Source of the DNA: a virus
Length of the DNA: 64,000 bases
Virus record (IMG/VR): IMGVR_UViG_3300020442_000011
Location: 32,001-96,000 of that record
Direction: 5' to 3' (one strand)
Numbering within the stretch: position 1 is the stretch's first letter; every line of letters starts with the position of its first letter. A program made the position numbers and the translations under genes. The notes beneath the pieces are model-generated. The model was not told the DNA's origin. It was given only the letters and a program-made list of their open reading frames with translations, and made no database searches. Below are positions 1 to 64,000 of this stretch, in pieces.

Positions 1-17
1 CTGATAAACGCAAAAAA

Positions 18-389
18 ATGTGCGTTGTAGTCGACTATTGCCATCTCAATGACGTGATGGATGAGTTGTTACGCCCAGTCATTGAAATCTTAAACGATGA
101 CGTCTTTTCTGGTAACACCGGTCCCGCAGAGTTTTTGATAAGATACGTCATGGGTAGACTATATAGGAAAACCACAGGTTTATGGCCTAACCATGCGGCG
201 GTTTTAAACGATTATCTTGAACGAACTTATTCTGCACGTAACGAACACAGTCGTCTCTATCGACTTGTTGTAGAACTGGAAGATCTCTTCTGGTTCGATA
301 TTGACCCTAGTCGTTTAACGGTTTATATTCATGAACCTAAAACGAAGAGTGTCACTTTATACTTTAACGTTAATGGAGTTTTATCATGA
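18..389 (+). CDS. hypothetical protein (may begin upstream of the window)
   Basis: 123-aa ORF whose stop overlaps the phuZ start (ATGA). Confidence 0.7.
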   Translation: MCVVVDYCHLNDVMDELLRPVIEILNDDVFSGNTGPAEFLIRYVMGRLYRKTTGLWPNHAAVLNDYLERTYSARNEHSRLYRLVVELEDLFWFDIDPSRLTVYIHEPKTKSVTLYFNVNGVLS

Positions 390-1327
390 AAAAAGTAAAA
401 GTCTATGCATGTGGTGGCCTTGGCATGAATATCGGTTCGTCGCTGACATCTGATCTTTACGATGTTGCGTATATCGATTCGTCCAAATCTAACGTCAACC
501 AGAGTGTTGACTCTGAGAAAGTAACCTACGTCAACGGTATTAAAGGTACCGGTGGATCGGGGGGCCATCGTGTTAACAATTACAAACCGATCTCTGAGAT
601 GATCCCCTCGTTTATTTCAGCGAACCAACCTGCTGACTTGAACATCGTGGTGTTCTCACTCTCAGGCGGTACTGGTTCTGTTGCCGGTCCATTAACCGTA
701 GGTGAGTTACTGCGTAATGGTCATCCGACTGCATGTGTGGTGTTGGGCGATCCGACTTCTCAGAAATTCCTAGATAACACGATCGCTACTCTGAAATCAC
801 TGGAAGGGATCAGTGCTGCCCGTGGTCTCCCGGTTGTCATGAACTATCATGAGAATGGCCCTCAATCATGGGGAGATGTTGACGACATGATGCGCTATGC
901 CATCAATGCTATCGCGGAGTTGGGTTCACAACAGAATTCACATATGGATCTGATGGACGTCTCCAACTTCTTCCAGTACACCAAAGTCACCGATGCCTTC
1001 GCGCAGCTGGCTTGCTTGGATATCTTCGACACACGCTCTGGTGCTAGCAAATCTATCGAACCGGTAGCGATTGCGTCTCTCTACACCAATCGTGATGAGT
1101 ATAAGAACTTCGGTGATGCCAAGTACAGTATCCATGGTTTCCCTGATAAACCGATCATGGGCGGTGATCAACTCCATTTCTTGATTAATCATTCTGGAGT
1201 TGCTCCAATTGTCACTGACCTTCAGAGTCATCGCGATGAGCTGGCTCGTAAGTACAGTGCTCAAAAGCAGCGTCAATCACTGGTGGATCGTGATGACAAT
1301 GTTGATGACAACGGCATGGTGATCTAA
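386..1327 (+). CDS. phuZ: PhuZ phage tubulin (phiKZ gp39-like)
   Basis: N-terminal VYACGGLGMNIG, tubulin signature SLSGGTGS, acidic PhuZ-type tail DRDDNVDDNGMVI; GGAG SD upstream. Confidence 0.95.
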   Translation: MKKVKVYACGGLGMNIGSSLTSDLYDVAYIDSSKSNVNQSVDSEKVTYVNGIKGTGGSGGHRVNNYKPISEMIPSFISANQPADLNIVVFSLSGGTGSVAGPLTVGELLRNGHPTACVVLGDPTSQKFLDNTIATLKSLEGISAARGLPVVMNYHENGPQSWGDVDDMMRYAINAIAELGSQQNSHMDLMDVSNFFQYTKVTDAFAQLACLDIFDTRSGASKSIEPVAIASLYTNRDEYKNFGDAKYSIHGFPDKPIMGGDQLHFLINHSGVAPIVTDLQSHRDELARKYSAQKQRQSLVDRDDNVDDNGMVI

Positions 1328-1337
1328 ACCTTACGAT

Positions 1338-1372
1338 AGTAGGGGATCGTATGAAAAGGTCTCCTACTTTAT
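1338..1372 (+). terminator. hairpin after phuZ
   Basis: AGTAGGGGATC-gtatgaaaa-GGTCTCCTACT (with G-U pairs) followed by TTAT. Confidence 0.5.
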
Positions 1373-1386
1373 CTCGAGGTTCACAT

Positions 1387-1896
1387 ATGTTACATCGTCT
1401 TCTAGCTGATCATTCTGATGAGTTCGTAACCGTTGCTTATGAGCAAGGTTCTTGGGTTCACCCACAGCTAAAATACATGGTTGTTACACCCAAGCGCATC
1501 GATTTTCATTTACAGGATGATCGCACAGTCACGTTAACTGTAACAGGTGATGGGGAGCTAACATTGGTGGTTCCACCCCCTGTCCAACAGCAATATCGAC
1601 AGCTTTATAATGTCAATGTGGTCGATGCAGACGTGTTTATCACGTTAAATAAAATCGTCCATGTTCAATTTCAAAAAGACGGTGTTCCGGTTACCGATGC
1701 CCAGTGGGTGTTATCGACAGACGATGACCCCCGTTTACGGAAAGCATTAACCAACCGCTTTTTGAAAGATGGTCGCCAATGGATGGACCCTATCGACATA
1801 AACACATTTTCTATCTGGAGGCAGTATGATACAACTACCACCTTCATTACAGAAGAAACTAGCGAAGAACCCACACCACCGGAAACGGCAAGCTGA
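1387..1896 (+). CDS. hypothetical protein
   Basis: ORF 1351..1896; ATG 1387 has a GAGG SD, whereas ATG 1351 lies in the hairpin loop. Confidence 0.65.
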   Translation: MLHRLLADHSDEFVTVAYEQGSWVHPQLKYMVVTPKRIDFHLQDDRTVTLTVTGDGELTLVVPPPVQQQYRQLYNVNVVDADVFITLNKIVHVQFQKDGVPVTDAQWVLSTDDDPRLRKALTNRFLKDGRQWMDPIDINTFSIWRQYDTTTTFITEETSEEPTPPETAS

Positions 1897-1971
1897 ACGA
1901 CATGCCGCACGTAAAAAAGGGAAAACCATTTCCCCTAAAATCGATCCGACTACCGGTAAGGAGTTTGGAAA

Positions 1972-2223
1972 ATGAAAGAAGATATTCGATATCCAGATGA
2001 AGAGAATAAAACACCACCAGCAAGTGATCTTCGTCGCGAACATGTTGTACAAAGTGTCGCCCAAGCATTTGGTAGTCACGATATTTTCGACGAACGTCCA
2101 CGGTCGAAGAGACGAGTGTCGGACTATGTTCAGCAACGTTTGATTAATCAGGCCGAAGAACGCCGTGAGAAGCGTCGCTTAAAGCGACTAAAGCAAGAAT
2201 TCCGCAACAGTAGAATGGGGTAA
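1972..2223 (+). CDS. small basic hypothetical protein
   Basis: AAGGAG SD; Arg/Lys-rich C-terminus. Confidence 0.65.
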   Translation: MKEDIRYPDEENKTPPASDLRREHVVQSVAQAFGSHDIFDERPRSKRRVSDYVQQRLINQAEERREKRRLKRLKQEFRNSRMG

Positions 2224-2264
2224 CTATTATCGCTAAGTCATCTAACTATGCGATCGACTTAGCG

Positions 2265-2726
2265 TTGGTTTCTGAAACACAGCGTGAATTATCACCGTTT
2301 ACTTTAAAATTGGATCATCTCGTTGAGATCAATCCGCAGTCAGGAGGATTCTATTTTGCGTTCATTGATAACGGACAAGTTGTTTATGATTATTTGTCTA
2401 TTACTAACAATATCAATGGTCGTCGTCTTAAGCCGGGCAGGTTCTTCTTATCCGCCACTATGGCCCAACGACTTCGAGATAAACATTATAAACGGTGGTA
2501 CTATGCTGACAGGGATTATGTCTACCCCCTGAAAAAGGAAACATACCAACGCTTTATTGATCGCTTCATGTGTATCGAAACGAACGATGATCTCTCTCAC
2601 CAACAAAAGGTCGCTATCGAAATACCTACCATGAATCTGCGTAAGAAACCTCTGCTAGAAAATCGACCTGATAAAATTGCTTGGTGTGATCGTCCTGCTA
2701 AAAAAGAATGTCCGGAAACGGCATAG
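2265..2726 (+). CDS. hypothetical protein
   Basis: 153-aa ORF with TTG start, ending at a terminator. Confidence 0.55.
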   Translation: MVSETQRELSPFTLKLDHLVEINPQSGGFYFAFIDNGQVVYDYLSITNNINGRRLKPGRFFLSATMAQRLRDKHYKRWYYADRDYVYPLKKETYQRFIDRFMCIETNDDLSHQQKVAIEIPTMNLRKKPLLENRPDKIAWCDRPAKKECPETA

Positions 2727-2759
2727 AGCATCGCCTATTAGGCGATGCTCTTATTTTTT
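2725..2759. terminator. terminator between convergent genes
   Basis: AGAGCATCGCC-tatta-GGCGATGCTCT followed by a T-tract. Confidence 0.8.
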
Positions 2760-2762
2760 GTC

Positions 2763-3569
2763 TTACGGGGCACCCACAATCGTTCTTGCCCAGCTACGGC
2801 GGCGTTCAGGATCATTCAGAATAGAGATCTTCTTGAAGCGGTTCAATTCATCGCGATACATCTCGTCAGCGTCTGCATAGCCCATGACGATGTCCAAGAA
2901 TGAACCTAGTGTTTGGCCGCCAGAAAGAAACCCTTCATCGATTTGGATACGAAGCTTATTATAAACATAAGCTTTTGTAGCCAGTACGCAAAGATTAGCA
3001 AAAGCGTGGTATGCTTGGTGTCGGATGTGACTCAATGCATCATCGTTACCCAGTCGAACATGAATATAAGAACTGACATTGGGCGCGTGTACATAACGGG
3101 CCATAATGGTGTTATGTGCAATGATGTTCAAATAAGAAGTCCGTACAGGTGTCGATTGCTGAGCTGAATCTAACACACGCTGCAAATTGCCCGACATGGC
3201 TGATTGAGCGTGGTGTGTGAACAATCCTGCGTTTTGATAGCCTAGAACACCAAAGTGGATACCGTATACCTGGACAATAGGTCGACCTTGAGTAAGTTCA
3301 TCAGGTATGGTGTAGATAACAGTGAATGGGTCTTTAGGGTCTACATTGACCCCGTTTTGAAGGGGGAAGTACGCATCGGTACCACCGGTAATATCAATAT
3401 CAGTAAACACCCGTGGTTCAAGGATAGCTTCTCGAATGCGGGTATCAAGCGACACTAGGTTTTGTGGTAGATTGGGTTCTCTACGGATGAAGGCTTCTTC
3501 AAGAATTTCTCTAGGGATTCTGAATCGAATCTCATCTGTGGCCTTTTGGATAGGACTCATACTCATCAT
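2763..3569 (-). CDS. conserved phiKZ-like protein, probably virion-associated (gp42-like position)
   Basis: 268 aa, AAGGAG SD; synteny between phuZ and the polymerase. Confidence 0.6.
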   Translation of the reverse strand: MMSMSPIQKATDEIRFRIPREILEEAFIRREPNLPQNLVSLDTRIREAILEPRVFTDIDITGGTDAYFPLQNGVNVDPKDPFTVIYTIPDELTQGRPIVQVYGIHFGVLGYQNAGLFTHHAQSAMSGNLQRVLDSAQQSTPVRTSYLNIIAHNTIMARYVHAPNVSSYIHVRLGNDDALSHIRHQAYHAFANLCVLATKAYVYNKLRIQIDEGFLSGGQTLGSFLDIVMGYADADEMYRDELNRFKKISILNDPERRRSWARTIVGAP

Positions 3570-3660
3570 AAACTCCTTATTAGCTTCTGTGAGCGTTTTT
3601 AAAGGTAGATACTATACTACCCACCCCTATCATATAGGGAGGGCCTTAGAAAGCTTCCTA

Positions 3661-3695
3661 CGGCTTTTTAAGTCTACATCATAAAGGTAGTAATA
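3661..3695 (+). promoter_or_regulatory. early-type promoter (TCTACATCAT)
   Basis: matches the six-copy YCTAYAT(C/T/A)AY motif with AT-rich upstream; precedes the small-gene operon. Confidence 0.55.
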
Positions 3696-3721
3696 CACGT
3701 AATCATAGGGCGTCAATTAAA

Positions 3722-4729
3722 ATGTCAAATAATCATGTTCTTTATGCATTAGATGTCAATGCAGTTATCCATTCCGTTAAGAAAGGGCTAAGTCGACTCA
3801 ACGAGCCTTTTCGAACGAAACAGATTGTCACATATAAAGAAGTCACATGTCCAACGGAAATTGATTGTGGTGTAAATGAATTCGGACGTCGTGTTGTTGG
3901 CGTTTCTTACAAGAAGGTATATGAGCCCGTTGAAGAGATCGTTGATCTCCAGCTAAATATCAACGTAACAGACGCACTTGCGTCACGTGTTTTTAGCCAT
4001 CTTCTTTATGAACAATATACACAGCTTTGTGCCTACCTAACAGTTGAAAACCAGGAAGTCACCATTGCTGAAGATATCTTCGATGGGGATGCAAACGCCA
4101 ATCACCTTCTCATTCTCGAATATCTTTTCCAAACAAAAGAAATGCAAAACGTTGAGGTGGAAATCAATCATCTACTAAGAATGATTGTGTCTGAGCCATG
4201 GCGTGAATGGAAACTCATTTATAATAGAGGTACGTTCCTAATTTATGGTACAAGAGATCATCGTATCTTAGAATGGGAACAGATGACGGGTAATACACCC
4301 GATGAAGAAAATGAATTCACAGTTAATGTAGGTCATATTCTTTCTTACCTAACCTCTCAGCTGGATAAGAAAAGTACTTTCCTACGACCAGTGGTCGATA
4401 CATTGTTTATGCGAGCATTGCGCTGTGAGATGCGGGATGTCATCGTAACAGTACCTAAATACCCAGTTGATCGCCCACCTTACGAAGAGTTCGCTTTATT
4501 CATGGGTCGTGTGTTACCTATCGCAACCGCGTTCATTGAAGGTACGGTAGAAAAAACATTACCGAAGCGTCCTGGATGCAATACCCTTTGCCGACTAGAA
4601 GGTGATCGTCTAGTTTTTAGCTATCAGACGGATAGTCAGAAATTCAACGAAGAACGTGAAGAACTTTTACGTTCTATGGAATACCAAGATTATGTACCAG
4701 CTAGACTACGAAAACAGTACGCCTTGTAG
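3722..4729 (+). CDS. hypothetical protein, possibly two tandem copies of one domain
   Basis: 335-aa ORF, first gene of an overlapping operon. Confidence 0.75.
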   Translation: MSNNHVLYALDVNAVIHSVKKGLSRLNEPFRTKQIVTYKEVTCPTEIDCGVNEFGRRVVGVSYKKVYEPVEEIVDLQLNINVTDALASRVFSHLLYEQYTQLCAYLTVENQEVTIAEDIFDGDANANHLLILEYLFQTKEMQNVEVEINHLLRMIVSEPWREWKLIYNRGTFLIYGTRDHRILEWEQMTGNTPDEENEFTVNVGHILSYLTSQLDKKSTFLRPVVDTLFMRALRCEMRDVIVTVPKYPVDRPPYEEFALFMGRVLPIATAFIEGTVEKTLPKRPGCNTLCRLEGDRLVFSYQTDSQKFNEEREELLRSMEYQDYVPARLRKQYAL

Positions 4730-5129
4730 GGTAGCCGTTATCATTGATCTGGTTGAGTTTTTACGAGACGCTCCAGGCTTTTTTGCCTGGAGCGATATAT
4801 TGTCATTACCTCGATCAGAAATAATGAAGGTGGTATGTCATATTGCTGATGTCATACCAATTGGCTTCCAGCCGAATAGCGTCGATTATTATCCCATTAT
4901 GGATAGCTTTCGACAATCGATTTATTACATCTTTGATGACAACCCTACAGTAATACCAAGACCTATATTCGTGGATGAAGAATACCAGAATAAGGTGAGT
5001 CGGTTTGAAGATGAAGTTATCGATTTGGCTTTTCAGTTGCGCAATCGTCTTCCTGCGTCTGTGGTCTTCATCCGTTTCGTTGCGTTCATTCCCGGTAACG
5101 CATTCATGATTGAGGTGGAATACCAATGA
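4692..5129 (+). CDS. hypothetical protein
   Basis: ORF 4656..5129; ATG 4692 gives a shorter overlap; coupled to the next gene by ATGA. Confidence 0.65.
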   Translation: MYQLDYENSTPCRVAVIIDLVEFLRDAPGFFAWSDILSLPRSEIMKVVCHIADVIPIGFQPNSVDYYPIMDSFRQSIYYIFDDNPTVIPRPIFVDEEYQNKVSRFEDEVIDLAFQLRNRLPASVVFIRFVAFIPGNAFMIEVEYQ

Positions 5130-5680
5130 CTTTCGTCACACACCCAGAAAAAATAAAACGATCTCAAGACACTAAAACCATAATGGTGGTAATCGAACCT
5201 GAAACATCCGCACTAACAAACCTTTTCTCAATATCTCAGAACCTCTATCAGAAAGGTAAGTACACACATGAAACTATTCGTTTAGCGTGGCATGTGTCGT
5301 TAGAAATCATATTGGATGAAGTGGTCCAACGTCTAATAGGTCATCCCATTTCGACTGATTCACCCGAAGAAATAATTAGACGCATTAGGTCGCTCGAGCA
5401 ATATTACATTGATCGAGGACACACCGCAGGTCAAACATGGACTATCGACCGACGTGGTGTCTTGATTGATGGCCCTAACGAAGATTTCATTGAACTGTGC
5501 TTAGCATTGATTTTCCATTTTTCAGGAAATAGCCAGGTACATCAAATTTTTACTGATATTGCTAAACATTATAGTGACGCACTACCATCCCTCTCAACCA
5601 CGTCTATCAACTTTCTAGAAAATGGTAGATACCTTGTTTATATAACGGTGAATATAAATGCAATTGGTGCCAATCCCTAA
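5126..5680 (+). CDS. hypothetical protein
   Basis: 184 aa, translationally coupled. Confidence 0.7.
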   Translation: MTFVTHPEKIKRSQDTKTIMVVIEPETSALTNLFSISQNLYQKGKYTHETIRLAWHVSLEIILDEVVQRLIGHPISTDSPEEIIRRIRSLEQYYIDRGHTAGQTWTIDRRGVLIDGPNEDFIELCLALIFHFSGNSQVHQIFTDIAKHYSDALPSLSTTSINFLENGRYLVYITVNINAIGANP

Positions 5681-6143
5681 CCGTCACATGACGGTTTTCT
5701 TTGACCGCCTTTATATCGAGAACACATTTCTTCGCCCTATCGTCATGTGGTTGGACGTTCGAGTTATAGACCCACTTACGCATGATTCGATGGACCGTAC
5801 ATCTTACATTACAAATAATGTCTATGAGGCATTAGCGTTGTTCTTATATGGTGCCAGCACTAATGTGCTTGATCGTTACTTTGAGGAGATTATTTCTAAT
5901 CACTTCCAGTTTAACTATACTGTTGATCGACACAACGTGAATCAGTTTTTAGCAGAAAAAGTCTACCCTAACTTTGAAAGTATTTTCCGCTTATTGTCAG
6001 GGGGTTGTCTGCAAGCAATCAGAGATGCGGCTAATATGGGATTAGAACCCGATAATTTCTTTTTCCATTTCCCTAGCCGTGCTGAAGGAGTACTCGTAAT
6101 AAACCTACAATCTTTTAGTGAGTCTGAATGTAATGAGACATAG
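5658..6143 (+). CDS. hypothetical protein
   Basis: 161 aa, overlapping operon member. Confidence 0.7.
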   Translation: MQLVPIPNRHMTVFFDRLYIENTFLRPIVMWLDVRVIDPLTHDSMDRTSYITNNVYEALALFLYGASTNVLDRYFEEIISNHFQFNYTVDRHNVNQFLAEKVYPNFESIFRLLSGGCLQAIRDAANMGLEPDNFFFHFPSRAEGVLVINLQSFSESECNET

Positions 6144-6621
6144 CGATGAAGTGACTGTAGATGCTCATATGGACGTTAGGCATTACTCTGTTATTATGCC
6201 AACTGACAATATAGTGATGGCTATGGTAGATGTATTTAACAGTACACTAATTAATTATGACGACGACAGCCAGATATGGGACGCCTTGGTCAATTACGTG
6301 TTTGTTAAATATTTCAAAGAGCCATGTGGTATCAATATGTCGGACATTAACGAAGTAGCAACCCAGTTAATGTCCCACTTCATTGGTGATATCTTCTACA
6401 TTGAACAATTTAAATTCGGCTTAATCGAGTTTGAACAGGAATTCTTTACATGTATCTCCCCACTCAAACGGGAATTGGCATCCAAAGACCTAGAGGTACT
6501 GAGAATGTACCCCATCAACGACATCGAGAATTACCAGACCATCACCATCATCGTGGACGCAATCAAACGGGATATGATGATCGCCCCATCCTTAACCGTC
6601 CAGGACGATCTTTTCGGTTAA
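6118..6621 (+). CDS. hypothetical protein
   Basis: 167 aa, overlapping operon member. Confidence 0.7.
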   Translation: MSLNVMRHSDEVTVDAHMDVRHYSVIMPTDNIVMAMVDVFNSTLINYDDDSQIWDALVNYVFVKYFKEPCGINMSDINEVATQLMSHFIGDIFYIEQFKFGLIEFEQEFFTCISPLKRELASKDLEVLRMYPINDIENYQTITIIVDAIKRDMMIAPSLTVQDDLFG

Positions 6622-6926
6622 CAGTTCTGGATGAGGAGTTCTTGACGACGAATGTTTCAGACCTCGTCGATTTTAACTTCCTATCCATACTTTCAGGTCT
6701 TTTACCCGATGCGTATCGTTTCCTACAGAGTGGTAATCGCGAGTGTGATTTGTTCGCTGCTGTAGAATGGTACGTAACGTTTGTTTTTCCAGACGATGAT
6801 AAAGACCATATTTTGATTCGTTCGATTGTCAATGCGATCGAATACCTCGAAAAACATTTCCCTAATATTGTACATGTGATGATTCCACCCACCGAATTAC
6901 TGCTGTACATCTATGAACTAGAGTGA
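6450..6926 (+). CDS. hypothetical protein (start uncertain; coding-like only from ~6620)
   Basis: fills the gap 6621-6926; N-terminal third overlaps the previous gene and looks like off-frame sequence. Confidence 0.5.
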   Translation: MYLPTQTGIGIQRPRGTENVPHQRHRELPDHHHHRGRNQTGYDDRPILNRPGRSFRLTVLDEEFLTTNVSDLVDFNFLSILSGLLPDAYRFLQSGNRECDLFAAVEWYVTFVFPDDDKDHILIRSIVNAIEYLEKHFPNIVHVMIPPTELLLYIYELE

Positions 6927-6945
6927 CCCTTATTGGAGTGTCTTT

Positions 6946-7302
6946 GTGTACACAGCCGTTATTATACCAATAAAGGGGGTTAAGTCCCTCATTGATCTTC
7001 TGGTCGTGAATTACTATTTGGACGGTGACACTGATGGATGTGTAGATGAAGACACCGTGGATTTCCGTTCCATTCACATGTTTTCATCCTTGTTGCTTAC
7101 GGATTTCTTTGAGGGTGAATATGATGATAATGATGGTGAAATGCATCCAGGTATCGAAATGATACTGGGAGATATCGCCGATCAGATTGTCGAGTGGTTT
7201 GAAGGACATCCCGTTAAACTATCCTCACTTAAGCACATCGTCACCTTGCCTGATGATACCGACCATATTGGTTTATTCCTAAAAGGAGTTTCTAAGTCAT
7301 GA
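6946..7302 (+). CDS. acidic hypothetical protein
   Basis: GTG start with GGAG SD; coupled to the next gene. Confidence 0.7.
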   Translation: MYTAVIIPIKGVKSLIDLLVVNYYLDGDTDGCVDEDTVDFRSIHMFSSLLLTDFFEGEYDDNDGEMHPGIEMILGDIADQIVEWFEGHPVKLSSLKHIVTLPDDTDHIGLFLKGVSKS

Positions 7303-7721
7303 GTTCTGAATTGACAATTTACGACATCCGCCCAAAACAAAAGTTTTCCTTTGAGGTCTATCCCACCGCGATCCTAGGTAACAATTTCCAGAATGTCCAA
7401 CTGTTGGCTATCAATGATGCCGAAACAGCTAGACGACTTGGATGGGATGTGGATTCTTTACACGCCACTATCTATCCAACACTCCCGTCAGGCGTTGTGG
7501 AGGATGATCCGGATAGTTACCCGTATGTTGAAATAAAAACAATTTCTGGTCAACGGCATATTGTCGGCGTTGAGTGGATAAAACCAGGCACTATCGAAAC
7601 CATCGTTTCGGGTCGAGTAACGATGATATTTGAAAACCGCAACCCTGCGGATATTGACCGAATTCTGGAGTCCTTATCGGCCATCGGACAATCCCCTTCA
7701 AATATTCGAAGAGAATCTTAA
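7299..7721 (+). CDS. conserved phiKZ-like protein (gp49-like)
   Basis: AAGGAG SD; FEVYPTAILG...HATIYPTLP...IVGVEWI pattern; lies just before the polymerase gene as in phiKZ. Confidence 0.65.
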   Translation: MSSELTIYDIRPKQKFSFEVYPTAILGNNFQNVQLLAINDAETARRLGWDVDSLHATIYPTLPSGVVEDDPDSYPYVEIKTISGQRHIVGVEWIKPGTIETIVSGRVTMIFENRNPADIDRILESLSAIGQSPSNIRRES

Positions 7722-7813
7722 AATACTTAGGTATAACAATTATATGTTAGTGCTAAGCTGCTAGCCGCTCCTTACCCTTCAGTATCCGATGGTGTGAGTG
7801 AAATGAGACATTA

Positions 7814-7844
7814 CCCCTCCCAAATGGGAGGGGCCTTTTATGTC
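7814..7844. terminator. hairpin terminator of the CATA/TATG family
   Basis: CCCCTCCC-aaat-GGGAGGGG followed by CCTTTTATGTC. Confidence 0.75.
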
Positions 7845-7902
7845 ATTACCTATTTTTTTTTTTACGTCTACCTGTTATCATGTAGAGGAAAAGGAGGGTA
7901 TC

Positions 7903-10035
7903 ATGGAAAATGTTTTTCTACGTGACGACACAAGTTACAAACGTGATTTTGGTTTCATTGACGCTATTTATAACGATACAGCAAAGTATATTCAGCTCCA
8001 AACAGGTGCTCCGTTTGAGAAGTGCTTGGAGTTTGCAAAACGTCGTCTTAATCCTAAAAACCCCAAGGGATTCAAAGACCCTAAAGCACTGGTGCTTAAA
8101 AAGGACAAAGTGGGCGATCGCTTTCCCGCTACAACGACTTTTATGTCGTTTATTAAAGACGTCGAAAGAGATAACTTTTTATTGTCGCCAAGTATGGCGG
8201 CTTATATGCGTGAAGAGCAAGAATATTCTCGTCATGCACGTTACATTGAAGAGGGTGTAAAGAACCGTAAGCGTGTTAAGAAAGAAATGATGGTCGCTAA
8301 ACAAAACAATAATTTTGAATTGGCGGCTGTTAAGAATGGTGAACAGCAAAACTTTAAACTTAACAACAACGCTTACTCCGGTGCCACAGTATCGACCGCC
8401 ACCATTCTTTATTATAAGTCGACGCATAGTTCTCTGACGTCCACATGTCGTACGGCAACGTCATACGCTAACGCAGCCAATGAAAAGTTTTTGATTGGTA
8501 ATCGTCATTACTATACGCCTGAGATTACTAAAGCTAATCTTGTTAGCCTTATCAATCTGAGTAATGTCGAAGAGATTGACAAGGTATGTAAACAGTTCAA
8601 CTTGCACTACCCGACACCAGAAGAAACATGCGAAGTAATTAACTACTCGACGAAACCTTATTGGGGTAGTGTTAACCATAACAATCTTATTTTTAATATG
8701 GTTAACAACATGACACCCGCTGAGCGTGCAACGGTGTGTTATGTAGCTGATATGTACCACCTCCATAAGTTCAACAAGGTGTTTGTTGAAACGTTCCTTC
8801 TTGAGTTGGGCTCTATCGGTGATGAAACACTTTACCCAACGACAGATAAAGAATTCGACGGTTATGACGATGACATTCAGCTTCTGGCGAACTTCCTCTG
8901 TTATGGTGAGGTAAAAGGCCGTAAGATCGACGATCTTAAAAAGGAAGGCGATGTTGCATGGGAAAAAATTAAAGCGACGGGTAAGAAGGCTCTCCACACC
9001 CTAAAGAAATATGGGACGCTAATTCATTATGTTTGGTTGGCGGATGTTGTGCCGTCTTCTATTCATGCTTTCCCTTCAGCTTACCGTCGTGTGGCTGTGG
9101 TGAGTGATACCGACTCGACCATGTTCACCATGCAGTATTGGGTTGAACAAATTTTTGGCTATACTAGTTTTTCCCTTAAAGCAAAGCAAATTGTCTTCGC
9201 CATCGTCTTTTTAGTTAGTGAGATGATGATGCATATCCTGGCGATCCAGAGTGCGAACATGGGTGTGTCAATTAGCAAACTTCGGCTATTGGCAATGAAA
9301 AACGAATATTACTTTTCGGTGCTTTCTATGACGATGCGTTCTAAACACTATTATGCGTCACGTGATGCTCAGGAAGGTGTTATGTTTGCCGAAGCCCAAC
9401 TTGAAGTTAAAGGGGTTGGGTTAAGGGATTCTAAGGTACCCAAGAAAATCAACGATCGTGCAAAACAAATGATGAAAGATATCATGAACACGATTAAAGA
9501 CGAACAACTTGTAGACATGCGTCAGATTCTCACTGATATTGCGGATATCGAACGCGAGATTATCCAGAGTATCAAAGAAGGTGACTACGAGTATCTGACT
9601 ACAGGCCAGATCAAATCGGCAACGTCCTACAAACAAAAAGAAGAGTCACCTGCTTTTAAACAATACCTTCTATGGAAAGAGGTATTTGCTGACTCCTTGG
9701 GTTCTGTAGGTGAACCACCGTATTCCGTTGTTAAGTGCTCTTTGCGTGCGGGTAACCGGACAGAACTAGAGGAATGGTGTGCGTCAATGAAAGACCAGAA
9801 GATGGCTGATCGACTACGTCTGTATTTAAAGCGTAACGATAAATCTGACATGTCGACGTTACAAATTCCTGCAGTTATTGTTGAATCTGGTGGTATACCC
9901 GACGATATTGTCAGTGGTATTGACATCCGTAAAATGGTCTTTAACACAATGGGTGTTTTCTACCTCATGTTAGAAGCTCTCGGTGTGTTCTTACAAGATA
10001 AACGCATCACGCGTCTAGTGTCCGATTTCCATTGA
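7903..10035 (+). CDS. divergent family-B DNA polymerase, palm/fingers/thumb half (phiKZ gp50-like)
   Basis: motif B QQNFKLNNNAYSG, motif C VVSDTDST, SKHYYA and EVKGV; ATG 7903 follows AAGGAGGG. Confidence 0.88.
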   Translation: MENVFLRDDTSYKRDFGFIDAIYNDTAKYIQLQTGAPFEKCLEFAKRRLNPKNPKGFKDPKALVLKKDKVGDRFPATTTFMSFIKDVERDNFLLSPSMAAYMREEQEYSRHARYIEEGVKNRKRVKKEMMVAKQNNNFELAAVKNGEQQNFKLNNNAYSGATVSTATILYYKSTHSSLTSTCRTATSYANAANEKFLIGNRHYYTPEITKANLVSLINLSNVEEIDKVCKQFNLHYPTPEETCEVINYSTKPYWGSVNHNNLIFNMVNNMTPAERATVCYVADMYHLHKFNKVFVETFLLELGSIGDETLYPTTDKEFDGYDDDIQLLANFLCYGEVKGRKIDDLKKEGDVAWEKIKATGKKALHTLKKYGTLIHYVWLADVVPSSIHAFPSAYRRVAVVSDTDSTMFTMQYWVEQIFGYTSFSLKAKQIVFAIVFLVSEMMMHILAIQSANMGVSISKLRLLAMKNEYYFSVLSMTMRSKHYYASRDAQEGVMFAEAQLEVKGVGLRDSKVPKKINDRAKQMMKDIMNTIKDEQLVDMRQILTDIADIEREIIQSIKEGDYEYLTTGQIKSATSYKQKEESPAFKQYLLWKEVFADSLGSVGEPPYSVVKCSLRAGNRTELEEWCASMKDQKMADRLRLYLKRNDKSDMSTLQIPAVIVESGGIPDDIVSGIDIRKMVFNTMGVFYLMLEALGVFLQDKRITRLVSDFH

Positions 10036-10042
10036 GGTCAAT

Positions 10043-10366
10043 ATGTCCGAACATCCCCAGCAAAGTGAGCGCGTATCGGTTGTCATCAAAGTCGATAAAC
10101 ACGAAACGCCTAGTACTACCTACGTCCATAATCAACGACAGAGTGATGAAACCACCGCTGAGTTTCTTGAACGTATTACAAAGAAATACCCGGTACTAAG
10201 GGACTTCTTAAACATTGCTACCTATGAAATCGCATCAACATTCAAAAATGGTCGTGAGTGTGATTGGTCTCATTGTCTCACGTTTGACACCGTCCGAACT
10301 CATTGTCTTATCCAACCTGGTTCGGTCATCGACATTACTCAAAACCACATCACCTTGCATTTATAA
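10043..10366 (+). CDS. hypothetical protein
   Basis: GAGG SD, 107 aa. Confidence 0.65.
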   Translation: MSEHPQQSERVSVVIKVDKHETPSTTYVHNQRQSDETTAEFLERITKKYPVLRDFLNIATYEIASTFKNGRECDWSHCLTFDTVRTHCLIQPGSVIDITQNHITLHL

Positions 10367-10375
10367 GGATCCCCC

Positions 10376-11032
10376 ATGATTAACATTAAAGTCGGTAAGA
10401 AGCTCTCCATTAAAGAGACCACTGGGTATGTCGACGTTGAATATTTACGTACGGCCATTAACTTCTTACAGGATACACTGACAAAGATCGAGGAACATCA
10501 AGATTCTTTGATTTTTGAAGACGATGTCGCCACAAAAGAAGAAGCAACACGCGGTGTTGACACACACAGATTCACCACACCGAAACACATGTGTGAAATG
10601 TTGGATCAAATCTATCTAAAAACCAACGATCGCGTAAAACTTGGAGAACCAATACCGTCGTTTAACGATCCGAATGCCTCAGTGCGCGACATGTTTCTTA
10701 AAGATGAGGAAAACCCGCACGATTTAAAAGAAGACGTGGTTACCGATACTCCTAAACCGCGTCCGTTGGTATTCCACCATTACATTACCGATTTTAGCAA
10801 CATAGACGTAAATAACGCATTGAATGAAGTCGTTAACGGTAACGAAGTACCTGTGGATACGGGTTGTTTCAAATTACCCACCCAAGACTTTGTTGAAAAA
10901 TATAGGAGTGAACTAGCTCCTATCTGGTGGGTGTGTATTATTCTTCAACACAGCAAAGGTATCAAGATTATCGCACCTGGTGAAAAGTTTGAGTACACTG
11001 TGAATAACGCAGGTCAGATTGTTTTGACATAA
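10376..11032 (+). CDS. hypothetical protein
   Basis: AAGGA SD, 218 aa. Confidence 0.7.
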   Translation: MINIKVGKKLSIKETTGYVDVEYLRTAINFLQDTLTKIEEHQDSLIFEDDVATKEEATRGVDTHRFTTPKHMCEMLDQIYLKTNDRVKLGEPIPSFNDPNASVRDMFLKDEENPHDLKEDVVTDTPKPRPLVFHHYITDFSNIDVNNALNEVVNGNEVPVDTGCFKLPTQDFVEKYRSELAPIWWVCIILQHSKGIKIIAPGEKFEYTVNNAGQIVLT

Positions 11033-11042
11033 CGCCATACGG

Positions 11043-11063
11043 TCCCTCCCCATTGGGGAGGGA
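11043..11063. terminator. hairpin between convergent genes
   Basis: TCCCTCCCC-att-GGGGAGGGA, preceded by GCCATA. Confidence 0.7.
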
Positions 11064-11067
11064 ACTA

Positions 11068-12180
11068 TTACCATCCATGACCTTTACTTTCAATGACTTC
11101 TTTTAGTCGCTGTAAACGCGCCTTGAAACCCATGATGACTTTCGATGAACCGATCCCTGTAAAGACACGATCGGTCATAGATTCCATGGTAGTTTCGTAA
11201 AGATCGTTTATTTTCCCTCTATCTCCTTGACTAGCAACAATACCGTGGTCGACGATATATTCAAGATAAGGAAGACGGGCTGCAATAATTGCCCATTCAT
11301 TATTGTGGGTGATAGGCTGTATCGGTAAACGCTGCATGAGTGTAAAGAGACTTGTCTCAGTGATGAGCGGTGTACTGTGGACAAAGGTCTCGATATCGTT
11401 AATGCGCTTATCGTTATTTTCAAGGATTTTATTGCAGTAGTTATCAACCCTAGAAGAATGGTCAATTAAATAGAATGGATGAGTGGATGGATAGCGCCGC
11501 AAAGGCTTGTTGTTCGCCATGCGAGTTATCCGGTTGAAGATAGCAATATCCAGATAAGACTTAACGGTATTTGGTAATAGATAACCACCAACGAAACGGA
11601 ATACCGCCTCTTTCTGGTCAGCTTGTCTTTCTTTCTGGAAAGTTAGCCAACGTCGATATTGCAGTGCCATTAACGGGATATCAATGGCGGCGACAACTGT
11701 ACCTTGAATGTTATCTCGACTGTTAGGGACGGGTAACAAAAGATCATATCGGGTGTGATGCAAATACCGATAAGGTTCCCAAAAGCGCCAAGCTCCCTGG
11801 ACATTCAAGTCTTCCGGAATACCTTGATGGTGATCAATAACAATCTCATCTGTCATACGTCCCATCGTTACGCCGTCTTCATATACACGCCCACGGTAGG
11901 TAGGACTAACAAAATTGAAGTTACGACTAATAGGCTCACTGATATCGTCGATGTATTGAAGATAACGACGGTCGTCCAAATCCCAACGTCTGGGGAGTAG
12001 TGTCAATATCCGACATAAGACATGTTCGCTTTCCACCCGTTTAGGGTAATGGTGGTAATGCTGCATGACGTCGAGGAGCGCGTCATTAAACATACGGATT
12101 AGATATGGACGTTCAGGTGGAAATAGATTACCAATGTTCCTTGGAGATTGTGTGTTTCTAAAGAGCGAGTACATGTCCAC
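11068..12180 (-). CDS. conserved phiKZ-like virion protein (gp52-like)
   Basis: 370 aa; minus-strand gene between the polymerase and chmA as in phiKZ. Confidence 0.6.
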   Translation of the reverse strand: MDMYSLFRNTQSPRNIGNLFPPERPYLIRMFNDALLDVMQHYHHYPKRVESEHVLCRILTLLPRRWDLDDRRYLQYIDDISEPISRNFNFVSPTYRGRVYEDGVTMGRMTDEIVIDHHQGIPEDLNVQGAWRFWEPYRYLHHTRYDLLLPVPNSRDNIQGTVVAAIDIPLMALQYRRWLTFQKERQADQKEAVFRFVGGYLLPNTVKSYLDIAIFNRITRMANNKPLRRYPSTHPFYLIDHSSRVDNYCNKILENNDKRINDIETFVHSTPLITETSLFTLMQRLPIQPITHNNEWAIIAARLPYLEYIVDHGIVASQGDRGKINDLYETTMESMTDRVFTGIGSSKVIMGFKARLQRLKEVIESKGHGW

Positions 12181-12195
12181 CTCAGGCGTGGTAAG

Positions 12196-12240
12196 ATATT
12201 TAAAGTCTATATCATCGTGTTGGTAACCACACAGGGTTAC
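12196..12240 (+). promoter_or_regulatory. early-type promoter with leader hairpin
   Basis: TCTATATCAT at 12206-12215 followed by the GTAACC...GGTTAC hairpin. Confidence 0.6.
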
Positions 12241-12268
12241 TTTTCCATTCGTCTATAAGGAACGTCTC

Positions 12269-12493
12269 ATGAGTAATGAAGCTACAACAAACCAGGTTGA
12301 ACATTACCGTACTAAACAACGTCAGGCGGTAATCACACTGAATGAAGAAATCAGTGCTGTAGAAGAGCACCTGAAAAAACTTACTGCTCTTCGTGATAAT
12401 TTGCAGGAAGAGTCCGCACAAGAAAACTATGAAGTTCCCGTCAATGAAAGTTACCATAAGGCGGGTTACCCCCATACTACAGACAAAGAATAA
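12269..12493 (+). CDS. small coiled-coil protein
   Basis: AAGGA SD; heptad-like segment LNEEISAVEEHLKKLTALRDNL. Confidence 0.65.
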   Translation: MSNEATTNQVEHYRTKQRQAVITLNEEISAVEEHLKKLTALRDNLQEESAQENYEVPVNESYHKAGYPHTTDKE

Positions 12494-12590
12494 TAAAACA
12501 TACTTGCATGTAGTATAGTATAGAGGAATTACTCCCTGACATCGAAAGGTGTCAGGTTACCTCTTATGCGTGGTATGTCGTGATGCTAGA

Positions 12591-12631
12591 TAAATTCACA
12601 TCTATATCACAGTAGTGTAGGAAACCCTACT
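12591..12631 (+). promoter_or_regulatory. early-type promoter of chmA
   Basis: TCTATATCAC at 12601-12610 followed by the GTAGG-aaac-CCTAC hairpin. Confidence 0.65.
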
Positions 12632-12677
12632 AAAAAGAGCTTTGCGCAAAGCTTATTAAACTTAAGGAAGTATCGTA

Positions 12678-14678
12678 ATGATCGAACGTACTGGTAACAA
12701 CCAAGACAAACCTCAACAGCCGAACAATGGTGTTGGTCAAACACAAGCGGGTCAAGGTCCGAATGTCGATATGCATCCTGCCGGTGATGCGACCTTTCGT
12801 CCGGATTCACAGCAGGGACAGCATCGTCCTGGTTTCCGTCGCCTGAACGACAAACTCCGGCGTAGTGCTACCTCTGAGCGTTCTGAAGCTCGTGTTGCTG
12901 AAGCCCTCAAGCAGATGAACCGCGCTAAAGAAAGTGCTATCGAATCTCAAGTCATGAAGATCGAGCCGTTCTTCTTCCGCTTCGATCGTCAGACACAAAA
13001 CACGCTGATGTCAGCGATCATCGCTGCATTCACCTACAAGGTAGGTAACGTCACCACCATCGCCGTGCGTCCGCTTCTGCTGGAAACGCAAGACTCTCCG
13101 CTTCCGAAGCGTCAGCGCCAATACGGTCAGATGCGTGAAGAATTCCAGATGCGCGCTCAAGACGTTTACGATCGCGATTACTGGCAGAAAGTCGTGGCTT
13201 TCATCAAAGACCAGCTGAAGCTTCCTGAAGCCAATGTGGTTGACGCAGGTGTTCTACTGATCCCTGATGCGTACAAGATGAAAGATCAAGTCGTTGGTTT
13301 CGACTTCGAAAATGAGGCATCTGTTAAAGAACTGGTTGTTCAGACATCTAACCGTTTGGAAGATGCGTTGGCCCAGGTTTCTAACGAACCGCCTCTGAAC
13401 CTGACTGATCTGATGAGTGACAATGATCGTCTGCGTGTTAAGGTTGAAACAGACCTCGACATGGTGGAAGTCGACAGCGTAGGTAACCCCATTCGCTCCG
13501 ACATGCGTATCGTCATGAAGGTGGCTGGTGGTAACAACCAGCCGAACAACCTGCATGGCGATAGCCTGGTGACCGAAACTGAACTGAACAGCGTATGCGC
13601 ATACGTTGACTTCGAGTATCAGCGTCCTCCCCAGCATGTCAACCCACAGCACATGGGGCCGAACTACGTTCCGCCGAAGCCGTTCATTCCGGTGATTGTG
13701 GCAACAGCCGTCCGTAACGCATCATGGATTCAAGCCAACACCATCGAACTGTACCTGTTGGGTCTTTCCAACCTGTACCGTTGCATGAATGGCATGGCAT
13801 GGGCTCAAACACGCAACCCGAAGTTCACCGGCCAAGATCCGAAAGGTAAGTCCGTGAACATGCGTGATATTGCTGCTCTGGCCTACCTGACATCCAACCC
13901 GCCGTCTAAGCCGAACCTGTTGAGTTCTGACGCCAGCGATCAAGACTTCGTTGACTTCATGTACTTGACAGTAGAACAGAACCCCGCGTTCGCGTTCGAC
14001 TTCGATCCGGTTGGTGAGAACGTTGCAATCGAGTCAACATTTGCATTGTCTGCCAGCAACTCAGAGCATCGTCAGAAAGCGAAGGATGCTATCATCCGCG
14101 CTTGCGATAACCTGACCAACGGCAACTTCTCGCGGTTCTTCAATGCGAGCAGTGACATTGTAGTGGCGACTGGTACTGAAATCCACCTGGGTCGTTATCC
14201 GGATGCACATGGCGATATCCGTGATCCTCGTGATCTGGATACCGTTGCTGCGTTGAACCTGTCCAAAGGCAACATCAACGAATTTGTTGCCTGGTACAAA
14301 ACGCGCCTCGCTCCGGAACAGAACGGTGAAACGTTTGAAGGTGTCATGCGTAAGCGTGAGTCCATTGAGCGTAACTACCTGTCTCAGGGCATGACCATCA
14401 CTCGCCGCGCCCCACGCTACCTGTTCACCCAGCAATTCTTGGATGCGCTGGATGAAGCCATGGCAGCGGCAGGTGCTCGTGTTGAGATGAATGAAGTGCT
14501 TGGCATGTCTGGAGAGCAGTTCCTGGGTAACACCATGATCTCCCAGTACACTGTAAACACCGCACCCCGTACCGCTGGTATGGGTGGCCCTGGTGGTCAC
14601 GGTGGTGGTTACAGCTACGGCCATCCCGGTATGGGCGGTTGGGAAAGCCCGCATGGCGGTGGCGGCGGTCGTTACTAA
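12678..14678 (+). CDS. chmA: chimallin, major phage-nucleus shell protein (phiKZ gp54-like)
   Basis: 666 aa with disordered termini; VDSVGNPIRSD, NLTNGNFSRFF and GDIRDPRDLD segments typical of ChmA; directly upstream of the nvRNAP beta' gene; codon usage of a highly expressed gene. Confidence 0.88.
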   Translation: MIERTGNNQDKPQQPNNGVGQTQAGQGPNVDMHPAGDATFRPDSQQGQHRPGFRRLNDKLRRSATSERSEARVAEALKQMNRAKESAIESQVMKIEPFFFRFDRQTQNTLMSAIIAAFTYKVGNVTTIAVRPLLLETQDSPLPKRQRQYGQMREEFQMRAQDVYDRDYWQKVVAFIKDQLKLPEANVVDAGVLLIPDAYKMKDQVVGFDFENEASVKELVVQTSNRLEDALAQVSNEPPLNLTDLMSDNDRLRVKVETDLDMVEVDSVGNPIRSDMRIVMKVAGGNNQPNNLHGDSLVTETELNSVCAYVDFEYQRPPQHVNPQHMGPNYVPPKPFIPVIVATAVRNASWIQANTIELYLLGLSNLYRCMNGMAWAQTRNPKFTGQDPKGKSVNMRDIAALAYLTSNPPSKPNLLSSDASDQDFVDFMYLTVEQNPAFAFDFDPVGENVAIESTFALSASNSEHRQKAKDAIIRACDNLTNGNFSRFFNASSDIVVATGTEIHLGRYPDAHGDIRDPRDLDTVAALNLSKGNINEFVAWYKTRLAPEQNGETFEGVMRKRESIERNYLSQGMTITRRAPRYLFTQQFLDALDEAMAAAGARVEMNEVLGMSGEQFLGNTMISQYTVNTAPRTAGMGGPGGHGGGYSYGHPGMGGWESPHGGGGGRY

Positions 14679-14710
14679 GCAATAGTGTTTAGTTAACGAT
14701 TGATCGTGTG

Positions 14711-14742
14711 AAGAGGACCCCTTACGGGGGTCCTCTTTTTTT
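14711..14742 (+). terminator. intrinsic terminator after chmA
   Basis: AAGAGGACCCC-ttacg-GGGGTCCTCTT followed by a T-run. Confidence 0.85.
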
Positions 14743-14766
14743 GTCGCTTATGGAGTATTAAGGTCT

Positions 14767-16044
14767 ATGGGTATCTATGCTACCATGGTGGATTTCGAAG
14801 ATGAGTTTAATCGTCTTGAACGCCCGCCTAAGTTTGCTAACGATTATGATGTCTCACGTCCAGAAGAGCGCCAGGCTCTGGACATGCATCTTTATACTCA
14901 TTACAAGAACACAGACGTCATCGAAACATCAGCGTCGTGCCATTGTGGGTATTACACGTCGGCTCACCGCATTGGTTACATATGCGATAAGTGTCATACT
15001 GAAATCGCCAGCACAGTCGACAGAGCGATTGAATCGTCGTTATGGTTGAGGGCACCAGAAGGAACATTGGGTTTTATCCATCCTGAGTTCTGGTCGATCA
15101 TCGAGCAGCGTCTAGGTACGAGATCGTTTGACTTCCTTCGGTACATGGTCAATACGAACTATAACTTCGACTACACTAAGATCACCTCTAAGGATGCTCA
15201 ACGTACCGTCGATAAATTCCTCGCGTTTGATCCACCTCGTGGGCTTAACAACTTCATCAAACATTTCGACCGTATCATGGAAGGGTTGTTTGAACGGAAT
15301 ATCGTCAGCGGTAGCAAGGCAGAAAAAGAAGAGCTTAAAATGATTATCCAGAATAATCGTTCTTTGCTATTCCCCAAATATCTACCTGTACCATCTCGAC
15401 TTTGTTTCGTTGTTGAGACCACGACGTCGAGTACGTATATCGACGCCCCATTGCGCGATGCAATGAACGCTATCAATGCCATCACCTCCATCCGTGCCGC
15501 TCAAGAACCGATGAGTGATAAGATGGTTCAAAACGTCACCTTTGTGGCGGGTGAATCATTGGCGAAGTTTTACGACAACTACATCACACACCGCATATCT
15601 AAGAAACCAGGATTGGCACGCCGTCACATCTTCGGTAATCGTTTGCATATGAGTGCTCGTGGTGTAATTGACTCAATCAACGACCCTCATTATTTCAGCG
15701 AAATTCACATCCCTTGGGGAATGGCCTTACAGCTATTCAAGTATCACATCTTGAATAAACTTAATCATCGGGGCTTTACTGCTCGCGAAGGGATGGATCT
15801 TATCTATCGGTCTGTTCTTTGTTATAACGAAACGATTGATGAAATCCTCAATGAGTTGATTGCTGAATCACCTCAGATTGATCCTGAGTTCACTGATAAG
15901 CGAGGCATTCCTGTTTCGCTCCAACGTAACCCGACCTTGCAACGTGGATCAACCCAACTTTTCTTCATCACAAAAGTCAAAACCAAGACACGTAATAACA
16001 CCATCAGTATGTCACCTATTTGTTTGCGCGCACCTAACGCGGAT
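14767..16044 (+). CDS. nvRNAP beta' N-terminal subunit, exon 1 (phiKZ gp55-like)
   Basis: Zn ribbon CHCG...CDKC, KPGLARRHIFGNR, SARGVI, QRNPTLQRGS; ends in PNAD. Confidence 0.93.
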
Positions 16045-16434
16045 ACAGTGTACATAACACAGTTAGTGTGTTATGTGTAAGTCCCCTTTGTCAGTAATGG
16101 CAATTGAAACACTTCTCTAATTGCTGGAATCCACTAAAGCTGTCTCACCACAATGTTACCTGAAAAGGTCAGTTAAAAAGCATGAAGGTTTAAAAACGAG
16201 ACAGATGAGATCTACGGATCGAAATGGGTAATCAGCAGCGAAGCTCCTAAGGCGACAGCTATGGAGTGTGTCCAACGACTATCCCCGGCGGGGGAGTAGG
16301 GTCCAAGTGGACTCGAAATGGGAAGGGTCCTTAGGAGTCATCTTAAGGATCGTAATATAGTCTCGACGTCTGGGGAAAGCCCAGAGCAGTGCTTAAGTGC
16401 ACGGGTAGGACTAACGACCCTACTGAAGATCTCG
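16045..16434 (+). mobile_element. group I self-splicing intron (IA-like), 390 nt, no homing endonuclease
   Basis: 5' exon ends in U (GGAU pairs with IGS GUCC 16081-84); P AATTGCTGGAA 16119, Q AATCAGCAGCG 16230, P7 GACTA 16277-81/TAGTC 16358-62, P7.1/P7.2 hairpins, terminal G 16434; removal restores NAD|FDGD in frame. Confidence 0.93.
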
Positions 16435-16632
16435 TTCGATGGTGATATGTTGAATATGATTCTTATTCCGGATAATTATCTACGTGATGCGTTTGAGCGT
16501 ATCTCACCCCATCTTTGGGTGTGGTCACTTGACAAACCACATGAAATATCCAACAACCTGACACTTCAAGGTCCTGTCATCGATACAGCGGTTAACTTCG
16601 CGTCAATGACACAACCTGATATTGTCCACTAA
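16435..16632 (+). CDS. nvRNAP beta' N-terminal subunit, exon 2 (spliced product 491 aa)
   Basis: begins FDGDMLN, completing the catalytic NADFDGD motif. Confidence 0.92.
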   Translation, partial: FDGDMLNMILIPDNYLRDAFERISPHLWVWSLDKPHEISNNLTLQGPVIDTAVNFASMTQPDIVH

Positions 16633-16641
16633 GAGGTTTCT

Positions 16642-17256
16642 ATGGCACGACAAGTAATGGGGGGTGCTGACCTCCTCGATGTAGCGGGTGGAGGATTTAT
16701 ATCGAGGGGTGTGGAGTCTTTCCTGGACAGTGCCTCGAACATGATACGTAGTGCAATGCCACAGCAGGGGTTGGAATTCATCGACAATTGGCGTAATTCG
16801 TATAAGACGCTGGATATCGATGGTGCCCTCTCCCTGATGGATAACCTGAAGCGTAAATCTGATACGTCTTGGGACACGCTGTCTATCCAGACATTGGATG
16901 ACATACAGGCTACCCAAACAGCCGGTCCTGTTATGCAGCGGTGGATCATGGCTCAAGAAGAAATACGTCGTCGGTATCTGGGTAACTCGTTATCGGGTTA
17001 TGAAGAGACGTATGTCAACTATCATGGGGATGATGTGGGGGTTGACCATAAAGACTGGCGTATAGTAATGGACGGTGTTGGTCAGCTTGAGGAAGGCAAG
17101 TATAACAAACATCGTTACGGTGAGCTTTACGTGGAAGGCGATGCAGAATTGAGAGCGTCACAAAAGATGTCTATCATGGCGACTTGGGACTTCCTGAGTA
17201 AATGTCTTGAAGACGGTGATGAAGATCCTACCTGTCCATACGGTAGTCCTCTCTAA
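16642..17256 (+). CDS. conserved phiKZ-like protein (gp59-like position; possible import factor)
   Basis: GAGG SD; MQRWIMA and C-terminal DPT motifs; synteny. Confidence 0.55.
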   Translation: MARQVMGGADLLDVAGGGFISRGVESFLDSASNMIRSAMPQQGLEFIDNWRNSYKTLDIDGALSLMDNLKRKSDTSWDTLSIQTLDDIQATQTAGPVMQRWIMAQEEIRRRYLGNSLSGYEETYVNYHGDDVGVDHKDWRIVMDGVGQLEEGKYNKHRYGELYVEGDAELRASQKMSIMATWDFLSKCLEDGDEDPTCPYGSPL

Positions 17257-17262
17257 CCACAT

Positions 17263-17286
17263 ATGCGACCCCAAATGGGGTCGCAT
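17263..17286 (+). terminator. hairpin terminator
   Basis: ATGCGACCCC-aaat-GGGGTCGCAT followed by TTATT. Confidence 0.75.
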
Positions 17287-17355
17287 TTATTCCTACCCGT
17301 ACTTTATTTTTTTGTTAATTTACGCACTTCCTGGATGTTATGCACCATAGCTTAA

Positions 17356-17748
17356 TTGGATAATTCCATGAAAATCCCAACGTTGAACGCTTGGGTGGAT
17401 ACACCTGACGAACAGGCGGATTATTTGTTAGGCTGTTTCTACACTAGTGAGAACCTACAGTCAACACTGAGTTATGGTAACATCCAATCGTTACCTTATC
17501 TCATCCAGCGTTATGGGAAAGAACCACTTACGTTACAGACGAATGCAACTGAGCAATTAGAACAGTTGTTGTCAACGGTATTTGAGGTTAATCTTCTCGA
17601 TCTCAAAGTTACCGCTGATGAAAGCGAGCCTAATTCGCTCGCTATTCGCCTTAACTGCGTTGTTTCCATTGACGGTAAAGAAGTATCCCTAGGACACCTT
17701 CTACGCTACGTAGACGGTCGTCTCTCCAACATCCAAAAGAAACTGTAA
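17356..17748 (+). CDS. conserved protein, possible gp25/GPW-like baseplate wedge fold
   Basis: 130 aa with a helix followed by a three-strand C-terminal pattern; the fold is an inference. Confidence 0.5.
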   Translation: MDNSMKIPTLNAWVDTPDEQADYLLGCFYTSENLQSTLSYGNIQSLPYLIQRYGKEPLTLQTNATEQLEQLLSTVFEVNLLDLKVTADESEPNSLAIRLNCVVSIDGKEVSLGHLLRYVDGRLSNIQKKL

Positions 17749-17761
17749 AAGAGACTTACGA

Positions 17762-18226
17762 ATGACCACTAAAGCAAAAGCAACCCCGTCAGCTAAACCC
17801 AAGACTACCAAGTCATTAACGGCTGATCAGAAACGTATCATCGCATTGGAAGCGCGCATCATCGCACTCGAAGATCGTCTCGATACTCAGAATAAAGAAA
17901 ATATCTCTTTGTTCGGTCAAATCCTCAGTGGTATCGGAATGACGCTGGGTCGTCAGGGTCAAGCGCTTCATGAAAAAGTCTTTCCGCCGACTTACAGTCT
18001 TTCTCTTGTAACAAAGGAGGAAGATGAGAACGAACAGACCGCAACATTGATCGTTGAGAACGACGGGTCGTTCTCGTTGCTTTCTCGAAATGCGGAAGGT
18101 AATCGTGTCCCCTTCCCTAAGCAAGAAGTTGATCTTTTCCCAGTTGCCGAGTTCATCAAGAAAAATAAACTCGTTGCTGGTAAAGTGTATTCTGTCAACA
18201 TTTTCCGAGAAGAAGGAACCAAGTAA
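17762..18226 (+). CDS. hypothetical protein with an N-terminal coiled coil
   Basis: RIIALEARIIALEDRL heptad duplication. Confidence 0.7.
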   Translation: MTTKAKATPSAKPKTTKSLTADQKRIIALEARIIALEDRLDTQNKENISLFGQILSGIGMTLGRQGQALHEKVFPPTYSLSLVTKEEDENEQTATLIVENDGSFSLLSRNAEGNRVPFPKQEVDLFPVAEFIKKNKLVAGKVYSVNIFREEGTK

Positions 18227-18801
18227 TGCCTGAACTCGAACCGACGGTAGGGAGTTGGCTCGAGGAGATCAATGACGAGGCTATCCGTCAGGAGCCTCGT
18301 ATCTCCGAATACCAATTCCAACGCGAAGTACTTACCCTACTCGAAAACCCGTTTGATGCTAATCACATTGATCGGTATAGTCGTTATGTAGGTGAGTTGA
18401 CAAAACCACTCAATGTCATGAGTAACGATAACCAAGGTGTTATCCTGTTTACGGTACCACCGCTTGTTTTCCCACCACGTCCAACGATTGCTGCAACCGG
18501 CGGTGTGACTGCTGAGAACTTGTTCTACCATCTTGAACGTTCCAAAGAGATCGGTGCGCGCGATATCAACGATCGGGTGACAGAATTCATGTTATCCATC
18601 ACTGGGTTCGGTAATCTCGTTAACGACGTTATCATGCCCATTCGCGAAATTCTTGCAAAATACGGTCGTAAGATGGTATCGATCCCTGGAATTGATACAC
18701 CACTACCCAACGGCGAACAAGTAAGCCCTACAGTGAGTGGTTCTACCGAAACCCCGGTTGCCAATAACCAGAGTAGTTTTACTGATGACTACGATGATTA
18801 G
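18226..18801 (+). CDS. conserved hypothetical protein
   Basis: TAATG coupling; ILFTVPPL motif; acidic tail. Confidence 0.7.
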   Translation: MPELEPTVGSWLEEINDEAIRQEPRISEYQFQREVLTLLENPFDANHIDRYSRYVGELTKPLNVMSNDNQGVILFTVPPLVFPPRPTIAATGGVTAENLFYHLERSKEIGARDINDRVTEFMLSITGFGNLVNDVIMPIREILAKYGRKMVSIPGIDTPLPNGEQVSPTVSGSTETPVANNQSSFTDDYDD

Positions 18802-19987
18802 TCCTGAAGTAAAAACAGACGGTCCACGGTCTAGCCTTTTTACAGAGGGTAAGATTGCGGGCCGTTTTCGTTTTGTGAGCGTGGGTGATATTCATCTTAA
18901 ACACCCACGCACTCCGACATCCCTCGTTCTTAACAATTTAACTAAGTATTGTGTTAACGATGCGGTGTTTAAAAACCTGGATATTTTTTTCATTACGGGC
19001 GATCTCTTCGACTCCTTGTTAATGAATAACGATCCACGTTTATATGAAATCCATCGATGGCTAACATATCTTCTTTACAAATGCGCTGAACACGATGTTC
19101 TTTTAAGGATCGTTGAGGGGACACCATCTCACGACCGAGAGCAATCAGTCTTCTTAACAGAACAAGCTGTTAACGCCAAGATCCCTGTTGATGTTCATTA
19201 CGCCACCACGTTGTCAATTGAATACGTGGAACGCTTTGGTATTCATATTCTTTATGTTCCAGACAAATGGCGAACAGAGACAACAGAAACATTAGGAGAA
19301 GTTAAACTCCTTTTAAAAGAAAAAGGTATCGATCAGGTTGACTTTGCTGTGATGCACGGCGCTTTCGAGTATCAACTTCCAGAAATCGTCCCTGAGCCAT
19401 CCCACGATAGTGAGGAATACCATCGCCTAGTAAAATGTTTTATTCTCATTGGACACGTTCATAAGGCATCTCAGAAGGGACGTATCTTAGCGGCGGGCAG
19501 TTTCGACCGTGACGGACATGGTAACGAAGAACCCAAAGGTTATTATGATGTCACTATATTCAGCAATGATGATTATCAGATAACATTTGTTGAGAATAAA
19601 GACGCTAAGAAATATGTAGGTGTTGATTGCGTCGGTCTTGATAGTCGTGAATCACTTATCAAGATTTCCAATCTAGTCTCTACACTGCCAAAAGGTAGTG
19701 CTGTAAAAATAAAGTGTTACGCAACAGATCCTATTTTTAAAGAATACAAGGATCTTCTTGAAGCATTCCCCTATATTGAATTTACCACCGACCGTCTTCG
19801 TGATACACGTGAAGAAGCCAAGGTCATGGAAGAACTCATGACGCTGGATTTCGATGTATTTAAAGACATCACACCTGAATCACTTCCAACGCTATTGATG
19901 GAAGAAGTCAACTCACTCACGTCGGACGAAAACCAACGTCGTCGATGTCTTGAGCTAATCGAGTCGGTGAACACATCAAACGCTTGA
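18785..19987 (+). CDS. SbcD/Mre11-like metallophosphoesterase nuclease (phiKZ gp65-like)
   Basis: GDIH, TGDLFD, EGTPSHD, MHGAF and IGHVH motifs. Confidence 0.9.
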   Translation: MTTMISPEVKTDGPRSSLFTEGKIAGRFRFVSVGDIHLKHPRTPTSLVLNNLTKYCVNDAVFKNLDIFFITGDLFDSLLMNNDPRLYEIHRWLTYLLYKCAEHDVLLRIVEGTPSHDREQSVFLTEQAVNAKIPVDVHYATTLSIEYVERFGIHILYVPDKWRTETTETLGEVKLLLKEKGIDQVDFAVMHGAFEYQLPEIVPEPSHDSEEYHRLVKCFILIGHVHKASQKGRILAAGSFDRDGHGNEEPKGYYDVTIFSNDDYQITFVENKDAKKYVGVDCVGLDSRESLIKISNLVSTLPKGSAVKIKCYATDPIFKEYKDLLEAFPYIEFTTDRLRDTREEAKVMEELMTLDFDVFKDITPESLPTLLMEEVNSLTSDENQRRRCLELIESVNTSNA

Positions 19988-19994
19988 GGTAGAC

Positions 19995-20831
19995 ATGACC
20001 GCTTACGTTCGTACATTGGGTGAGTATCCTATTTCAGTGGGTACGTCATTAGCTTTAGAAGGGTTCTTTAGAAAAGAACCTAATATTCGTCAGGAACGAA
20101 TCCGTACTGCTATCACCAAGTTGTGGGTAAACCTGGAAACAGTGGTTCGTAACGCAATTGAGGCGTATCCTTCTGATGACCTCAAGACACTGCCTTTAAA
20201 TGACGTTGTGGATTCAGTGTTTGAAGATGTGGAAGCCATTCAAACAACCATCCGCGACCAGTCGGAAGGTTCAGTAGCGTTGGTTCTGTTTTATGAAGAC
20301 CCTGAAGAACGTAAATGGTTATTCCCTCATGCCCAGTGGCGCGTCCCCACAACCGAACGTAAAAAACGTATTTCTCTTTTACATGACCTAGCAACACGTC
20401 AGGTATCGGGTATGATGCTTGAGAAGAAAATGCCGTTGAACATTATCAAACGGCGCCCACCTGTATCTCACGACCATGTAGCCATACTTACTCACCATAT
20501 CCATAATTTGTTCTGGGAACGATCCTTTGGTTATTTGGTCCTTCTAGAATCCTATACAGGTGCGTTAAAGGATGCCAACTTATGGTCAGGTAAAATGAAG
20601 GGCGTTGACGTTAGAGATCAGATGCCTTTTAATCCATTAACTCTTCAAATTTTAGGTGATGGTTCTTTATTCGCCGGTGAATCACGTGTCATTCAACGTG
20701 AGTTAAAAGTTCTTGCTAGAAACGCCAACTGGACGAAGGTTACTACAAGAGAACGCATATTGAATGACATTAGTCGTCAAGGTACGCCTGTTCTAAAAGA
20801 AGCGTACAACAAACTGATGAGTCGTCATTGA
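19995..20831 (+). CDS. conserved phiKZ-like protein (gp66-like)
   Basis: GAGG SD; PISVGTSLALE, LLESYTG and PFNPLTLQILGD blocks; synteny. Confidence 0.65.
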   Translation: MTAYVRTLGEYPISVGTSLALEGFFRKEPNIRQERIRTAITKLWVNLETVVRNAIEAYPSDDLKTLPLNDVVDSVFEDVEAIQTTIRDQSEGSVALVLFYEDPEERKWLFPHAQWRVPTTERKKRISLLHDLATRQVSGMMLEKKMPLNIIKRRPPVSHDHVAILTHHIHNLFWERSFGYLVLLESYTGALKDANLWSGKMKGVDVRDQMPFNPLTLQILGDGSLFAGESRVIQRELKVLARNANWTKVTTRERILNDISRQGTPVLKEAYNKLMSRH

Positions 20832-20902
20832 GATAAATTACGCTCAACAGTAATGCTGTAGAAAGCCAATGGTCTTCCAATCCGTTTTATAAGGGTCTTA
20901 TT

Positions 20903-21643
20903 ATGAGTAATTTCAACCGGCAAGGCAACAACGCTAACCGGAAACCAATTCCGCTAACCCAGTTTGATGTTTTTAGTAACTGGCTTTATGCTGATGCTCC
21001 TGTCGCCGGTGCACAGAAACCGGGCAACTTCCGTCTTAAAGTAATTGCTAACGTCCCACGCTTTATCGTTAAGACAAACGTCCCTGATGACAAGGACAAT
21101 GGACGTATCGAATTCCAGACGGATATTCCCACGTTCATGGCTGTGATTAAACTGGTTGAGGATCTAGCTGAAGGGCGCGAAGAAGGGTCGTTCACATTGG
21201 AATATAACGACCATGTCTTCGGCGCTGGTGGACAACGCAGTGAGAAGCCAGTTACTAAGGCATCCATCAAGATCGGTAAGGACAAAGAGAGCGGCCGTAT
21301 CTATATTGCCGTGCTCGGATACAATCGCCCGAAAATCCAGTTCTTCTTCGGACCGGCTAAGCGTCACGATCTTAAAGGTGGTGATGGTTCTGTTTTGGAT
21401 GCAGGCTTTGTAAGTCGTACCTATGCACGTGCCTGTGTTAAATCGTGGTCTGAGATGGCACTCAAGCTACTCAACGATAACTTCGATAAAGATGCGAAGA
21501 ACGTTGCTAAACCACCTGCACCCCCGCAAGGTCAAGGTGGTGGCAATGGCTATCAAGGCGGTGGTAACAACCAACGTCAACAAGCTGCATCCGCACCAGC
21601 GAACGTTGAGAGTTTCGACGATTTCGGTGATGACGCGTGGTAA
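20903..21643 (+). CDS. probable ChmC nucleus-associated nucleic-acid-binding protein (gp67-like)
   Basis: beta-rich core plus G/N/Q-rich disordered tail ending FDDFGDDAW; directly upstream of the gp68-like gene. Confidence 0.65.
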   Translation: MSNFNRQGNNANRKPIPLTQFDVFSNWLYADAPVAGAQKPGNFRLKVIANVPRFIVKTNVPDDKDNGRIEFQTDIPTFMAVIKLVEDLAEGREEGSFTLEYNDHVFGAGGQRSEKPVTKASIKIGKDKESGRIYIAVLGYNRPKIQFFFGPAKRHDLKGGDGSVLDAGFVSRTYARACVKSWSEMALKLLNDNFDKDAKNVAKPPAPPQGQGGGNGYQGGGNNQRQQAASAPANVESFDDFGDDAW

Positions 21644-21659
21644 AAGAATAAACAACATA

Positions 21660-21690
21660 CAGTCGCTGTCCTTTGTCGGGACAGCGACTG
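21660..21690 (+). terminator. 12-bp hairpin abutting the start of the gp68-like gene
   Basis: CAGTCGCTGTCC-tttgtcg-GGACAGCGACTG, flanked by CATA and TTTATG. Confidence 0.6.
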
Positions 21691-21694
21691 GTTT

Positions 21695-23335
21695 ATGAGT
21701 GCTAACAAAAATAAAACCTACATCATTGACGTGTGTCCCACACCAAATGGAGTTTCACCGCAGATGCGTTTTCTCATTTCTTCTCAGTCGGGTACTGGTT
21801 TTACTGAGGTTACAACCGAACATAACGGGCGTTCTCTCACCTGGGTGGTTAAGTTTTACACTAAGGTTCAGTTGACCGATCCTTCTGAAGTGTTCATGGG
21901 GATCAACCAATACCTGGAGACATTACCTGACGAAGTTCTCGATGCAATTTTTGAAATATATGTCGAGATGAAAGAAATCCTCGAGGAAACATATGAGGGT
22001 TCTGAAATGGTTATCCCTCTCCAAACATGCATCAAGCAGCTTTATTCGATGGTGCCGATGGAGAGCATCCGGAAGTGGATTATCTTTAACTATCCGGTTT
22101 ACATCCCCGAAATTCCAGATACTTTAACAGACCGTTACATGAATCGTGATGAGACCTATATCAAAGCAGATTACTTTGATCTGGTGGTGTTCTCTTTAGC
22201 GACACGTTTCATGATCCCGGTGTGGGGTGAGTACATCACACGAGGTGGTGCTGGAAATGGTGGGGAACTTTATAAAGAATTGGATGCACTGTCGCTCGTA
22301 AGCGGCACTGAAATGATGAAGTGGCCATTGGATAATGGTACACCTGGATCTCTACCTGCTCGCGATAAACTCATGCGTTATATCGAGATCAAAGCAGAAC
22401 GTAACACAACGTCCCTGGCGGATCTCTTTGGTGGGATGAGTTGTTTTGATATTCCAGCACGGCTATTGGCGACTGTAATCTTGCGTCGTTTAACGATAGT
22501 TCCTTTAACGCCCCAAGGGTCTGATGGGGAAGGAAAGAACATCGTTGCTAACCTTCACCACTATGTCGACCAACGTTTACGTCCCAATGATAAACGTGCG
22601 GGTTCTGTTAACCCTAAGATGAAAGACAGTGAAGGTGCTGATCCTGATGATAAAACATCAGTGGCTGAACAATATAAAATTCGCCAGAAGGTCTCTGATG
22701 GTGATATCATGGCGTTTCAAGTAGAAGCGCAAAGACAGCTTCTACTAGCAACCAAAGTAGATCCCTCTTTCGATCCAGTAATCTTGGATAAAGTCAATGA
22801 ATATCGACACGAATTTGACAATATCCACCTAAGCAATCATCAGCTGACACTGGCCCAGTGGGCCTTGGCAAAAGCATATCCACCCCGTGCATTTGAAGAT
22901 GTGGATATGAAAGCTATCAATAACCTGGTGGCAACTGCTCAGGCGTTATACTGGCATTGGGGACTATATGACATTGCCATCCTGATGACGGTGGAGAAGG
23001 TTCGATTCTCAGATGAGGATAGTCCAGGCTTATCACCTCTTGCAAAACCAACTTCAAGATTTAAAAATGAAATCCTTGAAGACTTCATGCAAGCATTCCC
23101 CCACTTCTTCCCGCAGTCGGGTAAGGATGCTAAGGATGTAAAAGGTAACGTTGCTTTCATCGGCGTATCTACCGTCCTGCAGGAAATGTTCGAAGCTAGC
23201 TGGTATTATCGGGGTAACCCTGAACTTTATGCGTTATCTTCGCAGAACCCAGATAGCCGTACGATCATCGTACAAACAACAATAAGACAGACGCTACATG
23301 CAGCTGTCATGAAAATCGTCTCATTGAACCAGTAA
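21695..23335 (+). CDS. nvRNAP promoter-specificity subunit (phiKZ gp68-like)
   Basis: 546 aa; YIKADYFDL, IPVWGEYI and EQYKIRQKVSDGD blocks; synteny. Confidence 0.72.
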   Translation: MSANKNKTYIIDVCPTPNGVSPQMRFLISSQSGTGFTEVTTEHNGRSLTWVVKFYTKVQLTDPSEVFMGINQYLETLPDEVLDAIFEIYVEMKEILEETYEGSEMVIPLQTCIKQLYSMVPMESIRKWIIFNYPVYIPEIPDTLTDRYMNRDETYIKADYFDLVVFSLATRFMIPVWGEYITRGGAGNGGELYKELDALSLVSGTEMMKWPLDNGTPGSLPARDKLMRYIEIKAERNTTSLADLFGGMSCFDIPARLLATVILRRLTIVPLTPQGSDGEGKNIVANLHHYVDQRLRPNDKRAGSVNPKMKDSEGADPDDKTSVAEQYKIRQKVSDGDIMAFQVEAQRQLLLATKVDPSFDPVILDKVNEYRHEFDNIHLSNHQLTLAQWALAKAYPPRAFEDVDMKAINNLVATAQALYWHWGLYDIAILMTVEKVRFSDEDSPGLSPLAKPTSRFKNEILEDFMQAFPHFFPQSGKDAKDVKGNVAFIGVSTVLQEMFEASWYYRGNPELYALSSQNPDSRTIIVQTTIRQTLHAAVMKIVSLNQ

Positions 23336-23349
23336 TTCGGAGTATTGAC

Positions 23350-24990
23350 ATGGGTATGTTAGGACAACAGCAGCAGCCTGAAATTGAAATCGTTGAGTTT
23401 GTACTCATCGAAATGGGTACGTATCAGAATCAATATTATCGTCCATTTGAAATCAACGCTGACTACAACAACATCAACGCACTGGGTGAGGCTACCAATG
23501 GTGGTCAGGTGCTTGATATCACTAATGTCGAGCAGGTTGCTTCAAACATCATCTCACCTCAATCAAAGACTAACGGCATGAGCCAAATCCCCAATGGTTG
23601 GGCAACACGCCGGTTCTCATTTGTTATGCGGGTTATCGAGAAACCACGTTTCAGTCAGACCTCAACAGTTGAACGCATTTTCTATGGTTATACAGATGTG
23701 GCCGATCTGTCATTCGGTAAGAATGACCTTGACCCCAACATGCGTCTCTACTTCAACAGTGAGATGACAATTAACACCGACGTTCGTCCGGGGCCACAGG
23801 GTGTCATGATCCCCATGTCTCGGGTAATGAGCTCTACTCAGATCGTCTCCCCGATGGATATGGCGGGCGGTAATGCCGGTCTGTTTGGCGATTCTATTTA
23901 CCTCATTCGCCCGGAAGATGTCTTCCTCCATAACCACGATGTGTCCCAGTCGCAGATCCTACAACAAACAGGTGTGTTGGATGGCTCTGTAGAGCGGTTC
24001 TATGACACACGTGGAATGTCGACAAAAGGAGGACATTACAAACTAAACCGTCGCCAAGATAACTCCCCCTCACGTTACCTTCAGCGTTTCCTCTCTGGAT
24101 ATGACCACGGTATCCGTGAGTCTCGGGAATCTTACGATGGTGGTATTGTTGGTGACTCAATTCTGACGAGCGCGGCACAGAAAGTTAAGAACCCCGAGCT
24201 TCACCAGTTGGACTTCTTCGAAATCCTAAAAATGGACTGTGGGTATCTGGAACAAGGCTTTGTTCGTTATGGGGATCTCTGTAACGTTTTCCCAACGTTG
24301 AACAACGTCGCTGAGTTCACCATCAATGATGGGCGTTCTGTTCGTCGTCTATCTGAAGCAACTGATAGTGCTTATTGGAATGGTGGTAATTACACCTCCA
24401 TTGCGGTGTCCATGTTGGCACAGGTGGTCCCCAGTGTCATGATGGAGAACTTTATCCGTCAGATCAATTTCACGGTGACGTCTGGTAACGGGTATGGTGA
24501 ATACTTCATCGATGTGGATAAGAACTCTCTGCGGATGATGTCATCTAACTTACCTGATCAGGTTGTCCAAAGAAGCATCAGTGAATTCAAGCGTCGCATT
24601 TCCCTTGACGTTCTGAACTATGTCACCCGCTACAATCAGCTCTTCTGTCAGATCGGTATGGTGACTAACCTACAGTCTGAGAGTGTTATCGATATTGCAT
24701 TGGATAGCCACAATGTCGAGCGGTATGTTGCACCGACATTCAGTGATGGTCTCTTTACACCTGTGGCAACGAACGAAGTGGATCGTCGTAATCTCATGTG
24801 TGAATCACTTGGTTACTTGGTACGTGAAACATTCGATCATTCAGTCCAACAACCTACAATGGATTACGCGCCACAACAGAGCTTCTCGAATCCGACGCTT
24901 ACGCGAGACCATGTTGCTAACCCCTATGGGCAACAGCAACCGCAATCCAGTGGCTCCGCCTTCGCGGGTCTTCCAGACGACATCATTTAA
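23350..24990 (+). CDS. picA: PicA/Imp1 phage-nucleus protein import factor (phiKZ gp69-like)
   Basis: GTYQNQYYRPF, IPNGW.TRRFSF, YGYTD, IRPEDVF and PTFSDGLFTPV blocks; follows the gp68-like gene. Confidence 0.75.
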   Translation: MGMLGQQQQPEIEIVEFVLIEMGTYQNQYYRPFEINADYNNINALGEATNGGQVLDITNVEQVASNIISPQSKTNGMSQIPNGWATRRFSFVMRVIEKPRFSQTSTVERIFYGYTDVADLSFGKNDLDPNMRLYFNSEMTINTDVRPGPQGVMIPMSRVMSSTQIVSPMDMAGGNAGLFGDSIYLIRPEDVFLHNHDVSQSQILQQTGVLDGSVERFYDTRGMSTKGGHYKLNRRQDNSPSRYLQRFLSGYDHGIRESRESYDGGIVGDSILTSAAQKVKNPELHQLDFFEILKMDCGYLEQGFVRYGDLCNVFPTLNNVAEFTINDGRSVRRLSEATDSAYWNGGNYTSIAVSMLAQVVPSVMMENFIRQINFTVTSGNGYGEYFIDVDKNSLRMMSSNLPDQVVQRSISEFKRRISLDVLNYVTRYNQLFCQIGMVTNLQSESVIDIALDSHNVERYVAPTFSDGLFTPVATNEVDRRNLMCESLGYLVRETFDHSVQQPTMDYAPQQSFSNPTLTRDHVANPYGQQQPQSSGSAFAGLPDDII

Positions 24991-24997
24991 GTGATAG

Positions 24998-25023
24998 GAG
25001 GGACACCTTTTAGGGTGTCCCTC
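24998..25023 (+). terminator. intergenic hairpin
   Basis: GAGGGACACC-ttttag-GGTGTCCCTC. Confidence 0.55.
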
Positions 25024-25037
25024 TACTTGGAGTTTAC

Positions 25038-26441
25038 ATGAAAAACCAGCAAAAAGAAGTTATCGAGTTTTACAAGGATGTATTAGGTACGCTCAGGGTC
25101 ACGACGGATAAAGATGGTCGTGCCCATGTAGTGAATCCAGATGGCAGTCAGAACCCAGCTGTGCTTGATGACAAACCGTTGTATCTTCCTTTGGAGCGCA
25201 CGCTCGAAGGCGACATGATGGAGACAGTCCAACATTTCCATCCACTGTGCGAAGCACTCCCACGTAAGACCCCATCTCCTGTTATCACTTATATGACACG
25301 CCTTGCTCGTATGAACATTGGTGTGTACCTTAAAGTGATCCTTGAGCGGTTGATGGAGGTGGCAGCTGACCCAACACTGCATGATGAGTTACCCCCAGAA
25401 ACTACGGACTACTTCAAGAAACTTCAACATGTTGATGAGAAAGTTTACAAGAAACTTGTAAAACTCATCAATGCGGCGATCAAGAAGAATTCGTTGGTGA
25501 CTGTTTACTGTAAGCCTGGCGGTAAGTATCAGGGGGAAACAGTCACACGACTTTGTACTATTCGTTTCCCGATTATCGGGATGATCGAAGCAAACGACAC
25601 GAAGATACTGAAGTTCAGTTTCTCTTCTGAGCGGGAACGTAAGACAATCCTCGCGTTGTTCAACTACGTTCTTCCAGGTGGTTATGATCACGAAACATAC
25701 AGTGCGCCTAGTGAGTCTAAGGTGGCACCTTTCTTTGATTCGTTCATGTTGGCGTACGAGAAGGTAGTCCTCCAACTCAACGCTATCATCGACCGTCATG
25801 GTAAGTCCATGGAGTTCGGATTAGATCCGTTCCCCACAAAAGTATTCAAGAAGCTCGATCGTCTTCCTGAGTATTACAATAATTCACGTATCCCGACCTT
25901 GCCTGGTAATGAAGGCGGTAAGCGTGAAATGGAAGAGATCAAGAAGACGAACCATGCCAAGACACAGGCGCCCAATCCAAACCAAGCGCAGAGTGCACCA
26001 CCTTGGAACGATTCAGCTCCAACATCGCCTCAACAACCCCAGCAAGCTGCACCACCCGCTAACACGAGTGGTAATATCTCGATGGACGAATATCGCCGTC
26101 GGATGAGCGGGCAACAGCCTCAGCCGAACAATTGGCAACAGCCTCAGCAGCCCCAACCACACTGGCAGGCCCCGGCATATCCTCAACAGATGCCTTACCA
26201 GCAACCTCAACAGCCTCAGCAACCTCATAACCCGTTTAGTGTATTGATGCCTGGACATCACCCACAACAAATGGGTTATCCGCAATACCAGCAGCCACAA
26301 ACGCCTTTTGAAGCAGCAATGAATAATCAAATGGGTGGTTATCCCCAACAAGGGGCTGGTTATCAACCTCAGCAACCGGGTGCAGGGTATCAACAACCCC
26401 ATCCACAGAATGGTTATAACGGTGGTGGCGACATCATCTAA
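25038..26441 (+). CDS. conserved nucleus-cluster protein (gp70-like) with a long Q/P-rich tail
   Basis: FHPLCE and LPGNEG blocks; ~160-aa Q/P/G/Y low-complexity C-terminus; synteny. Confidence 0.7.
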   Translation: MKNQQKEVIEFYKDVLGTLRVTTDKDGRAHVVNPDGSQNPAVLDDKPLYLPLERTLEGDMMETVQHFHPLCEALPRKTPSPVITYMTRLARMNIGVYLKVILERLMEVAADPTLHDELPPETTDYFKKLQHVDEKVYKKLVKLINAAIKKNSLVTVYCKPGGKYQGETVTRLCTIRFPIIGMIEANDTKILKFSFSSERERKTILALFNYVLPGGYDHETYSAPSESKVAPFFDSFMLAYEKVVLQLNAIIDRHGKSMEFGLDPFPTKVFKKLDRLPEYYNNSRIPTLPGNEGGKREMEEIKKTNHAKTQAPNPNQAQSAPPWNDSAPTSPQQPQQAAPPANTSGNISMDEYRRRMSGQQPQPNNWQQPQQPQPHWQAPAYPQQMPYQQPQQPQQPHNPFSVLMPGHHPQQMGYPQYQQPQTPFEAAMNNQMGGYPQQGAGYQPQQPGAGYQQPHPQNGYNGGGDII

Positions 26442-26449
26442 AACGACAT

Positions 26450-26482
26450 AAGTAGATACCCAGCAAGGGTATCTACTTTATG
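26450..26482. terminator. bidirectional terminator
   Basis: AAGTAGATACCC-agcaa-GGGTATCTACTT, flanked by GACATA and TATG. Confidence 0.8.
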
Positions 26483-26487
26483 TTCCT

Positions 26488-26853
26488 TTAACTTCTTTTT
26501 GTCAGGTATTGTTTCTTAATCTGTTCTACCAGTAATTCGGGAGGTATCATTAACGATACTTGGTGAATACCCGAATATTCGTCGTGGAGTTCTTTACCGA
26601 AGTGTGAAGGACTATCGTAGTGATTAAGACGCATGATCAACCAGTGTTGACTTACAGGGTGTCCCAGCTTATGTAATAATCCATAGAGATCCCCTTCAAA
26701 CCGATAAAGGTCATCTGCCGACACTGCGGTTACCTGGGTGTCTGGACTCTGTCTGAGTAAAGGGAGATGTTGTTCTAATGTGACCCGGAAAAGAGGATCA
26801 AAAAAGACATTACTGCCTGGTCGCCGTATCGTTGTTTGAACGGTGAGTGCCAT
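26488..26853 (-). CDS. conserved small protein, possible LysM-like baseplate protein (T4 gp53/P2 gpX type)
   Basis: ATG 26853 with GAGG SD; GDLYGLL...HWLIMRLNHYDSP pattern. Confidence 0.55.
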   Translation of the reverse strand: MALTVQTTIRRPGSNVFFDPLFRVTLEQHLPLLRQSPDTQVTAVSADDLYRFEGDLYGLLHKLGHPVSQHWLIMRLNHYDSPSHFGKELHDEYSGIHQVSLMIPPELLVEQIKKQYLTKRS

Positions 26854-26865
26854 GTTAAAACCTCG

Positions 26866-26900
26866 AGTTATTAAATCTATATCATCAACAGGTAAGAACC
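26866..26900 (+). promoter_or_regulatory. early-type promoter of the nvRNAP beta/beta' operon
   Basis: TTAAATCTATATCAT, core at 26876-26885. Confidence 0.6.
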
Positions 26901-26925
26901 AAAACACATTAAGGAGTAGGGAAAG

Positions 26926-29034
26926 ATGGGTATCAACAAATCGCGCGAGTTACGCCCTGAACTCCTAGGGATCAACGTACTCGATCCATATTTCTCAACA
27001 TCCACTGCTGCCCGTAAAGCCATGATGGCTACCCATTTAGGTCAGGCACCAGTAGTAGAGGGATCAGAACCTAGAAAAATCTTCTCAGGGGCTGAGTTCC
27101 ACGCAGCTGAAGACGTGTTTGATATTCGGTTCCCGTGTCATGCGTCCATTATCGCAGTTGTTCGTAAATACCAGTCGGGTGGTATGGGTTACGGCGCAAT
27201 TCCAGAGAACCCAGTTACAACGATCATCTACAAAGATTATTACAGTAAAAACATCCGTGTCGGTGTTATCCATGTACCGAAGTATTTGAGTTTCCACCAG
27301 GATTTCGGTTATCCTCTGAAACTCAACCGAGAGGTTTGGGATCGGCTTGCACCCAAACAATTATTCGAAAAAGATACGGTGATCGCCACATCGCCCGCAG
27401 TTAAAGAAGATGGCTCTTATGGTCTAGGTGTTAATGCACCGACGATCTTCTTAACTGATCCAGGTACCATCGAAGATGGCATCGTCATGTCTGAATCGAT
27501 GTGTAAGAAAATGAGTCCTCGTGGTTATGGAACACTTGTCGGTAGTTGGGGCAAGAAAACATTCCCTCTAAACCTACATGGTGATTCTACCCATTACAAG
27601 CCCTTCCCTGACATTGGTGATATCATCCCGGCAGACGGTTTAGTGATGGCGTTTCGTGACATCGATCAGCGTCTGGGTGTGGCTGACATGACACCGCGTG
27701 CGACACGCACGGTGGATCACTCATATGACAAGCCTCTATGGGGGCGTCCTGGCGCAAGGGTGGTTGATGTTAAGGTTTATCATGACGATCGGCTAAACCC
27801 ATCTTTTACCCCGGTAGGTATGGATACGCACGCACGTAAGTATTATGACGGTCTTGCAACCTACTACCGTACGATTATGAAAATCTACCTCGACTTACAA
27901 AGAAGTTGGGGTAAGCATAAGCTGGAACTCACACCTGAGTTCGGTAGTCTCCTAGTAGAGGCCCAGACTCACTTACCTGTATCTCCCAGCGAGCGTAAGC
28001 TCACACGCATGAACCGTCTAGAGACTTTAGATGAATGGCGTGTCGAGATAACCTACGAATGGGTAATGCCTTTCAACGAAGGCTACAAACTGACGGACCT
28101 CTTTGGGGGCAAAGGAGTTAATTGTAAAACTCGTCCCGACCACGAAATGCCAAAAGACAAAAATGGTAATCGTGCAGATATTGTCATTTACGGTATTTCT
28201 ACAATCAACCGTACTAACCTAGGTCGTTGGTTTGAACAGTTTACCAACGCAGCGTTCCGTGATCTTGTTCAACGCATGCGGCGTGAGTGTGGCCTCGATC
28301 ACTTACGTACACCTACGTCTATTGAAGCGCAACGTGCCGTCAGTAACAAAGAATGGGTATCCATGGCGTTTAATCGCTTGCTCAAATTCTATTACATGAC
28401 AGTGCCGCTAATGGCCAAATCGATGGAGGAACATCCAAGTCCAGCTTGTCACCTTAAACACATCTTGATTGAAGGTGGTTTTCTCCATCACATGGCAGAT
28501 AACCCAATCAGCGAGATGGACCAGGTGAGAAACATCATGAAGAGTGAGTTCAAACCTCATTATGATAAAATCACCTTTTACAACAATTTTGGTGAGGAAG
28601 TCGAATCGGAACTCCCTGCACTGATCGGTGATATCTATTTCATCGCCCTCGAAAAGAATGGCGAGGATTATTCAGCAGCTGCTTCAGTTAAAGTTCAGCA
28701 CTTTGGTGTTCCTGCCAAACTAAGTCAGAACGACCGCAACACAACACCCGCACGTCAAACGTCAGTGCGGGGTATCGGTGAATCAGAAAGCCGTTCTCTA
28801 TGTTCCACCATTGGTCCAGAACCTACTATCGAAATCATGGACCAATCCAATAACCCCGAAGCACACCGTTTCGGTATCATGAATATCTTAACCCACCCAA
28901 CGCCTACTAACATCGAAAGACTTGTTGATCGTAACAAAGTTCCTTTCGGTGGTTCTCGACCAGTAAACCTGTTTAAACATATCCTTGCCTCGCGCGGTCT
29001 AAGATTTTTCTATAAACCGAATCAGGAAGATTGA
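26926..29034 (+). CDS. nvRNAP beta C-terminal subunit (phiKZ gp71-73-like), uninterrupted
   Basis: ARKAMMATHLGQ, TIEDGIVMS, GYKLTDLFGGKGV and RGIGESE motifs. Confidence 0.92.
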   Translation: MGINKSRELRPELLGINVLDPYFSTSTAARKAMMATHLGQAPVVEGSEPRKIFSGAEFHAAEDVFDIRFPCHASIIAVVRKYQSGGMGYGAIPENPVTTIIYKDYYSKNIRVGVIHVPKYLSFHQDFGYPLKLNREVWDRLAPKQLFEKDTVIATSPAVKEDGSYGLGVNAPTIFLTDPGTIEDGIVMSESMCKKMSPRGYGTLVGSWGKKTFPLNLHGDSTHYKPFPDIGDIIPADGLVMAFRDIDQRLGVADMTPRATRTVDHSYDKPLWGRPGARVVDVKVYHDDRLNPSFTPVGMDTHARKYYDGLATYYRTIMKIYLDLQRSWGKHKLELTPEFGSLLVEAQTHLPVSPSERKLTRMNRLETLDEWRVEITYEWVMPFNEGYKLTDLFGGKGVNCKTRPDHEMPKDKNGNRADIVIYGISTINRTNLGRWFEQFTNAAFRDLVQRMRRECGLDHLRTPTSIEAQRAVSNKEWVSMAFNRLLKFYYMTVPLMAKSMEEHPSPACHLKHILIEGGFLHHMADNPISEMDQVRNIMKSEFKPHYDKITFYNNFGEEVESELPALIGDIYFIALEKNGEDYSAAASVKVQHFGVPAKLSQNDRNTTPARQTSVRGIGESESRSLCSTIGPEPTIEIMDQSNNPEAHRFGIMNILTHPTPTNIERLVDRNKVPFGGSRPVNLFKHILASRGLRFFYKPNQED

Positions 29035-29037
29035 TCG

Positions 29038-31032
29038 ATGATGTCACGTTACACCATGCGAGACTTGATCCACTTGTCTCCACAACAACTCTACCGCGAG
29101 TTACCCAAGGAAAAAGAAATCACCGTTGAGTTTGACGACGGTGAATTAATCACTCACACCAACATAACCATACTCAGCACATACATGTGCTTCCCACTCA
29201 CAAAGTTCCCCGATGTTCCTATTCTAAAAGAATATCATCTTGGGAATAACGTCCCGACAGGCGGGCTCATCAATAAGCGCCTGAATAGTGTTTTATGGGG
29301 TATCCATAAACATTCGGGGGAACAAGTCGACCCTGAATATCTCAGTAAGTTGGCGATTGTTTCAGTCAATAAACTATTCAATGACATCACGACATATGGC
29401 GCACCCAGTTTCTCGTCGATGTCGATGTTCGACCTTTATGAAATAATGGAACTTCCTGAGTTACAGGAAGCGCTCAGTGGGGTGGAACCCACTGAATTTT
29501 CGATCAACAAGAAAGTTTATCCTGTTGTTCAGAAAATCCTTAAAGACCCGGCAATCCTGCCGCATAACGCTATCATGAAATCGTCCCTGGCGGGCACATC
29601 TAAGAATGGTCAACTTTTACAAGTGTTTGGCCCCTTAGGTTTCCGTACAGATATCAACAAAGAGCTCTTCCGCTATCCAATAGTTAACCCGCTTGCTGAG
29701 GGCGTCGGAGATTATGAAGGTGCTCTAAAGGAATCGCGTACCGGTACAATCGCACTCCTTAACAATAAGGATCTGTTGCGTAAGACTGAATATTTCAATC
29801 GACAAACGCAATTGATTGCACAATACGTGATGAATCTACATCACTTTACTGATTGTGGTACTGACATCCGTCTTCCTTATCTGGTAACGGAAGATAACCT
29901 CGAGACGCTCAAGGGTAAATATTACCGTGTTGAACAAAATGGTGAAGACACATGGTTGAAGGGCGATGAAAAACATCTTATCAATCAAGTGATCTTCATC
30001 CGTTCTGTGTTGGGGTGTAAACATTCCGACCCGCAAGGTGTTTGCGGTATGTGTTATGGACGAATGCAGTTCTCCATTCCTTATCGCACTAACATCGGTA
30101 ATGTCAGTGCCGTAGTGGTGGGTGACAAAATAACATCGAGCGTATTGTCAACAAAACACCATGTGGCATCCTCACAGGTAGAACACTTTCATCTTGGTCC
30201 GCGTGAACTCGAGTTTATGCGGTATGGGGAACAAGAAGAAACGTTGTACCTCAGCTACAAAGTAGCTAAAGCGGATCGGGTGTATATGACGGTGTATGCT
30301 GACCAGGTACCTAACTTGGCCAACATTCTGATGGTACCGTCGTTAGATGAATTCCCAACCACATCGGTATCACAGCTCACCCAAGCTGCGTTTCAATACG
30401 AAAACAAGGAGGGCTTCCTTGTGGGTGACGTTGTTCAGACATCCCTGTACAACCGTCATGCGAGTTTCTCTAAGGAACTCTTGGCTCATATTCGAGAATA
30501 CAAATGGGAGATTGATGATGATGGTAATGTTCGCGTTGACCTCACTAATTTCGCACGTGATCGACCGCTACTTACGCTACCGTTTAAGAACGTCGACATG
30601 TATGATGTGATGGTAAAGATAAAATCTTTCCTTCACTCCGGCTCTGACGGTCAGAACAAAAAGTTAGCAGGGTATTCTAAGAATAAACGGGGTGAACAGA
30701 ACTTCCTGAAAAATTATGATAATCCTGTTGATGCACTCACTGTGTTCGCCAACATGCTAAATGAGAAGCTTTATGTGAACTTAGTTCACGTGGAAATTCT
30801 ATTATATGCAATGATGGTGCGTAAACGCGGTGAAGACTATCGTTTACCTAAACCAGGTGTTACTGGGCAATTTGACAAATATAACATCATCATGGCAAAG
30901 CGGTCTCTATCAGCCGCTATGGCATTCGAGAAGCAAGATAAGATCCTTTCTTCCGCAGATGTTCTGAGTCTATCGCCTCGTATCGACCATCCCTATGATA
31001 TTGTCGTCATGGGAGGTGACTACGCTAATTAG
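29038..31032 (+). CDS. nvRNAP beta' C-terminal subunit (phiKZ gp74-like)
   Basis: EYFNRQTQL bridge-helix-like segment, DCGT, Zn site CKHSDPQGVCGMCYG, trigger loop VLSTKH. Confidence 0.9.
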   Translation: MMSRYTMRDLIHLSPQQLYRELPKEKEITVEFDDGELITHTNITILSTYMCFPLTKFPDVPILKEYHLGNNVPTGGLINKRLNSVLWGIHKHSGEQVDPEYLSKLAIVSVNKLFNDITTYGAPSFSSMSMFDLYEIMELPELQEALSGVEPTEFSINKKVYPVVQKILKDPAILPHNAIMKSSLAGTSKNGQLLQVFGPLGFRTDINKELFRYPIVNPLAEGVGDYEGALKESRTGTIALLNNKDLLRKTEYFNRQTQLIAQYVMNLHHFTDCGTDIRLPYLVTEDNLETLKGKYYRVEQNGEDTWLKGDEKHLINQVIFIRSVLGCKHSDPQGVCGMCYGRMQFSIPYRTNIGNVSAVVVGDKITSSVLSTKHHVASSQVEHFHLGPRELEFMRYGEQEETLYLSYKVAKADRVYMTVYADQVPNLANILMVPSLDEFPTTSVSQLTQAAFQYENKEGFLVGDVVQTSLYNRHASFSKELLAHIREYKWEIDDDGNVRVDLTNFARDRPLLTLPFKNVDMYDVMVKIKSFLHSGSDGQNKKLAGYSKNKRGEQNFLKNYDNPVDALTVFANMLNEKLYVNLVHVEILLYAMMVRKRGEDYRLPKPGVTGQFDKYNIIMAKRSLSAAMAFEKQDKILSSADVLSLSPRIDHPYDIVVMGGDYAN

Positions 31033-31073
31033 GGAAACGGAGTGCGGGGGATACGTCCCCCGCAGTATTAACC

Positions 31074-32612
31074 ATGAACAATTTAAAGTTGGATGTTTAC
31101 TCACACGGGGTACGCCTACATGGCTACACCCGTAACCTCTTTGGTGAGATCGTTCATTTTTTGAGTCGTTTGGAACTAAAAGAGGATAAACGACTACCTC
31201 GTCACCAAGGTGGTGGTATGGTGACCGTGGTGAGAAAGAAGTTTTTTGGTATTTTGAATTCTAAGCGTGAGATATACATCCATCGACATCACCTAGAAGC
31301 ACTATTGACGTTTCTAAAGGGATGTGGTTTAACCGAACAAAATTTTATCATTGAATACATTGACCCACCTAAGGGTCAGCGTATAGAAGGTGTGGAAATA
31401 TTTGATCACTTTGTTGAGAGGGACTATCAAGGTATCCTGATACCCGAACTTGCTGAAGATGTACAACGATCACGTAAAGTGGATTTGGCCACGGGTTTGG
31501 GTAAAACGTTCTGTTCATTAAAAGCGTGTCTTCTTAGAGGTGAACGTTTCTCTGTAATGCTTGCCCCTAAATATTTCGGTCTATGGATCGGAGCATTAAA
31601 TGATACGTTCAAGACCTTTAAAGATGTACCAGGACAATACATCACTGTGTCTGGTGGTAATGAATTGCGTATGGTGATGCAGCAAGCACTGGACGGAACA
31701 CTCGAAGCAAAAGCCATTATCATTTCAAACACAACGTACCGTAACTATATCGAAGCCTATGAGCAATTCGGTGAGAATATCGTTGACCATGGTTATCTGG
31801 TTCCACCTCAGCGATTCCATGAGCTTCTGGGTATAGGTACGCAGATCAACGATGAATTTCATGAGGATTTAGGTTTAACCTTCAGGATAGACTGTTTTAC
31901 GAATATCAAGAAACAGCTCTATTTGTCCGCTACGCCGTTTAATGGTGATCGGTATGTCACAGATATGGTGGATGTCATGTTGCCTCCTGAGACGTACTGT
32001 ACAATCCCTGAGCCCCCTAAATACATCAACGTATTGGAACTTCTCTACCAAGACGATGTAGAAGCGCGTGATTACTTAACTCCCCAAAAGAATAGTTATA
32101 ATCATGCACGATACGAAAAGATGATGTTAAAGAAAAAACGCCGCCTCAACACGTATTTCAGCAAAGTTGCTAAGGTGGTTGATAAAGCATTTGTTAGTGA
32201 TTTTGAACCTGGTCAGAAGATGCTCATTCTGTGCGCGACAGTCGACTTCATTCAAGCATTGACAAAATATCTCAAGGTCCAATTCCCGAACGTCAAAATA
32301 GGACACTACGTTAGTGGTGTTTCTTACGACACGGTGAAAGCTCAGGACATCACCGTATCAACGATCAAGTCGGCTGGAACAGGGGTCGATATACGTAACC
32401 TTCGTGAAACCCTACTTTTACAGGCGGTAGGGTCGGATAAGGATAACATCCAAATCTTAGGACGTACACGTCCGTTAAAAGACTTCCCTGATGTCACACC
32501 GCGCCTTATCTACTTCACGTGTATTGACATCAGACAACACCGTAAATACGCTCAGAAGAAGAAAGAAACCTTCGCTGGTCGTATATTACATTCTCGCACG
32601 ATGCGCTTATAA
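31074..32612 (+). CDS. superfamily 2 DExH helicase (phiKZ gp75-like)
   Basis: LATGLGKT, NDEFH, LSATP, GTGVDI and QILGRTR motifs. Confidence 0.92.
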   Translation: MNNLKLDVYSHGVRLHGYTRNLFGEIVHFLSRLELKEDKRLPRHQGGGMVTVVRKKFFGILNSKREIYIHRHHLEALLTFLKGCGLTEQNFIIEYIDPPKGQRIEGVEIFDHFVERDYQGILIPELAEDVQRSRKVDLATGLGKTFCSLKACLLRGERFSVMLAPKYFGLWIGALNDTFKTFKDVPGQYITVSGGNELRMVMQQALDGTLEAKAIIISNTTYRNYIEAYEQFGENIVDHGYLVPPQRFHELLGIGTQINDEFHEDLGLTFRIDCFTNIKKQLYLSATPFNGDRYVTDMVDVMLPPETYCTIPEPPKYINVLELLYQDDVEARDYLTPQKNSYNHARYEKMMLKKKRRLNTYFSKVAKVVDKAFVSDFEPGQKMLILCATVDFIQALTKYLKVQFPNVKIGHYVSGVSYDTVKAQDITVSTIKSAGTGVDIRNLRETLLLQAVGSDKDNIQILGRTRPLKDFPDVTPRLIYFTCIDIRQHRKYAQKKKETFAGRILHSRTMRL

Positions 32613-32629
32613 ACTGTTGGAGTTTCATC

Positions 32630-33076
32630 ATGGCTTTAAAGGTAGATCCCAGTAAAATGGAAAAGATTGTAGCATTGTTTTATGGTGCGCAATCAACTCG
32701 CGACAAAGTACCTGCAGGCGGCGCGCTTGATAAATTAACAATGGTGACGGCCACCCACGGTCGTTTGATGTTAGCGACAGAGGAGTTTCCCGTTGACTTC
32801 ATCATTCAGTCGTATGATCTTAAACCCAAAGAGGTATGTGATCAACGCAATGGTGAATTCATCCGTGAATTGGTGGATCACTTGGGTGCATCACATCTAT
32901 ACTCCGCTCTCACTGATGCCATGAAGAAGGATGGTTTCGTCATTGAGATTGTGGGTGACAAAGTCATTGCTAACCCTCTCAAGCAATCGTTTGGTGAAAC
33001 GGACGAGCAAGAACCGGCGCGTCCAGTAAGTAAAACATATTACGTGGAACATCACCCTGACGACGTGGTTGAATAA
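32630..33076 (+). CDS. hypothetical protein
   Basis: GGAG SD, 148 aa. Confidence 0.7.
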   Translation: MALKVDPSKMEKIVALFYGAQSTRDKVPAGGALDKLTMVTATHGRLMLATEEFPVDFIIQSYDLKPKEVCDQRNGEFIRELVDHLGASHLYSALTDAMKKDGFVIEIVGDKVIANPLKQSFGETDEQEPARPVSKTYYVEHHPDDVVE

Positions 33077-33086
33077 CGACATAAAA

Positions 33087-33117
33087 AGACCCTTCCCACA
33101 TGGGAAGGGTCTATGTC
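33087..33117. terminator. bidirectional terminator
   Basis: AGACCCTTCCC-acat-GGGAAGGGTCT, flanked by GACATA and TATGTC. Confidence 0.8.
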
Positions 33118-33132
33118 CGACTAACCTTTTTT

Positions 33133-33669
33133 TTATTTTTTTGGCTTTGTTTGGTAGTGCTGGGCCTCGGCTTGAAGTTGACCTTCTAGTGATGACGTTG
33201 TCTTTTCGTATTGTCGGATATGAGCTTTAGCCATCTGGCAAAGCATCTCCGCATCATGGTACTCCATATCGAAGAAACCGTGAATGTCTAACCCAAAGTG
33301 TTCCTTTATCTTTAGATGATAGAACTTACGAAAATAGTCGAGCTTCAGGCTACCTTCATAGATGTCTTCCTTAGGATGATAGGCTACAAGCGCCAACGGG
33401 CGTTTCTGAGCCTTTTCAAGATCCGAGTGAGGAAAGATACCATATTGGTTCTGATAAGCCGTCTTGGTTAGTCTTTCGGCGGTTATAGAGGTCACAGCAG
33501 GAAGTGTCTTAGCTAGATTGATTAATTCGTTAACACCGCCCTTCGGTATGTACCCAAACGACAACATTGTGACGTGGCCGTTTGGATCACTACTGTCTAT
33601 AGAAAGACGTGTATACCTTGGGTCAGTGTTAACGTCGTTTAATCCCTGAGCTTCCGGCTGTGCAGCGTA
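33133..33669 (-). CDS. probable -1 frameshift extension (GT-like part) of the upstream gene
   Basis: frame is open from the T8 run to 33133; ATG 33567 has no SD; FGLDIHGFFDMEY motif. Confidence 0.6.
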   Translation of the reverse strand, partial: YAAQPEAQGLNDVNTDPRYTRLSIDSSDPNGHVTMLSFGYIPKGGVNELINLAKTLPAVTSITAERLTKTAYQNQYGIFPHSDLEKAQKRPLALVAYHPKEDIYEGSLKLDYFRKFYHLKIKEHFGLDIHGFFDMEYHDAEMLCQMAKAHIRQYEKTTSSLEGQLQAEAQHYQTKPKK

Positions 33670-35525
33670 AAAAAAACCTTCATCATGTCAAGCGCAACAA
33701 GATGAGGGAAACGACTGTTAAACTTCTTCGCCACAGGTGTGTCACAGGAAGGACAATTAAACGAAGGAACTGCAATAATACCAAGCATGCAATCGTCAAT
33801 GAACTTCCCTACGTGTTCGAAGAATGTTTCAACGTTTTCGCTATCGGAGAACGTTGTCGAGAGTACCGATTCGATAAGTTCCCGATCACTACTCAATTCG
33901 ATCGGTTCGCTACTGTCTTCACTCTGCTCGTAAACCGCACTTACCCAGTGTGCGTATTGCTGCGCTGAAGTAGCTAACGCAAGTTCTTCGATGTAACGTG
34001 CACGAGACGAACCATGGGGTGGTTCGTTGTAGGCTTTGTTGGTCATCTCTTTAAGACTGTCGATCCAAGCATAACCTGCCAGCTCGTATTCATAGACACT
34101 GGGTACGCGGAGTTTTAGACCGATACCATCATCGAACCATACTGTGCGTTCAATACCACGCCGGTGTTCACTGCGATAAGTCTCCAGTTCTTCATTCGTG
34201 GATGGGCGGTCCCAATTACGTTGAGCCAACATGCGACGCTGCTTCTCAGATAGAGACGACATGTCATACCAAATGAGGTTATTGAGGTTCAACGTCTCTT
34301 TAACTTCATGCTGACACTTTTCAGGGTCTGCCACACAGGCATGTGTATACGGGAAACCACGTGGGTAAACAGTACACGCAACACCCCAGAAGAAAAGGTC
34401 TTGATCAACAAGCGCTACTTTCTCTTTGATGTCGGTCGGTGTGTTCCACTCACAGGTTGCCCCTGTTAAGAACTTGATACACCAATCAAACACCGTGGTT
34501 TTCAGTGTTTGGGACATATTAGAGAACGCAAGTCCTTTCGTCATACTACCGACAGAAAGTTTGAGTTGACCCAACTCATACTGGAGTTCTACCCAGTCAG
34601 CCAGTTTCGGCGGACGGAAACGCACCCAGAAACCTGAGAAAGGAAGCATGACATCGAACGGGACACCGCCGCCGCGCTTACGTTCGATATACATCGCGAT
34701 CTCATCTTTTGAATGAGAGCCCGGTAACATACGTTGAATCGGCGAACCAGTTCGTACAGTCTTACCTTCGTGTTGGTATTGTTGACGCCATTCGGCACCC
34801 TCACGACCAAGACTGCGTTGCCCATCGCCTGTCAATGCAGCGTGTTCATGACTATCGGCGATAGTACGTAGCCAAGGCGACCCATCATCTTTACCGACAG
34901 GTCGGCGTTGTTTCTTACGAATGTCTTGAATCCGCTTTTCATCGCGAGTGAGACGTTCGATGATACCTTGAGCAGCATCGAGGATCGCTTCGAGGTTCTG
35001 GTACGCCTCGCGTTCGATGGCGACCGGCGAGTCTTCCTCATCACCTTCTTTGAATGGGCGAGTGGTGGGGCGCTGCTCATGGAAGTCCATCGGTTTATTA
35101 ACCGGCAGCTCGGGAAAATCGATATCGGTCTTTTTAGCGAAAACAGTGATGTCAACAGGGGTTGCATTACCGTCATTGTCGAAACGACTTACTTGATCAA
35201 CATCACCGCCTTGATAGATATATTCGACAACTTTCGAAAAATCGTTATCGTCGAACAGTTTCTTACCCTCTTTATCAAGCACACGCCACGTGGCGTTCTC
35301 TTTTGCTTCCGTCATGAAAACAACGGCTTCGCCACGTTCCATCTCCCAGACAGTGTCATCTGGTAGAGTGACAACCACTAAGCCGACTTCAGCCGTTTCG
35401 TTCACTTTCTGTAGAATATCATCCAGTTCAGAAACAGAACTGGCTTCTTCAATGCTAATCTGACGACGTTCGTAGTCGTCCACTTCGAAGAGTTCAAAGT
35501 AGACAATATTCTGATCTTGCATCAT
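33639..35525 (-). CDS. conserved phiKZ gp77-like protein, candidate tail/baseplate assembly chaperone
   Basis: 628 aa; LPFSGFWV, YPRGFPY..AC and CPSC motifs; ends VFFTL. Confidence 0.7.
   Translation of the reverse strand: MMQDQNIVYFELFEVDDYERRQISIEEASSVSELDDILQKVNETAEVGLVVVTLPDDTVWEMERGEAVVFMTEAKENATWRVLDKEGKKLFDDNDFSKVVEYIYQGGDVDQVSRFDNDGNATPVDITVFAKKTDIDFPELPVNKPMDFHEQRPTTRPFKEGDEEDSPVAIEREAYQNLEAILDAAQGIIERLTRDEKRIQDIRKKQRRPVGKDDGSPWLRTIADSHEHAALTGDGQRSLGREGAEWRQQYQHEGKTVRTGSPIQRMLPGSHSKDEIAMYIERKRGGGVPFDVMLPFSGFWVRFRPPKLADWVELQYELGQLKLSVGSMTKGLAFSNMSQTLKTTVFDWCIKFLTGATCEWNTPTDIKEKVALVDQDLFFWGVACTVYPRGFPYTHACVADPEKCQHEVKETLNLNNLIWYDMSSLSEKQRRMLAQRNWDRPSTNEELETYRSEHRRGIERTVWFDDGIGLKLRVPSVYEYELAGYAWIDSLKEMTNKAYNEPPHGSSRARYIEELALATSAQQYAHWVSAVYEQSEDSSEPIELSSDRELIESVLSTTFSDSENVETFFEHVGKFIDDCMLGIIAVPSFNCPSCDTPVAKKFNSRFPHLVALDMMKVFFTLHSRKLRD
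33669..33676 (-). other. candidate programmed -1 ribosomal frameshift site (T TTT TTT)
   Basis: GTT TTT TTT ACG near the gene end; the -1 frame leads without stops into the next ORF. Confidence 0.6.
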
Positions 35526-36010
35526 TTCTTATTCTCCTCGAAGGTTTTGATTTCCATGAGTTCAGGAGCGTTTTCCTGAACTTCTTTAAATAGCTCGATA
35601 TGAAGGGAATTAATCTCTTTATCGTACTTTTCCATCATTTTGCTGTAACGCTCACTGATGCTGTACATTACAGGGTAATCCTTCGGAGCGGCACCGCCTT
35701 TCTTCCCTTTATGTAAGCTGTAGATATCCAGCAAGTCTTTTTGGAACTGACGGATACCGCCGATAAACTGACTGAGTTTGAGTTTGAACTCATCTGGGTT
35801 ATCTAATTTGCTGGAAATCTCATCCATGTTACTCAGAACAGGTAGCGTAAAGAAACTTGTCATGTAGCACTGCTGAAGAAGCTGTGAGAAAATAGTCTCA
35901 AGAACAACATAGCCTTCATCACCTTCGAGAATTTCCTTGGCAAGGATTTTATGTGTTTCCATCAGTTCATCGAAAGTGGGTGCTTGAACTTGTTCGTTAG
36001 CGGCGGTCAT
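35522..36010 (-). CDS. helical hypothetical protein
   Basis: AAGGA SD; coupled to the next gene. Confidence 0.7.
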   Translation of the reverse strand: MTAANEQVQAPTFDELMETHKILAKEILEGDEGYVVLETIFSQLLQQCYMTSFFTLPVLSNMDEISSKLDNPDEFKLKLSQFIGGIRQFQKDLLDIYSLHKGKKGGAAPKDYPVMYSISERYSKMMEKYDKEINSLHIELFKEVQENAPELMEIKTFEENKK

Positions 36011-36109
36011 TATGGTTTTCCTTAGTGAATTGAGTTATACGACATAACGTGAGTATAATTAGTTTTTTATAACTACGACAGGTAATGATGTGTAATCTTA
36101 CTTCTTTGG

Positions 36110-36976
36110 GTGGGCTCCATTATGTTAGATGAACTAAAACAATGTTTGCTTTTGTATACAACAGAAGAAGCAACGGAAACATTGCTTGATGCTTACCGTA
36201 TTCTGGAAACCATCGGGCTAACTGACCAAGACACGGAACTCCTTAACATCATGGGACTCGATAGCGAGGCTTCAGATAGTTATCTTCTTGTGGGTCGAAT
36301 CGAAGCGTGCTTAACGATCGCTGTTGGTGATCAGCTATCACAGTATGGTGTGACCCTGATTGATGGTACACCACTTAATGTCATGACAGAAATCCTACAA
36401 GCCGTAGGGACATTCGAGCGTTATCATATCCCTGAAGCTGTTCGAGATATCTTCTTGACAGACGAATTCGACAACGAAGAGAAGTTCGCCGAGTTCGTTT
36501 CATTGTTTAGTGCTCTCGAACCCATAGATGTCACGCATCATCTTGAGAACATCAAACCAGATACGCTCAAACGCATCAAGACGATCGCTGACGATGAACT
36601 GGCAAACATACCGAAGCCTGAGCTGCCTCTCCAAGAACTCAGAGAACGTGGACGTTTTATTAACCATATCGAGCGTAAGTCTCCCGAGCAACATTTAATG
36701 GTTGTTCGTAAACTGTCGGATTATGGTTTTCCGATGGACGTGGATGTCGATCTTGTCCTTGATGACTTGACAGACGCGCTTGATGCCATCCCTGATGACA
36801 CAGAACAGCTTGTTTATGAACTGCTAGCTGTGTCCGCCTACATCGATAGTGATTATCAAACGTTCTTCAGTGAATTCGTTGAAGATTACGCACACACCGA
36901 TGTGCTGGCGAATCGTTTAAAACGGTTAGCTAATACGTTCTTAACCGAACATGGGTATTCACATGTTAAAGCGTGA
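36110..36976 (+). CDS. conserved acidic protein (gp79-like)
   Basis: 288 aa, directly upstream of the vRNAP subunit. Confidence 0.65.
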   Translation: MGSIMLDELKQCLLLYTTEEATETLLDAYRILETIGLTDQDTELLNIMGLDSEASDSYLLVGRIEACLTIAVGDQLSQYGVTLIDGTPLNVMTEILQAVGTFERYHIPEAVRDIFLTDEFDNEEKFAEFVSLFSALEPIDVTHHLENIKPDTLKRIKTIADDELANIPKPELPLQELRERGRFINHIERKSPEQHLMVVRKLSDYGFPMDVDVDLVLDDLTDALDAIPDDTEQLVYELLAVSAYIDSDYQTFFSEFVEDYAHTDVLANRLKRLANTFLTEHGYSHVKA

Positions 36977-38294
36977 TTTTTTTATTCGTGCAATTAATGC
37001 TAAAATGGATTTCAAACGCGATTGGGTAATGAGCGTGTTTGGTATTCTCGATGAAAAAGAAGACGATTGGAAAACTAACCCTTACCCCTATCGACCGATC
37101 CGTACAGGTAAGGGTTATGGTTTCTTAAATCCAGTAGAAGATGGTTTCGAAATAGAAGAAATCGTTGACAGTCTTTATGAACCCCTAACACCCCTCGCTC
37201 GATGGTTAGAACGTTTTGAATTAGAGCCGGGTGAATTACCCAATCATCAGGGTGATAAATCAATCACCACCACATACGGTAATATCCTTACCAACCATTT
37301 GATGTTTTGTATTCCCTTTGGTAACGAAGTTCCTTTCATTAAAGGGGAGATGAATATCAACGCGATTGCTAACACGATATTTGAGAAGGTGGTAGATGAC
37401 CCTGAGGACGATGATGGTTCGCCTTCCCCAGAAGGGGTTATTTATAACCGAGAGTTCAGACTCTTCGGTGAACACGCCGAGTCACTGGTGTCGTATAATT
37501 CAATATCAGTGACGTCCGTTACACCTAAATCGTTAGTGGGTCACCCCGATGCCCGTAAACGTCGTGAGGCACTTAAGGAAAAATACAAGGATCGTTTGAC
37601 TGATCCGGTTGTTATTTCCAAAATAGGTGCTGAACTTGAAAAGCTTGATCGCGAATGGTTAAAGGGTGATCCCGCTGATAAGTTCTACCAGACGAATGAA
37701 GGTAAATATTACGGGAAGGTACGAAAGCGTCTCTTCTACATGTTCGGTGGGGAAGCGCCGTTCTCTGATGGTACGGTCATGCAGTTCATTGAACGCTCCC
37801 TAGAAGAGGGTATCCTACCTGAAGACCTACCTGCCATTATCAATTCTCTTCGTCATGGTACACATAGCCGTGGTTCCCAGACTCAGCTAGGCGGTGAGGC
37901 CACTAAAACGATCTATCGTATGGTTGGTACGTCACGCATCGCAGAGGATGATTGTGGTAGTAATCTAGGGGTCTACTTTAAGGTTTCTTCATGGAATCAT
38001 TATTTATTTACCGGATTCTATGAGGTGACTGCCAAAGGAAGTAAGCTTCTTACGGCAGAAGAAGTAAGTCAACGTGAAGGCGAGTGGATACAATTACGTG
38101 TTCCGACTACTTGTAAGACGGAAGGACGCAACCTGTGTGGTCGTTGTGTAGGCGTCGCGCTTGCCGAACTACCGGACGGTATTGCTGCCACGAGTGCTCA
38201 AACTTCCGGTGTTTTCTTGACATCGTTCTTGAAAGCATTCCACGGTAAAGAGCTTAAGACCAAAACGCTTGATATTAATCATTGGTTACGATAG
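36963..38294 (+). CDS. virion RNAP beta' C-terminal subunit (phiKZ gp80-like)
   Basis: SLEEG, RGSQTQLGG, EDDCGS, Zn site CKTEGRNLCGRCVG, FLKAFHG. Confidence 0.9.
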   Translation: MLKRDFFIRAINAKMDFKRDWVMSVFGILDEKEDDWKTNPYPYRPIRTGKGYGFLNPVEDGFEIEEIVDSLYEPLTPLARWLERFELEPGELPNHQGDKSITTTYGNILTNHLMFCIPFGNEVPFIKGEMNINAIANTIFEKVVDDPEDDDGSPSPEGVIYNREFRLFGEHAESLVSYNSISVTSVTPKSLVGHPDARKRREALKEKYKDRLTDPVVISKIGAELEKLDREWLKGDPADKFYQTNEGKYYGKVRKRLFYMFGGEAPFSDGTVMQFIERSLEEGILPEDLPAIINSLRHGTHSRGSQTQLGGEATKTIYRMVGTSRIAEDDCGSNLGVYFKVSSWNHYLFTGFYEVTAKGSKLLTAEEVSQREGEWIQLRVPTTCKTEGRNLCGRCVGVALAELPDGIAATSAQTSGVFLTSFLKAFHGKELKTKTLDINHWLR

Positions 38295-38303
38295 GAGTTA
38301 CAC

Positions 38304-39422
38304 ATGTCCAGCAAGAAATCAAACCAGCAAAACCAAAACAAGAATGACAATCAAGTCGAAGAATCTTCAGTTGAGGATAAGAACACTCAGGTGGAAGAAA
38401 CCCAAGAAGCCCAGGAACCTAAAATGGAAGACACGTTCCGTGAAAAGAACGACTTCGCTAAGAACTGGGATGACAAGGCAATCAATACTTGGGTATCTGT
38501 CATGGGTTCAGATAAAGCCTTTGTTGAAGATACCGACGTGCTTGTCTTTGACCCTTATCGGGAAAGTCGTCATCCTGAGGAATGGGAAACAAAAGAAATC
38601 GAAGCGTTCCTGAAAGGTAAACTGAAGAACGTTAAAGATAGCCGTCGGGGGGCGTTGATCGCCGAACTCAAGAAGCGCATCTCGATCGATCGCGCCTGGT
38701 CTGAGCAGGACATTCTCCAGTACTACCGCACAGGCGAAGAACCCAAGAAAACCAAATCGGGTGTTTGGTTGCGCGACATTACTCGTGATAATCGTAACGT
38801 AAGTTCCTGGACAGATGCGGAACTTACCGCTTGGGCGAATGAAGAGATCCACACCAACATTAACAGTCAACGTCTCATTAATGAGATCAACCAACGTTTT
38901 GACTTGACAATCCCAACAAACACCACTGACCGGCAGCGAATCAAACAAGCAATCCAGAATGATCAGAAACGTATTGCCGATAACGAACAAGCCAAAAAGA
39001 AAGGAGAGCTAACCGAAATGAACAGTGCCCACATCGAGTCCGTACTTAATCGCTACATCGAAGCTGTTAAGCCTGGTCGTGAAATCGACACGCAAACAGC
39101 CACGATAGCACAGAATCGACTCGAGTCGCTTTTTGCTTACGTTGTTAAGCTTGAAGGTCGTGCGATGGTCGATGGCCTGGATATGATCAAGAAAGCCTTC
39201 GTTGAACATCGCAACGGTGTTTTCGGACCCAGTGCGGCACAACGTTTCACGCATCTGGTGAAGGGTGATAAAGAACGTCACCTGGCAATGATTGAATCGT
39301 TCATGATTGTGTCCAGCCCTAATAAACATCAACGCAAGATGACAGATTTCAAAGCGATGTTCCGAAACTTCCCGCAAGACCAAATGGAGCGTCTTGCTGA
39401 TTACTTCGCGAATTACGCTTAA
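38304..39422 (+). CDS. conserved protein with repeated W-[S/T/D/E]-x-x-[E/D/A]-[I/L] motifs (gp81-like position)
   Basis: AGGAG SD; NWDDKAI, EWETKEI, AWSEQDI, SWTDAEL. Confidence 0.7.
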   Translation: MSSKKSNQQNQNKNDNQVEESSVEDKNTQVEETQEAQEPKMEDTFREKNDFAKNWDDKAINTWVSVMGSDKAFVEDTDVLVFDPYRESRHPEEWETKEIEAFLKGKLKNVKDSRRGALIAELKKRISIDRAWSEQDILQYYRTGEEPKKTKSGVWLRDITRDNRNVSSWTDAELTAWANEEIHTNINSQRLINEINQRFDLTIPTNTTDRQRIKQAIQNDQKRIADNEQAKKKGELTEMNSAHIESVLNRYIEAVKPGREIDTQTATIAQNRLESLFAYVVKLEGRAMVDGLDMIKKAFVEHRNGVFGPSAAQRFTHLVKGDKERHLAMIESFMIVSSPNKHQRKMTDFKAMFRNFPQDQMERLADYFANYA

Positions 39423-39466
39423 TCTTATAGTCACGTTCCTTAATGACGTCACTATACGATACTTCC

Positions 39467-39535
39467 ACCCCTCCCATTTGGGAGGGGTCTTTTTCGTGTT
39501 GGGACATAAAAAGTGCTCCCCAATGGGGAGCACTT
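39467..39535. terminator. back-to-back terminators of convergent units
   Basis: ACCCCTCCC-attt-GGGAGGGGT plus T-run, and AAGTGCTCCCC-aat-GGGGAGCACTT preceded by GACATA. Confidence 0.85.
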
Positions 39536-39540
39536 AAAAA

Positions 39541-40836
39541 TCAACGTGAGTTGATAATGTTGTCACGCACTTCATTGACCATTCGAGTAATACGCTCAAG
39601 CTTACCTTCATCTTTCAGTTCATCTTTAGTAACTCGGATGATTTGATTGATGTAGTGGTTTTCGTAGTTAATGTAAAGACCGATAATTTGAAGCTTGGTA
39701 TCGTTGATTTCTTTACAAGCGCTGATTACCTGACTTATCTTGGCAATTGAGCCGTTTAAGTCGTTAAGTGTGTCGGTTAATGTGGCGATCTTCTCTTTCC
39801 GTTCAAAACGTTTCATTGTCTTTAGGCGGCGTTGAAGTTCCCGGCACTCTTTAACGATGTCCTCAAAAGGCGTCACGGTAGACGTTTCTTTTCGAATTGG
39901 TTCATTAAAGATTTTATTGCTAATATCCATCCGACCTAAGGTGTTTTTACCTTGACCGTTTAACGTCTGGGAAGGATCAATAAAATCTAAAATGTCATTG
40001 GCGAGGATGTTTACTGTTAGTGAAATGTTATTGGCACTACGAATAGGTCCGGTGGGGGACTCAAAGTCGGTTTTAATTTTATCTACCGTACCCTTGAGTT
40101 CCTTAACAGTTTTAATGAATTCGCCGACTTTCTTTTCGATCGCTGCGGTGGCTGGGCGGGAACCAAAAGCAGACAACGTCGCAATGGTACGTTTCAAGTT
40201 CTCATGTTCGATGAGCTTTTCCGCGTAACCTTGCATTTCCGCTGCGATAGGTCCTTGTTTGCCAACCAGTAACTCGGCTTTGACACGAACTTCTCGGGCG
40301 CGTTCCCAGGCATTGTAACCTCGTTGGAGTTTACGTTCATACTTAGGTTCACCCCAAATATTACTTACTGCCCAATCCACCACACGACCAAGGAATGCAA
40401 TCAGTTTAGCAATCCACTCCTTTACGGTCTGCACCATGGTTTTAAGGAAGCTCTCTTGTGCAACTGACAAGCACGTACTGCTTCTTTCATCGGTGAACAG
40501 ACCTGACATGTAACTCTCATTGGAAACAGTCGTCAGGTCGACACCCATCTCTTGAAGTTTTGTCTGGATAACACCCAGCGTACGAAAGTCTTCTTTGCAG
40601 ATACCTTCAACACTTACCGTGTGGTCGAGAGCGATCAACTGGTTTGTGAGCGTGGTGAACGTATCAATCTCCGATGACGCCTCTTCAAGGGAGACAGACT
40701 TACCTGCTAGTACTTCTTGGTGCTGCTCCCAATATAATGGTTCGTCAATGAATGTACTTTCATTACTCACTGAAGGTGTGTCTTTTACGATGGGTTCACC
40801 ATCAAGTCCATATTGGACTTCATCATTATCAAACAT
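39541..40836 (-). CDS. internal head protein paralog with protease-cleaved propeptide
   Basis: acidic N-terminus with SLE/SVE/SNE/AQE sites, then KEWIAKLIAFL helix; ATG 40836 overlaps the upstream stop. Confidence 0.7.
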   Translation of the reverse strand: MFDNDEVQYGLDGEPIVKDTPSVSNESTFIDEPLYWEQHQEVLAGKSVSLEEASSEIDTFTTLTNQLIALDHTVSVEGICKEDFRTLGVIQTKLQEMGVDLTTVSNESYMSGLFTDERSSTCLSVAQESFLKTMVQTVKEWIAKLIAFLGRVVDWAVSNIWGEPKYERKLQRGYNAWERAREVRVKAELLVGKQGPIAAEMQGYAEKLIEHENLKRTIATLSAFGSRPATAAIEKKVGEFIKTVKELKGTVDKIKTDFESPTGPIRSANNISLTVNILANDILDFIDPSQTLNGQGKNTLGRMDISNKIFNEPIRKETSTVTPFEDIVKECRELQRRLKTMKRFERKEKIATLTDTLNDLNGSIAKISQVISACKEINDTKLQIIGLYINYENHYINQIIRVTKDELKDEGKLERITRMVNEVRDNIINSR

Positions 40837-41137
40837 GGTTTCTATTCCGGTATTCAAACAAACGTTGTCGTAAAAGATAACGCTCTGCTGATGCAATGTC
40901 GAGAAGCACCTTTTCAAACGCAATGGATTTCCCTTTTTCGAAATCAAAACGTCGCTTCTCAGCACAGATGGCGTCACCCACGAATTCGTGACCGTTTATC
41001 GTCCTCACGCAACACACTGTCACTCGAGTACCTGGAAAGTGATGGTAGTATGTATCTTTAATCAACGAGATTAAATAGTCACGTGTTAGACGTGGTGAAA
41101 TCAGAGCGTGTCGGACCGGGGAGGAATCATCGCTCAT
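40829..41137 (-). CDS. small phage protein (Gp49/66-like family)
   Basis: HHFPGTRVTVCCVRTINGHEFVGDAIC...FDFEKGKSIAFE pattern. Confidence 0.65.
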   Translation of the reverse strand: MSDDSSPVRHALISPRLTRDYLISLIKDTYYHHFPGTRVTVCCVRTINGHEFVGDAICAEKRRFDFEKGKSIAFEKVLLDIASAERYLLRQRLFEYRNRNHV

Positions 41138-41565
41138 TGCTCCTCCACATTGGAGCGAAACGCGTTCGCTACCTCACTAACAGCTGTTTTGATGCGTTCG
41201 TCTTTTACGATCAAAGACACCATGTTGTTATTCTCTTTATTAAAGAGTTCGGCTTGTTTAGTGGACTGCATGACGAATGCGCAAATGGTCTCGTCACAGC
41301 AGTCCGTCGCTACTTCATAGCGCGCTGTGTAGATAGACTTAAAGAGATCAACAGCCAGATTGATATCGAACAGAATATACTCGTTGATATCCTGGAGAAT
41401 ATCTTTAAAACGTTCTACTTCAGTTTCCAGTGTTTCTTTAAAATCAACCTGTGGGTTGATAACAGTTGCGTAGGCTGCAGCCCGTGCTACAACGAAAGCG
41501 CGAAGGCGACGTTCATTAACGTCCATGCTGGGGATGTTTTTCAGTACTGTGGCAATGGCGTTCAT
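41134..41565 (-). CDS. conserved hypothetical protein
   Basis: AAGGA SD, 143 aa. Confidence 0.7.
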   Translation of the reverse strand: MNAIATVLKNIPSMDVNERRLRAFVVARAAAYATVINPQVDFKETLETEVERFKDILQDINEYILFDINLAVDLFKSIYTARYEVATDCCDETICAFVMQSTKQAELFNKENNNMVSLIVKDERIKTAVSEVANAFRSNVEEQ

Positions 41566-41584
41566 TTCTCTATCCTTTCTTGGG

Positions 41585-42820
41585 TTAGCGTAAATATTGC
41601 TGTAACTTTGAATGTGTTACGAACAGATCATTATTGAGAAAAGTCTCAAGTTGTCGTTCAAGACGCAAGTGTTGTTGATTTCTACGTCGCTTGGGACTCA
41701 AGAACATACCTACTATTTCCACCGTGATAGGTATTTCATAGAGGGGTTTCATTAATTTATCGAAAGCTTCGATATCGTCAAGTAATTGTTTCTTGCGTTT
41801 CGGGTCTTTAACATGCGTTAACTGGGCGATTGTATCGCGTCGCATCTTTCTTGCTCGCTCAACTGGGTTATCATAAGAAGAATTGATATCCGAATGTTTC
41901 ATGAATTGACACGACACCCAACTAATCGTTGCGATGTTTATTCCAGGTAACAAAAGAGTAGGGATAACTGCGACCGATCTCAACCACTCGATACGGCGAC
42001 TCTTTTGTGTGCCTGATATTCTAGTGACTGCTCTTGCTAATGGTAATCCAAACCCAAGACGACTAGCGAACCAATCAGCCAGTTGTTCATCGCGTTTTAA
42101 GGAGTTGGCGTCTGATACCGAACTAATCCATCCGCGACCTGTATCGGTGTATAATCCGACGATTGCCTTTCTAACCGTGGTAACAGAAGGGTCTTTTTTT
42201 ATTTCTTGGGCGGTTTCTTTATCGACGTTATCTGTCAGTTGTTTGAGTGTCATTCCTTTTACAGAATACGTATCGGCTCGTGTTCCCAACATTACCTCAA
42301 CACCTTCCTGAAGGTAATAGGACATCCAGACATAATCACCAATCGTAGCAAACGCCCAAAAGAGATGACCAACTTCATGGAGGATCATAGCGGTGAATTC
42401 ATCATCATCCCAAAAGTTCATCGCGCTATCGCCAATGATTAAATAGGCGGGTATCTCAGTGAAGGTTCCTTCCACCTGCACTTTGGTGAGATCAACCGAA
42501 CCTTTAACGTATTTTAAGATGGCTGGGTCTTTTTGGAAGAGAGGAGTCCTAACGACAGGGTTCTTATTGGTGGAGTTGTGATTACCTGCAATATTGACCG
42601 TCCCCGCTGAAAAATTAAAACTATCCTGACGTAGACCAACAGACACCTTTATTTTAGTATTCCGTCGGATTATTTCCTGAATATCAGCAAGGAAATCTCT
42701 TGTTGATAATGTGTTGTTATCCTTATCAACATATGCTTTTTTAACACGGCTATAAACTTCAGTCGCTAGTTTTGATTTATGGTTGACGTTGATCTGCTCA
42801 ACAGACACCGTATTGTTCAT
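41585..42820 (-). CDS. putative virion zinc metallopeptidase (HExxH, M48-like)
   Basis: AMILHEVGH plus downstream EQLADWFASRLG; N-terminal SVE site; ATG 42820 with AGGTG SD. Confidence 0.65.
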   Translation of the reverse strand: MNNTVSVEQINVNHKSKLATEVYSRVKKAYVDKDNNTLSTRDFLADIQEIIRRNTKIKVSVGLRQDSFNFSAGTVNIAGNHNSTNKNPVVRTPLFQKDPAILKYVKGSVDLTKVQVEGTFTEIPAYLIIGDSAMNFWDDDEFTAMILHEVGHLFWAFATIGDYVWMSYYLQEGVEVMLGTRADTYSVKGMTLKQLTDNVDKETAQEIKKDPSVTTVRKAIVGLYTDTGRGWISSVSDANSLKRDEQLADWFASRLGFGLPLARAVTRISGTQKSRRIEWLRSVAVIPTLLLPGINIATISWVSCQFMKHSDINSSYDNPVERARKMRRDTIAQLTHVKDPKRKKQLLDDIEAFDKLMKPLYEIPITVEIVGMFLSPKRRRNQQHLRLERQLETFLNNDLFVTHSKLQQYLR

Positions 42821-42902
42821 GTGGCACCTAGACGGGTAAGGGTAGTCATAGGATAGGTGGAATTTACCTGAAGCCTTTATGTTGTAGGAAGAGGAGTTAC
42901 AC

Positions 42903-44702
42903 ATGACCGACAAACCTAAACTCGTTGGTATCGAAGCCAAACATATTACTTATGTCCCCGATCAGAACGGGGGTAATCATGATGCTTTGTTCATTAAAGA
43001 AGTTGGACATTTCAGTGATGGTAGTAAACGACCGCGTTTAAAACGGATTGATGATTATAAACGCCCCTACTACGTCACTATGCCAGGTAAGCAAGTTCAC
43101 AAGGATAAACGCGATTATGAACTTGCTTCCAACCTCCGTAAGTTTTCATCGACACAAGTTGAACTAGCACGTAACATAGCTCGTTCTCTCAATGATTGGT
43201 CTGGTGGTCCTAATCCACGACTAAGACAGCTTTCTAGAAGTCCATACTTGTATGGATCGGATGTTACACCCCCTACCTTAGTTAAAGCAGAATACCGCGA
43301 GAAATGGCCGGGTTTGTTTAGCTTTAACAAAGTGGCAGCTGGTGATACCGAGACTAACGTTTTTAGTGATGATCAAGAGATCATCCTTATGTCTGTCACC
43401 TATAAAAGTAAAGCGGCTCTTTTCTACTTAAAGAGTTTCGTGGATGGCGAAGAAAACGTTATTGAGCGCACGCATGAATTAGCCAAGCGTGAAATTGGCG
43501 ATGTTCTCAAGGAACGAAACATAGACCTTGAGGTCATGATCTGTGATACGCCAGGTACCATCGTCAAAGAAGCGTTATCACGACTCCATGCATGGAAACC
43601 CGATTTCTTCACTTTCTGGAACATGGACTTCGATATCACAAAAATGATGGAGGCTATGGAACGTGAAGGAATTGATCCGGCAGATTTATTCTCCGATCCT
43701 TCCGTACCGCCAAATTTCCGTTATTTTGAGTATAAGAAAGGTAACACGCAAAAAGTGACGGCCTCAGGCAAGACGATGTCTATTGCTATCGAGGATCGTT
43801 GGAACTGGGTGACGCACCCAGCGATGTGGCAAATGGTCGACAGTATGCCAATCTACCGCATCCTTCGTGTGGCTGATGGTAAAGATTCGTCCTATGCGTT
43901 GGATTATATTCTTGATAAAGAGGGCCTCGCTAAGAAGCTTAAGATCGTTGACCTTAAGAATGCCAGTGGATTACGCTGGCACGAAATCATGCAAGAGAAA
44001 TACAAAATCGAATACGGGGTGTACAACTTATTCGATAGTATCGCTCTTGAACTCTTAGACGAAAAGACGAATGATCTTGGATCAAACATCAGTCTTCATT
44101 CTAAGAACTCAGATTACAAGAATTTCAACTCTCAACCAAAACGTCTATGCGACGATATGCATTTCTGGCATTTACGCCAAGAGATTCCAGAGGTCATTGG
44201 TTCTTCTTCAGATCAGGCGGAAGATGAACTCGATAAGTTTGTTATCGGACATTCGGATTGGGTAGTTACATTACCGTCTTACATGGCATCACCCACCGGT
44301 ATCAAGTGCGTTAAGGATTACCCTGACTATTCTACCATGATCTTCGTCCACGTATCTGACTTAGACGTGGTATCGACGTATCCCAATGTTTCTCAGCTGC
44401 TCAATATTTCACGTAAAACGTGTGTATTTGAATTCTCACGGATGAAGGGAATAAGCGAACACCACCGTCGTGAAGTAGGGGTCAATCTAACGGGTGGACG
44501 TGTTAATGCTGTTGAGATAGGTCAGAAGATTTTAGGTATGCCAGAAATGGATGAACTAGTCAGTGAATTCTGCCAGGAAAACGGAATAGCAGCACCACTA
44601 GTGGATAGTCGTTACATTGTAGCTGCACCCCTCGAAATGAAACACCCCGAAGAAGAGTCAGTACCTGATCAAACGATGTTGGATGACGTCGTTACCCATT
44701 AG
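42903..44702 (+). CDS. family-B DNA polymerase, exonuclease plus motif-A half (phiKZ gp82-like)
   Basis: ExoI GDTETN, ExoII FWNMDFD, ExoIII YNLFD, motif A DLDVVSTYP; GAGGAG SD. Confidence 0.85.
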   Translation: MTDKPKLVGIEAKHITYVPDQNGGNHDALFIKEVGHFSDGSKRPRLKRIDDYKRPYYVTMPGKQVHKDKRDYELASNLRKFSSTQVELARNIARSLNDWSGGPNPRLRQLSRSPYLYGSDVTPPTLVKAEYREKWPGLFSFNKVAAGDTETNVFSDDQEIILMSVTYKSKAALFYLKSFVDGEENVIERTHELAKREIGDVLKERNIDLEVMICDTPGTIVKEALSRLHAWKPDFFTFWNMDFDITKMMEAMEREGIDPADLFSDPSVPPNFRYFEYKKGNTQKVTASGKTMSIAIEDRWNWVTHPAMWQMVDSMPIYRILRVADGKDSSYALDYILDKEGLAKKLKIVDLKNASGLRWHEIMQEKYKIEYGVYNLFDSIALELLDEKTNDLGSNISLHSKNSDYKNFNSQPKRLCDDMHFWHLRQEIPEVIGSSSDQAEDELDKFVIGHSDWVVTLPSYMASPTGIKCVKDYPDYSTMIFVHVSDLDVVSTYPNVSQLLNISRKTCVFEFSRMKGISEHHRREVGVNLTGGRVNAVEIGQKILGMPEMDELVSEFCQENGIAAPLVDSRYIVAAPLEMKHPEEESVPDQTMLDDVVTH

Positions 44703-45083
44703 CTGAAGTATCGTGAAGGAAAAGGTGGGTACGAGGTATCTACTAAAGGTGATCGTCGTTTCTCAGCCCTTGTAGCCCGTCTATCGGACGGGTATACCAT
44801 CGAAGAGCACTACCAGCTTCGTGTAAAGGGATACGGTACTTTAGGTATTGACCATTGGAAGAAGGGAAAAGGTAAACCGCCACGAATACGGTTTGATAAA
44901 GATGATCTTTACCGCGCTTATTTTGGATTATGGGAGCAATGGGCGCTCGAAAATCCAACACTCATTGAGGAGTTAAAACGCCATGCTGACCACCACAACA
45001 AAACCCTCAGCGACTGTTTCAGTCATGGACGCCCTGTCAATCAAGCAAGAGCATTATCTGAAATACTCGAACGTGGTATTTAA
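44683..45083 (+). pseudogene. conserved-looking phage gene without an intact start (frameshifted or recoded)
   Basis: 126 open codons at 44703-45083 (GYEVSTKGDRRFSAL...IEEHYQ..VKGY...LWEQWA.ENP.L...VNQARAL); ATG 44683 reaches them only with one extra base. Confidence 0.6.
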
Positions 45084-45348
45084 AGCACCACGTTCTGCCG
45101 GTAAATCTACATCTTCAGATTTACCTTTGTATTTAAATGCAGAATTCTTTAAGAAAAACACTCACTGGTTAATGCTAGAAGTTAATAATGAATTAAAGGA
45201 AGTTGAGCGTTCTGAAAATAGTTGCTTTATTAATCTCCGAATTCTATCGAGCATGAGAGTGTTGTTCTGGTTGGCATGCCTCATAGATAGGAACTGCTAC
45301 CTCAATCATAAAATCCAGTACGTTTCTTTTGGAGGTGGGGTAAAATGA
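45073..45348 (+). CDS. hypothetical protein
   Basis: 3' part of ORF 44983..45348; GTG 45073 overlaps the previous stop. Confidence 0.4.
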   Translation: MVFKAPRSAGKSTSSDLPLYLNAEFFKKNTHWLMLEVNNELKEVERSENSCFINLRILSSMRVLFWLACLIDRNCYLNHKIQYVSFGGGVK

Positions 45349-45779
45349 AAGCATTGCAGTTTTATTTCGGTGACGGCAAAAATGATAACCCAGAAAGAGT
45401 GTCTACGGAGTGTTTTCCTTTGTCGATCGAGAGGGAGAATTATGTAAGATCCTTAACGGATTACTGGCTTTGGGGATTAACTATTGGCCCTGGTAAACGT
45501 TCCGAGTTATGTGGATACCCACGACAAGTTGAAGAACTAAGCAATGCTATTTTAACATCAACGACCCACAGACATTGGCGAAGTTTAGTTTTGGATATAC
45601 ACACGCCATACAGCCCATTGCTAACAGCTCTGATGTCAATAACCGCAAGTAGTTTATCAGTACTCACTGTATTGATACACGAAACATCAAGACTTCCGTT
45701 AACTCTTTTTCACCGACTCGAAATGAAAAATCGTTTATGGTATAATTATCTCCACAACGACCTGGAAAAAATTGATTAA
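45345..45779 (+). CDS. hypothetical protein
   Basis: GGAGG SD, ATGA coupling. Confidence 0.55.
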   Translation: MKALQFYFGDGKNDNPERVSTECFPLSIERENYVRSLTDYWLWGLTIGPGKRSELCGYPRQVEELSNAILTSTTHRHWRSLVLDIHTPYSPLLTALMSITASSLSVLTVLIHETSRLPLTLFHRLEMKNRLWYNYLHNDLEKID

Positions 45780-45881
45780 CCTCGCTTCTTACATAAGTGA
45801 TTTAAGCATGCAAACGATTATTATCGGTCTATCAATAGGATGAAAGTTTTTCGACTTGGACCGGATCAAATAAATGACATA

Positions 45882-45912
45882 ATTGCCTCCCCTAATGGGG
45901 AGGCAATATGCC
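45882..45912. terminator. bidirectional terminator
   Basis: ATTGCCTCCCC-taat-GGGGAGGCAAT, flanked by GACATA and TATGCC. Confidence 0.8.
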
Positions 45913-45917
45913 GTGTT

Positions 45918-48809
45918 TTAGTTGTGGCGCAAAAACAAAATATCCAGATCGTCTTGAATGGTAATGTCCATATTAGGTAACGCTACGGCGCGCTTACCCA
46001 ACGTCAATCGAGACGATTGGTCTGTAACGCTAACGATCGTTGCATTGTTACCTGCAAGTCCTGTCATCTTAACAGCCGCCACATCGTTTCCAGCTTCCTC
46101 CCTAAGGCGTTTTGTGATAGAAGATGTATCTACCGTCTCTTCTTCCAACATCTCGCTTATAACACGGTGCGTCATCGTTGTGAGGGCACTACGAAGCTGC
46201 GTGTTAGAGTAAGAAGAGGGAGTCAGGTAATATTCAACACCAATAGACTGATTTAAGGGTAATGATTGACGTTCGTCTTGATTTACCTCTACCGTTGTAT
46301 CGCCGAACGTAATGGTGGGGTGTAAGTACAGTTCCGTCCGTTCCCGAAGGTTCTGTTGGAATACAGTAATGTCATCGATCAATAAATCACGAATGAAACG
46401 CCCAAGCTGTTCGCGATAATCAACCACTCGTTGGTCATCAGCGAACATATAAAGTCCATCGACCAAGAACAATGTGTACTCACGTTTTATCTTGCGTGTT
46501 TCTACCAAGATGGGATTTCCATTAACATCCAGTACCGGGTCTCCTTTTAAGTGCTCATAAACAGGGTTACCATTAGAATCTAATACAGGCTCTCCTCGTT
46601 CATGGATGATCCGGTAATCAATATTACCTTCCTCATCAATGTCGATAATGGGTGATCCGTCTTGGTCGCGTTCAATGATGGTGGATTCGTACACCTTCGG
46701 AACGTTATCTGTGTAGCGTTGGTAGTTCTGTTCTGAAGGAACTGTTCGTGAACGACGCCATAGATTGCTCAGAGAAGAACCGAACGTGATATTCAATCGT
46801 TCTCGACTGATTACCATCGCATCGACGTTTTCCGGTAACAGATGGGTACTCACCAACAGGTCAAGTTCACCGGGATCGTAGAATCGCATATCTTGATTCA
46901 ACGCGATGAACGTGATATCGAACATCCCATTGAGAGGTGTGAAGAACACACGTTGGTTGTCGTCGAACATACTGAAGTTTAACGTGCGGATGTTGTCTTC
47001 ACTATCGACATCAAAGTTTGTTTCGATACGGAACTCAACAACACGCTCCCCGTCGTCGTTTTGCACGACGGTTCCATTAACACTAGCGTAGGTTCTTTCA
47101 TTCTGTGGAATGTAACCCAACTGAACAATAATGTTTTCAGAGTCGATCTCTTTAATTCGTTCTCCGCTGCCTGTACTGATTAGTAGGCGGTAACCATAAT
47201 CTGTAGCTTCTATCTGATAGCCGTTAATACCGATTTGCATTTCTGTGGTCGGGTTAGCATCCACAAAAATTTGACTATCCACAGACGGCTGTGTTAGGAG
47301 ATAAGGGCGTACATCAAATTGATTACGGGTACCGTCAAGAACATAATGGAAAGGTGAATACATCAGGCGTGATTGATTCAAGCGTGTGATGCGTGCTTCC
47401 ACCGACAATGACATTAGTTCATTGTACGCGTTATCTGACAAGCGAACTACTTTTCCATCACTGTACTCATACAGAGAAGATGGTAAAATAGTGATGCGTT
47501 CTCCATTGTCAACGATGTTCGATGAACTACCTAGTTCAGAAAGAGTGTTCTGTAAAACACCCATGAACACGCCCGCCGCACTATTAAGCTGCGGAATGGA
47601 AGACGTCGGTAATGAGCGAATAGCAATGAATTGGCGATCAGTAGTGTTATCCACTAAGTTAACAAGACGGTAGCCACGACGAGATAAAGAAGCATCCAAC
47701 TGAGAATAGGTGATGGGGTCTTCATCAGTGGCTAGCGTATTATAAATCACCTGGTTCCTTAATTGATCAAACGTTAGAGCAGGTGTGCCACCAGTGACCC
47801 GTTTACGACTAATCGATTGAAGCTCATTGAACGTACGTAGAGGTGCAGTATACCGCTGTTCATCGTCGATGGAATTAAACACCGTTTCAAAGTTCGTCGG
47901 GTCAAAACTCGAGAGGTCGACATCAATTTCCCCTTTTGTGGTGTAAATATCAACACGTACTTCCCCAGATACCATTCCCTGTGTGAAATAGACAGGGGGT
48001 ATCTCCACATGAAGTTGATGATCCTGAACAGTTAGAACAGCAGTCAGCGTCCGGTGGTCGTAAACCTGGTCGCTATGTGTGGTAACCAACTCTTGCCAGT
48101 TTCCATTACGATTTAAGAAAACACGAGCAAAGAAGAAATTATCATCGAACGAATATTTAGCATTAAATCCAGCTGCCGCATTAATGGTAAAATTCTTCGT
48201 TGTTAATTTCATTTGAAGAACTGGAATCTCCATCATGATGTATTGACGTTGATTACCTGTAACAATATCCCATTTCACCATATTCGACGTCAGCGTTGTA
48301 ATAGGTGACGGAGAATCATTATTATACGTTATCTGTAAACCACCATGTGGCATCAGTTCGATATAAATAGGATACTGCATCGTAAAGGTGTACGTCCCCA
48401 CAGTAACCGATGTTAAGCGTGGAATGACCAAACGCTTAATGCGTGTTCCTGGAACCTCAACAACTTTACTCAATACCTCGTCTTTAGACATGATAATTTG
48501 GATCGACGTTGATGCTGGTTGACTAAAACGTCCCAGATAATCGCGATCGCTCATGTGACGGTAAAGGTCACCCTCAGACTTAGCCATGCGAGCATAAACC
48601 TTCTGAAGGATTGCTTGGTTTTCATCCAAACCAACACATGTTAATAGCGTGCTGTTTTCCAATGCCCAGGGAAAAGGTGCGGATGCTGTGGGTACATCGT
48701 ACTGACCATCGCGCTTCTGTAATTGTTGTTCGAGTTCGTTATAAACAACATCGAGCATCAATGCGGGATTATTCAATACGTCTCGCAGTCGGTTGATATA
48801 GGTACTCAT
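45918..48809 (-). CDS. large virion structural protein, probable baseplate wedge (phiKZ gp87-like)
   Basis: 963 aa; VTGGTPALTFDQLRNQVI...PITYSQL resembles the baseplate-J/gp6 GG..E...LR...VT..DY motif. Confidence 0.65.
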   Translation of the reverse strand: MSTYINRLRDVLNNPALMLDVVYNELEQQLQKRDGQYDVPTASAPFPWALENSTLLTCVGLDENQAILQKVYARMAKSEGDLYRHMSDRDYLGRFSQPASTSIQIIMSKDEVLSKVVEVPGTRIKRLVIPRLTSVTVGTYTFTMQYPIYIELMPHGGLQITYNNDSPSPITTLTSNMVKWDIVTGNQRQYIMMEIPVLQMKLTTKNFTINAAAGFNAKYSFDDNFFFARVFLNRNGNWQELVTTHSDQVYDHRTLTAVLTVQDHQLHVEIPPVYFTQGMVSGEVRVDIYTTKGEIDVDLSSFDPTNFETVFNSIDDEQRYTAPLRTFNELQSISRKRVTGGTPALTFDQLRNQVIYNTLATDEDPITYSQLDASLSRRGYRLVNLVDNTTDRQFIAIRSLPTSSIPQLNSAAGVFMGVLQNTLSELGSSSNIVDNGERITILPSSLYEYSDGKVVRLSDNAYNELMSLSVEARITRLNQSRLMYSPFHYVLDGTRNQFDVRPYLLTQPSVDSQIFVDANPTTEMQIGINGYQIEATDYGYRLLISTGSGERIKEIDSENIIVQLGYIPQNERTYASVNGTVVQNDDGERVVEFRIETNFDVDSEDNIRTLNFSMFDDNQRVFFTPLNGMFDITFIALNQDMRFYDPGELDLLVSTHLLPENVDAMVISRERLNITFGSSLSNLWRRSRTVPSEQNYQRYTDNVPKVYESTIIERDQDGSPIIDIDEEGNIDYRIIHERGEPVLDSNGNPVYEHLKGDPVLDVNGNPILVETRKIKREYTLFLVDGLYMFADDQRVVDYREQLGRFIRDLLIDDITVFQQNLRERTELYLHPTITFGDTTVEVNQDERQSLPLNQSIGVEYYLTPSSYSNTQLRSALTTMTHRVISEMLEEETVDTSSITKRLREEAGNDVAAVKMTGLAGNNATIVSVTDQSSRLTLGKRAVALPNMDITIQDDLDILFLRHN

Positions 48810-48818
48810 GGATCTTCC

Positions 48819-49883
48819 TTATTGATTCAAATTAAATACGTCACGATAAAGGTCTTTGCTTACCCACCATTCCAGTTCCAATGTTAACGGATTGATGCGG
48901 GGATAAGTGCGGTGTTCAAAGAAAGGTTTCTCGTTATCGCGAAGCTTATAATAAACGTTTGTTCTAAAACCATCTTCCATATTTCGATTAAACGTGGTGA
49001 CGGTTTTATTGAATTCATGTACTAAGATATTGTCGTAGTACGTAAATCCTAACGAACGGAAGTTAATGGATATCTGATCGTTAGCGGTGGTAAAGGGTGA
49101 TTGGGACCCATCACCTTCGAAATTAAAGATGTTACCGATAGGCGAAGTAATTGGCCATGAAACACCCGTGGCACCCATACGTGTCACATATTTTCGAGTA
49201 CTATCCATAACCAGACGATAGATGCGTGTTTGGTAATCGATCTCATTCGCTGTAATGACCTCGGGGTGCGGCCATAACTTACCCTCATAAACAAGACCTT
49301 GATACCAGCCCCAAATGAGCATCATGAATGATATAGGGTCTCCCTCAAGGTTACGGAAGTTAGCGGTGAGGTCATATGAACCGTAGTTGTATGGAATGTC
49401 GTCTGTATAGCCATATACCTCACGATACAAACCGGGAGATTGCATGTTTGTATTCAAGGTAAAATCTTGAAAACCCGATAGGCTAATGAGGTTATTGGAC
49501 AGTAAAGGAATGAACGCATTAAGTTGATCTACACCCGTCACGCTAACTCGTTCATTTTTTTCTAGCCAGGGATCAAATGTTACACGCATCATTCGTGCAA
49601 GTGAATTTGTCCGCTCATTAACCATATTACTCATCACACGGTCAACAATTAGGTTATTGTATGACATATTCATCAACGGACGAGTAAAGAATGTATAGCC
49701 GTGGTTTTCGGTATTTAATGCAATACCGGCATTCCGGCCAGACATGTTAAGACCGTAAAAGGAGTTACTGATCGTCTGGTCGACGTCGGATCGACCCACA
49801 CGACGATATATCTCTGAAAGACTCCTTTGGTACGCTTGACGATTCTCGTCAATGATAATTTCAGGTCGGATGTTACCAGTCAT
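48819..49883 (-). CDS. virion structural protein (gp88-like; possible tube-initiator fold)
   Basis: GYTFFTRP, IPLLSNNLISLSG and DYQTRIYRLVMD blocks; ATG 49883 with GGAG SD. Confidence 0.65.
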   Translation of the reverse strand: MTGNIRPEIIIDENRQAYQRSLSEIYRRVGRSDVDQTISNSFYGLNMSGRNAGIALNTENHGYTFFTRPLMNMSYNNLIVDRVMSNMVNERTNSLARMMRVTFDPWLEKNERVSVTGVDQLNAFIPLLSNNLISLSGFQDFTLNTNMQSPGLYREVYGYTDDIPYNYGSYDLTANFRNLEGDPISFMMLIWGWYQGLVYEGKLWPHPEVITANEIDYQTRIYRLVMDSTRKYVTRMGATGVSWPITSPIGNIFNFEGDGSQSPFTTANDQISINFRSLGFTYYDNILVHEFNKTVTTFNRNMEDGFRTNVYYKLRDNEKPFFEHRTYPRINPLTLELEWWVSKDLYRDVFNLNQ

Positions 49884-49921
49884 CGGGGTGACTCCATTTC
49901 TCATTAAGAAGGTGCAAAAAG

Positions 49922-51145
49922 ATGATCGATCCTATTTCTATTCCAGCAGCCCTTGCTGTCGCTAAGGGTCTAGGGGCAGCAGCTGGACGTAAGGCCATTA
50001 TTGACGGTGGTTCTGATTTTGCTCTGCGTACAGCAGGGGGTCTTCTCACCAAAGCAACTCGAATGCTACAAGAAGGCCAGTCTATTCGTTCGTTGGCTGA
50101 TTACAGTCGTCCCGCCCGTGTTGAGCCTCTCGTTATTGTGGAAGAAAGTCTTCAGGATATCCCAGCGATGGCAGATGTCATGAAGAGTGTCTCTTCTATC
50201 TTCATTGGTTACTACCTTCAAGCCGCTGTGTTCACGGGTACTAAAATCGGCAGTATTGATCCACTGAAGGTTTTTGACCGATTAAACCCAGACCGTTCAC
50301 GTACGTTGGTTCAACGTGGTGGTGAAGTCGTCTTTTCTAAAGAGTCTTATGACGAAGGGCTACCTTCGTTCGAACAATACAGTCAGCCAGAACCTACCGG
50401 TAATCTGATTGTCTCTATCGAAAAAGCAAAAGATAAAGACGACGTCAAACCTGATGGTGTTGCTGGACACCACGCCAGTGTTGACAGCGCAGAAAAGATT
50501 TTTGAAGCCAACAGCCTCGTGGTGGGTAAACTGATCCAAGTGGAACTTCAAGAAGGTGAACATAAGGGTAAATTCCCTATTATGGTCCGCCTTGCCCCCG
50601 CCGCAGTTAAGACGGGTGTTATCACTCATATCTTTACGGCCGCATCAAAAGGTACTTCGATCAAAGAGCAATACCACATGTGGCGCGCCGGTCAGATTTC
50701 ATTCTGGCGTGATTTGGTATTCCAGACCAACCTTATTGACCAACACCGCAAGGCATTGGTTAATGACACGTCGAATATTTACCAGACGATCACTGACCGT
50801 CGTCGTGAGAATACCATGTCAGCCGCGTCTACCAAACAACCAAGCATGGCCGACGCGTCTAATATTCTGGTTGTCTCAAAAGATACGGCCCGTGAGATCG
50901 GTCGTCAGTTATACGGTAAGGTTGAAAACCTTAACACACGCCGTAAATTGTTCGACAGTACCTACCTTCTTTTATTCGTCGTGGTCGATGAACTTCACGA
51001 GCGTGTGACCATTTACCATCGTGGTTACGATAAACCTACCACCGCAAGCTTCAACGACATTAAGTCGTCTGAGAAAGGTAAGGGTCCAGACTTTACCGAA
51101 ATCCTTAAGGCGTACGTGGCGGGTGCTACCCCCAACATGATTTGA
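49922..51145 (+). CDS. internal head protein (gp89-like)
   Basis: SLADYSRPARVEP, GKLIQVEL and KGPDFTEIL blocks; divergent from the gp88-like gene. Confidence 0.65.
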   Translation: MIDPISIPAALAVAKGLGAAAGRKAIIDGGSDFALRTAGGLLTKATRMLQEGQSIRSLADYSRPARVEPLVIVEESLQDIPAMADVMKSVSSIFIGYYLQAAVFTGTKIGSIDPLKVFDRLNPDRSRTLVQRGGEVVFSKESYDEGLPSFEQYSQPEPTGNLIVSIEKAKDKDDVKPDGVAGHHASVDSAEKIFEANSLVVGKLIQVELQEGEHKGKFPIMVRLAPAAVKTGVITHIFTAASKGTSIKEQYHMWRAGQISFWRDLVFQTNLIDQHRKALVNDTSNIYQTITDRRRENTMSAASTKQPSMADASNILVVSKDTAREIGRQLYGKVENLNTRRKLFDSTYLLLFVVVDELHERVTIYHRGYDKPTTASFNDIKSSEKGKGPDFTEILKAYVAGATPNMI

Positions 51146-51160
51146 TCCAGGGAGATATCA

Positions 51161-52072
51161 ATGGAAATCCAGAAATACGTAAAATCACTTATCCCTGCGA
51201 TTGAGCGTAAGGAAGTGGTTAACGCGATCACCTCGCTAAAAGAAGAATTAAATACGACGGTTATCCCTATCTGCGATGACATCAACGAAAGCTTTAAAGA
51301 TCATACATTCAAAGGAAAGATGGAGAAGAAGCTTTCACGTGATCTTCGTCAAGTCGCTACCTTTACAGCACCATCTGCTGTGTTCGTTGTCAACGACGTG
51401 GTTAAAGGTCTCCCGGCTCTCCTGAATGTCATGGAACAGCACGCAAAACGTCTATTCTCTTTTCAGTTCTCGACGTTTAACATTTCGTTTGACCGTGCCA
51501 ATTTCTTGCAGTTGTTGGATGCTATTACTTTCTACATCCATTATCATCGTCGGTTCATGTTGGAGCTGGTGCAAGAAGAAAACATTGCCATGGGTAAAGG
51601 CAAACCAGTAAAATGGTCAAAAGGTTTCAAGCTTTTTGTAGAACAAGGCTTTAAAAGCTACCTTGAACTTACTCGCGCATTCTTCGTGACGCCAACTGAA
51701 TTCGAAACCCGTCTGAAAACAGTGAGTAACGCTGAAATCTCAGAAGATACATTTGAGATGGCACGTAAGACACTGGGGGTATTGAAAACAGATCCCTTCC
51801 AACTGGAACGTGGGTTTGTTGCGACGACCTACCGTCCTATCAACCCTCTGTTCAGCTTAGGTAAACGCCGTGCTGAACTTCAGGTGAAACGCTACCGTTT
51901 AGGAAAGGAAGAACTTGCAGGTTTGCAGTTACGCCTTCAGGAATATCGGGAATTACGTGATGGAAGTAACGCCGATCCTAAACTCCAGAAGTTGATCGAG
52001 TATACGGAATCACGTGTTGAAAACCTCAACTATGAGTTGGTCCAATTCGAAGAAGAAAATCGACTCGACTAA
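51161..52072 (+). CDS. internal head protein (gp90-like)
   Basis: GGAG SD; C-terminal coiled coil after an NPLF motif; synteny. Confidence 0.65.
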   Translation: MEIQKYVKSLIPAIERKEVVNAITSLKEELNTTVIPICDDINESFKDHTFKGKMEKKLSRDLRQVATFTAPSAVFVVNDVVKGLPALLNVMEQHAKRLFSFQFSTFNISFDRANFLQLLDAITFYIHYHRRFMLELVQEENIAMGKGKPVKWSKGFKLFVEQGFKSYLELTRAFFVTPTEFETRLKTVSNAEISEDTFEMARKTLGVLKTDPFQLERGFVATTYRPINPLFSLGKRRAELQVKRYRLGKEELAGLQLRLQEYRELRDGSNADPKLQKLIEYTESRVENLNYELVQFEEENRLD

Positions 52073-52089
52073 TTAATGGAGACATCAAC

Positions 52090-52632
52090 ATGATGTTGAA
52101 TATCCTTGGTGGGTCGGTGGATAAGTATTCAGGTGGGATGAGTAAAACTGATTTTTCATCCAAAACCATCCCCGGTGACCCCGAAGTATCTCAGCTCTGG
52201 TCTGAGTATGTTAACCCGAATATCCCGACGTACGATTGGGTGTTTCGTAAACGTGTGTTGTCGGTAGCTATGCGATTGTTCCAAGACCATGACTGGTTTC
52301 GCGACCAAGAGCGTAATGCCAACCTTCATGGTTACAACTACGGCTTCGTAGTCGACACGATGCGTTTTATTGCGACAGGTAAGCGTAAGATGTCACTGTC
52401 TATCTGGAGTGAACTCGTTACACACGAACACACCCAGAAGAAAGATGTTAGCAAACGACACGAGATCATTGATCTTCTCAAAGCGCATTCGTTATTCTTG
52501 GCAACTCCGCCAGTTGGTATGCTTCAGAAATGGTGTTCTCATCCGGAAGGAATTGATGATCTTCTATGGTCGCTCAATATCCTCTTTGGTGATTTGAGCA
52601 TCTCCCATAACACAGTAAGCGAAGTTCGATAG
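52090..52632 (+). CDS. conserved protein (gp91-like)
   Basis: GGAG SD; WCSHPEGIDDLL motif. Confidence 0.65.
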   Translation: MMLNILGGSVDKYSGGMSKTDFSSKTIPGDPEVSQLWSEYVNPNIPTYDWVFRKRVLSVAMRLFQDHDWFRDQERNANLHGYNYGFVVDTMRFIATGKRKMSLSIWSELVTHEHTQKKDVSKRHEIIDLLKAHSLFLATPPVGMLQKWCSHPEGIDDLLWSLNILFGDLSISHNTVSEVR

Positions 52633-52704
52633 TAACTAATGATTATGTAGCTACTACTTACTTAATTGTCTGTAATACTTCCATTTTGCAAAAAGGAAAT
52701 AACG

Positions 52705-54066
52705 ATGTCTTTAATCCATTCGTTCGTTAGTCAGAACACCGCACTTGTATCCAGTGTTGGCCTTGAAGAATTCACTGACGGTGAAAAGAAACTGGATGTT
52801 TATGTTTCTTCTGAACCCAGTGTCGACGAAGTTGTTGGCGAAGTAGCCAAATGTCACCTGGAACAGACCGAAATTGCACGCGATGGCGAGCATGTTCGTG
52901 AAGGTATCGCCGCCATGGAACAGTACGCGGCGCTCCTGGATCGCGGTATTGAAAACGGTGGTCTACCCACCGAAGCCATCCTCGGTATGTCAGTAGGTAT
53001 TGAAGGTTACCAACGTCTCTTGGAAGGCGAGAACGCTGAACCTATTATTCCATCTCTTGAAGCCTTCGGTGGTAGCGGCTCCAAGCTTGAAGGTGCCAAG
53101 GACCTCGCTAAGAAAATCTGGGAATGGTTGAAGAAGGCGTGGGACGTCTCCGGACGTATCCTGAAACAGCTGATCAACAAGTTCAAAGACATGACAGTGC
53201 GTTCTCAAGTCGCCATCCGTAAAATGGCAACTCGTGCAGGTGAACTGAGTGCAAAAGCGTCTAGCCTTGCTGCTTCAGGTGCCACCTTGTCAGACGACAA
53301 GAAAACCCTGAAAGTGAATAATGCCAGTAAGCTGATGGTAGCCAACACTTTCAAAGGGTCCGATTTCGATCTGACTACCGATATCGTCAAAGCACTCTGT
53401 GTCCAGATTCCTGTTAATTTGACTGACTTCGTTATTAACGTCACCAAGGCGGTTAACGGCTATAAGCCGGGTGATGACTCACTACCGGATGTGGACTTCG
53501 GTAACGCGTTCTCTAAAGCGTTCAGCGAGAACGTTAAAGGCGACTCGCGTTTTAACGACAAGAAAGTTATCGTTAAACGTACGTTCGTATTCCCTGGTAA
53601 CCAGGCAGCCTATGTTACATATCCGAATGCGGCAGAAGGTGATAAGATGTTGAGTGGTCAGAAACTCAATATCTTGAATGTTCCGGGTTCTAAAACAGAA
53701 AACGGTAGTGAACAGGAAATCACAGTCCGTACTCCGGGCGAACTGAAGACTGACGCTGAACGTATCGGTAAGATCCTGAAGATCGCATTGCGTAACGCTA
53801 CAGTGCTTGATGTTCTGGCTAATCGTTACAAAGACCTGGATGAAGCTGGTGCGAAAATCAAAACCAATTTGAAAGATAAAGAATTGGATGAAGGCGATCG
53901 CGCTAACCTGAAAGAACTCCAAGGTCTGGTAGATGCAGCCACTGCCATGAACAGCGGTGTAAGTGGTGGTATGTCTTACGTACTGAACCTGATCAACGCA
54001 CAGCTGTCGTTGGTTGAGAAACAGCTGGCGCAGTACGGTGCAAAAGAAGAGAAAGAAGATAAGTAA
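52705..54066 (+). CDS. inner-body/head protein paralog (gp93-family-like)
   Basis: AAGGA SD; propeptide with GLE/AME/GIE/SLE sites, KIWEWLKK helix, FPGNQAAY. Confidence 0.75.
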   Translation: MSLIHSFVSQNTALVSSVGLEEFTDGEKKLDVYVSSEPSVDEVVGEVAKCHLEQTEIARDGEHVREGIAAMEQYAALLDRGIENGGLPTEAILGMSVGIEGYQRLLEGENAEPIIPSLEAFGGSGSKLEGAKDLAKKIWEWLKKAWDVSGRILKQLINKFKDMTVRSQVAIRKMATRAGELSAKASSLAASGATLSDDKKTLKVNNASKLMVANTFKGSDFDLTTDIVKALCVQIPVNLTDFVINVTKAVNGYKPGDDSLPDVDFGNAFSKAFSENVKGDSRFNDKKVIVKRTFVFPGNQAAYVTYPNAAEGDKMLSGQKLNILNVPGSKTENGSEQEITVRTPGELKTDAERIGKILKIALRNATVLDVLANRYKDLDEAGAKIKTNLKDKELDEGDRANLKELQGLVDAATAMNSGVSGGMSYVLNLINAQLSLVEKQLAQYGAKEEKEDK

Positions 54067-54079
54067 TCTTCTAACCACT

Positions 54080-54105
54080 AAAGGAGTCCTCCGGGACTCC
54101 TTTTT
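54080..54105 (+). terminator. intrinsic terminator
   Basis: AAGGAGTCC-tccg-GGACTCCTT followed by a T-run. Confidence 0.8.
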
Positions 54106-54121
54106 ATTAAGTGAGGTCGTT

Positions 54122-55303
54122 ATGGCAATGCTCGATAAGTACGGCGACGACACACGTTTGGAGATGACCACCCCACCGTTGTCGTTGGACGATGAAATAA
54201 AACTTTCTAAAGAGTCGTATAGTCGCATCATTGAGGATATCAAAATCCATCTTGAGATGACCGAGACTCAGGCGAAAGTTGCGTTTGAACAAATGAACGA
54301 TGGTGTTGACCCATCACTTGAGTCGTTTCCTAAACTCCCGATGTTTGATGAAGACCTTATCCCTACGATCGGGAATGAGGATTTCAAACAACGTATGATG
54401 GATATCCTTGATGCGTTTATTACCTGGATCAAACGTATTGGTAAATGGCTCAACGACGTCCTGGATGCTCAATCCATCAAGTTGTTTTGGTTGCGAGAAC
54501 AAGTCAAGCAACTTAAGTTCGATCTTCTGCAAAAACCACAGAAGATCACGAAGGATTTTGTGTTCAAAGGCGATGTAGCGTACATCAGTATTCGTTACGA
54601 ACCGGTGAAATCAATTAGTGATATCACAGCAGGTCTGTCATCACTTAAAGACCACTTGACTGTTTATTACGATTACGTTAAAACAGTCTCTGCAAATATT
54701 AATACCCTATTGGCATCTGTAACAGGGAATAGTCATTATTCAAGTGACCTTACCCAGCTTCTTGAAGATATGTCCCCGCTAAAGTTAAAAAGCAAGTTGG
54801 CATTCACCGAAGCAAAAGATGTCAACTATGCTAGTGAGTCTAAGCAGTTATTGGGTAATTTACGTATCTTGATTCATCAACCAAAGAATGTTTCGAGATT
54901 GTCCGATATTAATGCTATAGGCATCTCGTTGTCACGAGCACGTACTTCGTCAGGCACGGTACCTAACTCCGTTACATTTAAACGCTCAGATCGTCAGACG
55001 GTTAGTCGTTGCATTGCCCAAATGGAAAATGTCATCGATACGTTGTTGAGTGCGTTCAAAGGTGACACGCGTAAGAAGTATGATATGGCTATCAAGGATT
55101 TAAATTCCGAGATACAGAAGCTTAAATCCGACATCCGCAGGACTGGTGAGTTCGAAGGTGGGGAATTAAGTCAGAAACTTGCGGTGTTACGTACTGTCGT
55201 CGAATGGGTTACTAAACCGTATCAATCTCTTGCAACGAACAGTATCCGTATTACACGTACTGCCTACTTTGTTTGTCGACAAAACCAAAGTGCGTCAAAT
55301 TAA
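54122..55303 (+). CDS. head protein paralog
   Basis: GAGG SD; SKE/SLE/GNE sites, FITWIKRIGKW helix, LLGNLRI. Confidence 0.7.
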   Translation: MAMLDKYGDDTRLEMTTPPLSLDDEIKLSKESYSRIIEDIKIHLEMTETQAKVAFEQMNDGVDPSLESFPKLPMFDEDLIPTIGNEDFKQRMMDILDAFITWIKRIGKWLNDVLDAQSIKLFWLREQVKQLKFDLLQKPQKITKDFVFKGDVAYISIRYEPVKSISDITAGLSSLKDHLTVYYDYVKTVSANINTLLASVTGNSHYSSDLTQLLEDMSPLKLKSKLAFTEAKDVNYASESKQLLGNLRILIHQPKNVSRLSDINAIGISLSRARTSSGTVPNSVTFKRSDRQTVSRCIAQMENVIDTLLSAFKGDTRKKYDMAIKDLNSEIQKLKSDIRRTGEFEGGELSQKLAVLRTVVEWVTKPYQSLATNSIRITRTAYFVCRQNQSASN

Positions 55304-55332
55304 CGCACATTCTTCTTAAGGAAATAAAACTC

Positions 55333-56838
55333 ATGAGTCTTCTCCAAGAATACCTCTCTAAGAACGCAAAACACGTTACTGGCCTTGAAGTCAGCTCTGA
55401 AGATTACATCGCCCCTGAAGACGTTGAGGTGCCGGAAGTTGCCGATGTAGATGATGCTGAACTCTACGAAGCTGAAGACCAGCTCGAAGAAGCGGAGCAG
55501 GAGCGTCTTGAACGCGAGTATCACGAGAAAGAGGTGGTTAGTACGATCCAAGAAGCCGAAGCAATCCACACTTCTATCGAGAACTATATGGAAGTGCTTG
55601 GCCTGGGTATTGAGTCAGGTGAGTTCTCTCCTCAGTTTGCTGCGATTGCCGGTACTGACCTGAAACGCTTCAACCAAATCCTGGGTGGTACTGAAGACGC
55701 GGTACCTGCTTTCGAAAGCTACGACCATGACTCGCTTGAGCAGTTCTATACGGAATCTCTGGAAGGGTTCAAGGAAGTGGCTGGTAAACTCGTAGAAACC
55801 GTTAAGTCTGTTTCTAAAGGTGCTGTCGATTACGTAGGTATGATCGGTACCAACGAAAAAGCAGCTTCTGCTATCAATACCAAAGCCGATGCACTTCTGG
55901 GTAAGCTGTCCAGTTCTGAAATCAGTGATGGTGAAATCGCACTGAAGAACCTGGGTCGTGTTTTCTCTGTTGAAGGTAAAGTGCCCCAGAATCTGATCCA
56001 AGCTGTTAATGCTGATCAGAAAGGTTTCCAAACACTAGCGTCGAATCACTTCAAGAACAGCGTAAGCTATTACGAGGACGCTGTCAAAGCTGGTAGTGAT
56101 GCGCTGAAGAAACCTGGTGAGGCTGGCGCTGTCATCGAAGCATTTGCCAAAAAACCAACTCCGAATGAACAGATTGCCAAATCGGTCAAGCTGTTGGGTT
56201 GTGAGGTAAGCACATTTGATTCAGGGGCTGATCTTCCCAAAAACACTAACCGTGCAGTTGCCGACGCTTTATCCGAGCGTCTTGGTGAACAGGTTATCAT
56301 GTTCGATGCTTACAAAAAAGCTGATGGGTCTGTGAAATTGGATAAGACCCAGGTGACCGCGCTGCTCAAAGCAGCTAAGGGTTACGCTGCAATCATGGCG
56401 ACGCTTAACAAAGAAGCGAAGAAAGAACTGGAGCGGCAAGTCAAGATTGATAAAGAGCTCCAGAAAGCGCTCAGTAACAACGCTCCCAGCAAAACCGGTT
56501 CCGTTACCGGTGCTTCCTTAGCTGGCGGTCTTGGTGGAGCTTGGGGTGGTGGACTTACATTTGGTCCAGTCGGTGCTGTAGTCGGAGGTGTTGGTGGTGC
56601 CACAGCAATGGGAAAAGCTGTGGCAGCCAGGAATGCGTCGATAAATAAAAATGCAGGAACTGACATGGAGCAAGCCATTCGTGAGATGGGGGCAGTTATC
56701 AAGAATGCTTCTGGTATTCCTCTCGCACATTTCAAAGAGATGGGTAAAGTCATCGAATTCCATGCAAAGTCTTGTATGGAACTGGCAGAACGTGCCATGA
56801 CCGCCAAGAAGAAAGAAGCCGAAACATCTGGCGAATGA
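55333..56838 (+). CDS. inner-body/head protein paralog with a glycine-zipper insert
   Basis: acidic propeptide with GLE/SSE/SIE/AFE/SLE sites; GxxxG-rich hydrophobic segment near the C-terminus. Confidence 0.75.
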   Translation: MSLLQEYLSKNAKHVTGLEVSSEDYIAPEDVEVPEVADVDDAELYEAEDQLEEAEQERLEREYHEKEVVSTIQEAEAIHTSIENYMEVLGLGIESGEFSPQFAAIAGTDLKRFNQILGGTEDAVPAFESYDHDSLEQFYTESLEGFKEVAGKLVETVKSVSKGAVDYVGMIGTNEKAASAINTKADALLGKLSSSEISDGEIALKNLGRVFSVEGKVPQNLIQAVNADQKGFQTLASNHFKNSVSYYEDAVKAGSDALKKPGEAGAVIEAFAKKPTPNEQIAKSVKLLGCEVSTFDSGADLPKNTNRAVADALSERLGEQVIMFDAYKKADGSVKLDKTQVTALLKAAKGYAAIMATLNKEAKKELERQVKIDKELQKALSNNAPSKTGSVTGASLAGGLGGAWGGGLTFGPVGAVVGGVGGATAMGKAVAARNASINKNAGTDMEQAIREMGAVIKNASGIPLAHFKEMGKVIEFHAKSCMELAERAMTAKKKEAETSGE

Positions 56839-56858
56839 TCGTTAGTTGTTAGCATCAT

Positions 56859-56891
56859 AAGAGCACCCCGTTAGGGGTGCTCTTTTATGTC
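56859..56891 (+). terminator. terminator of the CATA/TATG family
   Basis: AAGAGCACCCC-gtta-GGGGTGCTCTT followed by TTATGTC. Confidence 0.8.
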
Positions 56892-56946
56892 TTAGTTGTA
56901 CGGATGTGACGGATTTTATGAACCGTTTTAACACGAGAGGCTTTCC

Positions 56947-58728
56947 ATGCCACAGGCACTCATAGCACTACCGGATGTTTACGATTCTGTTATCCGTCGT
57001 ATCGCCGTTGATAGTGTTTCACAATTAGCACGTGTCATGCGTTTACCGCCTGACACCCAAATCATGTTACCAGGTAATGCCCAGACTGTTCCCATGAATA
57101 ACGGGTCATTTGGGGAATGTGGTGATCCCGGACTTAATTACCCGACTGATGGGCGTTTGGTAATTTCATTCACAGAAGAGTTAGATGATAGTCAAACACT
57201 ATCTCAACATGCGGGGACTGCTGAAAACTTACCGCTATTTGAAGACGTTGTTCGCTCTACGGTTATTTTCCCCGTGTATCGTTCAGTAACAATGAACCTG
57301 AATCTCCAGTACATTGCCCCTAACCAGAATATTGCTCAGCGTTGGTTAGATGAAATGCGAACACGTGTGGTTCAATTACGCGCAGAACTTTACCAGACGC
57401 TTGAATACCACTATGCTATACCTAACCCCATCCTGATGTTGCTTCATGAAGTGTGGAGTAAAATAGAAGCGTCTGACCACCCTTCTAATCTATCCTTCTC
57501 TGAATATCTTGATGAATATCTATCAAGACCAACAACCGTGATCGATACATTAGCAGATACGGCACCTACACGCGCTGTGATTGAGAAACAATACGAGGTG
57601 TTAGGGTGGTTCGATTTTACGAGTACTCCTGAACAACCAGAGAAGGACGGGGCTAATGCAGGGAATTACATTTGCAATATAAACTATCGTTTTTCTTACG
57701 ACCGACCCATGCAGATGTTAGTACGTTGGCCCCTTGTGGTACATAACCAAATTATCGATTCAACGTATCATCCGACAGAACCTTACCAAACGTTCCGTCA
57801 AGTCGATCGCCGAGTATCTTTTTTCAAAGGATCACTTGAAAGTTTTTTGGAAAGCATTAAGTATAACAACATCCCCTACGTCATCGAACCCGAGATCGAT
57901 GATTGGATGCCATCTGAGATGAACCGTAGAGCGATGATCTTTTTTACAGGGCTCTTGGTAATCGATAAAACAGATCCTACCCATCTTGTCGATCTGAGTC
58001 ATCTAGGGAAACACACCTTCACCCCATACATCCTCGAATATTTCTTTCAACAGCAACACACGTTATTTGGTGATAGAACATCCCCGTTCGTGTTCATGCT
58101 ATTCGAAAATGGGCAGCAACGTACTGACATTACGTTCTCTTTTAAACCGAACAGTTTAGAGTTGGTTGTTGATAAACCTCTAGACATGACGAAGATGTAT
58201 CATTTACAGATCGGTATTCTTCGTGACTGGACGGCACTCACCACAGAAACCCGCCAATGTCTCCGTCGTTATCCAGTGGTGACTTATTCCTTATTCCGTG
58301 TTCTCAACATTGTTTTAGGTGAGAAAGAGTTTAAGGACTTAATGTTGCTGGGGACACCACATAAGCGGATCGCTATATCTAATTGTCCAGGTCAAGGTTC
58401 TTTAATAGGGCCGCCCGACAAAGGAGGTACATGGCCGTGGCCCTGGTTAGATCCAGAATGGGGTAATTACCCCTGGCCGGGTTATGATCCAAGGTTCGAT
58501 AAGTACAACTGGCCAGGTGGTTCATTAGACCATCCAGTAATTGATTTACCTACATGGCCAGGTGCCGATGGAGAGCATGGGGATAATAGTGGTGTCATCC
58601 GCAATGATGATATCGAAGACGCTATCGACCATACGGACGGCTATGCGGGTAAGGATGTGATCTACTCCATCACCACATTACACACTGTCATGTTTGCACA
58701 AGTTTTTGTTTATGGGGGATATAAGTAA
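56947..58728 (+). CDS. virion structural protein (gp98-like)
   Basis: GAGG SD; LEYHYAIP, EVLGWFDF and WPLVVHNQ blocks; WP-rich insert. Confidence 0.65.
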   Translation: MPQALIALPDVYDSVIRRIAVDSVSQLARVMRLPPDTQIMLPGNAQTVPMNNGSFGECGDPGLNYPTDGRLVISFTEELDDSQTLSQHAGTAENLPLFEDVVRSTVIFPVYRSVTMNLNLQYIAPNQNIAQRWLDEMRTRVVQLRAELYQTLEYHYAIPNPILMLLHEVWSKIEASDHPSNLSFSEYLDEYLSRPTTVIDTLADTAPTRAVIEKQYEVLGWFDFTSTPEQPEKDGANAGNYICNINYRFSYDRPMQMLVRWPLVVHNQIIDSTYHPTEPYQTFRQVDRRVSFFKGSLESFLESIKYNNIPYVIEPEIDDWMPSEMNRRAMIFFTGLLVIDKTDPTHLVDLSHLGKHTFTPYILEYFFQQQHTLFGDRTSPFVFMLFENGQQRTDITFSFKPNSLELVVDKPLDMTKMYHLQIGILRDWTALTTETRQCLRRYPVVTYSLFRVLNIVLGEKEFKDLMLLGTPHKRIAISNCPGQGSLIGPPDKGGTWPWPWLDPEWGNYPWPGYDPRFDKYNWPGGSLDHPVIDLPTWPGADGEHGDNSGVIRNDDIEDAIDHTDGYAGKDVIYSITTLHTVMFAQVFVYGGYK

Positions 58729-60140
58729 TGGCATTATTTGGTGAAAGTAACAGTCGTTTACCTGATGAGGAACCAACACCACCTGTCAAGGTAAAACACA
58801 CAATAGAGCCCAGTGTTTATCAGGGTATCACTATCGACACGGAATATGTCCCACGGTCGTCCCTGCTTCAATGGATCGCGGGTTCTCTCTACACAGTTGA
58901 TTACTACTCTCAATATCTTGGGCAGCATGATGAGCCGAGTCCTTTGAGTACTGAAAAATCACCCGTCTATCAACAATACCGTGTCATCAAAGGAATGGAG
59001 TTGAAATTAACATCTCCACTATCCCCTTCTTTTGATCCAGAAACACGTGTTCCGACAATTACTGCGTCTGGCATTACCTATCCTTTCTTAGTACCTCAGC
59101 AGGGTGATATGATGGTGGGTGATATCGGCGATGGTCGTGTGGGTCTATTCGCTGTGTCGTCTGCCACACGGACCACCATTCGTCAAGATAGCACGTATGC
59201 GATTGAACTGATCATGGTGGATGAACTTAATAAAACTCACATTGATGATCTTAAAAAGAAAACAATTGAGACTTTTAAGTTTTCCCGTGAATCGCTCATA
59301 TCGGGCTGTGGGCCATTTGTAAATGAAAACCAGTACGAACGTCGCCAAGATTATCTATCGTTGCGTACAGAGCTTATTTCGCGCTATTTAGCGGACTTCT
59401 ATAGTCGCCAACACACAACGCTTCTTGTCCCAGACCAACTCCTCACGACGTATGACCATTTTGTAACTAAAATCGTACGGCAGCTGGTGAGTCCTGACGA
59501 CAATCCGTTGATGCGTAAGGTGCGTGAATTACCGGTAGCAGTTGAGCAAATAATGACAAGGCCAACACTCTGGGACGCCATCTTGAAGCATGAGCCTAGT
59601 CACCTTATTCAGATGATCCAACGTTGTCATCTAGTCAGCACGATGCTGTTTACGAATCGCCCGATCCTTCAGTCGCTTAATTACACGGGCATCAAGCGTG
59701 TTGTTTTTCCGATGGAAGCAGCTAGTAATGTTGATGCTCAATACAGTGGTAAATCAGAGCGTCAATTATCGGGAATGACATATGAGTCAGGTAAACCGAG
59801 ATATCGTCCTGAAGGGCCTTTCCAGAGTCAGGAAGAGCGTGATCTACCTTGGTTTAAACCCAAAGATTTGGAAAGTAGTATCTTAGCTGAACATCTTCCC
59901 GCGATACATCCAGTTACCAAAGATGATCACTACGTATTAAGTCGTGCGTTCTATGAGGAAGGATTCGAGCAGGATAGATCCTGTCTTGAAGTTGTCGCTA
60001 GGCAGATAATGAATGCGCAGCCCATTTCCATCCCTCACCTTGAAAACGTTCTGGTCGATATTTGGGAGTGGGACAATCTTGAACGTTATTACTATTACCC
60101 GATTGTTTGGATGGCTCTTGTATTGGCCGGTAGGTATTGA
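58728..60140 (+). CDS. virion structural protein (gp99-like)
   Basis: TAATG coupling; VDYYSQ, PQQGDMMVGDIGDG and LERYYYYP blocks. Confidence 0.65.
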   Translation: MALFGESNSRLPDEEPTPPVKVKHTIEPSVYQGITIDTEYVPRSSLLQWIAGSLYTVDYYSQYLGQHDEPSPLSTEKSPVYQQYRVIKGMELKLTSPLSPSFDPETRVPTITASGITYPFLVPQQGDMMVGDIGDGRVGLFAVSSATRTTIRQDSTYAIELIMVDELNKTHIDDLKKKTIETFKFSRESLISGCGPFVNENQYERRQDYLSLRTELISRYLADFYSRQHTTLLVPDQLLTTYDHFVTKIVRQLVSPDDNPLMRKVRELPVAVEQIMTRPTLWDAILKHEPSHLIQMIQRCHLVSTMLFTNRPILQSLNYTGIKRVVFPMEAASNVDAQYSGKSERQLSGMTYESGKPRYRPEGPFQSQEERDLPWFKPKDLESSILAEHLPAIHPVTKDDHYVLSRAFYEEGFEQDRSCLEVVARQIMNAQPISIPHLENVLVDIWEWDNLERYYYYPIVWMALVLAGRY

Positions 60141-60754
60141 TCATGACAGATGAATTAAAACCACGTTATCCTAAAAAGAACACCGCCGCTTGGCGGTTGT
60201 TCCATTACACATACCCAGTCTGGTATCCTCAGTTGTTTAAGTACGATAAGTCGTATATTGAGAAACGGGGTATTGCGATAACAGGTGATGCTGAGTTAGA
60301 CCGTCTTCGTTTGGATGAGGACGGTCTTTTCAACCAAACACCTGCGGGTATGGCTTTGTTAATGGAAGATGGCTGTCCTATCTTTGCTGAATCTTTCTTC
60401 AGTTACGAGGACATTCCTTATGTCTACCATGATATCCAAGAACACCTGATGGATTGGGAAAGGAGAATCAACCGGGGTATCCACATCAACGAGATACCGG
60501 ATCTTTATGATTTCCGCATCTTGGAAAACCTAGCGTTAGAACTTCACGACTACGCGATGTATCTATCACCCCAGAATCAAAGTTCTGGGGTGGGTATTGT
60601 AGACCGCCTCAATCGTCTAAATAGTGTCCGCAGTTCTATCCACCGAACAATGCCTCTTTCAGCGAGAACAAACGAAGTCGTTGAGATAAGACCGTACGTG
60701 TCAATCGCCGACCGTATTGAGAAATCGGCCCTTGGAGGTAATGTATGGCGGTAG
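60137..60754 (+). CDS. conserved protein (gp100-like)
   Basis: overlapping operon member; YHDIQEHLMDW. Confidence 0.6.
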   Translation: MIMTDELKPRYPKKNTAAWRLFHYTYPVWYPQLFKYDKSYIEKRGIAITGDAELDRLRLDEDGLFNQTPAGMALLMEDGCPIFAESFFSYEDIPYVYHDIQEHLMDWERRINRGIHINEIPDLYDFRILENLALELHDYAMYLSPQNQSSGVGIVDRLNRLNSVRSSIHRTMPLSARTNEVVEIRPYVSIADRIEKSALGGNVWR

Positions 60755-62088
60755 ATATTACCAACATCATGTTGGAAGTCCAACAGGTTGCTACTCAGGG
60801 ACCTATACGGAACTCCTTTCGTTTTGACGTTTTCATCAAAGTGGAAGACCGTTGGATCAAACCTCTGCGTACAGATGTTATCACCCACCAACGTGATTAC
60901 GTCAAAGGTTACTCCCCGCTCATCTACCTGGATGTTTTCTTAGGTCGTGGGGACTATGCTTACTTAATCGAACCAAACAAAGACAAGCTAATCGTGGATG
61001 TCATTCGTCATCCTGTAGCGGATATTGGTGGGGGCGATGTTGATGAGGTAGTCACCGTTAAACGCTATCGGGCTCTCTTATTAACAAAAGACGATCCGGG
61101 TCTTGGTGATGCCCGACCACATGCATCCAACATCGATGATCTTAACCAAGAGATCATGGACGTACAATTCCAGTTGATTGAGGAAAACATTTATCAGTTA
61201 ATGATGGTAACCGTAGGACGTACCTACAGGAAAAACATTCCTATGGATGTCCTTCGCGCGTTATTGACCGATGCATCGACTAACATTGATGTCACGGATG
61301 AAGAAGCGATTACTGGGGTAGATGTAGTTGACGGCTATAACCCGAAAGTTAGGGATGCTATCATTGTCCCTCATGGAACACCTCTTGTGGATGTAGTCAC
61401 CCATTTACAAGAAAACGAAGGGGGTCTTTACAGCACTGGGGTAGGGTGTTTTCTCCAGCACAATAAGTGGTACGTTTACCCCCTATTTGATTTAAACCGT
61501 ATCGAAAGAGAAACACGTACACTTACGGTGATACGAGTACCCCCTAACAGGTTCGCAGCATCGGAACGAACATGGCGTATCTCAGCTAATCAAATCGTGG
61601 TCATTGCGAATAATGAAGTAAAGACACGAGATCTGGGTATCATCGATCAAATGTCATCAGGTAATGCGGTAAGGGTAACCAATGCCGATAACCTACTTTC
61701 ATTTACTGAGACTCAAAACAATCGTTCTTCGTTCAACCGTCGTGAAAACATGTTGGAGTTTCAGACTCATGAACTCCAAGGGGATGGACTCACGAATGCA
61801 CGTTGGGGTAGTGAACGAGCTACAGGTAATCCATTCAAAGTCTTTAGTCGCCTCGCTTCCCAAGGCGGTCAGTTTGTAGAGGTGACTTGGCTACATGCTA
61901 ACACGGATTATCTGTATCCGGGCATGCCTGTTCGTTTCTATGTAGCGAGTAACGATCAACTCCAAGAATATCACGGAACATTGCTCGGTGCTAATGATCG
62001 ATATGTCCCAGGTAAGCCAGGGCCTATTCAAGACTATTATGTCAATGAGGCACGCTTGTTGTTGTTCGTTAACCGAATACAACAATAA
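60745..62088 (+). CDS. virion structural protein (gp101-like; possible baseplate hub)
   Basis: GGAGG SD; RDYVKG, GGLYSTGVG, WYVYPLF and LYPGMPVRF blocks. Confidence 0.65.
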   Translation: MAVDITNIMLEVQQVATQGPIRNSFRFDVFIKVEDRWIKPLRTDVITHQRDYVKGYSPLIYLDVFLGRGDYAYLIEPNKDKLIVDVIRHPVADIGGGDVDEVVTVKRYRALLLTKDDPGLGDARPHASNIDDLNQEIMDVQFQLIEENIYQLMMVTVGRTYRKNIPMDVLRALLTDASTNIDVTDEEAITGVDVVDGYNPKVRDAIIVPHGTPLVDVVTHLQENEGGLYSTGVGCFLQHNKWYVYPLFDLNRIERETRTLTVIRVPPNRFAASERTWRISANQIVVIANNEVKTRDLGIIDQMSSGNAVRVTNADNLLSFTETQNNRSSFNRRENMLEFQTHELQGDGLTNARWGSERATGNPFKVFSRLASQGGQFVEVTWLHANTDYLYPGMPVRFYVASNDQLQEYHGTLLGANDRYVPGKPGPIQDYYVNEARLLLFVNRIQQ

Positions 62089-62141
62089 ATTAAACCTATA
62101 TTACAGCAGTGAATAAGGGAATGTGAATGCATTCCCTCACT
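62085..62141 (+). promoter_or_regulatory. early promoter (TATTAC) with structured leader
   Basis: CCTATATTAC at 62095-62104 contains the phiKZ early consensus TATTAC; nested hairpin follows. Confidence 0.7.
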
Positions 62142-62151
62142 TGCGTATGGA

Positions 62152-62556
62152 GTGAACATGCATAACTTGATTATCCTTGGAGGTGACTCATGGTTCCATT
62201 ATGTTTTGCAAACTGAGTTAGACGAGAAAGATCCGGACTCGGCAGGTATCATTGGAGAAGCACTTAGTTCTTATCTCGAGAATGTGGTGAAACAATACCC
62301 ACATTACGATGATACGGAACTTATCATTCGATCACTTGAGATGATTGGTTTTGGAATGTCTAATCAAGGTTATTCCGAAGACCTAGTAGCAACAACCGCT
62401 TGGTGGTTCAGAGAAATCAAATCCGAAGTCCTCTCTATCCTGTTGGAAATAAAACAGCGTGTCGGTAATTTCATTATCGAGCCTGTTATTACCTGGGTGC
62501 CTGAAGGACCTACGATTTATGCCATTACCTGCAAGACCCAACCCAACCAATACTAA
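62152..62556 (+). CDS. early hypothetical protein
   Basis: GGAG SD (ATG 62158 is the likelier start). Confidence 0.7.
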   Translation: MNMHNLIILGGDSWFHYVLQTELDEKDPDSAGIIGEALSSYLENVVKQYPHYDDTELIIRSLEMIGFGMSNQGYSEDLVATTAWWFREIKSEVLSILLEIKQRVGNFIIEPVITWVPEGPTIYAITCKTQPNQY

Positions 62557-62570
62557 AAAGGAAAACAGTC

Positions 62571-63029
62571 ATGTTGACTACACTACTATTTATTGTCCTC
62601 ATCGCAGCCGCTGTCGTGGGTATCAATTTCATGTTTGAGAAACTCAAACAAAAAGCAGCTGAGGCGAAGCAACGTTACGGGGATATCAATCAAGCCATGC
62701 ACGTGCGGCCCGTGGTAACACCCAAACCTAAAGCTGAAGAGATAGATGTAAAAATCAACGCTTTGTTTAAGTACACCATGAACGAAGCGTGGGTGGAGAA
62801 AGGAACTGTGTTTTATGTCAACAACCCTATCATCACAAAGATGTTAGAGGACATTGATAAGATCGAACCACTTGAATATAACCTACCTCAAAAAGGGGTA
62901 GGTGTTTATGCTGTCATTCCCGAAGATGATCGTATTAGTGATGAGGTATATCAGAAGCTCGAATCGGCAGGTTTCGAGCGATACGTCATTATTTCAGGTC
63001 GTGCGATTGGTTATAGGCAAAAAAGCTAA
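62571..63029 (+). CDS. early membrane-anchored protein
   Basis: AAGGA SD; N-terminal hydrophobic helix LLFIVLIAAAVVGI. Confidence 0.75.
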   Translation: MLTTLLFIVLIAAAVVGINFMFEKLKQKAAEAKQRYGDINQAMHVRPVVTPKPKAEEIDVKINALFKYTMNEAWVEKGTVFYVNNPIITKMLEDIDKIEPLEYNLPQKGVGVYAVIPEDDRISDEVYQKLESAGFERYVIISGRAIGYRQKS

Positions 63030-63035
63030 AAGCCA

Positions 63036-63099
63036 ATAAATTTGACATCTATATAACAGTGGCGAATAAACCAGGATAATGAATTCTGGTCGTCACTGT
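63036..63099 (+). promoter_or_regulatory. early-type promoter with structured leader
   Basis: TCTATATAAC at 63048-63057; nested hairpin follows. Confidence 0.65.
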
Positions 63100-63125
63100 A
63101 TCAACTCTAAAAAGGAAGAACTACC

Positions 63126-63599
63126 ATGAAAACTATCAACTTCACCAACACCACCAAAGCCGCCACCCTTTACGGTATTATGTTTAACGAATTACGGCAA
63201 TCGGGTCATGAGAGTGGCTTCCTCTCAATCACTGAACCGTACATGGTAAAACACGGAGATCTCGAATACACTGTCAGCCCTATATCAACTAAAGACACCA
63301 CTGATATGGACGGTGTAGAACTAATGTACGTCCATGTCCAGGTCCACCGTATTAATGAGTCTGTCAGCGGTGATAAGATGGTCGTTAACAGTGAGACGTC
63401 GATATGTCATGACATGATGGCGGCCATCTGCATGTTGTCGGGTGTTAACGTTGTTATGGTTAACAACGAGGCACTATGGCAGTGTACGTATAGCACCAAA
63501 TCCATGGTGCGTACCCTGGCTAAGTATATCGGTTATGTCGCCGCTGCCGCTTTGGTGGCAGGTCTCATCTACTACGGATACACGAAAATCCGGGGGTAG
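63126..63599 (+). CDS. early protein with C-terminal TM helix (paralog 1)
   Basis: AAGGA SD; YVAAAALVAGLIYYG. Confidence 0.75.
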   Translation: MKTINFTNTTKAATLYGIMFNELRQSGHESGFLSITEPYMVKHGDLEYTVSPISTKDTTDMDGVELMYVHVQVHRINESVSGDKMVVNSETSICHDMMAAICMLSGVNVVMVNNEALWQCTYSTKSMVRTLAKYIGYVAAAALVAGLIYYGYTKIRG

Positions 63600-63602
63600 C
63601 TA

Positions 63603-64000
63603 ATGCGTTATTTTAAGTTTACCCATGATGCTCATGAGCTTAACAGTAGCATCCTATTTTCGTTGATGATCCAGGGTCAGCCAAATGGCCTTAACGATCT
63701 CAATGAACCATATCACCTCCAGCTGAACAATACGGTGTACACCATCATCCCGATGGATAATCCGATGTCTAAACGACATTCCTTCACGCAGTTCGGTCCC
63801 TATGTTGATGCCCACTATCATGATGGTAGTTTGATCGATCAAGAGGACATCAATAACGATGTCCTGGCCGCATTAACATTGCTGACAGGGAGGTGCAACT
63901 GGGTGGTGAATGGTGAGTTATGGAAACTACGCAGTCGCCGAGATGAATTCTTCAATGTGATGAGCGAAGTGAATACCGTGTTGACTTTCATTTCAGCTGT
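63603..64000 (+). CDS. paralog 2 of the preceding gene, truncated by the window end
   Basis: open from ATG 63603 to the end (MRYFKFTH...EPY...YTIIP...DVLAALTLLTG...VVNGELW); absent from the ORF track. Confidence 0.75.
   Translation, partial: MRYFKFTHDAHELNSSILFSLMIQGQPNGLNDLNEPYHLQLNNTVYTIIPMDNPMSKRHSFTQFGPYVDAHYHDGSLIDQEDINNDVLAALTLLTGRCNWVVNGELWKLRSRRDEFFNVMSEVNTVLTFISA

Follow-up and report, generated by a model that had tools for sequence, protein, structure and literature searches.

The tail assembly chaperones of phages lambda (G/GT), P2 (E/E+E') and Mu (gp41/42) are produced through a conserved -1 frameshift. Bacterial-type -1 programmed ribosomal frameshifting (PRF) on an X_XXY_YYZ heptamer, which yields two proteins at a set ratio from the same mRNA, is also found in E. 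coli dnaX (tau/gamma) and in the transposases of the IS3 and IS1 families. In E. coli, U_UUC and U_UUU rank second and third among tetramers for proneness to shift, heptamers of the form H_HH.U_UU.Y belong to the best shifters, and IS elements use U_UUU_UUC (PMC4066793). The T4 proteins gp26 and gp51, both of which belong to family PF12322, are baseplate hub assembly chaperones (PMC3004832). Here we describe a locus of the Chimalliviridae, a family of jumbo phages that form a nucleus, consisting of core gene cg18 and the ORF downstream of it, that can be compared with both kinds of system.

The locus lies in a window of 64,000 nucleotides (positions 32,001 to 96,000 of IMG/VR virus record IMGVR_UViG_3300020442_000011), for which no near-identical DNA was present in the phage collection. 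Its main feature, on the minus strand, is an ORF of 628 residues (33639..35525) which is the homologue of phiKZ gp77, PhiPA3 gp074, 201phi2-1 gp136 and Goslar gp081, i.e. cg18, in agreement with an initial annotation of the window in which it was called gp77-like. The 3' end of this ORF reads ...AAG GTT TTT TTT ACG CTG CAC AGC CGG AAG CTC AGG GAT TAA, with the stop codon nine codons past TTT TTT. The codons for Val-Phe-Phe provide a run of eight T residues (33676-33669), the proposed site of a -1 shift, containing the in-frame slippery heptamer U_UUU_UUU (T TTT TTT, 33675-33669). The -1 frame is closed by a TGA at 33690-33688, four codons 5' of the heptamer, which bounds the region of a possible shift on its 5' side. 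Past this TGA the -1 frame reads H D E G F F and then Y A A Q P E A Q..., continuing beyond the run for 34 stop-free codons to an ATG at 33567 and on to a TAA at 33135-33133. The resulting -1 extension of 178 codons plus TAA (33133..33669, YAAQPEAQGLNDVN...) contains the called ORF 33133..33567, and no SD-like motif precedes the ATG of the latter. By translation, a slip product would have 797 residues, with the predicted trans-frame junction peptide ...VFFYAAQPEAQGLNDVNTDPR, and a predicted mass of ~90 kDa (~78 kDa in phiKZ, where the counterpart of the extension is gp76.4 together with an unannotated stretch 5' of it). The 0-frame tail TLHSRKLRD (33639..33668 including its TAA), a conserved amphipathic C-terminal helix, is unique to the short form and would be missing from the long one. 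All coordinates of run, heptamer, TGA, stop and ORFs in the initial annotation proved to be correct, as did the 34 open codons, the ATG without SD and the ~797-residue product.

An upstream gp78-like ORF of 162 residues (35522..36010, minus strand) has a stop codon overlapping the ATG of the 628-residue ORF, and a terminator-like hairpin of the intrinsic type with a T-tract (33087..33112, minus strand) directly follows the stop of the -1 ORF. No promoter-like or terminator-like site was found between the 0-frame and -1 ORFs, and the gp78-like ORF, the 628-residue ORF and the -1 ORF form one transcription unit. The pair is flanked on one side by gp78-like, gp79-like and virion RNA polymerase beta' genes, and on the other by small ORFs and a RAD2/SF2 helicase gene.

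For comparative analysis, 66 complete homologous loci (11 from named phages and 55 from IMG/VR) were assembled, of which 59 are distinct. A U-run on the homologous Phe-Phe codons, followed by a downstream ORF in the -1 frame, is present in 66/66 loci (59/59 distinct). The run varies in length (T8 in 15 loci, T7 in 26, T6 in 15 and T5 in 10), and the -1 frame is open across all these runs and for 151–186 codons thereafter, while the +1 frame is mostly short (5–112 codons). In many loci the -1 frame has a stop codon 0–13 nt 5' of the run and the 0-frame stop follows as little as 7–8 codons 3' of it, which pins the shift to the run itself. Conservation of the -1 peptide begins with the first residue past the run (Y/F-x-x-x-P-E...GHV..FG; tblastn and alignment A4), well upstream of any ATG, and the 0-frame tail after the run is also conserved among the homologues. 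Judged from these alignments, the arrangement of run and frame is conserved far beyond what would be expected by chance.

The same holds for the codons used. The first Phe codon is TTT in 54/54 loci, compared with 37% TTT among the other Phe codons of the same genes (naive P ~1e-35), and the codon preceding Phe-Phe ends in T in 43/59 loci (73%) against a background of 29%. The last position of the heptamer is free, with 40 TTT and 19 TTC among the 59 distinct loci, as predicted by the X_XXY_YYZ rule. The Phe-Phe dipeptide itself is conserved at the protein level, so the U-run is partly explained by coding; this does not explain the choice of TTT, and codon choice at the run is under selection. 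The full U_UUU_UUY heptamer occurs in 48/66 loci and an in-frame U_UUY tetramer in 66/66; in 18 of the 59 distinct loci the site is non-canonical (G/A_UUU_UUY or NUU_UUU_A), and only one tRNA can re-pair there. Site and frame relation are conserved together, with selection at the codon level. Among the homologous loci, no SD-like motif is conserved 5' of the run, and folding of 60 nt downstream revealed no conserved hairpin or pseudoknot (mean z -0.24, 10/57 loci below -2), with the caveat that dual coding masks weak signals.

The downstream ORF could instead be an ordinary second gene, translated from the ATG at 33567, from a non-canonical start or by termination-reinitiation, with the overlap and the T-run being incidental. 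The GenBank records of the homologues all annotate two CDSs, and in a published table the RNA values given for PHIKZ076.4 are roughly 6-fold above those for PHIKZ077, which, as far as the values in that table go, could hint at a separate 3' transcript. However, no start is conserved: the position of the first ATG in the -1 ORF varies between alignment columns 3 and 229 and in 49/51 loci is 3' of the conserved GHV motif, thus mostly inside the conserved domain, two loci lack an ATG altogether, and only 2/53 loci have an SD-like motif. In addition, the residues encoded from the run up to any start are conserved, the -1 relation is invariant, and codon choice at the run is selected. We regard two ordinary genes as highly improbable, and the downstream 'gene' is best explained as not being an independent gene. 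The hidden -1 frameshift proposed in the initial annotation thus gains strong comparative support from site, frame, trans-frame peptide, codon choice and the lack of a conserved start or SD of the second ORF. Antisense oligomers directed against PHIKZ077 have been used, and were toxic to the host (PMC12571901), which makes that experiment uninformative here.

A homopolymer sequencing or assembly error, or a decaying gene, with one continuous ORF as the true gene, is suggested by the error-prone nature of homopolymer runs and by the SEGD1 record, which has a continuous ORF of 795 residues. The continuity in SEGD1 comes from one nucleotide inserted ~20 nt 5' of the run, within a locally divergent stretch, and IMG/VR record L068 (240,413 bp), which is 96% identical to SEGD1, has the normal split arrangement; a lineage-wide fusion in SEGD1 was rejected for these reasons. 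The frame break is found in every independent genome and metagenome contig, at run lengths from T5 to T8, and the 0-frame tail past the run is itself conserved. Moreover, in each of the best 150 of 1,766 representative clusters the protein ends at the 0-frame stop just past the run, in 146 of them 8–34 residues after an FF, and none of these 150 represents a fused form; longer, naturally fused forms carrying the downstream domain were not found, which is weak evidence in itself. The comparative data have already effectively refuted error or decay, to which we assign a negligible probability. In transcriptional slippage, the non-virion phage RNA polymerase would add one U at the T-run in some mRNAs; its product would be identical to that of PRF, so that the two could not be told apart at the protein level. 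Slippage is known to occur at runs of A or T, which is part of the reason why E. coli genes avoid AAAAAAA and UUUUUUU (PMC4066793), and the run is T8 in the window and T7–T8 in most homologues. Nevertheless, productive stuttering is taken to need a homopolymeric A/T run of about 8–9 or more, and 18/59 distinct loci have only T5–T6, shorter than known productive runs. A process driven by run length should also favour T at the last position, where T or C is seen (40 versus 19), and the invariant TTT of the first Phe codon (54/54) is the position-specific selection that PRF predicts. Slippage of the polymerase is therefore considered unlikely.

We propose, with considerable confidence based on the sequence comparison, that a family-wide -1 programmed ribosomal frameshift on U_UUU_UUY yields a short and a long form of cg18 (gp77 and gp77 plus gp76.4 in phiKZ). 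Most ribosomes translating cg18 would stop nine codons past Phe-Phe, giving the 628-residue short form with its short C-terminal helix. A fraction would slip back by one base at U_UUU_UUU, with tRNA-Phe re-pairing to UUU in both P and A sites, and would then read YAAQPEAQ... for 178 more codons to give the 797-residue long form, in which a helical domain of ~170 residues would replace the terminal helix. Both the slip and its efficiency are what we infer from this pattern; the efficiency is probably low, as no conserved stimulator was found. If cg18 is indeed related to the T4 hub assembly chaperones, as considered below, tails or baseplates would be assembled with both forms present in a set proportion, much as with lambda G/GT though with proteins of an unrelated family.

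No description of a frameshift at phiKZ gp77/cg18 in the Chimalliviridae was found in the literature or in annotations, as the initial annotation had supposed. A real frameshift would mean that all chimallivirus annotations of the cg18 locus are in error: the downstream 'hypothetical protein' would have been called with arbitrary starts that cut off its conserved part, or missed altogether, and a family-wide protein of ~700–800 residues would be absent from all proteome databases, which would make peptides of the long form unfindable in mass spectrometry searches. It would also add a large and deep clade, with a protein family unrelated to G/GT, to the cases of conserved recoding in phage morphogenesis genes, and would provide a simple natural U_UUU_UUY signal without obvious stimulator that is open to study in several hosts.

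In structure predictions, the N-terminal ~135 residues of the 628-residue protein are disordered and residues ~140–628 are confidently folded, while the AF2 model of the -1 extension is a confidently predicted helical domain that has a long helix at its C-terminus. The 628-residue protein has four Cys residues (397, 404, 591 and 594); the four conserved Cys are present together or lost together in 47/53 cg18 members. Pfam gave no match for either part of the pair in the window, and the PHROG matches (4585/8054 and 12109/7580) are all to families of unknown function. In the 201phi2-1 record, the notes to gp136 and gp135 do not carry the remark 'identified using mass spectrometry' that is attached to neighbouring virion proteins, and a preprint on the Goslar virion structure makes no mention of gp81 and gp82; these are indirect hints that the products may be absent from the virion, as a hub assembly chaperone would be.

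A Foldseek search against BFVD identified about ten entries of T4-like baseplate hub assembly proteins, chaperones or subunits (E-values 1e-4 to 1e-2, probability 0.96–1.0, TMt ~0.5, ~330 columns), the targets being themselves predicted models; these hub assembly proteins of ~250 residues have a predicted fold like that of cg18 residues ~140–628. Foldseek against PDB gave nothing below E = 1, with no gp26/gp51-family entry among the PDB matches listed, sequence-profile searches of PDB gave nothing, and a wide VIA-align comparison gave generic helical matches only (Z <= 5.9). Sequence similarity to PF12322 was detected in one of 53 cg18 homologues (E-value 5.2e-5), and this member was not among ten divergent cg18 proteins that were rescanned for it. 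The window protein showed no PF12322 match, and neither did six-frame translations of the window's genome and five complete chimallivirus genomes, a search in which the control genomes gave none either. With hhalign, the cg18 motif AVP-x-CPxC...FFxLL aligned with the very C-terminus of T4 gp26 (probability 39%); against a 16-sequence gp26 alignment only this C-terminal motif was aligned (probability 8.5%), and A3 aligned with T4 gp51 in the CPxC stretch only (probability 4%). A local gp26 HMM found nothing significant in any of the cg18 members.

T4 gp26 thus has a C-terminal CPxC...h-h..FFxLL motif as in cg18 and ends right there, with the codons TTC TTT at the FF position and without a frameshift. 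The gp26 family has four invariant Cys residues, as cg18 has four conserved ones, and T4 gene 26 likewise gives rise to two nested proteins, gp26 and gp26'; however, gp26' derives from a separately annotated internal CDS and shares its C-terminus with gp26, whereas the cg18 forms have a common N-terminus, and cg18 is 2–3 times larger than T4 gp26 or gp51. The comparison with gp51/gp26 recommended in the initial annotation was therefore rewarding: the BFVD fold matches, the single PF12322 member and the C-terminal motif common to cg18 and gp26 make a role in tail or baseplate assembly plausible. We favour, with moderate confidence, the view that cg18 is a distant, enlarged relative of these hub assembly chaperones whose two forms act in fixed ratio. 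The link offers a function for a core gene that can be put to the test, namely baseplate hub assembly (T4 26-/51- mutants give baseplates without a hub or heads without tails), and suggests why two forms would be needed.

The initial annotation had gone further in likening the pair to lambda G/GT, which holds as an analogy only. As in G/GT, the two products would have a common N-terminus and the longer would result from a -1 slip on a heptamer close to where the first ORF ends, the second ORF lacks its own start, the arrangement persists throughout a large group of phages whose sequence identity is low, and tail morphogenesis is the likely role. In contrast, the first ORF of cg18 is 480–650 residues long rather than ~100–150, the slippery site is U_UUU_UUY rather than of the G_GGA_AAG type, and the pair does not lie between the tube and tape-measure genes but next to gp78/gp79 and the gene for virion RNA polymerase beta'. 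In neither alignment did the families listed for its 53 members include a tail-assembly-chaperone family, and the only lead of this kind was a weak ESM-Atlas match to P2 GpE (0.86). Membership in the G/GT family, with no profile match, the wrong size and the wrong genomic position, is not supported, and a resemblance of the downstream segment to T-part motifs could not be substantiated. Of the proposed tail chaperone, the assembly role remains plausible, albeit in a different protein family: a G/GT-like logic is plausible in an unrelated chaperone family, since the predicted fold matches the gp26/gp51 type. Tentatively, and with somewhat more doubt than belief, we suggest that throughout the Chimalliviridae a stimulator-less -1 frameshift on U_UUU_UUY determines the proportion in which two forms are made of a giant hub assembly chaperone of the gp26/gp51 type, an independent invention convergent with lambda G/GT and non-homologous to it, and that phage factors which act on ribosomes of the host might adjust how often the slip occurs; if true, this would be the first function for cg18 and its 'orphan' neighbour. 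The bacterial systems differ in other respects: frameshifting in dnaX and IS3 depends on an SD 5' of the site and/or a hairpin or pseudoknot 3' of it, none of which was detected in conserved form at cg18, and the shifted product of dnaX is the shorter one, whereas that of cg18 would be the longer.

In the window, the 628-aa minus-strand ORF (P0001; 33639..35525), the start of which is overlapped by an upstream gp78-like ORF, ends in AAG GTT TTT TTT ACG CTG CAC AGC CGG AAG CTC AGG GAT TAA. Its Val-Phe-Phe codons contain a run of eight T (33676-33669, minus strand), including T TTT TTT (33675-33669), a perfect X_XXY_YYZ heptamer in the 0 frame. In the -1 frame, a TGA at 33690-33688 is followed by HDEGFF and then by YAAQPEAQGLNDVNTDPRYTRLSID; an ATG at 33567 lies 34 codons past the run, and the frame stops at 33135-33133. 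The computed product of a -1 slip is a protein of 797 aa. Re-reading found the initial annotation correct on each of these features (ORF end, heptamer, TGA, open -1 frame, ATG without a Shine-Dalgarno (SD) sequence, 797-aa product), and the run with its -1 frame is confirmed. Promoter-like and terminator-like sites were looked for between the two ORFs, and none was found. A strong terminator-like hairpin with T-tract (33112-33087, minus strand; 11 bp, 7 GC) lies directly 3' of the -1 ORF; since the genes on its two sides converge (the plus-strand ORF 32630..33076 ends close by), it may work both ways.

The 628-aa protein was found by tblastn in 213 phage records at 20-37% identity. Every one of these is a phiKZ-like phage or another chimallivirus, the hosts including Pseudomonas, Erwinia, Salmonella, Serratia, Ralstonia, Vibrio and Klebsiella. 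Its counterparts are phiKZ gp77, PhiPA3 gp074, 201phi2-1 gp136 and Goslar gp081, which bears out the gp77-like identity originally assigned. The supplementary entry for core gene cg18 equates Goslar gp081 with phiKZ gp077 and RAY gp267, as 'hypothetical protein' (PMC10299810). When 1.84 billion proteins were searched with a 53-sequence profile, 1,766 representative clusters (50% identity level) matched with E <= 0.001.

In 67 records of Pseudomonas phages, the -1 translation, taken from the first residue past the run, has a match 3' of the gp77 homologue that starts no later than the stop codon of that upstream gene (in PhiPA3 at 61930, with the gene end at 61909). We compared 66 loci, 11 from named phages (L001-L011) and 55 complete ones from IMG/VR (L012-L068). 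All 66 carry 5-8 T at the corresponding Phe-Phe codons, with 8-37 codons left before the 0-frame stop. In none of them is the -1 frame interrupted at the run, past which it goes on for 151-186 codons; the +1 frame, at 5-112 codons, is short in most. In many loci a stop closes the -1 frame 0-13 nt before the run, and the 0 frame stops as little as 7-8 codons past it, so the frame change must take place at the run. The conserved heptamer with the next ORF in the -1 frame, which the initial annotation had proposed to look for, is canonical U_UUU_UUY in 48/66 loci (NNT TTT TTT in 19, NTT TTT TTT in 15, NTT TTT TTC and NNT TTT TTC in seven each); the remaining sites read NN(G/A) TTT TTT (eight), NN(G/A) TTT TTC (five) or NTT TTT Ann (five). 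Conserved recoding at the cg18 run is very likely.

Codon choice, analysed in 59 distinct loci, points to selection at the site. All 54 loci that have Phe at the first of the two codons encode it with TTT, compared with only 37% TTT among other Phe codons of the same genes (naive probability ~1e-35, uncorrected for phylogeny), and in two GC-rich loci the site is the sole TTT among 14 Phe codons. The codon before it has a third-position T in 43/59 loci, against a background of 29%, and the last run position is T in 40 and C in 19. Six positions are constrained and Z is free, the pattern that X_XXY_YYZ predicts, with the same tRNA-Phe reading Z. Among shift-prone tetramers in E. coli, U_UUC ranks second and U_UUU third; heptamers of the type H_HH.U_UU.Y belong to the most efficient ones there, and IS elements make use of U_UUU_UUC (PMC4066793).

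Transcriptional slippage at the run would yield the same protein as a ribosomal slip, but it is less favoured, because 18/59 distinct loci have only T5-T6 and because the constraint is position-specific (first Phe TTT, Z free). We therefore consider a ribosomal -1 frameshift the probable mechanism, with good though not full confidence. Among 57 distinct junctions, neither a consistent structure in the 60 nt past the site (mean z -0.24, 10/57 below -2) nor a conserved SD-like motif upstream was found, so that the shift efficiency is expected to be modest; the strong nucleotide conservation just downstream, e.g. GCCGGAAGCTCA in the Pseudomonas clade, can be ascribed to dual coding. A second alternative, separate translation of the downstream ORF, agrees with the inspected GenBank records, which have two CDSs (SEGD1 being annotated with one 795-aa ORF), but the starts picked for this ORF differ widely, and phiKZ gp76.4 is annotated with 80 aa in a conserved frame of 165 codons. 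An alignment of 53 -1 peptides is conserved from residue one, well ahead of any start, with the successive motifs Y/F-P/V-x-x-P-E, D-A-R-F/Y-S-R-L (Pseudomonas clade) and GHV....FG. The first ATG is spread over alignment columns 3-229, lies past the GHV motif in 49/51 loci, and is preceded by an SD-like motif in 2/53; two loci lack an ATG throughout the -1 ORF, and the window ATG falls within the GHVTMLSFG core. The downstream ORF is thus very probably an extension rather than an independent gene.

Past FF, the 0-frame tail forms a short, conserved amphipathic stretch, FFxLxxx(R/K)hxxI. Of the best 150 among the 1,766 clusters, 146 stop 8-34 aa (median 13) past an FF and none has a fused downstream domain. 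In the AF2 models, the tail (residues 614-627) forms a confident helix and the -1 part a confident helical domain (pLDDT 93) with a 38-residue C-terminal helix; the long form would therefore swap the terminal helix for a domain of ~170 aa, and both products look functional. Residues 1-135 (window 35121-35525) are poorly conserved, with pLDDT below 60, and this region varies in length among phages (proteins of 438-656 aa); it is probably a variable, flexible region on a conserved core.

No Pfam family matched the window proteins, and sequence and fold searches of the PDB gave no relative. The comparison with T4 gp51/gp26 suggested initially did yield matches among predicted folds: in Foldseek against BFVD, chimallivirus homologues (E 1e-32 to 1e-17) are followed by ~10 proteins of ~250 aa (E 1e-4 to 1e-2, probability ~1, TMt ~0.5) named 'baseplate hub assembly protein, T4-like', 'baseplate hub assembly chaperone' or 'baseplate hub subunit'. 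PF12322 (T4_baseplate), which contains both gp26 and gp51, was matched by 1/53 cg18 members (E 5.2e-5); Table 2 of PMC3004832 gives gp26 and gp51 as hub assembly chaperones. With hhalign (probability 39%), the cg18 C-terminus (AVP-x-x-CPxC ... h-h-P-h-D ... FFTL) aligns with the last 27 residues of T4 gp26 (AVP-IKCPECGKTH-AHVI-RGLKEFFELL-end). Cys 397, 404, 591 and 594 (window 33744-34337; PC...6...C plus CPxC) occur together in 47/53 members, and in the gp26 family, too, four cysteines are invariant; the other six cg18 members, e.g. Ralstonia RSF1-like, lack all four, a co-loss that would fit a dispensable structural zinc site. T4 gp26 ends in KEFFELL-stop at the motif where chimalliviruses frameshift (L069, the T4 gene 26 region, 5803-5860), but its homologous FF is encoded by TTC TTT, hence without a U-run, and the gene has no frameshift. 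The gene 26 stop overlaps the gene 25 ATG (TAATG), so gene 25 is also in the -1 frame, and gene 26 is annotated with a nested second product, 26'. PF12322 gave no match even at E <= 10 in five complete chimallivirus genomes (G001-G005, holding L025, L021, L027, L068 and L053), leaving cg18 as the only visible candidate there if these phages use a gp26/gp51-type chaperone. We lean slightly towards cg18 being a distant, enlarged relative of these proteins; that it acts as a baseplate-hub assembly chaperone has about an even chance.

The membership of the lambda G/GT family proposed earlier is not supported, failing on sequence, size and gene position. The supposed T-part likeness of FGLDIHGFFDMEY was not substantiated; within the -1 domain this segment forms the conserved G-h-S-x-x-E-F motif. 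An ESM-Atlas match to P2 GpE (0.86) is below a meaningful level. While -1 frameshifting in phage tail-morphogenesis genes is well known, a full-text literature search gave no description of it in phiKZ gp77, cg18 or any chimallivirus; what is new is the family of the protein, the spread over the whole clade and the lack of an evident stimulator at the U_UUU_UUY site.

The continuous ORF of Enterobacteria phage SEGD1, which is SPN3US-like, was considered as counter-evidence and rejected. A 240,413-bp IMG/VR record (L068), 96% identical to SEGD1, has the normal split: a 656-aa ORF ending in DRVFFVLSRVVSEIQKFLLDQYADIG, the site GTT TTT TTC and then the -1 ORF. Compared with it (L005:3545-3700 vs L068:3060-3180), SEGD1 has a 1-nt insertion and several substitutions ~20 nt upstream of the run, in a short divergent stretch, and the insertion sets the upstream gene straight into the downstream frame. 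This reflects either a sequencing error unrelated to the homopolymer or a natural variant making the long form only; if real, the long form alone may suffice. In a supplementary RNA table (PMC12571901; phiKZ 71442-73504), the first columns, taken without their headers, give PHIKZ076.4 values ~6-fold above PHIKZ077 (e.g. 7995 vs 1289). A separate 3' transcript could account for this, as could a stable 3' fragment shielded by the terminator hairpin. The same source flags antisense oligomers against PHIKZ077 as toxic and lists PHIKZ077 MS counts of 0-2.
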